From: Trichodelitschia bisporula
Taxonomy: Eukaryota
DNA: 55,007 bases
Assembly (NCBI GenBank): GCA_010356995.1
Contig: ML996702.1
Location: 741,609 to 796,615, forward strand
Reading direction: 5' to 3'
The notes below the pieces were generated by a model. It worked only from the letters and a program-made list of their open reading frames with translations, was not told where the DNA came from and did not search any database. Position 1 is the first letter of the stretch; each line of letters begins with the position of its first letter. Positions 1 to 55,007 of this stretch are shown here, in pieces. The translations under genes and the position numbers were made by a program.

Positions 1-1882
1 GCGGTGGGGGGAGACGGTGACTAGCGGTTTTATGGAGAGGGCGTACAGGAGAGGGCCGTGGTGGAGGGCGATGGTGTTGTTGGCGCGCGGCTCAAGGGTG
101 AGGGAGCGGGAGAGGTGGAGGGTGAAGGTTGAGGAGCCGGAGGGGAGGGTGAGGGTGTGCAGGCCGTTGGCTTCGGGGGAGACGCGCGTGAGGTCGGAGC
201 CGGAGGTTATGCTTGCGGAGGTGGACCAGGTGGGGATGCGCAGGTGGAGGATTAGCGGGGACGAGGCGTTGACGGTGTAGGTCAGAACATCGCTGAACGG
301 ATAATCCGTAACACACTCCACACTCATCCCATCCACCTCCAACCGACTCGGCCCGAGCAGCGTATGTGCAAACCCCCCCTCCATCCGCGCCCAACTCCCC
401 GCCAAAAACTTCGGATACCCCTGCGGATGATTAACCGTACAACACGGATAATTCGGCTCGAGGCCATAAATATTCCCCAGCGGGTTGACATTCCAGTACG
501 GCGTCTCGCCGGTGGGAGAATAGGCCCGCAAATCAGCGGCCCATGCCTGGTTTGGCAGGCTTACGTACTGGTGGCCCCAGTGGTCGGGGGTCAGGGCTGC
601 GGGCAGCGCGTTGAAGGCGGCTTTTTCGGCGCGGTCGGCGAGGGAGGGGTCGCCGAGGGCGTGGTAGAGGTAGGTTAGGCTGTAGATTGTTTCGACGGTT
701 GTGCAGAGCTCGGAGCCGTAGTAGGGTCCTAGGCCTTGGAGGCGCTCGTCGGCGAGGATGGTACCGCTGCTGGAGCCGTGGTGCGTGAAGGTCCAGTCTA
801 CGGCGCGGCGGGCGGTGGTTAACTGGGTGGTGTTGGGGGAGAAGCGGTTTATTACGGCGCCGGTTTTGAGGCCTAGGGTTGGATTAGCGGGAGCTTCATG
901 AGGGGAAGGGGAAAAACACACCCTGGCCGACGTTCACGCCGTGTTCGTAGGGGAAGTTGGCGCGGGTGTATTCGAGGGGGACACTATTCAGGTCCTCCTT
1001 GATATACACGCCCTCCTGGTACCACGCCGCCCAATCGATCGCGCCCTCGCGCAGCATCTCCAGATTTTCAAACAGAATCCCCTCCTGGCCCGCGGGGTCG
1101 TTCTCCAGCAGCCAGATCAGCGTAATCATCATATCCGCGACACGCACCCGGCCCCACCCATGATCCTCCTCACTCAGCGTATCCCCGCTCTTGAGCAAAT
1201 ACCCCGCCCCGCCATCGTGTAGCATGCTATTCATAAGCTTCACAAACCGATGCAACGGCGGGAGGACCTCCGCCCTCATGGCGGGCTCAGCCTCGCACAA
1301 CTGGATACACCCCAAGAAAAACGGATATCTTGCCCAGAAATTCCTCGCCGCCCCCGTCTCCGGGCCTATCCACCCATCACTCTGCTGTCTCGCCAACGCC
1401 GCGCGTACCGCATCGCGCACTTGGCCCTTCAGTCTCTCATCGTCCAGCCCATACGCCAGTGGCACGAGCCCGTTGAACCAGTACGGAAACGCCTCGTTGA
1501 GCCCGGAGTACTCCTGGTCGCCGCCAAGCCAGGTGCTGTGCGTTACGAAGCGGTAGAAGTCGGCTTCGTGGCCGGCGAGACCGGAGGCCATGGACTCGAG
1601 TTCGGAGCGCAGCCAGCCGAGGGGTTTGATGGTGCCGAGGGGGAGGGGGGTGTAGAGGAGGGGGGTTAGGGAGTGCTGGGGGGAGGACGGGTCTGCGGAT
1701 GAGGGGACGGCGGTGAGGAGGCCTGTGAGCTGTTAGCTGTGTGCTTTGTGATAGTGGTGACGAGCCGAAGCCGAAACCGACGCAGCCTCGCCGCACCGGC
1801 CGGCTCAGCTCCAAATGATAAACTTACCCGCCAGCAAGACCCAATACCATCGCACAAGGAAGAATGAAAGCAGCAAAGCCAT
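1..1882 (-). CDS. Secreted glycoside hydrolase family 127 (DUF1680, beta-L-arabinofuranosidase-like); runs off the window start
   Basis: Exon 1 MALLLSFFLVRWYWVLLAG (signal-peptide-like, ATG 1882, GTAAGT donor ~1827). It continues ...PLGTIKPLGWL...EAFPYWFNGLVPLAY..., then after further introns HGVNVGQG, GSELCTTVE and EPNYPCCTVNHPQG (GH127 Zn-binding/catalytic Cys motifs). Confidence 0.85.
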
Positions 1883-2907
1883 GACCAAAACAATGCGCCA
1901 ACGCCGGTGTCTCTCGCGCCTCTTCCTCTCCTCCCTCCACCCCGCGCCGCCGTCCCCGCCCACACCTTTAAGCAACGGCATCCGCTCATCGTCACCCCCT
2001 CCCCTCCCAACACACAAGGCCGCTCTCCCACAACATCCCCGCGCCTCCCCCATCGGGTTCCGTGCGTGATCGCACACAGCAGGCGCGGCCTCACGCATAT
2101 CCGCAATCGTTCCAACGATCCCCAAAACCCACCGGGACCGGGTCGGAACACAGCAAGCACGCGGTAAGCAAAGCAGTTGAGTAGCACTTAACCTTAGCTC
2201 CCAGGAAGAAGGAACCGCTTCCCAGACGAAAATCGTCCAGCAAGCACCTTCTATACTCGCCGGTGCCACAGCAGGGGTGACAGGGCGCGTGGTTCAACGA
2301 GCGCCTCCCGCCGAAACCGCGCCAAGGGTACCCCGCATGGGCGCAGCCCGGTTGTGTGGAGAGACGGGAAGGCGCGTGCCTTGCATGGCACGGAGCCACC
2401 CTGGGGATCGTCACGAGTTGTGCAAGGGCAGGGATGCTCCAGCTCGTGTGCCGCTTTCCCCGGGTGTTCGGGAATGCGAACTGCCGGATTCAGCAACAGC
2501 AGCCAGCGAAGCGGCTCATTCGGAACGTAGCAAGCGCCGGATACAAACCTCATCATCACTTCGGCCCCCGGGACAGGGGATCCCGATGCGGCAGTCCGTG
2601 ATGTTTGCTTTCTATTTTAGCCTCTTAGCTGGAAGAAGCAGTCCCAAACTTAGGTATCCATCTTAAGCCTCCCTAGTCGCCATGCATCCCGTCCGCAGAT
2701 CGTGACGCAGCGTGACAAACATCGTCAGATCGCAATCGCCCGTTCGTAAGACCACAACCGCCCAAACTCCGCCCATCGCTCCTAAATGCATCAACCACGA
2801 CATGCCCTCCGTGCCACCTACCCAACCAACACCAACCGTTGCACCGCACACCACACAGCCCCCCCCCACGCGCGCTCACCCGGCCCCCAGATCCAACCAA
2901 TTCCCTC

Positions 2908-4731
2908 CTAAAAAATCTCCCCGCCCCCAATATCCCGACTATCCATCGCAAAAATCTCCAGCGTCCGACACGCCTCCTCAAACCCCACCACGCGCACCGC
3001 CTTCCGCCCCGTCTCCCCATCAACCTCATCCCCAATCTCAAAGCAATGCGTGCCAACACCAATCCACCTCAGCCCCTCGACCTTGCCTAGCCTGACTCCG
3101 ATCCCCACGGCGTGCATCTCGACCCCAATCCTGTTGAACAGGTCCCAGAACGGGCCCGACCTTACCAGCACCCGCAGCGCCTTGAGCCGCGGCGCCGCGG
3201 CCATGAGCGCGGCCGTCGGCTCGAAGCCTGGATCCTCTAAAGCGACGCCCAGCTGCTCGAGCTGCGGGCAGCTGGCCAGCAACTGCTTGACCGCCGTGAT
3301 GGAGAGCGGCCACCTATCCGGGAGCAGCAGTTTCTTGATAGTGCAGCCGTGGCGCGTGATCACAGCGGCGATGAAGTCAGACGCTGCATTCACGCAGTCC
3401 GGCACGGAGAGGGGTGCCGACGCGGGCGATACGGGGCTCGTGGCATCGGAGGGGGCGGGCGTGGGAGGCGTGGTTTGCGCGGCGCTGACCATGTATATCT
3501 CCTCCAGGCCTGAGAAGACGGTTATGGGGGAGGAGGCACCGAAGTTGATCCGGTCGCTGCGGTAGCGCTTTAGACTCTTGACTGCCTTGAGGTGTTCGGG
3601 ATCGGCGCGCCAGGTGTTGTCGACGAAGACGGTGGTTGGGTCGGAGCGGTCGATGCCGTTGATCATGGTCATGGATTCGAGTTTGGTGAGATCGACTGCG
3701 CGTTTGATGACTGAGTCTTCGCGTGCGTAGAGGTTTTTGAAGGAGATGTGCTGCAGTTGCAGTTTGACGCCTGCGGCTACGCATCGCCCGAAGTAGGAGT
3801 GTAGTGACACGCTTGTCTCCCGCTCTTCGCGGATGCGCGCGCTCCACTCTAGTCGCAGATCTTGCAGCTTTTGTGCGTGTAGGAGGAGGACTGAGACGTC
3901 GTCGGGGTAGCATAGGGGATCGATATCGATGAGGTGGAGGTAGAGCAGTGTGGGTATCGCAGGGATGACGACCGACGGGCGCGGTATGCGACTCTTGGGG
4001 AACTTCAGCGTCAGCGACGTAAGCTGGTGACTCGCGAGGCCCTGATAAACAGTGCTGAGGGGCTTAGTGTTGAGCTCCCAACTATTCCGTCAGCTCTGCC
4101 TCTCGCAAAAGGCGCGACCCCCTCACGCGCAGAAAACGTACCTGAATGCCCTCAAATTAACCATCTTCTCCACCGCCGCCTTAACCACAATATTCAACAT
4201 CATAGTATTATCCGGCACCCTCCCCCTCCGAAAGTCTTCCACATCCACCTCCTTCCACTCCCCACACAACCTCAACCTCTTCACATACCCCGCATACCCC
4301 CTACTCGCCAACCCATCCAACGCCGCCGCAAACGGACTCCCCCCCCCAAACCCCTCCGGCCGTCCGTCCCGATACCGCATCTCCGTATAACTCCGCAACG
4401 TCACCCGCTCGTACAATCGTGGCAGCGTCATGTAGTAAAGCAACTTGCTCGCGCGCGTCACGCGCGCCAGATCACCCAAATCATCTAACTGCTGCCGTCA
4501 GCCTCCGTCCTCAGACCTTCAATGCAAACCCACATATCCGAGTATAACATGCACGACCGCCAGCGGCAGGCCCTTACTCCGCTCCCCGACGCGGTACACG
4601 GCCGCCGGACTCGTTGCGGCGACTTGGAGCGGGATCTGGTGCTGGGGCGGGAGGGTGCGCTTGCGCTTATTCGAGCGTCGCGGTTGCTGCAGTGGAGCGC
4701 CGCGTGACGCGGGATTGTTGAGCGCAGACAT
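2908..4731 (-). CDS. F-box domain protein with LRR-like C-terminal region
   Basis: ATG 4731; LPLAVVHVILGY|LDDLGDLARVTRASKLLYYMTLPRLY (F-box) joined across a GT..GCTGAC..CAG intron; second intron ~4082-4141; LRR-like LLASCPQLEQLG; stop at 2908. Confidence 0.8.
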
Positions 4732-4945
4732 GTGGGCTTGCGGATGCGGAAGAATGACGATGTTGTGCTGTGTTCTGCCGATGCGGTTCTGGGCAGCCTG
4801 GTTGTTACGCGCGCTAGCCGGGGGGTGGTTGCGCCGTGCCGATGACCGGGTTTTACGGGGATTAGACGAGCTCGACTGATGGGCATTACAAGAATAATTG
4901 CAGTTCGGAATGCATCTATTGAATCGTTCATATCCATTCCGTAGA

Positions 4946-5008
4946 ACCAGATTCTTACGCCGCCCATAGAGGACCAGGTCCTTACGCCGCCCACAGAGAA
5001 CCAGGCCC
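4946..5008. repeat. 27-bp tandem repeat, ~2.5 copies
   Basis: accagattcttacgccgcccataga / accaggtccttacgccgcccacaga / accaggccctt. Confidence 0.7.
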
Positions 5009-6790
5009 TTAATGCCGCTCCATGAAGAACCAGGGCATCCTCTCTCCAAACGCCGTACTTGGGTATTCGAAAGGCGGAACAATAACTCCCTCAAACGCCT
5101 TGCCTAAGTCGCTCAGATCCCGATCCGAAGCATCGACGGGAAAGATGACCCCGCACTCCCAATTACTACAAGTCAACTTCAGAGAGGCTTTCGGCTGAGT
5201 GAGCCGGCCCCACGCGCTCGACGAGCAGTTCGCACTACCAGCGTACACCCACGCCACCTTCTCCTTGTCCTTGTTGTGACCACGGGCAAACAACAGCTTG
5301 TTGTGGCTAAGCAGCCCGGGACGGGTCGACACATAGTCACGGAATATACCGTGGGGAAATGTCGGCTTTTCCCAGTAGCTACGCTGAAAGCACACGGTGC
5401 CGCCGTTCCTTATTCCACCCCGGCTGCGGGCTACCGTGTCGTGGGTCGGGAAGTAAAGCCGGAAGTGATCTGAGTGCTTGGACGCAGCGAGGCGAGCCTT
5501 TGCTTCGCTAGGCATGGTAAATTTTCCCTGGGCGGCGCGGTAGATGTTGGATATGTACAGATCATCGAGGCTGCCGATCGAGGAGGCAGCGAAGTCGACT
5601 TCAGTATCCTCTGTCTGGAGACCTAGGTTTTTGATGGCCCTCGCCAGACCGGGAAATCCAGTGCGGAGCGCGTCCACGTCCATGTTGCCGCCGTAAATGC
5701 TGTGGACAAAGGCGAGATGGTTGGTCTTTGAGAAATCGAAGTTGAGCACGCCCTTCCAAACCCTTTCTTGGAGACCTTGCGCCTTAATGAAGTGCAGCAG
5801 CTCTTTCCCAAAGAATGTAAGATCGTCCTCCGACTGAAGCACTTCCCCATTTGAAGTCTGTCCGAGGCGCGGCAGATCGATGAGGAACACGGTGTTTTCC
5901 ATGATCCCGGTCTCGCCCCAATCGAAATCAAGGAGGTTCGCTGAAGGAACTACAATGCGCATGTGCGTCTCATAGAACAACAGCATGAGTTTGGAGTGCA
6001 TGCATGTGTATGGCCCCATCTGTGGAGGAAAACAGAGTCGAACATTGGGCAAGCCCCAGGCAGCGAGTTCCCGTGTCGTGTTTTCCCTGTCGAGTGCCGT
6101 TTTGCCCTGCATCACCAAGACCATGTTTGTTGTGAGCATATCAAGTTTTGAAAAGAACCACGGAACATCCCACATAAAGGCGCTGAAAACAGCCGTCTTG
6201 AGTCGCTCCTTAACAAGTACCTCTTCGATTGTAATGTCGTCAGGCGTTGGGTTGGCTGGGTCCCGCGTGCGCTTGAGGACTCCGTTGGGATATCGGAGGC
6301 CCGTTAACGGTGCGCTCGTGCCGTTGTCCAGTGTACGCGTGTCTGCCTTTGCCTTGAAGTTGTTCGGACCAGTACGAGGCCGCTTGACCTCTAGGTTATC
6401 GCGACGCAGCGGCGGCGGAGAGATAGACTTATCACGCTTACGCGCTGCCTGCCGCGCAAGGCGTTCTTCTTCCATCGCTTTGCGGTCGAGGCCGAGGAGA
6501 GGATTCGCTGACAACGAGGGTTTTACTGGCTGCGGGGCCGGTTGCGTCTCTTGAGCGCGCTCAGAGCTCTGTCGGTGTTAAGAGAGATGGTGCGACGATG
6601 GGAGACTTACCTCAGCATGCTGAGAAGCTTCCTCGGCCTGGGCTGTTTGCATGGACAGCTCAATGGCGTACCGCAGTTCTTCATCGTGCTGGTCAACCTC
6701 CGTGGGTGATTGCAAAGAAAGCTCGATTGCCCGCTTCATCTCCTCATCTTCGGAGTCAGAATCCGAGATAACGATCGGCGTTCCCGCCAT
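5009..6790 (-). CDS. Tyrosyl-DNA phosphodiesterase (Tdp1 family, PLD superfamily) with N-terminal UIM-like motifs
   Basis: Two HxK..N motifs (MHSKLMLL...SANL; SHNKLLF...GSANCSSSAWG...NWECGV); EEMKRAIELSL and EELRYAIELSM UIM-like repeats; intron 6569-6610. Confidence 0.9.
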
Positions 6791-7414
6791 CGTGGTGTCT
6801 CTGCGCTGGGCGTCGCAGTGGTAGTTTGCAGTGAGTGGAGTGGCGGGTTGTAGCGAGCGTGCGGTGGATGCTTGTCATGAGCGTCGGGTGTCGGAGCTTT
6901 GGAATTGTGAAGGGCACGTCATGCCGCGAAGCGTGTCTTACATCTTCACGTTAACACGTGATGAGTTGAAGGCCGCGTTATCGATAAGATGGTACTGTGG
7001 AATTGTCTATGCCGTTCTCACCTTCAGGAGATATCGAGGGTTTAGAGATAGAAGTAATGAGATGTAATGGTATCAATGAATGAAACTTGTCGTTCTCTTC
7101 ATTTTTATATGTAGTATAAAGGTATGAGGAGTGTAGCAAAGATTATCATGATTTTTGCGTTTGAAAGAAGATGTTGGGCTACATCTTCTTCGTGATCCTT
7201 AGCAGACCCCCTAACCCTCGAAATCTAAACACTTCAAAATGACCCAAGTCCAACTAACGTTGCGGCATCCAGCCAGGGCAGTTTCCAGCCTTAGAGTATC
7301 ACCTCGTATCTAGACGAGCTCGGTGACGTCTCCGTCCAACGCATTCGTGCGACCTTTCGTTCGTTTTCCTCTCCGCTGAGTGCGTCAACATGCCATCCCA
7401 CTTTGCTTCCGCCA

Positions 7415-7836
7415 TCAACCGCCGTGGAGTGTCGAGACGAAGATGATGTTATCCCCCTTCTGGACCGCATATTCGCCCTCACCCTCAAGCTCCCAGTCGG
7501 CCTCGTTTATCAAAACGAGGATGCCCGGCCGCCTGAGACGTCAGCTATGTGACTGAGCGATAACAGCAACCTACACAGTATCGTCCAGCACAAAGAGGTC
7601 CTTTCTTGGGTCCTTCATGACGTGCTTGCAGAGATACTCCACCAGGAAGTTGATATTTGCAGGTGCTCCGGAGGCATCTTTGCTAGGCAGCGATATATTG
7701 TGTTTCCGCTTGTTGGAGAAGAGCATCTCAAGACCGCCTCTGCAAGAGTTAGATTTGGCGTCACCGGAGGTGATACGCACGTAAATTCCACAGTTATATC
7801 CATGACATCAACGGTCTCAGGCTTAGTTTCGGCCAT
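7415..7836 (-). CDS. URM1: Ubiquitin-related modifier 1 (sulfur carrier for tRNA U34 thiolation)
   Basis: Three exons: MAETK...[15 protein letters not shown]...[30 protein letters not shown]...FVSTLHGG* with the diagnostic C-terminal TLHGG. Confidence 0.97.
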
Positions 7837-7963
7837 CTTGTATGTGTTCACTCTCTGAGGTTTGGTGCTGGTCGATCAAAAATTCGGTGACTCTTTCCAC
7901 GTGACGTCCATGGCCAGCACCCTGACAGCATCTTGCTTCTCCAAGATCAAAACATCGTCAACC
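7837..7963. promoter_or_regulatory. Putative bidirectional promoter of URM1/ELP2 with overlapping CACGTG and TGACGT elements
   Basis: 127 bp between divergent start codons; ccacgtgacgtcc at ~7897-7909. Confidence 0.55.
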
Positions 7964-10397
7964 ATGAAGCCTAAACTGAAGGTCAAGCACGAATACATCA
8001 GTGTGGGTGGAAACCGACACCCTGGTGCCGCCGACTGGGACCAATACAATTACACCGACGTTCTAGCTTTCGGTGCAGATAACAACATCGCTTTTTGGGA
8101 GCCTCTAGTACGTTTTGTCTCCAACATCTGTATTTCTCTCGCGAACTGCCGCCTAGACGCAGCTAATGGAGTAGGATCCCAAGAAGGAAGGCATATTCCA
8201 GCTCCTGTCGGGGCATTCGGCTGCAGTGAACGTAGTCAAATTTTTGCCCGGAGATAATCTTCTCAGCGGATCCGATGACAAGACTATCCGACTCTGGCGA
8301 CTAATTCTAGGCAGTGATGGCATCGGCCTGTTCCGCCCGATCAAATGTGTTGATGCCCACCAGTCCTCAGTCAAGTGCATGGCAGTCCTCGGCGGGTCTG
8401 ACATCTTCGTCAGTGGAGCCGCCGACGGGACTGTCCACATATGGAGGCTTGATGGAGACGACATCATTCTCCTGCAGGCCATCTCTCTCTCCCCCAAATA
8501 CTTTCCACTCGCCCTTTCCCTCGCACGGCTTGACGACAAGTCGTATGTTCTGGCTGTTGGGGGCACTCGAAACTCGATCCAGGTCTACACTTCCAAAAAT
8601 GACGAATTCAGCTTGGCGGCTACGCTCTCCGGCCATGAAGGCTGGATCCGATCGCTCGCATTTACGAAGGAGCTCGACTCAGACGATCTCCTGCTCGCCT
8701 CTGCCAGCCAGGACCGGTACATCCGGCTCTGGCGAGTCCACCAGGGACTGGACCTCCCCGCAAGCCGCGCCGCAGATCCAACCCTCGGCATTCTAGGCAA
8801 GTCCCTCTCCAACAAAGCCCATCGCTTCGAAGTGAACGAGCAGAAATACTCTGTAACGTTCGAAGCACTTCTGCTCGGCCACGAAGACTGGATCTTCTCC
8901 GCCTCGTGGCACACCTCAGACGGCAAACTGCAGCTCCTCACCGCATCAGCCGACAACTCGCTCTCAATATGGGAAGTCGACCCGCAGTCTGGTATCTGGA
9001 TGTCCGTCGCCCGCCTCGGCGATGTCAGCGCGCAAAAGGGCTCAACGACTGCAACCGGCAGCACCGGCGGCTTTTGGACAGGCCTGTGGTCGCCGGAGGC
9101 AGACGCCGTTGTCAGCCTTGGCCGTACGGGCAGCTGGCGGCTCTGGCGGCGGGGCGAGCAGTGGACGCAAGACGTTGGTGTAAGTGGCCACACCGGCGAG
9201 GTCAAGGCGCTGTCGTTCGCCGGTCACACCTACATGCTGTCGACGGGATTCGACCAGACAACACGCCTGCACGCCGAGTGGGAGCGCGATGGTCTTAAGT
9301 CGTGGCACGAGTTTTCGCGGCCGCAGATCCATGGGTACGATCTCAACTGTATTGCGTCCGTCGACGGGACGCGCTTCGTGTCTGGCGCGGACGAGAAGCT
9401 GCTTCGCGTGTTTCAGGAGCCGGCCGCGGTGGCAGATATGCTGCACCGACTATGCGACATCGTTCTCCCAGATGGCCCACTGCCAGATGCAGCGAACATT
9501 CCGGTCCTCGGTCTCTCGAATAAAACCATTGAAGACGCCGCGGACGAGGAAAACCCCACCCCCGCACCGCACAAAGCCGTGTATGATCTCTCCCACCCGC
9601 CCCTCGAAGACCAGCTTGCCCGGCACATGCTCTGGCCCGAGGTCGAGAAGCTCTACGGCCACGGCTACGAGATCTCTGCTGTCGCGGCCAGCGAAGACGG
9701 CAGGTTTGTGGCTACGGCCTGTCGTGCGAGCTCCATCGACCACGCCGTCATCCGCCTCTACGACACGAGGGACTGGTACGAGATTAAACCGGCCCTGCGC
9801 GCGCACTCGCTTACCGTCACGGCGATGGAGTTTTCATACAAGAACGAGTTTCTGCTGTCCGTGGGGCGCGACCGGCAGTGGGCGCTGTGGAAGAAGAATA
9901 AGCGGGAGGAGTGGGGGCTGGGCTTCTCAAATCCTAAGGCGCATGCACGGATGATTCTGGATGCGGCGTGGGCGCCTCCGTGTGCTGGTCTGGTGTTTGC
10001 GACGGCGGGGAGGGACAAGGTGGTTAAGGTCTGGGAGGTGGGTGATGAGGAGGTGCAGTGCGTGACGACCATCACTGCAGAGCATCCCGTCACTGCGGTG
10101 GCGTTCCACCACCTGCCGATCTGCGATAGTCCTATTCTAGCCTATGGGCTGGAGACGGGCGGCATTGTGCTGTGTCGTTTACGGCCATCATCACTGGAGA
10201 TGATGGTAAGCTTCCAAATGGATGCTTTGCTTGCACCTTCCAAGGCGGTGAATCAACTCGCTTGGAGATTCGGCAACCTCGGGAACACTTACTTAGCAGC
10301 GGCAAGCGACGACACGTCGGTACGAGTTTTCAACGTGGACGTGTGTGCTATTTGCGGGGTAAATCTGGATCCGGACTATAATTCCGACGATGAGTAA
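7964..10397 (+). CDS. ELP2: Elongator complex subunit 2 (WD40)
   Basis: EYISVGGNRHP start; intron 8108-8174; GHEGWIRSL, FEALLLGHEDWI, WHEFSRPQIHGYDLNC, LWPEVEKLYGHGYEI motifs. Confidence 0.96.
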
Positions 10398-10637
10398 ATG
10401 TCGTGTAGCAAGCCCACGTGTTGTGGCGTTGTCATTCGTAGGGCGTGGAAGGCTGAGCTAGTCAAGTACATGTGCTGAGTTACATAAGAGACATCAGAGC
10501 CCCACAAGAGTTTCTGACCTCAAACAAACTCGCGACAAAACATTGCAGAGCGCATTTGCACAGTTCACCTATGCCAGATATCACAATGGAGAGACACTAT
10601 CATTACTACAACCTCGTGGATATTCGCTCCGCCCGCC

Positions 10638-12395
10638 CTACGCAATCCAGTACCACACCTTCTCAATGAAGTTCTTCGGGATATGCTCCGGCCATACCTC
10701 GGCATCCAGCGCCGCCTTGCCACTCCAAATATCAGCCTCAGCCGGGTTGACAAACTTGGTGCGCTTGAAGATGCGCCAGAAGAGGTACAGGCCGAAGTAG
10801 ATGGGAATGCCGATGTAAGCGGTCAGGAAATCGCTGACGGTCCAGTTACCCTTGGTGAACACCTTCCACCCGTTGAACACGATGATCATGCCAAAGTAGA
10901 GCAGCGCAAACCACGCCGTGTACGGCTGGAACTTCGACTTGAACACCACGTCCGTGTCGCGGTTGACGCCCTGCGCCAGCATGGCGGACCGGAAGCGCAG
11001 GTACGCAACGCAGATGCTGCACCAGGTGAAGAGCTGCGCGATGGTGGTCAGGTTCTGGAACCAGATGAAGACGTCATTCGCGCCCGTCGACACGCTCATG
11101 TATGTCAGCAGCGAGACCGACGCGGTGATGGCGACGCAGTAGTACGGCACGCCCGTCTTGCTGCACTTGAGCAGGAACTGCGGCGCTTGCTTGATCTGCG
11201 CCACGCCGAAGAGGTAGCGCGAGCCGGTGTACAGGAAGGCGTTGGCGGAAGAAGAGGCGGAGGTCAGGATCACGGCGTTGATGATGCTTGGGAGCACGGG
11301 GATACCAGCGCGGTAGATGGCGATGACCCATGGGGAGGCAGCGGCGCCTACATTGTTAGCACTGACCGTTAAGACAGGGGGAGGATCCTACCGACACCAC
11401 CGTTCAACAACCGGTCGTCGTTCGATGGGACCAGGACACCAATGGCCAGGGAACCGAGCACGTAGAAGAAGAGGATACGCCAGAAGACACGGCGCACCGC
11501 CTTGGGGATGTTGCGGCGCGGATCTTCAGCCTCGCCGGCGGCGACGGCGACCATCTCGACACCACCGTAGCTGAAGGCAGCGTTCACGAGGGTCGAGAAC
11601 AGACCGAGGAAACGGCCGGTGTCGCCCTTGCCGACGTACTCCTTCATCGCGCCGGGATGCTTCCAGTACCGGAACCCAAGACGGTCATGCGACGGCCCAC
11701 CCCCGAGATCGAGGATGAGCGCGAGCAGCAGCAGGCCGACAATGGTTATGATCTTGATACTAGCGAAGATGAACTCAGCCTCGCCGTAAATGGACACGGC
11801 GAAGATGTTCAAGCACACCACCAACACGATGATGATGGTGATCCAGGCCGCCATGTTGATCTCGTCGTTCCAGAACCCAATGACGATAGCCGCGGCCGAA
11901 ATCTCAGCGCACAGCGTGATTGCACTCTGGTACCAGTTGTTCCATCCCACGGCGAAGCCCATGGCGGGGTCGACGTAGCGCGCGCAGTACTGCGGGATCG
12001 CACCCGGCAGCGGCAGCCAGGTGGCCATTTCGCCGAGGCACTGCATCATGGCGAAGACGGCGAGGCCGGTGAAGGAGTATCCGAGCAGGACGGACAGCGG
12101 CCCGGCCTTCGCGAACGCAGTGCCGATACCGAGGAAGAGACCTGTGCCGATGGTGCCTCCGAGGGCGATGAACTGGATGTGGCGCGATTTGAGCCTTGAT
12201 GGTCAGCGACGACGGCCAACCAAACGGAAGGACAACTCACCCTCGCTGCACGTAGCCGTACTCCTCGGCCTGCTGGATGTTGCCATACAAGTCGGCCGCC
12301 TCGGCGATGCCAACGCTGCCCTTGCGCATAGGCTGCTCGCCGTGGTGGGCGGGCGTCTCGGCCGCATCGTACTCCTGCTTCTCTTTGTCGGACAT
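10638..12395 (-). CDS. Amino-acid permease (APC superfamily, YAT family; proline-permease-like)
   Basis: YGYVQRG|LKSRHIQFIALGGTIGTGLF, AAFSYGGVEMVAVAAGEAEDPRRNIPKA; two short introns (~12197-12240, ~11351-11391). Confidence 0.93.
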
Positions 12396-14448
12396 GGTGA
12401 TGTTGTGGGGAGGTGGGAGGCCAACGGGGACCACCGGTATATGAATGGATATTGGGGACGGGACAGCTACCCGGTCGTTGCTTGTGGGGGGAGCATGGTG
12501 GTACTACCGCTCGGTCCTTATATGCAGGGAAGAAGCGAGCACGCGGGCTCTAGCAGGAAGGGGGGGGTCGCATATGGGCGGACAGGCTGAGGCTGGGCTT
12601 CGTGAAGGCTGGTTGGTTGATGCGAAGAGCTGCATGCAACGTTGGCGTTTGCCTCTGCGTCGGTGTCTGCCCCGGTCATTGCGTGGGCTGGAACGCGGGA
12701 TGGGGAGTGGTCGAGGGCTTCGAATGGCGCTGCGGAGTTATCACGCCTCATACGCGAACGATAACCAGATGGGTGGATGATCGCACCCGTCAGACGGCGG
12801 GACTCGGTATGATTTCGAGTGGACAAATTTCTTTCATCTCCCCACTGCCGTATCTTTCTTTGCGTCGACTGATGATTGTCCTGTAGGATCTGGTATCGCG
12901 GACGAGCTATCTTTGTCTCTGCCAATCCTGCCAGCGATCCAGCCGTACCAGCCTCGTGCAACACCTCCCGCATGAGGCAGACTCAAGCCGCGAGGCACAG
13001 CTCGCACGCACTCCTCCTCGGCGCAGGGCAGCGAGATCCGCCCCTCGCGGAAAATTCCAGGCCGAGTATATTGCGCATACCCCCCCCCCCAAAACACCAC
13101 GGCCATCTCACCCGCTTCCGGGCACAGCTCCGGGTGTCGTGTTGTTGATCCCGCACGCGGGATGTGTTCTGGAAATCTTCTATCGCCTCTCGGCCTATCT
13201 CAGTCGATTATCCCGCTTGCCGTCCTGTTATTCGGAGTGGCCGAGTCCAGAGTCTGCAGGTGGGACGGGCCCGCACGCCAACCCTGCGATCAAGCCGTGA
13301 CAAGGCCTCCTAGTTACGTGCTTGTTTCGCTGGCCATTCACGGCGCCGAGGCCTATCGCTGGCGCTCGTCCTGGGCCACAATTTCGCCGACAGTGTAGGC
13401 CTAATTTGGACATATCGCCATAATTACCACCGTATGAAGAGCATATCTACGAAGTGTCGCCACTCTCATCCCACTGTGCATCGCAAAACTCAGATCTCAT
13501 ACCACCAGTTTTATTCCCCATCGTGAACAACCAGCGGCCATCTCCGTCGTGCTCAACTCTCCCCACCTCGCCTTCATCACCACTCCCGCACCCTACCCTC
13601 GTATCCCCCCCCCCCTACCGACCCCGCAATCCACCTCCCCAAACCAGCCTAGCCCACCCCAAAAAAACCCTCACAAGCACACCCAAGCCCCGCCCTCCCA
13701 CACCTTAACCGCCTAGCCCCGCATCCCCCACCAGCCACAAAGGGAATGCGCCCCGGCCCGCCTGAAATGCCATGATCTCGCCGTGGGGTTTGCTCGTGCC
13801 GCGCGTGGGGTACCGCAGTGAACCAGTCTCTGCGCGGCTAGCGCCGGCCGTATTCCCATCAGCCTTGCCCGGCGCTACGACGCCGATGTGACCCTGCCAT
13901 CTGGCCCGCGATAAAGCTAGCGAACCGTGTGTCCGCGGCCCTACCGTACCAGTACCGTATACCGTACTGTAGTTCTAGGTCATGCTAGAATTAATGCAAA
14001 TGCCACCCGCGCTGGCCTCCCGGTATGACCACGCTGCAGCGATCGGCCGACGGCGGCGATCGAGGCCCCGCAGACCAGGTGCGCGGTATGTCGGGGGATC
14101 ATGACGGTGAGATATGCGCGTGCTGCGTGAGGCAGAGAAGGGCAGCTCGAGCTGCAGGCCCGTACCGCAAATAGCTGCGTCAGTGCCGCGCCGCTTGGGA
14201 ACAAGCTGCGGCTCCCAGGTGCACCGGCGCAATGCGGGGGCTTGGCGCGATATGGCAGCGTGCAGTGCGCCATTCGAGATTGTGCTGCAACGGCGGTATG
14301 CGGGTCTTAGATTTGGGAGAGGTGTTCGCTGTGCAGCTCAAAGAATATACGGATGTACTCCTCAGGAGGAAAGCCACATATGCGTTGTCATATCAACCGT
14401 CGTTATCCTGTAGCATAAGAACCTCATCCTGCGCAAATGTCTTCATTC

Positions 14449-14684
14449 CAGCCAAGATCCCCCATTATCACGCGAGCAAAGCTGAAAGATACATTCAACG
14501 CAGCCAAGATCCCCCATTTTGTCACCAAGCCCGCCAGCAAAACTGAAGGATACATTCATCGCAGCCAAGATCCCCCATTTTGTCACCAAGCCCGCGAGCA
14601 AACCTGAAAGATACATTCCTCGAAGCCGCGATCCCATTGTCACGTATGCACTCACGCGAGCAAAGCTGAAAGATACATTCCTCG
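14449..14684. repeat. Minisatellite, 4 imperfect units of 52-62 bp
   Basis: Each unit carries cagccaagatcccccatt... and gcgagcaaagctgaaagatacattc. Confidence 0.85.
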
Positions 14685-14970
14685 CTACCTAGCTCCTTCG
14701 ACGCCAGCCAGCCCTCAGCAACTAGCAGCCGGCCAGACCGCGAAACGCAAACTAGCGCCATGCCACCAACCCACCCCAGCAGCCGCCTAACGCGCGCCGC
14801 GCTTTCGCTTCAGCAGCTAGTAATACGGCCAGTAGCCGAGCTCACGCTGCCCTGGTGCAATCGACTCTGTGCGACAATTAGCGCCTTGCCAGGTGGTGCG
14901 AGCTTCAAACGCTGCGGAGCGCCCGGCGGTGATGACCTGAGTATGTGTCGAGCAATAAACGAGAAGACCC

Positions 14971-17900
14971 TCAATCGTACGCACCCGTCCCGCCAATCTG
15001 GCTTGCAAACGCTGTCGAGATGCTGCGCTCGTCGTCGTCGCGCACCGGCGCCCGGTATGTCGCCTCGTTGCGCCCGTTTGACTCGACGTACCGCTTGAGT
15101 CTGTCCGACTGGCTCAGACTCGCCGGCTTGCTGTCGTTGATGCTCAGCCCTGAGAGGCTGACTCCGCCTTGCGAGATGCTGCCGTTGAGGTCCGTGAGCT
15201 CGCTGACGACAGACTCGCCCGCCACGCTGCCGACGCCGTTGCCCTTCTTGCGCGCCGGGAGCTGCGGCCAAGATTCCGTGAAGTTGGAGAACATCGGGGG
15301 ATAGTTGGTTGGCAGTCCGACACCACCGAGCGTGGAATGCACCGACGATACGTCATCCGGAATATAGCCAACGATCGAGCTGTTATCCGTGTACTCGGAG
15401 CGCGGGCCACGGCCGCGTGTCATGCTGGAGGCGTGTTGGTACGCCATCTGGTAGCGCTGCGGGCCGCGGTAGCTCTGCTTCGGCCGGCTGAACTGGAGGA
15501 GTGAGACCTGAAGGTTGGAGAGTGGACCCTCGACGAGGCAGTTGCGCTCCTTGAAGTGAAGCAGCAGGTAGTGCCAGAGTGGATGCTTGGACAGGACCTT
15601 GGGGTTCCCGAGGATGACCAGACCGTATTTGGCGCGGGTCAGGGCCACGTTGAGGCGGCGAGGATCGCTCAAGAAGCCGATGCCCTGATGGTCGTTCGAG
15701 CGTACGCAGGAGAGCACAATGAAGTCTTTCTCACGGCCCTGGAATGCATCTACGGATGCCACCTCAATTTCCTTGTAGTTCTCCTTTTTGAACGTGCCGT
15801 TGGTCTGCATCGAGCTGACGATGTAGCTGCGCTGCCCTTCGTACGGCGTAATGATGCCGATGTCCTGTGGGTGCACACCGGCCTTGAAGAAGCGCGTCAC
15901 GATCTTCTCGACGTTCGTGGCCTCGGTGCGGTTGAGGTACGACGTCCCGGACGCGGATATTTCTTCGTTGCCGAGGTTGGACCAGAACATCATGGGCGAG
16001 TCGGCGACCGGCCACGGGAAGTCAATGTCCTTGCGCAGGCGCTGCTGCATGGTGACGCCGTTTTGCAGCGATCCATCGTAGAACATGTTGGACGGGAACT
16101 CGGACAAGCAAGGATGCATACGGTACTGTACCTGCAGGCGGATCGGCGCACATCCAAGAATGACGAGACGCTCGAACAGCGACTGGTTGAGGCCAGCCTT
16201 GGCCGCCTTTTTGTTCATGATGACCGGCCCGAGCTGCTGGTGGTCACCAACGAGGACTACCTGCTTGCAGCCGAGCACGAGGGGGATCATGCACTCGGGT
16301 TCAGCCGACTGGGTAGACTCGTCGATGAGCACGGTACGGAATTTGAACTTGGACAGCCGCGGGTCGCCAGCGCCGACGCACGTGCAGCAGATGACATCCG
16401 CATTGCTAAGAATCTCGCGCTCGGCGGCGCGCGTTAGCTGCTTGAACTTCTTCTCGTCCTGGCTCGACAACTCGCCGAGCTCGGCCTTAAGCTGGTTGAG
16501 TTTGTTGAGCTCGACACTAGTGTCGTTCATGCGGACCTGCTCGTGCAGCGAGAGGAAGCCCACAGGTGACTCAACATCCTCGCGCGATTTGGCCGTCACA
16601 CGCACGACCTTGAGTCCGGTGCGGTGGATACGCTCGCAAAGTTGGTCGACCGCGACGTTGGACGGCGCGCAGACAAGCACCTGGCCACCGTTGATCTTAG
16701 CAAGGTGGTAGATGATGGTGGCAGAGGTCACGGTCTTGCCGGTACCCGGCGGCCCCTGGATGAGGGATAGCGGCTTCTGAAGGACGCTCTTGACAGCATT
16801 GATCTGGCTACCGTTGAGCTCCGGGAGCCCTGGGACGCTGAACTTGCGCGGCAGCTGTGTCTTCATCGGCGCCGCAGCGACCTCGTGGCCGAGCAGGCGG
16901 TGGAATATGTAGCCCGACACGCTCATCTCATCAATGGCGAACGTCTTCATTGCGTGCTGCATGCGGTCAAACGACGTCGCCTTCCATACGTAGTCCGCCG
17001 TGAAATTATGCGTGCATTCGGTGGGCACAGACTTGTGGTCGCCCTTGGTGCGCAGCTCGATCGTGACTTCGTCCGACTGGTTGTTAGGAATCTTGATGAC
17101 GTAACCGACACCCTCCCAGTGCGGGCGCAACTCGCCAGTGTAGCGCAGGCGCATCTCATCACCGACGGCCAGCTTGACATCGCCGAGCTCGAGCTTTGGG
17201 AGAACGAAACTCGCGAGATGCTTGTTGTTGAGTCCGTAGTCCCAGCGCACGATGAGCCCGTCTTGGGACTGGCTCTCCTTGAGCTTGCGGTCGTAGTCAG
17301 CCTCGATTTTAACGAGAGGCCCGAACACATTCTGATACTGGTATGCATCGTCGTAGCGCAGAAGCACCGGAGCCGGCTCGTCATCGACGCCGGCCCCTTT
17401 TTCGAGGTCCGCAATGGTCGCATTCGCGTTCTCCTTCCACATTTCTTCAAGCTTGACGATCATCTGCGGGCTGAGATGGCGAGCGCGCAGCTGTTCCTGA
17501 TCCGACGGCTGCGCAACGAGCCACGGCAGAAACGAGCGGTCCTCAATGAGGGGCTGCCAGCGGGAGGTGTCCCAGTTCATGTCCTTGGATGACGGCATCG
17601 CCGCGCAAGGCTGGCGACAGAGAAGCACGACGACGGTATCCGACTTGGCCGGGATGAAGCCCAGCAGGAACACGTTCTTAACGCCACAGTTGTAGCACTC
17701 CAGAACGGTGTCACCGAGGGACGACGACGGGTGCAGCTGGACTTCCTTGTGACGGGCACGGACAAGGTGGTTGACGACGTGGGACGAAGAGGTATTGCCG
17801 CGCGCGCTGCAGAACCATTTGTTGCAGGCGAGGCACTTAACGACGCTGGACGTGTTGTGGATGCCGCAGTAACTGATCCTTAGCTTGATATCATAGATAG

Positions 17901-18173
17901 CGTAGATTTACGGGAAACCTACGCGCAGGCGTGTGGCGGCAGCTCGGTCTCTTCCTGCTTCGGCGTTTTACCGTTGCGGTCGACGGCCATGCTCGCCATG
18001 CTTTCCATGTCGTCGTCGTCGAAAACATCCGTTTCTTCATCGTCGTCCTGCCGGCGGCGGGGGGCAAGGCGGCCAAAGTTGCCATCGAGAATGCTCTCAT
18101 CGTCACCGGCGTTGATGTTAGACGTGGAGTCGGAGACCAGATGGTTCCCGAGGTGGGTGAAAGCGCCCTCCAT
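14971..18173 (-). CDS. UPF1: Nonsense-mediated decay RNA helicase Upf1
   Basis: [12 protein letters not shown] start; CH domain (HACA|YCGIH, KWFC) across intron 17873-17922; SF1 motifs [35 protein letters not shown]. Confidence 0.98.
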
Positions 18174-18414
18174 GGTGGCGTGGTGGTCAGCGTTGTGTGC
18201 AGTTGAAGTACATGGAGGTATTCGTGATGGTGGTGTTGGTGGGATGTCGATGGTTGCGGGATGGTTGGCTGGTGCGGTGGTTCCTGCAAGTCTGGGCATC
18301 GGCGGCAAAAATGGGCCGACAATTTTTACGTTTGATCCCGCCTTCAACGGTCGCTTTGTACGCGGCTTCTGCACACCGTCTGCACAACCACGGTCTGAAC
18401 CACCCAACACAATC

Positions 18415-19345
18415 ATGATTGTACGTCCTGCGTCCCTTCAAAGTCCACTGCTAATAGCCTCAGCGCAGGCAAGCCCGCGAGCGCCGCGACTACATCTACC
18501 GGCGTGCCCTCACGCTCCGCGATGCCGAAATCGCGGCCAAACGCTCCAAGCTCAAAGCCGCGCTCGCCAGCGGCAAACCACTCGACCCCGAAATCGCCAA
18601 CGACAAGGCCTTGCGAGCCGACTACAAGTTTGATGAGGCGCGCGCAGACCGCAGCGCACAGGATGAGCTGCAACTCGATGACGAGTACGCGGCTCTGAGC
18701 GGCATCCGCGACCCCCGCATTCTTGTCTCCACATCGCGCGACCCGTCATCTCGTCTGTCGACATTCGCCAAAGAGGTCCGTTTGCTGTTGCCGACGGCCA
18801 TTCGCCTCAACCGCGGCAACCTTGTGCTGCCGAACCTCGTATCGTCGGCAAAGGCCGCGGACTTGACGGACGTGATCTTGCTGCACGAGCACCGTGGCAC
18901 ACCAACGGCACTGACCATCTCGCACCTGCCGCACGGACCGACGGCCTCGTTTTCGCTGCACAACGTCGTCCTGCGTGCCGACATCCCCAACTCGGCGCGC
19001 GGCACGGTCAGCGAGGCCTACCCGCATCTGATCTTCGAGGGCTTCACAACGACGCTGGGCAAGCGCATCGTGCAAATTTTGAAGCACATCTTCCCACCGC
19101 GCGAGAATGGCGCGAAGGTGGGCAACCGCGTGGTGACATTCAAGAACATCGAGGACAGCGTCGAGGTGCGCCACCACGTCTTCGTCCAGACCGGTCACCA
19201 GAGTGTAGAGCTGGCGGAGGTTGGCCCGCGCATGACGATGAAGCTGTTTGAGATTCGCGCCGGGACGCTGGAGAACAAGGATGGCGACGTGGAGTGGCAC
19301 CTGAACCAGTACACGCGGACGAGCAAGAAGAAGGACTATCTGTAG
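18415..19345 (+). CDS. IMP4: U3 snoRNP protein Imp4 (Brix domain)
   Basis: MI|RRQARERRDYIYRRA (intron 18421-18463), TSRDPSSRL, HEHRGTP, ELAEVGPRMTM; divergent from UPF1 (241 bp). Confidence 0.96.
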
Positions 19346-19917
19346 GCCACGTTGGACGCGCTGCGTTGGGGCGCTACGTCGGTGCCCGCTACGTCGGGGC
19401 CGCTATGCTGTGTGGCTGCTACGTTTGGTGGCTGCTACGCTGCCCGCCCGACCCGGATTCGGCCCTCTGGATGATCCTAAACTGAACTCAGATGGATCCA
19501 TGGCAGGTAGCCTGTTGTCAGATGGATATTGCAGGTGGGATTGGCACCGGGTGGCCTGGTGGCAGAGCACTGAGGAAAAGGGCACTGGTGGGGATGGACA
19601 CTGGTGAACTCTGGTAGACACAGGAGATGGGCACTGGAGGGGAATAGACAAAAATAACGGACGACATGATACGCCCCAGTAGAAGTACATAGACCATATA
19701 GACGCTTCCCCGTCTCAAAAGTGGTCCGCCATCCACCATCAAATCGGTCAAGATGTGTGATGCCAATCACGTGACTCCATGCAACGTCGACCACCGCGCG
19801 CACTCGCCATTCGCGAATCGCACGCCCCCGTCCTTCTGCACCACGTGTCTCGGAAAAGTCGTCTGCCTCGTCCTCGCCCTCATCCACTCACTCTTTGTCC
19901 TTTACACCGCCGCCGCT

Positions 19918-20886
19918 ATGGATCCGTACTCGGCGGAAGGAGGTACGTCAATTGTTAGGCTCTCTGTATACCACTGACCGTCCAGAGCTCGTCAACATCC
20001 ACAACGCCTTCCACCAGGGCCAATACCAACAAGTCGCCGACTTCGACACCTCGTCCTTCTCCCCCTCCAACGCCCTCCCCGCTCGCGTTCTCCAACTCCG
20101 CGCCCGCCTCGCGCTCGGACAATACGACGAAGTGCTCGCCGACGTCAAGGGCGAGTCGGAGCCTGACCTCGCGGCCGTGCAAGTCCTCACCGAATACTTG
20201 AAGGGATCCTCCGGCGCCCTGGAGAAGGCGCAGGCCCTCGGCACGAAGGTGCCGGACAACCTCACGGTGCAGTTGCTGTGCGGAACTGTCCTTGCGGCCG
20301 CGGGGCACGTGGACGAGGCGTTGGCGCTGCTGTCGAAACACCAGGGCAGTCTTGACGCCGTCGCGCTCATTGTGCAGATCCACCTGCAGCAGAACCGGGC
20401 GGATCTTGCGGCTAAGGAGGCAGCTCAGGCGCGCAAGTGGGCGCAGGACAGTTTGCTGGTTAATATTGTGGAGTCGTGGGTAGGCATGCGACAGGTGGGT
20501 GCGGTCTACGGGTTTAACAATGGTCGCTGATTTTCTAGGGTGGTGAGAAGTACCAAGCCGCGTATTACGTCTTCGAGGAACTCGCTCAGGCCGTGGCTAC
20601 GCAGTCGGTGCAGTCGCTCGTGGGACAGGCTGTGGCGGAGCTGCACTTGGGCCGGCTGCCGGAGGCGGAGGCGGCGTTTGAGCAGGCGCAGGGGCTTGAG
20701 CCGCAGAGCGCGGATGTGCTTGCGAACCTGGTCGTACTGAAAACGATGTTAGGGAAGGATACGGGGGCGCTGAAGGAGAGTCTGGCTGGCGTCAAGCCGG
20801 ATCATCGACTGTTGGTTGACTTTGCGGAGAAGAGGGCGGAGTTTGAGCGGGCGTGTGAGCGGTACGCGGTTAAGTTTGAGCCGTAA
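19918..20886 (+). CDS. SEC28: Coatomer epsilon subunit (COPE)
   Basis: MDPYSAEG|ELVNIHNAFHQGQYQ; ARKWAQDSLLVNIVESWVGMRQ|GGEKYQAAYYVFEELAQ; introns 19943-19985 and 20495-20538. Confidence 0.92.
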
Positions 20887-23800
20887 AAGGCCTGTGGCTA
20901 AGTTGAGCTTTGAGCTGTGCACTGCTCGCCCGCAGACGGATATGGGATAGGGTATCACGGCAAGAGTGACTTGTCCCAGCGCTCATCCCGGAAGCAATCT
21001 CTCCCCAAACGGTCACGACAGGAGCTGTCTCTGTCGCCTTCACAAAGTGCTTAGCTTCGCCAGTGTCTGTAGGAGCAGCAGTTTACGCGATCAATGAACG
21101 TATGCCATCGGAATCAAGCACTCCCGAACCTTTTCGGCATTCAGCTCGGCAACCGCCGTAACATGATTCCGTACCTGATCCACCGGTGCGCAGCTGGGCA
21201 GGCCTGCATTGACATCATCTCACGGCACAAGAATCATAGACGTCATACTCTGTTAACCAGGCGAAGGGCGTCATTTTCTACTGGCTATGCGGTGGGCGTC
21301 TTACTCTGCACAGGCGCAACGGGCGTCACGGGCGAAGGCGTGATATCGCCCGGAATACGCATCCTCTGCCGCTTTCAGCCACCGGCGAGAAGTGCGGGGA
21401 CAGCGGGGTCCGGCGGGGTAGCTGAACGTGCCCTGCGCTGTTGCCCCGCCATCACCAGCTGCAGCTGCACGACGCCTTGCCATAGCGAGCGCCGCGAGCG
21501 AGCTGCATAGATCAGGGCATCGTGACGGCAGCGGGGTTGCCGTGGAGTCATCGCGACATGAGATCTTTTTGCCAGTCGTGGACACAAGCGCGCTTCCCGA
21601 TTCCTTCCTCACGATGCCGGGGGTCATGGAGCATGATGCATTACCTGGCAGCGTGTTTGCATGAATGATATTGTAAGCGGGAAGGTGTTACAGCCCGTAC
21701 ACGATGGGCTAGACCGGGCTGCTGCATGGGCTCACGGGGACAAGTGTCGTTGTTTCGCGATGGTGGGGTTGGGTGCATGCATGACGGGTTGTCTCGAGCA
21801 CGGCGGGCCATGCAGTGCGGAGCGGAACGGTTCGAAGGACGATGGAGGACGGTTCGATGCCGGTGGTCATGGGATCGCGGTGAGGGATGGTGTTCCATCT
21901 CAGATGCGAGTCTTCGAATTTGGTTCTGGATGGGCACTTTACTTTGACGTCTAGTTCCAGGATTCTTCCCCGCGGCTGAGCGGCGCTGCCCGCGATACCC
22001 CGCAGTTTCCCACGCGAAGCCGTGCGTTCGTTTATACTGTATCAGGAAAAGGCTGCCAAGGTTCTCCTTCCTATTTGGTACCATTGGGGATATACGATGC
22101 AGTGACAACTGCTACATTGCGAACGGATGGGATATATGTCATTTTTCAACCGGGATATGATACCCATTTTGGTGGTCGACTATCGGCGGCTGGGTCAGTA
22201 AGATTCTTCGCTCACAAGTTGGCCGAAGAAGACTCCATGACATCCGGGTCCAGAACTGACATCTTCCTTCAACGTTCATTCAGCCGCAGTATGGAGAGTC
22301 ATGGTTCGTGAGAGGTCTACTGGGGTAAATAGGATGGCCGGACTCGTTGTTGCTCTATGCCGCTGATCAGTTGGCCCTAGGACCATAATAAAAAGTCAAT
22401 TTGGATGTCTAGGTTGCAGAGACGAAATTATATCTTCCGGACTGCTTGGTTTCCAGCGCACTCTCAGCCTCATCCGGTAGGTAAAGTTTCGTGGATTAGA
22501 AGTTCAATGATTATGAAGAGCTCCTCCGCGTAAGCGGTGATACAAGTAGACAGAGATGGCCCATGATTTCTGTAGCTGCAGATGTGGCGGTGTTGGAGAA
22601 ACGTTCTTGCCTAATGTCTTGTGGACTCTCCACCATAAATGACGCATGGCCGACTACGGCTCCAACATCCTCTCTTTTGTTGCTCGTAGGCGGCGCATTC
22701 GTCACCTACACATACTCTGCAACTTTGCCGCTTACTCCATACCATCACTGCTTGAGCGACGAGTTGAGCGTCAAGTACTCCTCGCGGACACATCTCCGCT
22801 CACCCAACCGTAGACCTCTTCCATGGCGATATCAGACGAGGCTCTAAGGCCGGGGGTTCGTTGCGGCTCCTTTCGTTGACCACACCGCCAAGCTTGCATC
22901 GCTTAACTTACGTTCTTCGGCTCACACAACGCCTTGGTCGATCGTTGTGGATTCATCACAGCCCCATTTCCAAACAGGAGTTGGGACCAAATTGTAGGCG
23001 GGTTTGGAGGACCTTGGTGGCGATGGCCGCGTGCCACCAGCCTCTGCCAGTGTTCATTGGCCTCGTGAAGTAACTACGTACGGGGCGGACGCTCTTTCAT
23101 GAGGCGACCGCAGCGGCTTCAGATATCGCGAGTTGAAAAGGTTGGGAGTACAGTACGCCTTAGACGAGCGCTCGCTTGTCGACTGAGGCGCTCCATAGAG
23201 TAAGTTCAGGACTGCCTGGCTAGCATCCAGCTCATCCATGCCCCGGCAACGCAACATTCTGCAGAACACGGACAATTTGCTGGCAGTGATCTCTGCGACG
23301 TGCTTTATTTCATCAAGGCGCAGGCAAAGAGACTTCAAGCTCAGTACCTCCCAGACTTGTACCGTACCGCAATACGCACCTTTCTCGCAACCCGGGGCAG
23401 ACTGGCGCAGGCGGACTCGACGTCGGACGGATTTGGACGATGACGGTTGATGACCAGGCGGCGTTGAAGAGGCAGACGCCTCACAATGTCGAGATGCTGG
23501 TCTCGTGACTGGCATGTGATTTGTGCGTTCCCGAATAATAATGCGGCTCAGCATGACCAGACCGTCCCGATGATCTGCTCTCGCTTGCCGGTTCATTGGT
23601 TGTCAAACTGAGTCAGCGATGGCATCATTGATAGATATTGCTTTTCGTTCTTGCGCCGACAATATCCTGTTCGGGACATCCCCTTTCTGATCTTTTCCCC
23701 TCACTTCATCTGCTCCCGTTTCAGCAGCCGGTTACCATCGACGTCAGCGGCATGCCGACTCACTTACTCATTTACAAGCCCCACGATCGTACGCTGGCTG

Positions 23801-24264
23801 TTGGCCAGCTTCACAGCAATAACCAGGCGTGGGACACGCAGCACTACCAAGGCAGAACAGGCGCGGGAAAACGCGGGCGGATTTGTGAAAATTTGAGAAT
23901 GCCGGTGAAGAAACAAAGCACTGCAGCTTGGCCACGTCACATCACTGGGGACGGGGCGTTAGCCAACCGCGTCTATCCTGTGTGCTCGTCTTCACGGGAG
24001 ATGGGCGTCGTGCCCATGCGCCGAGAGCGTCTTGTGGATCCCTTCACGCTGCATTGCTGCAGCAGCTCGACTGGGGAAGAGGCAGTGCAGGGCGCGAGAG
24101 GGATGAGAGCACCCGCATCGACCGGGGCAGAAAGCAGGGAGATAGAGCTCGGCGTCAGTCGCCAGCTCCAGGTCGCCCTTCCAACACTCTGTTGTTCACC
24201 GCGGGCGGGGGAAGGAGGAGGACGATTCCAAAGAGAATAACGGGGGTGTTCAGTATCTCGACCG

Positions 24265-24266
<2 letters not shown>

Positions 24267-24300
<34 letters not shown>
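24267..24300. repeat. (TG)17 microsatellite
   Basis: Perfect tg run upstream of the C2H2 TF. Confidence 0.95.
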
Positions 24301-24301
<1 letters not shown>

Positions 24302-24722
24302 TCTTGACCCCCACCCCTGCTCCCCGCCAGCTCATTCTCATCCCCTGCGCCTAGTTCCCTTCCCCCCTCATCTGTCCCCCTCCCCGCTCCCACCCCCACA
24401 AACACACCGTTAAACAATCCGCTGCTTCCCTCAAGCTTTCAATATCCCCATATTCCCATCTCCCTTCTCCCAGCTCTCTCAGATTCCCAAACTTCCCAGC
24501 TTCAAACCTTCCCACACTTTCTCACCTTCGTCTCCCCATCAACTCTTTCAAACCCAACGCAATCCTCAAGTCAACGCGTCGCCGGTCCAAACGCCTACCG
24601 CCTGCCCTCTATCAACCATCTGCCCACGCTCTACCAGCACTTGGAACCTTTTTTTCTTGTTGCTCCCACAGTTTGTCGGCAATTTGCCATTCTCCGCAGG
24701 ACCCGTCGCGAGAGTGTGCACA

Positions 24723-27064
24723 ATGGACGCGTTCAGTCCTGACCACAACACGGATTATCCCACCAGGTACTTCCGGATTCCCAATCATTTGCGTGACATT
24801 CCATTTTTCGCACTTCTCTGCTATTCTCCTTTGCGCTCTGTTTTGGTCTACATCCCGTCTCCTGTTTCTGCTATTCGCTTCGTTGTTTTCGTCTTCCTTT
24901 TCCTTTTCCTTTTTGCCAGTATCTTGGAGTCCCCGTCCGGATTGCCGCACATTGCCCGGGTTGCTCGCACGGCACGGAAACCTCGCGTGTCTGGACTCGC
25001 GCCGTCCCCGACGATCCGTCTGATGTGCAAAGAGGACGACCCGTCTGATGCCAGGGCGACCCGCTGATCTCAGGGCGACAAGCTCATCTTGGGACTGTCC
25101 ATCAGGCCGCAGCCGATTGTCAATCGTAAGGAACTCAGGAGAGTGGGCCGCCCGGTCTCAACCGCCGCTGGACTGCCGTTTCCGTGGATTGCTGGCCGCT
25201 GTCATAGGCTGGCCGGCTTGACTGGCCGTGGCCCGGCTACTAATGCTGGACATCATTTGCTGGCCATTTGCAGGCCAATTATAGGCATTCGCTCCTGGCC
25301 GCTTACTGGCCATCCGTGGCTGGCTACTCAGGTGCTGGCCATGCACGTCTTTGACCGGATTCAGCTGTGTAACTGAACAGACTTCCCGTTCTGGCTGAGC
25401 CGAGGTCCGTGACTCGAGAGTTTCCGGTCCTTACCGAGTGCTCCAGGTTCTTGCCGAGTACTTGCCCGCAGGTGCTACCGAGTGCCCGCTCCAGGCCCGG
25501 GCTTGCTTCTATGCTGCTGGCCAGGTCATGTCTGGCTGGCCGGTCCGGTCTTGTAACCCCTCCACAGGTCTGCCCCTTGACATGGAGTCGACGGTGCGCC
25601 GCACTCGGGTCGCTTGATTTCGCGATTCCGAGCTGCAACGAGCTGCCCGCTGGATCTGTAGATTGCCGACCCGGCCATGGAACTGCCCGCTGGGCTTGAG
25701 CTGCCCACTGCCGCTGCCGCTGGCCTAAGTCGGACGCCCTCCGTTGGGATCTAACTGTAGCATCCAAAGGCTCCACCGTCGAGGTCTGGCATCGGCGACT
25801 GGCGGTGTATTTTTTCTTCTCTACTCTGACAATGTATCTCGTGTTTGCGATTCGCGATGCCCGCTGGGACCCCACTAACCCCTTCCTGTAGCACCGACTT
25901 TTCTTTTTCTCGTCCGGATTGGTTCCAGGGAATTGCCATGTGGAGTGACAGCATCCCCACCGAGGGAACCCCCCAGGACAGTGGCGACTACCACGACTGG
26001 TACTATGAGCCAAGCTATGAGACCAACACGGCGTCCGCCGCGCCCTATGGATACCAGTATAACTACTACGTCCAGATGAACCAGATGAACCGGATGAACC
26101 AGATGTACCCCATGTACCCCCCAGCCCCGGTTCCGCAGCGCCCGCTCTCCGTCAACTCGGCGGCGGCCTACTCGGCGACGGCCTCGTCGTGCGCCCACCC
26201 GCCAAGCAGCTACACGGAACTGACCAGCCCGTCAAGATTGTCGCCTCAGCGGACCGTGAGCCCCACTTATCCAGAGGTGTATGCCCCGGAATCGTGAGTT
26301 TATTTTTTCTGTCTGGCGGACACCGCTGACCCCTCGCAGCCAGGAGATGCCTTCGCCGCAGATGAGCCCAGTCTCGCAGCCAGCCACGGACCGTAGCGAC
26401 AGTGTTCCGCGGAGCCACCCGTACTACCAGGCCGGACCGAGCTCGGACGGGTTCTACCACTGCCCCTTTGCCGCGGCCGAGGGGTGCGGACATGAGCCGA
26501 AGGTGCTGAAGTGCGAATACGAGTATGCCAGCCATTTTCTTTTCCTGACTGCGCTAACTCGCCAGCAAATACGTCGATTCGCACCTCAAGCCGTTCCGCT
26601 GCAAGCACAAGGACTGCTACGAGCTGCAGTTTTCGTCGACGGCGTGCCTGCTGCGCCACGAGCGTGAGGCCCACGACATGCATGGCCATGAGGAGTCCCT
26701 GTGCGAGTTCCCACCTTGCAGCCGCTCGGTTCCGGGACAAGGGTTCCGCCGCTCGTACAACTGCAGGGACCACATGTCTCGCTGCCACGACTATGTTGAG
26801 GCCCCTTCGGACAAGAAGCGGCGTGGTGTGTCGCAGAGTGCGAAGGCAGTGACGCGCAAGGGCAGGTCTCCCGGACGCGGACAACAGGTCCGGCGCCTGC
26901 AGGCGCAGCTGGACGAGCACCATGCAAACCTGGATGTGATGAACAGGAAGATCCAGGAGGGCAAGAAGTTGAGCAGCTCGCAGCTGCAAGGCATGCAGCG
27001 CGACATTCAGAAGATAATGGAGGTCAACCGACAGCTGGAAGAGCTGCAGCAGTCGATGGGATGA
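24723..27064 (+). CDS. Multi-C2H2 zinc-finger transcription factor (5' exon tentative; alternative start ATG 25938)
   Basis: YHCPF...C..., KYVDSHLKPFRCKHKDC..FSSTACLLRHEREAH, LCEFPPC...FRRSYNCRDHMSRCH; introns ~26294-26339 and ~26523-26565. Putative exon 1 24723-24766 splices in frame to 25892. Confidence 0.85.
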
Positions 27065-27695
27065 GTTGAGGTGAGGCGATGACTGTTGGTTCCCGTCCTG
27101 ACTGACACGCGGAGGGTGACTTTCCGGTCGTTTTTTTCCTCCGGTCTTTTCTCCTTCTGCCCCGGATTGGATGGATTGTGCTGCTGAGCCCCCTTCCCAT
27201 GGGCTGCCAGCGATACTCATACTCACCGCTGGCGCTGCCCTGCCCGTTGATTGTCTATCCTGGACTTCCGGGACGCCCGACCCCGCGCCTGGGGATGAAG
27301 GAATTGGACGAGCATGTGCCCGCCGGGCATTTTGGACCTCCCTGGATGTGTTTTCCGGTGCATTGCCACGGATTGCCGGTCGTTGAGCCACTCCCGGTTG
27401 AAGGTTGAGCGTTTGTTATGTTGCATATCGTATGTGTGAAGAATGGATTGAGTGTTTTGATGATTGATGCGAGTGATTGTGCTGTTTTTTGGTCTCTGAC
27501 GATGCTATGACGAGACCCTTGGTGACTTAGTGCGGTGATGCTTCATATGAGGGCAAGAGCTTAGGTTGGCTCGTCCACTCTGCGCTTCCTGTCTGGTGAG
27601 AACGTTGTTAGCGTAGGCAGTCGCAAGAAAATCACACCCAGTTGCACGACTGCGATGCTCCAAAAGTGCAATTGCTAAACACTCAAAAATGATGC

Positions 27696-28257
27696 CTACT
27701 TGCTCAACTCCTCGACAATGTCCTTTTTAATATCTGCAGGTATCTTCATGCTCGAATAGCGCTTCTTAGGCACGCCGTCCTTGCCAACGAGGAATTTCTC
27801 AAAGTTCCACTTGACACCCTGGATGCCCAACAGGCCCGGCTTCTCGGCCTTGAGCCACGCCCACAACGGGCTGACATCGTCGCTGCCGTTGACGTTGACT
27901 TTGCCGAGCACGGGGAATGTAACGCCGTAGTTGACCTGGCAGAACGTCTGGATCTCATCGTTGGAGCCCGGGTCCTGGCTGCCGAACTGGTTGCAGGGAA
28001 AGCCGAGGATGGTGAACTGGCCTGGGTTGGTTAGCAGGGCATTATGCATGAGGTTGCAGCGCGCAGCGCAACGTACCTGGATATTTCTTCTTCATTTCCT
28101 GGTACAGCATCTCCAGACCGGCGAACTGCGGCGTGAAGCCGCATTTGCTGGCTGTGTTGACGACGAGCACGACTTTTCCCTTCAGCTGGTTGACGTCGAA
28201 GGGCTTGCCCTTCTTGTCGAGCGGGGTGAAGTCGTAGATTTTGGTGGCGGAGGACAT
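27696..28257 (-). CDS. HYR1: Cys-type glutathione/thioredoxin peroxidase (Gpx3/Hyr1 family)
   Basis: GKVVLVVNTASKCGFTPQF, ILGFPCNQFG, KWNFEKFLV; one intron ~28022-28076. Confidence 0.92.
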
Positions 28258-28910
28258 GGTGGGGTTGGCGGTGGATAGTCGCGAGGAAGAGGTAAACGGT
28301 CGTAACGAGGAAGAGGTATACAGTTCTGACGAGGAAGAGGTGTACGTTCGGGAGTGGGATGCGATGCTCGAGGTGGTGGTGACAGCGGTGGCGGGGTATG
28401 CGATGACGAAGTTTGCTGAGAATCTTGCGGAGGTGTCAGCGACAACGACTTTATTTATCGCGCGCGCGCCCTGCCCCGCAACCCGGGACGAGAAGCACCC
28501 GCGCCCCACGTGATGCACAGGCATTGCCACAGGTTTGACGTGCTAGGTCCTGTACGAGTTTTTCGGGCGATGGGCTCGAAGCGGATGGCTCGTCTCCCGG
28601 TTCGATAAGAGGGCGTTGGGCTCGGACGGATTGTGGCGCGATCTGCACCGCGCCGGGCGAGCGGCGAATCGAGGCGACCGAGTTGCTATGCACTTCAGCG
28701 GCGCGACCGAATTCGGGCGGTGCGAGACATGTACGGGCTGTTGATTGCAAAGCGATTGGACTGCGGATGGTCGAGACTATGCTTCATTACGAGGGGCGGG
28801 CCAAGCGCAATTTAGGGACTGAGACGTCATCGGGCGCGCCGATTTCATCTTTCAGCTCCCAGGGGCGGGTGCGGCTCGGGCCGTGGGCTGAGTGGTGCAT
28901 CGGGAGACTG

Positions 28911-29008
28911 CCGGGTAACGGTGATTCCGCGTAACTGTAGTCACGGGTAACGGTGGCTCCGGGTAACTGTAGAGCGGACGGTATGGTTTGGTCTCAGTAT
29001 TTACCCGG
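28911..29008. promoter_or_regulatory. Cluster of CGGGTAA/TTACCCGG (Reb1-type) motifs within a ~32-bp direct repeat
   Basis: ccgggtaac, ccgcgtaac, acgggtaac, ccgggtaac and ttacccgg within 100 bp. Confidence 0.45.
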
Positions 29009-29130
29009 TTGTGGGGCGGTCATCAGGCGAGGACTCGACCAGAACGATTAACAAACATTCAGGGTGCTCGCAATTACAGAACGGCGGATGTAAACGGAAT
29101 GGCGAATGCCATAAAATTGTCATCGCAGTA

Positions 29131-30508
29131 CTACCAATCCTGCTCAATAACGTACCACTCCCAGCGCTCTGCTGTATCGGCCTCTCTGAACTTCTCAATT
29201 CCACCCTCTACGCCGTTCTCCCCAACCTCCCAAACCCCCGCAAGAATCATCTTTGTCCAGTGCTCCAGCACGCGGTATAGCTGCATAGGATGCTTTCCAA
29301 TGAAGGAATTGTACCCCGCACTAAAGAGGCTATCGTGGACCGCCGTCCTAGCCGACTCTTCAAAATCAATACGCTTACCTATCGGGGCCCTATCACTTGC
29401 GCGAGCGAACCCAGCGGCCCCTAGCTGGTAAGGCAGAATGAAACTGACACCATCGGCAAACGCATTTTCGTCTTCGGGCCTGAAGGGGAAAGAATAGAGG
29501 CCGGAAGGATACACAATAATTTCTTTGAAAGGGGAACTAAATGTTCCTCCGAGCCCGGCTACTATCGACTCGCCGCGAAAGAGCAACGTGGGGTTGATGA
29601 CGTCAGTCCTGTTCGGTATGTTCTTGTAAGGCTGGTCCGCCATTTGGGTCGGCGTCTGAATGGCGATTACTGGAGCGATGAAAGTGAAGTCTGGAGCTGG
29701 GGCGCGAATGAGAAACTCGCGGATAAACGGGTTGTGGATGCCAGCGCTGTCCAGATCTGCTTCGGCGGCCAGCCATCCATTGGTAGCACCGAGCGACGGA
29801 CGGCGCACGTTTATGGCGCAGATGAGTTCGCAAAAGGCCGTAAGCGTGCGATCGAGGATGGCGGAGCTGTATGGGTGGATAATCCACGGCTTAATGCGAT
29901 CAGGGGGCGATTCAGGTTCAGAAGCATCGTCAACCGCAGTGCCTTGCCGAGCTCGACCATCTCGACATACGCATCAAGCAGCGTCTCCAAGGCAGTCCAC
30001 GGCGTACGGTCGTTAGTGGCGATGTCGAGGTCCCAGAGTGACGGGACCATGAGGGCTGCAAAATTTACGTGATCGAACAAGATTCCCAAAGGATGACTAG
30101 TAGGGGGCGTGTATTGAGAATATAGAAGGATGTACCAGTCGTGGCCATCATCGTTCTCGCCATCCATATCAGGCATTTCCTCGAGCTCGAAGAGACGGTC
30201 CGGCGTGGTAAGGCCAGGGACATAATAGAACCAACTGTGTTGAAGCTCCACGTCCTCGAAATCATGCGCACGCTTTAGAAACTCGACAAGAGACGGTGCA
30301 AGACGATGCTCAATGGCTTGTGCGCTTTCCCCAAACGCTCCCACCAGCTGAGTGAAGGCATATTGTTGAAATCATGTCCAGCCCCAACCCAAGCGGCTTG
30401 ATGAATGAAATTGTGCAGGGCGGCGCATCGCTCATAATCGAGCACGCCATTGGAGCTGGGCGGATTTTCGAGCGTCCCTCGCCATTGCGCGATGGTTGAA
30501 AAGTCCAT
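29131..30508 (-). pseudogene. Frameshifted copy of a fungal hypothetical-protein family
   Basis: Continuous protein-like sequence (LDYERCAALHN...WWER/FGESAQAIEHRL...LETLLDAYVEMVELGK/TAVDD...PWIIHPYS...VLEHWTKMILAGVWEVGENGVEGGIEKFREAD) needs frame changes at ~30335 and ~29940 with no splice signals. Confidence 0.7.
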
Positions 30509-30630
30509 AAGGTGCATGATGAGAATAGCGCTGCGGCCTGGTGCTCGTGGATATGGAGGTTTCGTGAGGTGGTGCATGGTGTTTAAGTTTCAAGTCTTGG
30601 GCCGTGCCCTTGCTGTCAACAACCTACTTA

Positions 30631-30735
30631 CAATCCCCGCAAAGCCCATCTGGTGAGCAACACTCCCCAAATTGTGTGCCGGCATATTTCTTGTTTCCTA
30701 CAAAGAGAGGCCCACATTCCCCTGTGTTGTTGGAA
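30631..30735 (-). pseudogene. Hevein/CBM18 chitin-binding domain exon fragment
   Basis: NNTGECGPLFVGNKKYAGTQFGECCSPDGLCGD followed by a GTAAGT donor; one expected Cys appears as Tyr; no start codon or other exons found. Confidence 0.6.
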
Positions 30736-30786
30736 GGTACCAAAAGACTTGGTATCAAAGACTTACACCGTACGCTCGGGTGAAAT

Positions 30787-30989
30787 TGATGGCGGTGGCA
30801 TATGACAACCTCGCCACAGCATTGCGCGACCCAACAGTGGCGTCGGCAAGCAGAAGCCGACTGTGACGCACAATTTGTAATGAGTGGCAAAAGGGAACAG
30901 GCTGGAAGATCCCAGAGGACAATCACTTGGATATACAAACACAGTGTTTCTCGTTGCTAGAAAATCAATCAAGTCAATCCTTTCTCACA
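30787..30989 (+). mobile_element. Solo LTR of the Ty1/copia family at 50.4-51.8 kb
   Basis: 203 bp TGATGG...CTCACA; about 94% identical by eye to the reverse complement of 50445-50647; no target-site duplication visible. Confidence 0.88.
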
Positions 30990-32282
30990 CGTTGCACTGC
31001 GAGGCTCACAAAATGAGTTTGACTCCCAAACACCTGGCTCCGAATGCTGGGGTAAGTGCTTCGCAACGCAGCTAACTCGGCTAACCAGCAGCCACGTTCT
31101 CGTTCCAGGGAGCACACCATACAGTTTTGGATCATGGCTTCCGCGTCCTGACAAACGATCCGTGTGTCATATACTCCTGACATGTCCAGCGCTAACTGCA
31201 ATAGCATGTTCGGGTCTTACTTCAATTATCCCAAACAGGATTACAGACGGAATCCAGACCCCGGAAGAGGCCCCAAGCCAACACGCCAGGATTCGCCAGA
31301 AGACAGACATGACCACCTGGCTGAAACGGCGCAATGTCAAAGCTGTCCTGGCGGGCGAGCTCCCTATTGAATTCGCTGACGCTGCGGTAGACCCCTGTGA
31401 CGATTCCATGCTGTCCGACGCATTCTCGATTGATGGGTACGGAAACGTGCAAGAGATCACTTCGGGCTGGGACGAGGCGGTGGTCATGGCGACACTGCTA
31501 GAGCCGACAACTTCGGGCGTAGCTGGTCCCTTAGCCGTGCCAGCGATTGTCATGCCTGTCCAAACAGGGCGCCGGATGGATGGATGGACTTTAAGGCTGT
31601 GATGATGGTGAATGAAACTCCTCCTTGACCGGGCGCGGTGTTCATTCAAACTGGGAGATAGCGGTAAAGATGGGAGCCAGTCCAACGGCATATTTGAATG
31701 GAGATCGCGTTCTTACTGAAATGATGCTTGTACCATGTCACGTCCGTTGAAAGGGGGCTCGAAGCCTACTGCAATAGCTAGTTGTTCGCCGAGAAGTTCG
31801 TCGCGTTTGACGATAGCCCAACCATATGTCGTTCAAGAAAAGTTGTGGCCGGGGCGCCTGGGCGTTTCTGTGAAGGGCAGCCACCACCCTGGCCTACCCT
31901 AAGGGCTAACCGAAAAAGTGCTGTCGCCCTACCCCCAGCAAAACGGGAGAGGAGAGGCATTATCATTTTTTCGAGTGACCCTCAGCCTTCTTGGATGGCC
32001 TTACTAGAACTATGTCCATTCGTAGGCCATGGCATGCAGATTACGACCGATCTCGCGGATACTCCGCAGTCCCGCCTACATCCGTATACGGGCACAACGG
32101 GCTGTACGGCGCTGATTTATCGCCAATCACCGCGCGGCTGAACGCCACACATTTGTCAGCCAGGACCCGGTGCTGCCTCAGCGCTGAGTCCGCGGATGCG
32201 CGCGTACTTAAAAACAATCCTGAAGCGCTCAGATCTGCGTAAGATCTGGTCCTCGGATCTGATTGCCGTCGCCATCACCAAG

Positions 32283-34439
32283 ATGGTCGATTACGATCTG
32301 GAAAAGGGCGACCAACAGGGCGGCCACGCGCCCCACTCGCACCATATTCATGGCCATGCTATCCACACAGGTCGACGGCTGCGCCATTTCCTCCACCCGA
32401 ACGGCCGCAAGGTGCACGTCGCGTCAACGCCAGACGAGGCTGAGCGCCTCAAGCGGCACCTCAGTGTGACTGAGCCAGACGGCTTCGACCTGGTGATCCA
32501 CGGCAGTGAGGACCATGTACGTGGATCGTCTCCGCCTCCGCCTCCGCGGCGTCGCCTCTGACCGTCAGATCAATGCCCTCCGCGAGAGCCACAACCACCA
32601 CGAGCAGGCGCGGGAACAGCTGCGCGTGCGTCACGGATCCGACTTCGATCATTTTGAGCAGGTGGTGCGCGAGCTCGACAAGCTCAGCACCGAGCTGCAC
32701 ATGGTCAGCGAGCATGCCGTGCAGCTGGACGCCAATTTCGAAAAGTACGGGTACAGCGCCCACCTGAGTAAGTATGCCGTCGACATTCCTCTGGCCGCCT
32801 AATTAACGTCCTAGGGACCATCCCGAACAGTGGGCACACCTCGTCTGCATCATCGCTGTACGAGGATCACTCGGACTCGCATGAGTCGCACCAGGAGCGT
32901 CACATGGCGACCAAGAAGCGCGGCGAGCCGATGCTCTTTTGGAAGAAGCCCATTGTGCGGCAGTATTTTCATAAGGGCCTGCTGTGGCGCGCACAGGAGG
33001 AACAACATGTCGCGTCTTACGAGCTCTTTCTGGATCTCTTCTACGTCGGTATCATCGCTATCGCCGGCGACGGCGCCGCTGAGGCGGCTACCGGGGAGGC
33101 CCTTCTCCGCTTCGCCATTGTCTTCGTGCTCAGCTGGAAGTTCTGGACGGACCTCACGGCGCTTATTGCATGGTTTGACGCCGACGACGTGGTGCGGCGA
33201 CTTACGGTGCTCTTCACCCTGACGTGCCTTCTCGGCTTCACGACCAACATTGCCGGCTCTTGGGAGACGACATACACGCCGCTAATCGCCTTCTACCTGG
33301 CAAGCCGCTGGAGCATGGCGTTGTACTACGTGTGGATGGCTTACCTGATCCCAATGGTACGGCCGGCGATGATTTGCTGCGCGCTTGCAGACTTTGTGCC
33401 CGGACTGCTCTGGATAGGCAGCATCCAAGTCGAAGAACCTAACCGACAGGCGCTCATCTGGGTGGCACTGTTCCTCGACATCTTCGGTCCGCCGCTGCTT
33501 GTGCTCATGGAGCGCGGCGGCCAGTGGATGGGCAAGCGGGCGAGCGAATGGTCGCGGCGCACTTTCGACTTCATCCCCGGCGCCAGCATCGAGCATAAAA
33601 TCGAGCGCACCAACGCATTTGTGGCGCTTGTGTTCGGCTATAGCGTGATTGCGCTACTGTACCAGAGCAGCGTGCCGGTGGGCATCAACGCCTTCTTCGG
33701 CAAAGCGGTGCTGGGGCTGATTCAGGCGTTCACGTTCAACTGGCTGTATTTCGAGATTGACACGTTCAACATGCACACGCACGCGATCCGCCGTCACTTC
33801 GCCTCCGGTAGGGCCTCCTTTGTACTCGGCGAGTTTCACTGACCAGCAGCACTTGTTTGGCTCGCGGCCCACTTGCCATTCGTCATGGCGTTTGTACTCG
33901 CAGGCAGCGCGCTCTCCAAGGTTGTTCTCGCGCACGATACGGCGCATGCGCACCCACATGACCTTCGCGAGCCGTACGACAGCCGGTCGGAGGAGCACCT
34001 GCCAGACGGACTGCGCTGGTTCTACTGCGGCGGACTGGCAATTGCGCTAGCGATGACGGGCATTATCTCGTTAACGCACACATACAGGTCGATCCCGAAC
34101 GTGCGCCTCGGCAAACCCTACCGCGTCGGCGTGCGCTTTGCCGTAGCAGTCATCATCCTGCTGCTGCCGCTGGCGCACGGATTAAACAGCCTGGAGCTGG
34201 TGGCGACGACGACAGGCCTAGTGGTGCTTGTGCTAGTGATGGAGCTGGCCGGGTCGGCGTGCAGCGGCGATACGTTCTGGGGGTTCTGGAGTACGAGACG
34301 GACTTGCATGTACTCAGCACGTTGTCACATCAGCCGCAAGGAACTCGAGGCGAAGGTCAAGAGCGGTGAGCTGCTCAACGTCGAGGAGGTTGCAAAGCGA
34401 GACCAGAGCGGCGAGGTCAAGGAGGGATACGCATTGTAA
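32283..34439 (+). CDS. Low-temperature-requirement protein A (LtrA) family membrane protein
   Basis: ELFLDLFYVGII, IEHKIERTNAFVALVFGYSV, WLYFEID, LRWFYCGGL; three introns (~32517, ~32768, ~33808). Confidence 0.88.
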
Positions 34440-34586
34440 TCCCAGTCATTCAGCGCATTATGTTCAAAGATATCATCAGATTAGCGCATCACTTAGCCAT
34501 TGGTGAGCGCCCGTCTGCACAACTTGTTCCCAGCTCCGCCAGATCCTCCGCAAGTTTCGCCTTCGGTTGAAGCTCGGCGTCGTTGA

Positions 34587-35027
34587 CTACGGGCGCGGTA
34601 GCGGACGCAGAGGCAGGACCTTGGGTTTGATGAACGTAACCGGACCTTGGGCTGTGGCAATCTTAATCTTCGTGCTCTGGGGCGCTGACTGTTCTTGTTA
34701 GCAGAATCCCATCTCTCCGGACGCCTTACCGCAAAGATGCAGTCGATGCAGCGGCCCTCCAGGAGTACCCGCGTCATCGAACACTCTGCACACACTTCAA
34801 CGGACGTCTGGTGACCAAGCGCCATTAGAGAAGCCAAGCACTGGTGAGGCATGTCAAGGTATGGCTTAAAGCCCTGCACCACAGAGGTGTCGTCGTAAAC
34901 CTTTAAGGTCAGCGTACTGTGCTTCTCTACTTGGATTGCTCACCTTCATGTTGCAGTTGAAACAGAGGCCACAGTTGAGGATGCGGACGGCATTGCAGTC
35001 GCTGCAGCGAGCGACGTGCTGTGCCAT
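34587..35027 (-). CDS. Small 3-exon protein (~118 aa) with two Cx2C-x10-Cx2C repeats; unknown function
   Basis: Exons 35027-34944, 34900-34730, 34688-34587; donors GTGAGC/GTAAGG, branch points GCTGAC/GCTAAC, both introns phase 0; TATTTAAA ~90 bp upstream. Confidence 0.72.
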
Positions 35028-35632
35028 GGTTACGGATGTTGAAGAATGTATGTGGGAAGATTTCGGGGATGGGGTTGCTTATGCAGTTTCTCAGATGGCG
35101 ATGAAATGGCTGCTTTTAAATATCCATCTTGGCTACAATGGTGCCCCAGTGAAGCTGGCAGTTGTGTCCCTCTCGTCTGTAAGCTATGTTCAGTCACCTA
35201 CCGTACTGTCCCGCCTCGATTCAGCGTCGAGCGAGGTGGAATGGGCCTGCAAAGGATCAACGAGATATCTGCCATTGTCATCGCGGTCTGGGTTGTCTTT
35301 GTTTGAGTTTGCCTCGACTAGCTATTACAGTGCGCTTGCCACGGGTTTTCCACCGGCCATGAGGGCGCTTCATCTTGTCGTGAAGCTATTGAGCAGGAGC
35401 ATGCCGGCGCGTCGACACATCCGTGACGTCAACGCGTTGGACGGGCCTTCGCGAAATCACGAGACCCCAAACCGTTGTGGCACCGCCGCCAATTGCCCGC
35501 AATTCGAGACGAGCAGCCAGTTCGAGCATAAACAAGCGAAGGAAGAGCTGTTGCGTTATTCGGGCAGCATTATCTTCGAGCTAACGTTGTCGAAGACCTT
35601 GCCAGCTGAGACAATTGTCGAGGTTGTGACCG

Positions 35633-37162
35633 ATGTCAGATCGGGGCTTCCTCACATACCGCGAGCCAGACAGTTCGTCAACCTCAGCGCCAATCCCCAG
35701 GCTGACAACCAAAGTTGTGCAACTTCTCGTCCTAATATCGTTTTTTGTCCTGCTGAACGTGGGAGAATGGCTAGCCAGCAAAGCTTTCCGCGCCGGCCTT
35801 ATCGGACAGATTGTGGTCGGGCTCGTCTACGGCCGGCCGCTGGCCAACATCCTGGATATCGCCTGGCAGCACACCTTCATCGCGCTGGGGTACTTGGGCC
35901 TGGTGCTGATCATCGTTGAAGGCAAGTCTCTGCCATCACCGGCACCGCTGACCGAACAGGCTCACTAGCGGTTCGGCTGGATCTACTCAAGGCAAATTTT
36001 GTCCTCAGTGTCTTCGCCGCATGCATCGGCATCCTCGCTCCCATCGGACTCTCGTTCCTTGCGCTTTATCTCGGCTTCGGCTATGGTATGCCGCCTCGCC
36101 ATCCCGCCAAGTGCTAACCTCGCAGGGGCTGTCGAGACCTTCATCTGCGGGGCAGCGCTGAGTTCCACATCCATAGGTAGAGTCATCCCAGTCCCAGATC
36201 AAACAACCTCTGACCATTCAGGAACGACGTTCGTCGTCCTCGGCCAGGCGTCGTCCGCCGTCGCCTTCGCTGACACTAAGGTCGGCAGTGTCCTCATCAG
36301 CGCGGCAGTCTTCGATGATGTGGCCGGGCTCGCCATGGCCAGCGTCATTGAGCAGCTGAGCGATGACGCGGGCCGGCTGGGCTGGCTTATTGGACGACCC
36401 ATCCTGGCGTCCGTTCTGATGGCCGCGCTGACGCCCCTACTGACCAAATTCGCGTTTGCGCCGCTCTTCCGTCACCTGGAGCCACCGCGTGGACACTGGG
36501 CCAACATGTCACTCATGGTGGGCGTGCTCTGTGCGTTCCTCGCCATCGCCGCGTATGCCGGCACGTCGTTGCTCTTCGGCGCATTTCTGGCGGGCACATT
36601 TCTCGCATACCTGGAGAATGAGCCAGGCAGGTTCATGAAGACGTACGCAAAGTATGTGCTCGACGTGCAACAGTATCTTATGCAGCCCATATTCTTCGCC
36701 AGTATCGGCTTTGCCATCCCGTTCAAGAGCCTGTGGAGCGGACGGGCCGTCTGGCGTGGGGTTGTGTATGCGCTGCTCATGGTCATTGGCAAGGTGCTCG
36801 TTGGAACTGTGATTCCCCTCTGGGACGTACTGCGGCATAAAGGCACCCTCCGCGAGCGGACCAGTGGTACGCTCTGGCCGTCGGTCCTCCTTGGCGGGGC
36901 CATGGTGGCGCGCGGCGAGATTGGCCTGCTCATCATCCAGATTGGGTTCAACAAGACCGCATACCTCAGCCAGGACGCGCTCATCACGGCCATCTGGGCC
37001 ATTCTGCTCAACACCGTCATTGGGCCGGTTGCTGTGGGCTTTTTGGTCAAGTACAAGGCACAGGAGATCGGCACAAGCCAGTGGGGCATTCAAAAGCACG
37101 GCTCTGGTGAACAGTCTGAAGTCTCCGTCAATGCCTCAAATGTCGAAGCTGGAAACGGATGA
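35633..37162 (+). CDS. Cation/H+ antiporter (Na+/H+ exchanger family, CPA2-like)
   Basis: AGLIGQIVVGLVYGRP, GAALSSTSIG|TTF, SAAVFDDVAGL, PIFFASIGFAIPF, AMVARGEIG; three introns, the first GC-AG. Confidence 0.9.
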
Positions 37163-37319
37163 ATCAGGCCACATTCGCCTCAAGTCATTGACTCCTTGGA
37201 GCGTTTCGGGATCATCGAGTCCGTTTTGACCAACCCCCCACACACATCCCGCACTCAACCATCCGCAAACGCCTCTCCCGCCTTGTTCCATCACCGTCCG
37301 CCATCACCTACCTGACCAC

Positions 37320-38926
37320 CTACAGCGTCGCCAATCGCGTTGGATTCCATCCCCGCATCGCCTCGCCCCACCGCATCAGCACCCACGGAATCGGGATGCA
37401 CAGCATCGCCAGAAACGCCAGCAGCGAGTTCCCCCACCCCATGCCCAGCCGCGCATACATGGCCGGCGCCGCGAGCGGCAACAGCGCCGCCATGACTGAC
37501 CGCGCCACGAGCGTCGCACCCAGCGCCGAGGCGGCATATATGGTGTACGCATCGATGAGGTACACTTGAATGGACATCTGATCGTCAGCGCCGTACCTAC
37601 GAAAGCACCACCTCCAATGCCACTTACAAAAAGCACAGACGCGCCCGCACCCATGAAGCCCGGCCCGATGATGGGAACGATCCAGTGAACCCGCGCCTGC
37701 GCCGACCACCCGTACCAGAAAAATGCGACCGGGACCAGAAAGCCGGACCAGAACGCCAGAAACATGCGGTCCTCCGGCAGCATCACACCGTTCTTGGCCC
37801 GCCGCCTGACGATCCTGTCGCTGAGCCACGCGAAGAACACTTGCCCAACCACATACCCCACCCCGAGCCCCAAGAAACTCAAACCGACGATACTCGCTCC
37901 GAAGTGATACGTCTCCTCGAAGACGGACGCCAGCGTCGTGATCAGCAGGTAAAAGTATGCGTACACCAGTCCCATATGCAGCGACGTCGCCAGCACCACC
38001 GGCGAAAAGACGAGCATCTTGCACGTGCGCTTAACCGCCCTTTTGAAGTGCTCCGCCGGCGCGAGCTCAGTGTCGTACTCAGACCGCAGCAGCGGGTTTC
38101 CCGTCTCGGCCCGCAGTCGCTCAGCCTTGCGCGCCAGCAGCACGGGCGGGTAAGACTCACGCCAGACGAGCAGCGACACGATGCAGCACGGCGCCAGCTG
38201 CACGGGTCAGCGCTGTAAGGCCCCACCACCAGTACGTACCAGTATTGCAGACAGCCAAAATGCCCACCGCCACCCGAGCGCCGCATTCATGAACCCGCCC
38301 GCCACGGGCCCGACAACAGGCCCCGCCAGCAGGCCCATAGTCAACATGGCCAGTGCAAATCCGCGCTCCTCCTGCCGGACCGTGTCGGCGATGATGGCGC
38401 CGCCGTTGGTCAGTGGCACGGCGGCGAAGATGCCCTGCACCAGGCGGAAGCCGATTAGCATGTCGAGACTCGTGGCGAGCGCGCAGGCAATGGTGAAGAC
38501 TAGGAAGCCGAAGTTGCCGATATGCTGCACGCCGAGCCGGCCGTAGAGCTCGCTTAGCGGTGCGAAGAGTAGCGGGCCGGTTGCGAGGCCGAGGACGAAG
38601 ATAGACACGGAGAGTGTCGCGAGTGTCGAGTTGGAGGAGTTGAATTCGGACATCATGCTCGGGACGCCGGGTGCGAAGATTGAAGACGAGAGCCCGGCGA
38701 CAAAGGTCACTGTCGAGACGAGCACGATCAGCGTCCATCTGAACAGAGGACTCCAATTGGTTGGCTTGTCTGGGTCGTCGGGCGAGTCCCAGGTGACGAC
38801 GTTGAGAGCGACATCTTCGGTGTAGACAGGGGTTTCGATGTCGACGGGCCTTTCGGTACAGAGTGGTTTCTCGGTACAAAGTTTGCCGGATGTGGACGGC
38901 GTGGACGGTGACGATGGCGTAGACAT
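37320..38926 (-). CDS. MFS multidrug transporter (DHA1 family)
   Basis: WDSPDDPDKPTNWS, APLSELYGR, GPVVGPVAGGF, ESYPPVLLARKAERLR, YLIDAYTIYAASA; introns 38198-38239 and ~37578-37627. Confidence 0.93.
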
Positions 38927-39274
38927 TTCTGGTGCGTACCCACGCTGCACCCCCTGTATATATCGTGTGCATGATGCCCGGGTATTCGGCCACTTAGTGC
39001 CTGTGCCATCCCCGCGTTGCTCGGGCCGGGACGAGCACGCTTGAAGTTCCCCCCCAGTCCCCACAAATTCCCCGCACGACACTGCAATGGCAAATAGGCA
39101 CAGAGGCAGCTAGCAGCTAGGCAGACACGCCCTGAGGAAGGGAAATGTTCGGCATTAAGTGAGAACTGCATGTCTAGGACCGCATATCTATGATCCAATC
39201 GCGCATCAATCCCATCACCACCTAATCCAACCTCCACCGCAATCACTCCCCACCATCCAAACATCACCACCGCA

Positions 39275-40963
39275 TCACCGCACGCGCCGCCGCATCCGCA
39301 CCTTGACATCGCCCTCCATATTTACTATTCCAGAGCCCGCAAACTGCTTGCGCAGCGAAGGAAACGTCTCCCGTGGCTCGCCGTTCTCACCAATGAACCC
39401 GAGCGCCTCAAAGTCAAATGCCAGCAGCAGCATCGCCACGCCAGCGAGCACCTCCTGCTTCGCAAACAGGCGGCCGGGGCAGATATTCCGGCCGCCGCCA
39501 AACGGGAAGAACTTCCCAGCCGATCCCGTCGCCGAAAACACGTCCTTTCCGCTCTCGTCCGTGGTCAGGAAGCGCTCGGCGTAGAACGTCTCGCATGGCG
39601 GCTCGTTCCAGTAGTCCGAGTCACGGTGGCCGGGCCAGGAAGGCATGATGACAAGACTGTTCTTCTCGAGCCGGAGGTAGCGGCCGTCACCAGTCGGGAG
39701 CTCGAGCGTCTCGTGCACGTCGCGTGTGACGAGAACATCGGTGTACAGCCGCAGCATCTCGTGAAACATGCTCTGCAGCAGTGGCAGCGCGCACAGCCCC
39801 GCAATATCAAGCGTCCCATCCGGGCGTTCAACCGAGCGCACCTCCTTCAACAGGCGGCCCAGCAACGTCGGATCCCCGTTCGGGTCCAAAATATGCATTA
39901 TTAGCCAGCCCGTCGCCGGGATCGAGTTGCTCGCCAGCCCAAACATGAAGCCCATGTCCAGCGCAGCGCGCGCGTGCGTGCTGAACCCGACCTTATCGCT
40001 GAGGACCTGACGAGCACGCACGATACGGCTGCCGAACACGGGCTCCCACTTGATGTTCGCGTCATCGGGGTCGACTGGGTCGTGGCGGCCCTCGGCGTAG
40101 AGGCGCTCGTGCCAGCGTACGAAGCTGTCGATGATGCGGTCGCGGATGCGGTGCGCCTTCAGGTTCATGATGCGCGGGAGGCCAAGGAAGAGGGAGACCA
40201 TGACCTTGTCGAACTCGAAAAACTGCTCTTCAAGATCTGGCGTCATCTCCAGCAATGATGTCCCCATGAGCGCGTTGACAGATGCCTCGAACATGTGCGT
40301 GCGCAGCCATTTGTACAGCCCGCCCTCGTAGACACCCCCAGGGCCGTCAAGTTCGCGCGAGTAGCACCCGTTGAGCACTTCGACGAAGCGCTCTGTCAGC
40401 TCACTGACCCGATCCGTCCGCAGCAGCGACTCCATGTTGATGCGCTCTTGCGCGTGGTGCACATTGAAGCCCCCAGGCCAGTCTTCGTCGCCATCGCGCA
40501 CGCCCGGGTGTCCATACAGCATGATAGCCTCCTCCTGCGACAAACCCAACGCGCCGCGAACGACCTGGAAGTTGCCCATCTTGCGGCTCACATGCTTGGT
40601 TCTGAACACCGCCTGTATGGCTGACGGCGAGAAGAGGACATGAGCGGTACGGCCACCGAGGGTCAACGTGCAAGCACCGGTGCTGCGCGGGAACCAACTG
40701 AAGAGGTTATTCCAGAACAGGCCAGGCTTCGGGTAGGTGAAGGCGCGCGCCTGGCCGAGGAAGGGTATGATGTACGGGATGAGGGGCGGTGAGAGAGGCT
40801 TCACCGGCGCGGACGCGTGGGCGGCGAGGAGGTAGTGGTAGCGGGCGGTGGAGTAGGCGTAGGTGAGGAAGCAGATGCCGACAATGGCCGACGCCAGACC
40901 GATGACGACGGCCGCTGGCGTGGGCAGACCAGCGAATGCTGCCTGGAGACTTTCGAGATCCAT
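39275..40963 (-). CDS. Cytochrome P450, CYP7/CYP8-like clan, single exon
   Basis: N-terminal TM helix, EMLR (ExxR), YAERF, FPFGGGRNICPGR heme motif; I-helix GLASNSIP. Confidence 0.93.
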   Translation of the reverse strand: MDLESLQAAFAGLPTPAAVVIGLASAIVGICFLTYAYSTARYHYLLAAHASAPVKPLSPPLIPYIIPFLGQARAFTYPKPGLFWNNLFSWFPRSTGACTLTLGGRTAHVLFSPSAIQAVFRTKHVSRKMGNFQVVRGALGLSQEEAIMLYGHPGVRDGDEDWPGGFNVHHAQERINMESLLRTDRVSELTERFVEVLNGCYSRELDGPGGVYEGGLYKWLRTHMFEASVNALMGTSLLEMTPDLEEQFFEFDKVMVSLFLGLPRIMNLKAHRIRDRIIDSFVRWHERLYAEGRHDPVDPDDANIKWEPVFGSRIVRARQVLSDKVGFSTHARAALDMGFMFGLASNSIPATGWLIMHILDPNGDPTLLGRLLKEVRSVERPDGTLDIAGLCALPLLQSMFHEMLRLYTDVLVTRDVHETLELPTGDGRYLRLEKNSLVIMPSWPGHRDSDYWNEPPCETFYAERFLTTDESGKDVFSATGSAGKFFPFGGGRNICPGRLFAKQEVLAGVAMLLLAFDFEALGFIGENGEPRETFPSLRKQFAGSGIVNMEGDVKVRMRRRVR

Positions 40964-41782
40964 TGTTGTCTGCACATTTTGTGAGAGGGACGCGTTGGGG
41001 ACACTTAAGAGAGGGAGGTTCGAAGAGACGAAGGTCAGCCAGCGGGAGGCCTTACTAGATTTAGCCGCTGATTGGTGAGATGGTTTGGCACGGTGATGGC
41101 TCGGCCGGTTTGGGACAGGTGAATTGTCCACTCCCGAGCCTCCTTTTCCGTTTCGAACGCCTCCGTGCCGCTCTCCATCTTCGACTGAGCCTGTGTCCGA
41201 CGCAGCAAGGCATCTCGTCACACGCACATCATTACTTGCAATTGTATCTGGAATGCCGCGTTGCATCCACTCGTGCCCGTGCTGTAGTTCTCACTCGGGA
41301 ATAACTGTTCCGCTGAGATAACATCAGCACAGGCATAGAGTACCTGGATGAGAACTAGCTTTCGAACGCGGACTCAACATCCTACATCCTCCAGACAATT
41401 GAGATGCGATACAAACCACTGATATTGGCTGGCAGCTCTCCCATTATAGGTCTTGAGGATGTTCCCCTTGTCCTGCCGCTATCGAAGCAGAACGGTGCGT
41501 CCTTGAGGATTGCAAGCCAGTGTGCCAGTTTGAAGCACCTCATCAGCATGTCAACCCGCTAAAGAGAGCGGCTTTACCGGTAAACCCGAATTCTGGAAAA
41601 CACGAGAGCAAGTGATATTTATGCGCTGATGTTGACGTTGACGCGGCCAACCTCACACAAGCTGATCAGCCAAGACTCGTTGTTTCCCTCACCCCACATC
41701 GGCATCTCGTACAACTCCATCCTCCATCCACCCTCTCCTCCACCCGCATCCCCACGTCCTTCTCACGTCACTCACCATCACC

Positions 41783-42970
41783 ATGCCTTCCCCCGCCGAC
41801 GCCGCGCAAAAGCTCCCCGCCCTCATCCCACGTCAGCGCAAACAGCCCGCATCCGAGCCACCACCGCCAACCCCGCCTCTCCCCCCACCACCAGAAACGC
41901 CCACCTTCACCGTTCCCACCCGCCGCATCCTCTCTCCCCACGACCACGAGCTCTTCCTCGCCTCCCCAACATACACTCTCATCCTAGCCTGGATCTTCAA
42001 TATCGCCGACTCAGTCCGCGCCACCCCCGCCTCCGCCGCCTCCTCCGCGCCACACCCCACCCTTAACACAATCCTCAGCATCCTCTCCGATGCACAAAAC
42101 CTGATCACACAATACCCGCCGCTGGACACAGGCTCCCGCTTTGGCAACCCACAGTTCCGACCATACCTGGCTGGCGTGACCGGGCAGCTAGACGCATGGC
42201 ACGCGCGACTCGGTCTTCCCGCTGACGCGGTGCCAGAGGTGCGCACATACCTACAACACGCGCTGGGCAGCGAGTCGCGCATAGACTACGGGTCAGGACA
42301 CGAGCTAAACTTCATGCTCTGGCTGCTGTGTCTCAACCGGCTCAACCTGCTCCCGGAGTCCACATTCCCCGCCCTCGCACTCGTCGTTTTCCCCGCCTAC
42401 CTGCGGCTCGTGCGCGCGCTGCAGACGACGTACTATCTCGAGCCAGCCGGGTCGCACGGCGTGTGGGGCCTGGACGATTACCAGTTCCTCCCCTTCCTGT
42501 TCGGCGCGTCGCAGCTTGTGCACCACGCGTGGATTACGCCGCGCGCGATACACAGCGAGGTTACGCTGGAGGAGCACAGTAGGGACTACTTGTACCTAGA
42601 CCAAGTGCGCTTTGTGAACAGCGTTAAGAACGTGGAGGGGCTGCGGTGGCACTCTCCGATGCTGGACGACATTAGTGCGGCGCGGGACTGGGTCAAGATC
42701 GAGGCTGGCATGCGCAAGATGTTTGTCAAGGAGGTGCTCGGCAAGCTGCCGGTGATGCAGCACTTTCTGTTTGGCAGTCTGATTCCCGCTGTTGACGGCA
42801 TGAGCGTCGACACTGGCGGGGAGCAGGGAGGACACGTGCACGAGCACGAGAACGGGGAGAGCGCGTGGGGCGACTGCTGCGGGATTCCCGTGCCGAGCAG
42901 CATCGGGGCGGCGGAGGAGATGAAGAAGCGCATGGGCGGCGGCGGGTTGCGGCGACTGCCATTCGATTAG
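41783..42970 (+). CDS. RRD2: PP2A phosphotyrosyl phosphatase activator (PTPA), Rrd2 type
   Basis: SRFGNP, RIDYGSGHELNF, YYLEPAGSHGVWGLDDYQFLPFLFG, WHSPMLDDIS, WGDCCGIPVPS. Confidence 0.9.
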   Translation: MPSPADAAQKLPALIPRQRKQPASEPPPPTPPLPPPPETPTFTVPTRRILSPHDHELFLASPTYTLILAWIFNIADSVRATPASAASSAPHPTLNTILSILSDAQNLITQYPPLDTGSRFGNPQFRPYLAGVTGQLDAWHARLGLPADAVPEVRTYLQHALGSESRIDYGSGHELNFMLWLLCLNRLNLLPESTFPALALVVFPAYLRLVRALQTTYYLEPAGSHGVWGLDDYQFLPFLFGASQLVHHAWITPRAIHSEVTLEEHSRDYLYLDQVRFVNSVKNVEGLRWHSPMLDDISAARDWVKIEAGMRKMFVKEVLGKLPVMQHFLFGSLIPAVDGMSVDTGGEQGGHVHEHENGESAWGDCCGIPVPSSIGAAEEMKKRMGGGGLRRLPFD

Positions 42971-43101
42971 AACGACTGCTAGCGAGCGGTTGTCGCTGTC
43001 ACGCAGTAGTAGTTATTTAGATAGCTCCGTTGCACTAGTTATATAGCAGCAGCTAGTAATATAACAGTAGCCGCTCAGGCTAACGCTAAGACATCTAATT
43101 A

Positions 43102-43215
43102 GCCGTCTAACGCGTCCCGACGCCGTTTAACCCGACCCGAAGCCGTCTAATCCGTCCCGAAGCCGTCTAACCCGTTCGAAACCGTAAAACCCGTTCCGAA
43201 GCCGTAAAAACCGTT
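43102..43215. repeat. 20-bp tandem repeat, ~6 degenerate copies
   Basis: Consensus gccgtctaacccgtcccgaa. Confidence 0.85.
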
Positions 43216-43308
43216 TGTCACGGTCCTGGCCCAGCTCCCACTCCCTCTTCTCTCCCTAAGTCAACAATCTTTGACACACTACCAACTGGAAGGTATGGCT
43301 CCGTGACA
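43216..43308. mobile_element. 93-bp mini element with LTR-type ends (deleted LTR or MITE-like)
   Basis: Perfect 8-bp terminal inverted repeat TGTCACGG...CCGTGACA; no TSD. Confidence 0.5.
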
Positions 43309-44729
43309 TTCATCACAATCCATTAACCTCAACTCGAATAATCACACATCGAAAAAATGGCAAAGGATATGTCTGATTCCGCCTCCAAGTGGTCCATGGT
43401 GGCCTTAGACACAATCATCAAATATCTCATGTCCACGAAAGAGAGGCAAGAGCGCCTGGCGCAATCGCGCCCGACCCCAAAAGCAGTCGATAGTGACGAG
43501 CTTCGCGCTGAACGGCTGAAGGAGCAGGAGGAAATCCTCGACTACCTTTGGACGCGTGGATAGGTAGGATGAGAACCCAGTATGCTTTAGAATCGCGACT
43601 AATTCATGGTAGACTGGCTGATGTGAACACGGGCCGTAAGGCACGAAGGCACCAAGCAAGTACTGTCAAGGCACTCGTGAGGATGGAAGGTATCGTTTGT
43701 ATCCTGGAAGGGGCCCATCTGTGAGTAGGGCAGGGAGTGAGGGTCAACACCAGGCCTAAGGGCAGTTATTGACCGGGGCAGTGGAAGGCGATATGGGACT
43801 GCTGTTTGCAGACTGCTGAGGGCCCCGAGACGCTGCTGCCTTCTTTGTCCTTCTCTAAACTTTTCAGAAGCTTACTTTGCCTGTGACGAGGCCTTGCCTA
43901 CATCACCTACCCTCCATCCTGCTTTCGCCAACTCTGGCTGCGATTCACAGTTGCAGATACCAACATTTGGTCCTGAACTCCAGCGGATCGCGCACCATTC
44001 TCCCAACGCCGAGGCATTCAAGCTATGTACAGCTAGCGTCAAAGAAGGATCTCAACGTTGAGCAATCAAGTGGGTGTGCTGTCCCGGGAAGTCAGGGCCA
44101 CCAATGGTGTAAACGTATTTCAGCAAGAAGGAAAGCACCAGTGGGTTCTTAGGTGCTTAGATAATGCGAAAAAAACGTCCGACAATGCCGATAGCTGGTG
44201 GTCACGGTGGTGTTCAGTCTAGAGTGATGGTGCAGATGAAAGTGGGACTCAAGCAAGTGTAAGCGCAAGCGCGACCCGTCAGATCCCTGCATGCCGATCC
44301 CATCCTACTCAGTTTTGACATCAAGCCGTCAACTCTTGACCTCGGTTTTCAGAGCGATATGACGCTCCACGTTTGCACTCATTTTGGCTTGCCATGCTGC
44401 CGCCCTCCCTCCGCTTCTCGCCCGGCGAGTTCCCACTGGTCCTCCTCCTGGGTTTGGGGGACAGCGTGTCCCTCGAGATAGGCTGTCGGTGGTCAGGCTG
44501 CGCCCCCCGGTGCCGGGACCAGCTGCAGCTGTTACTGGACAGACCGAGAATACCTTTACGCTGTTGTCACAGCCCCCCCACGGGACTGGAAGCGCCGAGC
44601 TCCCCCGCACTGAGTAATCCTACAGCTGAGGGCGAGTCGCTCGCGGACCTGGTTCATTTCCCATCAGCTTTTCGCCTCTCCAGCATCTCGAAACTGAGCA
44701 ACAGAGCGTCTTGACAGCTCTGAACCATC

Positions 44730-47700
44730 ATGGTACGTATGTTCCTTCGCTACACAGCTCTTGCTCCTTAAGGCCGATGTATGCCGTTTTCACTCCCATG
44801 TGTGGTACAACTGTATTTATTGTATCTGAGCTCTTTCTGTCATCGCCTTTGGCCCTTACTAACTGGGTTCAGGACAAATTTTGGAACAGACAAAGGCGTA
44901 AACATGGCAAGAAACGCGATGAAGCCGGTGACGGGACCGATTCTGGCGCAGCTAATAATCATGTTACACTCCGTCCCCCCGTCGGCCAGCCCTCCACCGA
45001 GCCCAGTGAGCAGCGCGTGCCACGATCATCATTGAGTCCCGGCCCCACAGGCCGCGAGACGGTTGTTCCCACATCGCTACCAAACTTGCGCACCCTAACC
45101 CTCGTCGCGGCGCCGAGCGGTTCTCCCGCTGTGGATATCATATTCGTTCACGGACTCGGCGGTTCAAGCCATGCAACCTGGGCCAAAGGCGGCAACCCGG
45201 AGCTCTTCTGGCCAGGTGAATGGCTTCCAAAAGAGCCGGGTATGGAAAAGGCCAGGATTTTCACCTATGGTTACAACGCGGATTGGCTGTCGACCGAAGC
45301 CAACAACCAGACTATTGGGAATTTTGCCATGGACCTACTGGCCTTGATGGCTCGTAGCCGAAATCATGATACAGGCGAAAGCCACGAAATCGGAACCGTG
45401 CCTATCCTGTTTCTCGCCCACTCAATGGGAGGGTTGGTCGTGAAAAAAGCATACATCGATGCCCTAAATGCCCAAAGCAACCCAAAATACCTCCGAATCG
45501 GCTCCTCCGTCAATGCTATGATCTTTCTGTCGACCCCCCATTTAGGCTCTGACGCGGCCCCATTGCTCGGGAAGCTCATCTCAGTGTCAGTCGTCCTTTC
45601 AGACACCCAGTTTAGGCACAGTCTAGAACGAAATTCGAAGACCTTGGAAACCATTAACAAAGGTTTCCGCCACCACACGGGCAAGCTTTTTCTTGCGTCC
45701 TTCTGGGAGACTCTGGAGACCCCCTTATTCGCCCAACTGAGCCGCAAGTTTCCGCGCAAGGTTCAGGTCGTGGACAAAGGCTCGGCTAGACTTATGTGTA
45801 CCGGGGAAATGTACATGTCCTTGCAAGCCGATCATCATGGTGTTTGCAAATATACCAGCAGGCAAGATTCCAATTACCTGAAGGTCCTAAACACGATCCG
45901 TGATGCACTGGAGGCCAGTGAAGTGAGTCCCTATATTCATTGCTACGTCTAATACTGACTTGGCCCAGTCACCTGAAATTGGTCCTCAACCGCCTGAGGA
46001 TCCTCGGCTAGTCATGGATGGCTCATCCAAAGGTGAGCGTCAAACCTAAGTTACTTTGCAGCCTGACTAAATGTCTAAGATTGTGCCCCCAAAGCGACCT
46101 GTTTCATTCCCTCTCAACCAAACGAAAACTTCGTCGGCAGGAATGCTGAGCTCGCGAAGGTCCAAGGCCTCTTCGCAGACAAAACCAACCGAATTTTGGC
46201 AATTCACGGCCTCGGCGGACTGTCACTACCAGTTGAACAAATGGCCACTGTTATGGATGACCAGTATTTGTGGGATACAGCGTTGGAGAAACTCGAATAT
46301 AAAGAACAAGCAGCGATCAAAAACCACTCGGCAGCTGCGGACGACCCATCAGCCTTTCAAGATATGGTCGAGGCAGTCAAGAGAAAGAAAGAGGAGTATA
46401 AAAAAAAAACTTGGCCCGTTAAAATTGGGAAATATCGCTTTGAGCTACATGAGGTGGCAACAAGCATCGTGAAGTGGCTGGACAGGTTCAAGGCCGTGGG
46501 GGACATTGTTTCAAATGCGAACCCACTTCATTTCGGCCCAGCATGGGCCGGGTTTCGACTTGTTCTTGAGGTATGGAGGGACATTCGCTGTTCTTCAGAT
46601 CTAACTGATTTCAAGGTTGCACTTTCAGAACAAAAAGTCATGGCTGCACTTTGCGAAGGCGTCCTCGCTGTGCTCAACATGATGACCAGGCTGAGGCTCT
46701 ATAAGAAACATCTTCAAGCCCTACAGGAATCAGATGAACGGACCGCTCTTGCTGGTTCATTCACACAACTGTACGCACATGTCTTGAGTTTTCTTGCCAA
46801 AGCAGCTTTATGCTATGAGCAAAGCGCTCTCCTTCGCATCTGGAATGCCGTTTGGGGACCCGACAAAGTGAGCAACTTTGAGGAGCAATGTGGCAAACTT
46901 GAAGAGAGTGTTGAGAGAGACCTCCACAACTGTGACCGTCAAAAATTCAAGGCCCTAAGCAAGGAGCTGGAGCAGTTGGAAGTCCTGCGAGAGTCAATCA
47001 GCAGCCTGGCATCCAAGATGAATCTAAATGAACTGCTTTACGCCAACGGTGCCGCATTCGACTCATATCAAGAAGAGGATCAACCAGTGTGCCATGAGAA
47101 GACCCGAGTCGGCTTGCTGAGCGAAATTTCGAACTGGGCCAACGCTCCCAGGGCCTCCAGTAAATACATATTCTGGCTGAACGGCATTGCTGGGACTGGA
47201 AAGTCGACCATCTCTCGTACGGTCTCTCGGGATTTGAAGAAGAAAAATCAGCTTGGAGCAAGCTTCTTCTTCAAGCGAGGTGAAGGCGACCGCGGCACGG
47301 CGAGCAAATTTGTCACTACGATCGCATATCAGCTATGGACCAATCAGTCTGAAGTGTCACCCTTTATTGCAAAAGCGATGGACGACAACCCGGCCATACT
47401 TACAAAGTCACCGAATGATCAGTTCAAGGAGCTCATTTTCCAGCCTCTGTATGAGACCATGGATATTCGGTCACAGACTTCGATTGTCATTGTGATTGAT
47501 GCGTTGGATGAGTGTGAAGATGCAGATAAGATTCTCGCTCTCTTGGAACAGGGCAAGGATACGGGTCTGCAAATATTTCTAACCAGCAGGCCAGAGCTGC
47601 CAATTCGCAAAGGATTTAAAAAGAAAATATCGGAAGACGCGCATCAGGACGTTGCTCTCCACGATATCCAGGAAGACACAATCCGACACGACATATCCAC

Positions 47701-50234
47701 TGTTTTGGAGCACAAGCTCACAGAAATACGGGAGGACGGCTCATTGCCACCCGACTGGCCGGGTGTTGACATGATTCAGAAGTTGGTCGACATGGCAGTT
47801 CCGTTGTTCATTTTTGCCGACACCGTGTGCCGTTTCCTTGCTGAAGATATCGTCGATCCCAGCACAGCTTTGATGATGTTCCTCGACCACAAGAATCATG
47901 GCTCTCAGATGGAGCAAACCTACCTTCCCATTTTGGAACGACAGCTTGTACCGCTCAAGGGGAAGGAGTGGTACCGAGATAAAGTACTGCAAGATTTCCG
48001 AAAGATTATTGGTACGATCATTCTCCTTATCGAGCCACTCTCCACTGCCTCGCTTTCGAACTTTCTTGGTGTTGAAGAACGGGCTATCCGAATCACACTG
48101 CAGACACTGCATTCCGTGATCAGGATTCCAGAAGATCAAAACGCCCCAGTAAGGCTTTTCCACCTGTCTTTCCGCGACTTCCTTGTGGAACCTTGTGCGA
48201 AGGATTTTTGGGTGAATGAGCAGGAGACGCATGGGGAACTGGCCGGGAAGTGTCTCGAACTCATGTCTAGAAGCCTCAAAGAGGACATTTGCAACATCCA
48301 GGCAAACCAAGGTCCGGGAAAATTGCGGGCCGAAATCAGCGATGAAACGATAAAAGCGTACTTGCCAGCCGAAGTCCAGTATGCTTGCCAGTACTGGGTA
48401 CACCATCTCAAGAACAGCAAAGCACCTTTGTCCTACCAAGGCACAGTACAGGCCTTCCTGCAGGAGCATTTTTTGCATTGGCTCGAAGCCATGAGCCTGA
48501 TTGAGAGAATGACAGAGTCCGTCAATGCAGTTAGCACACTGCGGTCGCTTTTCTCGGTATGAGAGCCGCAATATTTCATCACAAGTTAGCTAACACAATA
48601 GACCGATAGCGGCAAAAACACCGAACTCCAGAGTTTTCTTTCCGATGCAAAAAGTTTTCTCCTAAAGAACTGGGGGATGATCGAGCATGCGCCGCTCCAA
48701 ACTTACATTTCCGCGCTTACCTTTGCTCCGGAGAGGAGTGCCATTCGAAAGCAATTCCACACGCAGAAGCCCCGCTGGATACGCCTGCAACCTAAAGTGC
48801 AAGACTGGGATGCGTGTTTTCAGACGCTCGAGGGCCATTCGGGATATGTCAGGGCCGTGGCCTTCTCGCCGGACGGCAAGCAGCTGGCGTCGGCATCTTC
48901 TGACAAGACGGTCAAGCTCTGGGACGCCGGCTCGGGAAAGGCGCTGCAGACGCTCGAGGGCCATTCGGGTTGGATCTGCGCCGTGGCCTTCTCGCCTGAC
49001 GGCAAGCAGCTGGCGTCGGCATCTTCTGACAAGACAGTCAAGCTGTGGGACGCCGGCTCGGGAAAGGCGCTNNNNNNNNNNNNNNNNNNNNNNNNNNNNN
49101 NNNNNNNNNNNNNNNNNNNNNNNNNNNNNNNNNNNNNNNNNNNNNNNNNNNNNNNNNNNNNNNNNNNNNNNNNNNNNNNNNNNNNNNNNNNNNNNNNNNN
49201 NNNNNNNNNNNNNNNNNNNNNNNNNNNNNNNNNNNNNNNNNNNNNNNNNNNNNNNNNNNNNNNNNNNNNNNNNNNNNNNNNNNNNNNNNNNNNNNNNNNN
49301 NNNNNNNNNNNNNNNNNNNNNNNNNNNNNNNNNNNNNNNNNNNNNNNNNNNNNNNNNNNNNNNNNNNNNNNNNNNNNNNNNNNNNNNNNNNNNNNNNNNN
49401 NNNNNNNNNNNNNNNNNNNNNNNNNNNNNNNNNNNNNNNNNNNNNNNNNNNNNNNNNNNNNNNNNNNNNNNNNNNNNNNNNNNNNNNNNNNNNNNNNNNN
49501 NNNNNNNNNNNNNNNNNNNNNNNNNNNNNNNNNNNNNNNNNNNNNNNNNNNNNNNNNNNNNNNNNNNNNNNNNNNNNNNNNNNNNNNNNNNNNNNNNNNN
49601 NNNNNNNNNNNNNNNNNNNNNNNNNNNNNNNNNNNNNNNNNNNNNNNNNNNNNNNNNNNNNNNNNNNNNNNNNNNNNNNNNNNNNNNNNNNNNNNNNNNN
49701 NNNNNNNNNNNNNNNNNNNNNNNNNNNNNNNNNNNNNNNNNNNNNNNNNNNNNNNNNNNNNNNNNNNNNNNNNNNNNNNNNNNNNNNNNNNNNNNNNNNN
49801 NNNNNNNNNNNNNNNNNNNNNNNNNNNNNNNNNNNNNNNNNNNNNNNNNNNNNNNNNNNNNNNNNNNNNNNNNNNNNNNNNNNNNNNNNNNNNNNNNNNN
49901 NNNNNNNNNNNNNNNNNNNNNNNNNNNNNNNNNNNNNNNNNNNNNNNNNNNNNNNNNGCTGTGGGACGCCGGCTCGGGAAAGGCGCTGCAGACGCTCGAG
50001 GGCCAATCGGATATCAACGCCGCGGCCTTCTGGCTGGACAGCAAGCAGTCGCCAGGTTCCGGATTGGATATTCCACGTTTCAGGATTGTCAGGGAATGGA
50101 TAACCATTGGCGCGGAAAGACGTCTTTGGCTTCCAGTCGAGTATCGCAGTCCGGTAGCCGTGGCCATTCGCGGGGATAAGATTGGCTTGGGGTATTGGTC
50201 TGGTCGGGTGCTGTGTATGGAATTTATTTGCTGA
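44730..50234 (+). CDS. Fungal NLR: alpha/beta-hydrolase (SesB/PGAP1-like) + truncated NB-ARC + helical N-terminal domain + NACHT + highly conserved WD40 repeats (HET-E-like)
   Basis: ATG-only exon 1; DIIFVHGLGG, LAHSMGG, DHHGVCKY; introns 44733-44872, 45923-45968, 46033-46079, 46571-46615, 48557-48601; NACHT GIAGTGKST and IVIDALDEC; APLQTYISALTFAP; 126-bp WD repeats spanning an assembly gap. Confidence 0.88.
48821..50005 (+). repeat. Tandem 126-bp WD40-coding repeats, mostly hidden in the N gap
   Basis: Units start at 48821 and 48947; the same sequence resumes after the gap at 49958. Confidence 0.92.
49072..49957. other. Assembly gap (886 N)
   Basis: Run of n. Confidence 1.
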
Positions 50235-50444
50235 AGTGTCTCTGTCTGAGGGTTCGTCGTGGAAACTAGCAGTGGCTGCTGCACGAGCCAAAACCAATGT
50301 ATCAATTGATCTCTGACTGTCGTGGGAGACCAATGCCGGGCCTTAACCTCATTGGCTCCCCGCGATCTTCCCCCGCGGCTGCTGCCACGTCACGCCAGCC
50401 TTCCCGCACCCCGCTGTATTGTTTGGAAGGTACCGAAAGACTTG

Positions 50445-51800
50445 TGTGAGAAGGGATTGACTTGATTAATTTTCTAGCAATGAGAGAGACTGTGTTTTGT
50501 ATATCCAAGTGATTGTCCTCTGGAATCTTCCAGCCTGTTCCCTTTTGCCACACATTACAAATTGTGTGTCACAGTCGGCTTCTGCTTGCCGACGCCACAG
50601 TTGGTCGCGCAATGATGTGGCGAGGTTGTCATATGCCACCGCCATCACTCCCTCTCAAGCTCGCAGCATCATTCTTTCCTCCCTCCGTTTATTCTGCTTG
50701 GATCTAGCCTGCAGTGATCGATGAGGCGGAGATGCACTTCAGGACTGAGTGCCTTCGTAAGTCCATCAGCGACCATCTGTGCAGTTGGTAGGTATGGAGT
50801 TGTGATCCGTCCAGCTTGCACCTGTTCTTGGACATAGTGGTATTGGACGTCGATGTGCTTGCTGCGCTTGTGGAACTCTGGATTCTTTCCTAGAGCTATT
50901 GCGCTTTGGTTATCTGCATGAACCTTGATGGGTTCTCTGCCTTCCTGGTGGAAGCCCAATTCCATAAGCAGCTGCTTGAGCCATGTCGCTTCTCTGATCG
51001 CTTGGCACATAGCAATGTACTCGGCCTCGGTCGTCGATAGGGCGACGATTGATTGGCGCTTCGATGTCCAGCTGATGGGTCCTCCGTTCAGGGTAAATAT
51101 ATATGCCCCTGTCGAGCGTCTTGTTGCACTGTCTTCGGCGAAGCTGGCGTCTGTGTACCCAGCAAGTTCGATCGTTTTGTCGTCACTCACTCCACCGTAC
51201 ACAATATGATAATTGATCGTACTGCGTAGGTAGAGGAAAATCCTTTTGAGCGCATTCCAATGCTCTGGTCCAGGGTTCTTCATGTGTTGTGCAAGGGAGG
51301 AGACTGCGAAGGCGATGTCTGGACGTGTCATGGTCATTGCGTGCATGACGGAGCCTAATTGTGCGGCGAACTCGTTTCTTACTGTATCGGTTGCAATGCC
51401 GTCGTATGGCTCGAGTCGTTGGCCTGTCACCATTGGTGTTTTGATGTTGCGGCCATTGCGGCTGTACCCGTATTTGTCGAGGATTCTCTCGAGGTATGCC
51501 TTCTGACTAAGAGTGATCGTCCTTGCTCTGCGGTCGCGTGTGATCTCCATTCCTAGGTAGTGCTTGATGGCTCCTAGGTTTGTCGTTTTGAACTCCCTGC
51601 TCAGTTGGCTGACGACCTGCTTCATGGCGGATTTGTCGCTGCCTATGAGCTTGATGTCGTCCACATAGACTGTCATGGTCAGTCCCGTGCGGATGTTGCC
51701 TTTGACGAAAACGTTGCTGTCCGCCGTAAGTGGCTTGAATCCGATTTTTGTCAGAAATGTTGTGAGCCTTTTTGCCCACTCGCGGGCTGACTGTTTGAGA
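50445..51800 (-). mobile_element. 5'-truncated Ty1/copia retrotransposon: RT-RNaseH, PPT and 3' LTR (50445-50647)
   Basis: LKQSAREW, TVYVDD, YLGMEI, TRPDIAFAV, GYTDASFA..RRSTG, STTEAEY, KHIDVQYH, ADGLTK; TTGAGAGGGAG PPT directly before the TG of the LTR. Confidence 0.95.
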
Positions 51801-52052
51801 TGTCGGCATACCCGATGTCGTGTTACCCAGAAAGGCAGGCTTGGCACGGCGAACACCGAAGTGGCGAAGATGGACGACGCCGGAAGTCCGATGGACGACG
51901 CCGGAAGTCCGATGGACGACGCCGGAAGTCCGATGGACGACGCCGGAAGTCCGATGAAGTTCAGGAACATCCTGGAGACCCATCACGGATATATACTGTT
52001 CATTCTGTAAACTAGAGAAGGCAACAAGCTAGGCAATCAATCTTTTCTCACA
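51801..52052 (+). mobile_element. Second LTR-like sequence in opposite orientation, truncating the copia ORF
   Basis: Begins TG exactly where RT homology stops; ends caatcaatcttttctcaca like the other LTR; contains a TATATA box and a 21-bp tandem repeat. Confidence 0.55.
51869..51956. repeat. Perfect 21-bp tandem repeat x4
   Basis: gatggacgacgccggaagtcc. Confidence 0.95.
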
Positions 52053-52181
52053 CAATTCTTTGAGCACTTCCGCCAAAAGGAGAACCATCACGGATATATA
52101 CTGTTCATTCTGTAAACTAGAGAAGGCAACAAGCTGGGCAATCAATCTTTTCTCACACAATTCTTTGAGCACTTCCGCCAA
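51980..52181. repeat. 97-bp direct duplication (period 105) of the LTR 3' end and flank
   Basis: 51980-52076 vs 52085-52181, one mismatch seen. Confidence 0.92.
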
Positions 52182-52880
52182 CACACGAATCGGGTCATGC
52201 AGTCCGAAGACGGATTGAAGACGCCGCTCACGTAGCCGACGTTGAGATGCGGGGCAGGCGGGGGCAGGGGGCGGTGCACGGTGGGCGGCAGCCAGAGGGA
52301 TTTGAGCGTGGAGGTTGAGATGCGCAGACCGTTGCGCTGTGATATGGACCGGACTTGCGCGGCGGACATCGGGGCCGTGAAGGTGTGGAACGGCATCACG
52401 GTGGGCGCGGGCGGGACGGCGAGATTAGCCGGCAGGAGGGGGGGCGTATACGCCGCGAGCGGGCGCTGGTGCGGGCGCACGTACAAGTCCTGATACCACT
52501 GCCAGACAAGGCGCTTAACGATGCGCTCAACCAGCCTCACAACGCGCGCACCCTCCCACTTGCGCCCCGCCCAGGTGCGCAGCGTATCAACCACAAACTT
52601 CTCCAGGCCCTTCCTTTCGCCGTCCACGGCGATAACGGGCAGCGTGCGCGCAATCTGCTCCACGAGGGCAGAGTTGATGCATCCGATCCCCCACACTCCT
52701 CGCCGTCGGCGAGTTGTTTCCGGACCAGGGCGACGACGCGCTAGATCCAGCCGCTGCTCTGCGCGCCGGGCTGCAGGCTGTCGACTAGCCCGCCGGCCTC
52801 GTCGATGTGCCAGCGGTCGCGCTTGCCGTCGGACGTGGCGATGCCGCCTCTGCCCTTCCAGTTACACACTGAGTTTGTTA
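52182..52880 (-). pseudogene. Internal fragment of a fungal O-GlcNAc transferase-like gene (GT41)
   Basis: NSVCNWKGRGG...DRWHIDEAG; PTVMPFHTFT.PMSAAQVRSISQRNGLRIST..LKSLWLP...PHLNVGYVS..FN then, frameshifted, QSVFGLHDP; the NHPLAHLM segment is missing. Confidence 0.75.
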
Positions 52881-53240
52881 AAAGGAGGTGTGAGATTAAT
52901 GGAAACATCACAGCATCACAAGTTAGACCGAAGGTCTGTCCATGAACAAGTTGCTTAATTGTCAAAGAGGTGGGGATCCCGAGTCTACTTAGACTCGAGC
53001 CCTGTGGCTGAAACTGGGTAAGGCTGAACACAGCCACCGCTTTCCAACACTTGGAGTATTGCGATGAGTTGGTCGAATTCCTGCAACCTAACTATCTGCT
53101 GATATATATACATAAAGAGTGTCGAATGCACTTGCATAAACAGAAAGAACTAGAGCATATTCGAACTCAATGATATACCAATCTGATCCTTCTCGCCCCT
53201 TTGAACACTTTTCGGCGCAATGTTTTGATGGGGTGTGGTT

Positions 53241-53349
53241 AGTCAAGCAGTCAATCGCTTAAGCAGTCAATCGATCAAGTAGTCAAGCAATGAAGCAGTC
53301 AATCGATCAAGCAGTCAATCGATCAAAAGCAGTCAAGCGATCAAACAGC
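53241..53349. repeat. Degenerate ~16-bp tandem repeat
   Basis: aagcagtcaatcgatc units. Confidence 0.8.
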
Positions 53350-54387
53350 TCAAACGCTTATCAAGCCGCTCTTCATTAAACCGCTGATCAAGCAGCTCTT
53401 AAATCGTTCATCTGGGTAGCTTGAACCTGAACGGCTGGCCCGATCTGAACGGTTGGCTGAACCACGGGCTGCTGGACCGTGACTGCTGGCCGAACCTGAG
53501 CAGGCTGGACCGAACGGTTGGCCGAGTCTGAACAGGCTGCTGGACCTGGATGACAGGCCGGACCGGCTTCCGAACCGTCACTTGGATGCTGCCTAGTATG
53601 TCCGGCGCTGGCGTCATCTGGGGCTTCGGCTCCACCTGAATCGTCTCGCCCTGGGGTGGACCTTTGCCATGTGGCGTAGACACACGCCGCACCGGCGGCA
53701 TCACGACATGGGCCGTCTTCCGCAGCTTCTCGGCCACAGCGGGACAGTGGTGCGCAACATGGGCCTTGTCGGAGACCAGCCTTGTCGAACAGGCTCAACC
53801 GGAGCGGTTCGCGGGCGCTGACCCGTCGGCTCGACAACGCCGGCAGCCCCGCAGAACTGTATTCGGTGAGGGCGCCGGGATGCAGCAGCTGGCGTAGCTT
53901 GGGGAGTGACTGCTCGAGCAGCTGGGATGTACGGTGCGGGTTCTGCGCCTCGGTGTCCACGTCGAGCGGTGGGTGGGCGCGGCGCCGCTCGAGACCGCTG
54001 GGGTACACGACGGGCGGCACGGCGGGACCGGCTAGCTACTCGCCTTCCCGCTAGCAGCCAGTGCGTGCGGTCCAACGGGTTCCACGATGAGCTCTGACGC
54101 AGCAGCAGCAGGCGCGGATTGCGGTGAACAACATTCGCGGTGGCAGAGGCGGGGGCTAGGAACGCCGGGGGGCAGGTAGGGGAAGTTAATGGGTGTTATG
54201 GGGGTGGTGGCGGTCTTCGACGACCTCCGCACCGCCTCCCGTGCTGTGCTGCCAGTCAAATTCTACGCCGCGCCCGACTCCACAACCCTTTTGTGCTTAT
54301 GGATCCACACGGTCGGGAGATGGTTTGAGCGGCGGCGCACTCCATTCCTCTATCGGAGTCAATGAGTCGCCGCCCCGACAACGCGAG

Positions 54388-54480
54388 TGCGTCCATACCG
54401 GGGAAAAGCCGTTTGCCTGTGAATGTGGCGAGAAATTTTACCAACGTGGGAACCTTCGCCAGCCACAAGCGAAGTATCAT
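54388..54480 (+). pseudogene. Degenerate C2H2 zinc-finger fragment
   Basis: HTGEKPFACECGEKFYQRGNLRQPQAKYH: canonical TGEKP linker, but the first ligand His appears as Pro and the preceding finger is absent. Confidence 0.6.
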
Positions 54481-54702
54481 GAGTATCGGAAGGGTCATAT
54501 CTCAATTAAGCGGGGGCGCCTGTTAGGACCCCTGTTCCGTCTCCGCAGCGTCACCTCTGTCTGAACGTGACTCAGGCAACGCTATCCCACACTCCGATTA
54601 TCGCGTGGGGTGACTAGCGAGCTGAGTGCGGGGTTGTACCGTGGCGGGGGAAGGGAGACGAGCTGAGGCAGTGGCGCAGGTGGCGACTGGGCTGGTGGCA
54701 CG

Positions 54703-54793
54703 GGTGAAGTTGGTGGCGCGGGTGGAGTTGGTGGCGCGGGTGGAGTTGGTGGCGCGGGTGGAGTTGGTGGCGCGGGTGGAGTTGGTGGCGCGG
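54703..54793. repeat. 18-bp tandem repeat x5
   Basis: ggtggagttggtggcgcg (PPTPPA on the minus strand). Confidence 0.93.
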
Positions 54794-55007
54794 AGGAGAT
54801 AGTGGCGCGGGTGGAGGTGGCGCTCAAGAATCAGGCTCTCTGTGCAGGGTCTCGGATGACATACACAGGATTATCCCCCTAGCATCCTAGCATAGCTTCA
54901 CGTCTTTATCAATGGAGGCTAATGAGAGGACATGCTGTACGTGACCGTCTCCCTTTTCCGCCTTGGACCAGGTTGAGCTAGGGCCTGGCCCCGTCTTCGT
55001 CAACGCT

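Follow-up and report, generated by a model that had tools for sequence, protein, structure and literature searches.

Does the reading frame that passes from an alpha/beta-hydrolase into an NLR receptor in Trichodelitschia bisporula belong to a real chimeric gene, and would that gene give one protein? The locus lies on the plus strand of the window, the whole stretch of 55,007 nt that was analysed. In the spliced model of this strand the frame runs from the ATG at 44730 to a gap of Ns at 49072 with zero stops (at least 1339 codons), and encodes a DUF676/sesB-like hydrolase, 46 codons of an NB-ARC start ending in GLGG, seven further codons, MATVMDDQYLWD, and a DUF7708/NACHT_N-NACHT-WD40 receptor (Table 1). 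Exon 4 reads DCAPKATCFIPSQPNENFVGRNAELAKVQGLFADKTNRILAIHGLGG from position 46080, followed by LSLPVEQ (46220-46240), the methionine at 46241 and ATVMDDQYLWDTALEKL. All five introns have canonical ends and no frameshift is present. The initial annotation had described this stop-free passage from the hydrolase through the NB-ARC start and LSLPVEQ into the NACHT part, and the sequence agrees, with exon 3 starting at 45969. Taken alone the open frame is weak evidence, as two joined coding pieces will be in frame and free of stops over seven codons in about 1 of 4 cases (1/3 x (61/64)^7).

Table 1. Features of the fused locus (positions in the window).
Feature	Position	Strand	Remarks
5' part of duplicated unit	43311..44729	+	common to expressed paralogues; 68-codon ORF 43357-43563
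Exon 1, start codon alone	44730..44732	+	in-frame stops directly upstream; joint 44731>44872 (cut +1, GT..AG, skips 140)
Exon 2, DUF676/PGAP1-like (sesB-like) alpha/beta-hydrolase	44873..45922	+	Pfam DUF676; HGLGG, AHSMGG and ADHH present
Exon 3, linker SPEIGPQPPEDPRLVMDGSSK	45969..46032	+	introns on either side 45923-45968 and 46033-46079; joints 45922>45969 and 46029>46077 (cut +3), both GT..AG
NB-ARC stub, first 46 codons of exon 4	46080..46218	+	alignment to P0001; ends GLGG, without Walker A GKT
Junction and seven bridging codons LSLPVEQ	46219..46240	+	46219 is the first base differing from paralogues
Recipient NLR body: DUF7708/NACHT_N helical domain, then NPHP3_N/NACHT NOD	46241..48556	+	Pfam; in-frame intron 46571-46615
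WD40 repeat array	48602..50234	+	Pfam; preceded by intron 48557-48601; 886-N gap 49072-49957 inside
Last WD40 repeat, C-terminus and stop	49959-50234	+	tail frame

The hydrolase matches Pfam DUF676 (25.8 bits, cut-off 20.3), PGAP1 remaining under its cut-off (22.9 versus 24.3), and a PDB sequence search for a solved relative gave zero hits. The nucleophile AHSMGG and the candidate catalytic histidine claimed by the initial annotation are both present. In 118 distant relatives the columns of the HGLGG, AHSMGG and ADHH motifs are 92-100% conserved; S184 of the xHSMGG elbow and H321 of DH(H), the putative catalytic residues, are kept here in columns conserved at 97% and 99%, respectively. At the sequence level the hydrolase is 95% identical to P0001, 92% to P0002 and 91% to P0241. 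P0001 of T. bisporula is an unfused hydrolase-NB-ARC-TPR protein, aligned over 96% of the hydrolase, and has the same exon 3 linker. P0002 is without the NB-ARC and the histidine region, P0241 stops after the hydrolase, and all three proteins are flagged as partial. The family comprises at least four hydrolase loci on four contigs, 91-95% alike and each with a different truncation point. No public protein identical to the hydrolase of the fused copy was found among proteins of 192-2000 aa. Homology to the paralogues extends upstream of the coding region, since 43697-44023 and 44356-44539 are covered by paralogue RNA contigs with about 90-93% likeness; these contigs stop matching at a loose end before 43311, and the 68-codon ORF in this region has no Pfam match. 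Positions 42890-43159 are uncovered in sequencing run X1.

The NB-ARC stub is identical to residues 360-406 of P0001 at 43 of 47 positions (91%), and the likeness ends after GLGG, exactly where P0001 reads on as TGKTQ. In P0001 the Pfam NB-ARC match covers residues 387-588 (model positions 8-209 of 248), so that by transfer from this alignment the stub keeps approximately model positions 8-27; it ends just ahead of GKT, and the Walker A GxxxxGK[ST] and the later ARC subdomains are missing. The reading of FVGR..EL..IAIHGLGG as an NB-ARC start cut before the Walker A GKT is hence borne out by the alignment. The partial NB-ARC profile hit that had been predicted did not appear, the stub itself matching zero Pfam families, and its descent from an NB-ARC gene is established through P0001. 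The homology break, which is no chance effect, together with the paralogue contigs described below places at 46218/46219 the join that had been proposed at about 46220, and supports the fusion of two NLR genes that differ in NOD class, within the P-loop of the donor. The bridging LSLPVEQ, which aligns loosely with an S/P-rich linker of NACHT relatives, would be either recipient 5'UTR or the tail of a lost recipient leader. That the NACHT gene simply landed inside a complete donor gene in the window is disfavoured, as tblastn of P0001 found no NB-ARC or TPR remnants elsewhere in it.

Transcripts were examined in two sequencing runs of one sample, X1 and X2, of which contigs and not raw reads were compared with the window; the sole reason for taking the runs as RNA is that their contigs are joined across GT..AG introns. 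One contig of 2205 nt in X1 and one of 2284 nt in X2 match the locus with no differing letter. They begin at 46165, pass over 46219 and reach into the NACHT part, and cover 46165-46568 and 46614-48414 (X1) or up to 48493 (X2), the 45-nt intron being absent. The exact match and the missing intron identify them as spliced RNA of the fused locus itself. Spliced contigs of the paralogues (two in X1, three in X2) diverge from the window at 46218 and continue T-G-K-T-Q-I-A-L-Q. The junction is thus genuine and carried by RNA, and the junction-spanning transcripts anticipated by the initial annotation exist. The exact contigs prove a leader of 76 nt only and do not include the hydrolase exons upstream of 46165, where the contigs listed carry paralogue letters. 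The first base at which the coding sequence of the fused copy differs from P0001 is 46195 (R-I-L versus R-M-V), 30 nt past the contig start, and this start fits a break in a 31-mer graph better than a transcript start. Copy-specific hydrolase variants were not seen among the contigs listed, with the other letter at positions 44941 and 45853, for example; as contigs drop rare variants, this absence counts neither for nor against their transcription. Joint 44731>44872 was seen in one contig per run, with paralogue letters, and the joints of introns 1 to 3 generally come from contigs with paralogue letters or shared among copies. The stop-free spliced frame is in keeping with the proposal that the hydrolase would give the NACHT-WD40 receptor a second effector; the part of the mRNA proven for this copy begins at 46165, without the hydrolase exons.

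The recipient body has an intact Walker A, GIAGTGKST, in the NACHT frame near 47180-47209, and matches Pfam NPHP3_N (2e-31), NACHT (1.2e-6, 28.9 bits, cut-off 26.7) and DUF7708 (25.6 bits, cut-off 25), NACHT_N remaining under its cut-off (18.9 bits versus 30). The WD40 array (Pfam 5.9e-31) consists of 126-nt repeats 93% alike, whose number is not countable from the assembly because of the gap inside, located by its run of Ns and by tblastn of the public protein model P0121. With its NOD, WD40 sensor and N-terminal domain the predicted recipient fits a fungal NACHT-type NLR (STAND NTPase), and its NACHT relatives carry HET-E-1-like names. Both unfused parents had been sought: the hydrolase-NB-ARC-TPR one is P0001, while for the NACHT half no close stand-alone parent turned up, the best T. 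bisporula paralogues among the matches listed being 57% and 46% identical. A copia-type fragment lies directly downstream of the locus. The description of the NACHT NLR as complete probably does not hold, since in 81 of 96 relatives at least 30 residues (median 61) lie ahead of the position that corresponds to M46241, and the recipient has probably lost an N-terminal leader. A displaced leader (M..RKRDR) was not seen on reading the sequence upstream of 43311, which leaves a simple insertion of a cassette into the leader of the recipient unsupported.

The reading we favour, with moderate confidence, is a real, lineage-specific chimeric NLR in which a partial donor copy was fused in frame, most likely to give one polypeptide. 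Some 2.9 kb (43311-46218) of the multi-copy sesB-like hydrolase-NB-ARC-TPR gene would have been copied recently. This partial copy, with the upstream region, hydrolase, linker and approximately 46 initial codons into the NB-ARC, breaks off inside the P-loop and would have been joined to the single-copy DUF7708/NACHT_N-NACHT-WD40 gene 21 nt before the first methionine of the latter. The recipient would probably have lost its own promoter and a leader of about 60 residues, and its expression would as a result now depend on donor-derived sequence. A single transcript translated from 44730 would give a polypeptide of at least 1426 aa, in which the hydrolase is followed by a linker consisting of an orphan NB-ARC helix and strand, and then by the helical domain, NACHT and WD40. 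By analogy with other NLRs, binding of a ligand to the WD40 repeats could lead to oligomerisation of the NACHT domain and thereby bring both N-terminal modules together, with whatever activity these may have. Should this fused protein be produced, it would show that further effector modules can be placed on top of an N-terminal domain already present, that a recipient may come to rely on the regulatory sequence of a donor, and that exon-boundary shuffling is not required for such events.

It is possible, if not our preference, that the hydrolase and stub persist as a truncated relic whose role is limited to supplying a promoter, a long 5' leader or both, and that an N-terminally shortened receptor is translated from M46241. 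This is where P0121 (1005 aa) begins, identical to the body described here except for 15 intron codons, and the hydrolase part is missing from the public models. Around the ATG at 46241, position -3 is A and position +4 is G, which by the fungal consensus makes a favourable start context, and 12 of the 96 relatives begin at most 15 residues from the matching point, so that M46241 could be a genuine start. Both the 76-nt leader of the exact contigs and the statistics of the hydrolase are compatible with a relic, as replacements of the fused copy in conserved columns number 1 versus 3.4 expected, a non-significant shortage (P=0.105). On the other hand the transcript extends at least to 46165, where its end resembles an assembly break, and an ATG at 46143, out of frame with the receptor, starts a reading frame that ends at 46472, beyond 46241, and would hinder the use of M46241 on any mRNA starting upstream of 46143. 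In addition, the 421 upstream codons are open and in phase with the NACHT part, with intact splice sites. Even without a fused protein, the locus would illustrate how automated models such as P0121 can conceal chimeric NLR loci.

An extension of the favoured chimeric NLR, which we regard as rather doubtful, takes the hydrolase, together with the region upstream of it and the opening NB-ARC codons, as a recently amplified and repeatedly rearranging "effector cassette", which illegitimate recombination inside exons would paste before unrelated NLR bodies. The locus would then be a functional newborn dual-effector NLR with promoter and start codon from the donor only, and a live example of fungi inventing NLR architectures across NOD classes. 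Unlikely as well is a decaying by-product in which both genes are disabled, i.e. a young transcribed pseudogene yet to gain stops. The rearranged or partial look of P0002 and P0241 and the copia-type fragment just downstream would suit such decay, as would the lineage-specific hydrolase replacements, most numerous in the fused copy (13, versus 2 in P0001 and 9 in P0241). Decay is at odds with the length of open frame and the intron ends reported above, and with a NACHT half which is the only close copy among the matches listed and is correctly spliced in RNA. RIP-type composition is absent from every segment by the RIP indices, so RIP is not the cause of the divergence.

An assembly artefact joining two loci is very improbable: the family is multi-copy and the 886-N gap lies 2.9 kb downstream, yet contigs built from separate runs reproduce the junction with zero mismatches over 54 nt to the left, including variants of this copy's own, and more than 2 kb to the right, which contradicts misassembly provided that the genome assembly and the runs are different data. 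Equally hard to credit is an old conserved linker architecture in place of a recent scar, for which one could cite that hydrolase-NACHT-WD40 proteins are very common and that the relative P0410 stacks a HET domain before NACHT_N, but which is contradicted at the search depth used by the 91% identity of the stub to the NB-ARC start of a paralogue, by the absence of DUF7708 or NACHT_N from the 120 hydrolase relatives listed, and by the start of NACHT_N beyond residue 290 in just 3 of the 150 best representatives (one with HET, two without a preceding Pfam domain, none with a hydrolase). Hydrolase families were likewise absent from the Pfam families listed for 120 NACHT relatives (up to 1353 aa); the pairing of the two is thus not widely conserved among the relatives listed for either half, and wide conservation would, by the initial annotation, have spoken for an ancient linker.

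Among known systems, the sesB-like/NB-ARC/TPR NLRs (Dyrka et al. 2014, PMC4986451; here P0001) share with the fused locus the hydrolase, the linker, the intron positions and the FVGR..EL..IAIHGLGG entry; the fused locus differs in that it breaks off after GLGG, and neither the NB-ARC Walker A lysine with the remaining NB-ARC nor the TPR occurs in the window. The NWD/HET-E-type NACHT-WD40 NLRs with a NAD1/Goodbye-like domain (Pfam NACHT_N, DUF7708) have in common with it DUF7708/NACHT_N, NPHP3_N/NACHT and near-alike 126-nt WD40 repeats, whereas in the fused locus the hydrolase and the NB-ARC stub replace the usual leader (median 61 residues). Canonical sesB-like-NACHT-WD40 NLRs (P0003 and more than 100 others listed) also carry an N-terminal hydrolase on a NACHT-WD40 receptor, but this is 40-50% identical to the one described here, and they have the PF22939 winged-helix set and neither DUF7708 nor an NB-ARC remnant.

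Fungal NLR repertoires are built from combinatorial assortments of domains, with recent N-terminal swaps inferred from sequence similarity (Dyrka 2014, PMC4986451), in that paper from near-identical NODs with different N-termini (Table 2 and discussion therein). The swaps as presented there resemble the fused locus in being young events which place an N-terminal module on another NOD lineage within one genome. Compared with them, the fused locus shows the breakpoint itself, within an exon and within the donor P-loop, crosses NOD classes, and keeps the N-terminal domain of the recipient, with the new module added to it and not put in its place. In the literature examined, some of it in excerpt, we found no description of a junction keeping a piece of the donor NOD. 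While N-terminal swaps as such are already known, what appears to be new, as far as these sources go, is a mapped breakpoint with a scar crossing NOD classes: one base-resolved join of an NB-ARC donor to a NACHT recipient, inside an exon and a P-loop, and transcribed across the scar.

The sequence reading given by the initial annotation (frame, introns, NB-ARC stub, bridge and NACHT N-terminus) was borne out by reading 44400-47000 together with the stop-to-stop frames, and the spliced model runs for 1339 codons without a stop up to an N gap. In Pfam, exon 2 matches DUF676 over the cut-off and PGAP1 slightly under it. The long frame open from 46079 matches DUF7708 slightly over the cut-off, NACHT_N under it, then NPHP3_N (2e-31) and NACHT, with WD40 further downstream; the 54-residue stretch ahead of M46241, the first methionine of the recipient part, has no Pfam match when taken alone. 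The N gap (886 N) interrupts the WD40 array, whose 126-nt repeats there are 93% alike.

Coordinates of the chimeric gene and of features in its surroundings
Feature	Position	Strand	Remarks
Second WD40-rich open frame	8175-10397	+	
20-nt tandem repeat	43101-43215		
68-codon ORF	43357-43563	+	
Exon 1	ATG at 44730	+	intron directly after
Intron 1	44733-44872	+	GT..AG, joint in RNA contigs
Exon 2	44873-45922	+	hydrolase-coding
Intron 2	45923-45968	+	GT..AG, joint in RNA contigs
Exon 3	45969-46032	+	
Intron 3	46033-46079	+	GT..AG, joint in RNA contigs
Exon 4	from 46080	+	DCAPKATCFIPSQPNENFVGRNAELAKVQGLFADKTNRILAIHGLGG, then LSLPVEQ, then M (46241) ATVMDDQYLWD
Penultimate intron	46571-46615	+	GT..AG, joint in RNA contigs
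Last intron	48557-48601	+	
N gap	49072-49957		
Copia-type fragment	50669-51982	-	
21-nt tandem repeat	51869-51952		
9/18-nt tandem repeat array	54675-54828		

The public Trichodelitschia bisporula protein of the NACHT half, P0121 (hypothetical protein EJ06DRAFT_498328, 1005 aa), starts at M46241 and is identical to this half except for 15 codons, which are intron in P0121. As its model bridges the N gap as an intron, its repeat number and protein length are unreliable. Among public proteins of 192-2000 aa none is identical to the hydrolase of this copy, the closest being the paralogues P0001 (95%), P0002 (92%) and P0241 (91%), each on a contig other than that of P0121. The public annotation thus treats the NACHT-WD40 gene as stand-alone and has no model for what lies ahead of it.

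The donor belongs to a hydrolase family of at least four members, 91-95% identical in the hydrolase, in which all annotated members (P0001, P0002 and P0241) are flagged partial. By Pfam the unfused P0001 (881 aa) carries DUF676, TPR repeats and an NB-ARC domain that spans residues 387-588 and covers model positions 8-209 of 248; P0241 stops after the hydrolase. The stub is identical to P0001 residues 360-406 in 43 of 47 positions, after which P0001 reads TGKTQIALQF and the window LSLPVEQ; about 20 of the 248 NB-ARC model positions are therefore kept, and the Walker A lysine is absent. The window copy retains the motifs HGLGG, AHSMGG and ADHH, whose columns show 92-100% conservation across 118 distant relatives, and no RIP-type composition was seen. 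P0002, a hydrolase-TPR protein on another contig, passes from ...GSARLM directly to ...AAYLNRNKLS, without the conserved His region and the whole NB-ARC, and is either a second rearranged member of the family or a gene-model artefact. The duplicated unit also holds a 68-codon ORF (MAKDMSDSASKW...) with no Pfam match, just past whose stop paralogue RNA contigs are spliced (joints 43560>43610 and 43561>43639, GT..AG); possibly it represents a small gene, or else an upstream ORF belonging to the hydrolase family.

RNA was represented by contigs of two sequencing runs (X1 and X2) from one sample, which behave as RNA since they join across GT..AG introns. Contigs resembling the window up to 46218 carry on as TGKTQIALQ coding; they are the unfused paralogues and place the DNA break at 46218/46219. 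Two contigs, of 2205 nt (X1) and 2284 nt (X2), match the window with no other letters over 46165-46568 and then from 46614 onward; they include 54 nt left of the junction with the copy-specific R-I-L codons and lack the 45-nt intron, so that spliced RNA contains the junction, which is no artefact of assembly. Their start at 46165 lies 30 nt before 46195, the first base differing from P0001 coding, and we infer a 31-mer graph break, with the true transcript 5' end at or upstream of 46165. Upstream of this point every contig among those listed has paralogue letters, which, as contigs drop rare variants, are uninformative on transcription of the hydrolase exons of this copy.

The paralogue contigs no longer match before 43311, which gives a copied unit of about 43311-46218. 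The chimera could have arisen by deletion between two adjacent NLR genes or by insertion of a copy truncated beforehand. Elsewhere in the 55-kb window no NB-ARC or TPR remains were found, and no displaced leader was seen on reading the sequence upstream of 43311. The upstream neighbours are housekeeping genes (PTPA, P450, Na/H exchanger, UPF1, TDP1, Brix, LtrA-like). A 20-nt sequence with the consensus AGCCGTCTAACCCGTCCCGA is tandemly repeated 5.3 times in the interval that separates the end of PTPA from the left edge of the duplicated unit. The NLR is closely followed by a Ty1/copia-type reverse-transcriptase fragment (RVT_2, 8e-23), on whose 5' side sits a perfect 21-nt tandem repeat, and near the window end a 9/18-nt array is open in several frames and proline-rich on the minus strand. 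Another open frame rich in WD40 repeats, of 740 aa, shares only 27-33% identity with the NLR repeats.

The locus had been described as a hydrolase-NB-ARC gene cut in its P-loop and fused in frame to a complete NACHT-WD40 NLR. A genomic and transcribed chimera is supported, the junction being in spliced RNA; the recipient as "complete" has to be corrected. Residues 1-310 counted from M46241 served as HMMER query, and among the matches listed the match begins within query residues 1-20 in 96 of 150 representatives. At least 30 residues precede the point matching M46241 in 81 of these 96 (median 61), and at most 15 in 12. In an alignment of 24 relatives, a short N-terminal motif of basic residues, frequently RKRDR, is followed by an S/P/T-rich linker and then by a helical domain whose onset corresponds to YLWDTALEKL of the window; this leader is present in the T. 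bisporula paralogue P0168. Loss of a leader by the recipient is therefore most likely, and the two parts may have been joined coding-to-coding. On the other side stand the good start context of ATG 46241 and the minority of relatives that begin at that point. Of 235 NACHT_N relatives, 29 have the basic motif [RK][RK]R[DE] within their first 40 residues, as do 0 of 109 hydrolase relatives, and at a control position it occurs in none; the hydrolase family of T. bisporula itself has KKRD in its leader (44873-44920). The matches listed include no closely similar unfused version of the NACHT half; the next from T. bisporula are the NACHT-WD40 paralogues P0124 (57%, PNP_UDP N-terminus) and P0168 (46%, leader and helical domain), whose differing N-termini show re-assortment within this clade of one genome.

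On balance we incline to a fused protein of hydrolase and NACHT-WD40 as the product. As the break is only 21 nt from M46241, transcription of the NACHT part must begin in donor-derived sequence, and the transcript extends to at least 46165. From an ATG at 46143, in another frame, an ORF extends to a stop at 46472, beyond 46241, and would hinder use of M46241 on mRNAs starting further upstream. Ahead of the junction the reading frame stays open and in phase, and its splice sites are intact. All this favours a fused product. Against it, the public model starts at M46241, the context of this ATG (A at -3, G at +4) is good by the fungal consensus, an in-frame join is expected by chance about once in four, and there is no significant sign of constraint on this hydrolase copy, with 13 lineage-specific replacements (2 in P0001, 9 in P0241), 1 in conserved columns versus 3.4 expected (P=0.105). 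A stand-alone NACHT-WD40 gene starting at M46241 we regard as possible, though unlikely. That the locus is a young pseudogene is doubtful. An assembly artefact, contradicted by the exact-match contigs carrying the junction, and an ancient architecture are both highly improbable.

In the portions of the literature examined, supplements apart, which may hold such cases, we found no description of a junction that keeps a donor NOD fragment and joins different NOD classes. Dyrka et al. (2014, PMC4986451) name sesB-like hydrolases as one of the most frequent N-terminal domains in fungal NLRs, report NODs 80-99% identical with differing N-termini, and conclude that recent domain fusions recur. In a 2025 survey of Sordariales (PMC12258605), sesB-like domains accompany all three NB types and a "mixed" class holds NLRs with several canonical domains. 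Duplicated NLRs are often pseudogenised according to a 2026 Podospora study (PMC13449251). Outside the window, the relative P0410 has HET stacked ahead of NACHT_N-NACHT-WD40 and, together with the published recent fusions and mixed NLRs, indicates that the phenomenon itself is already known.
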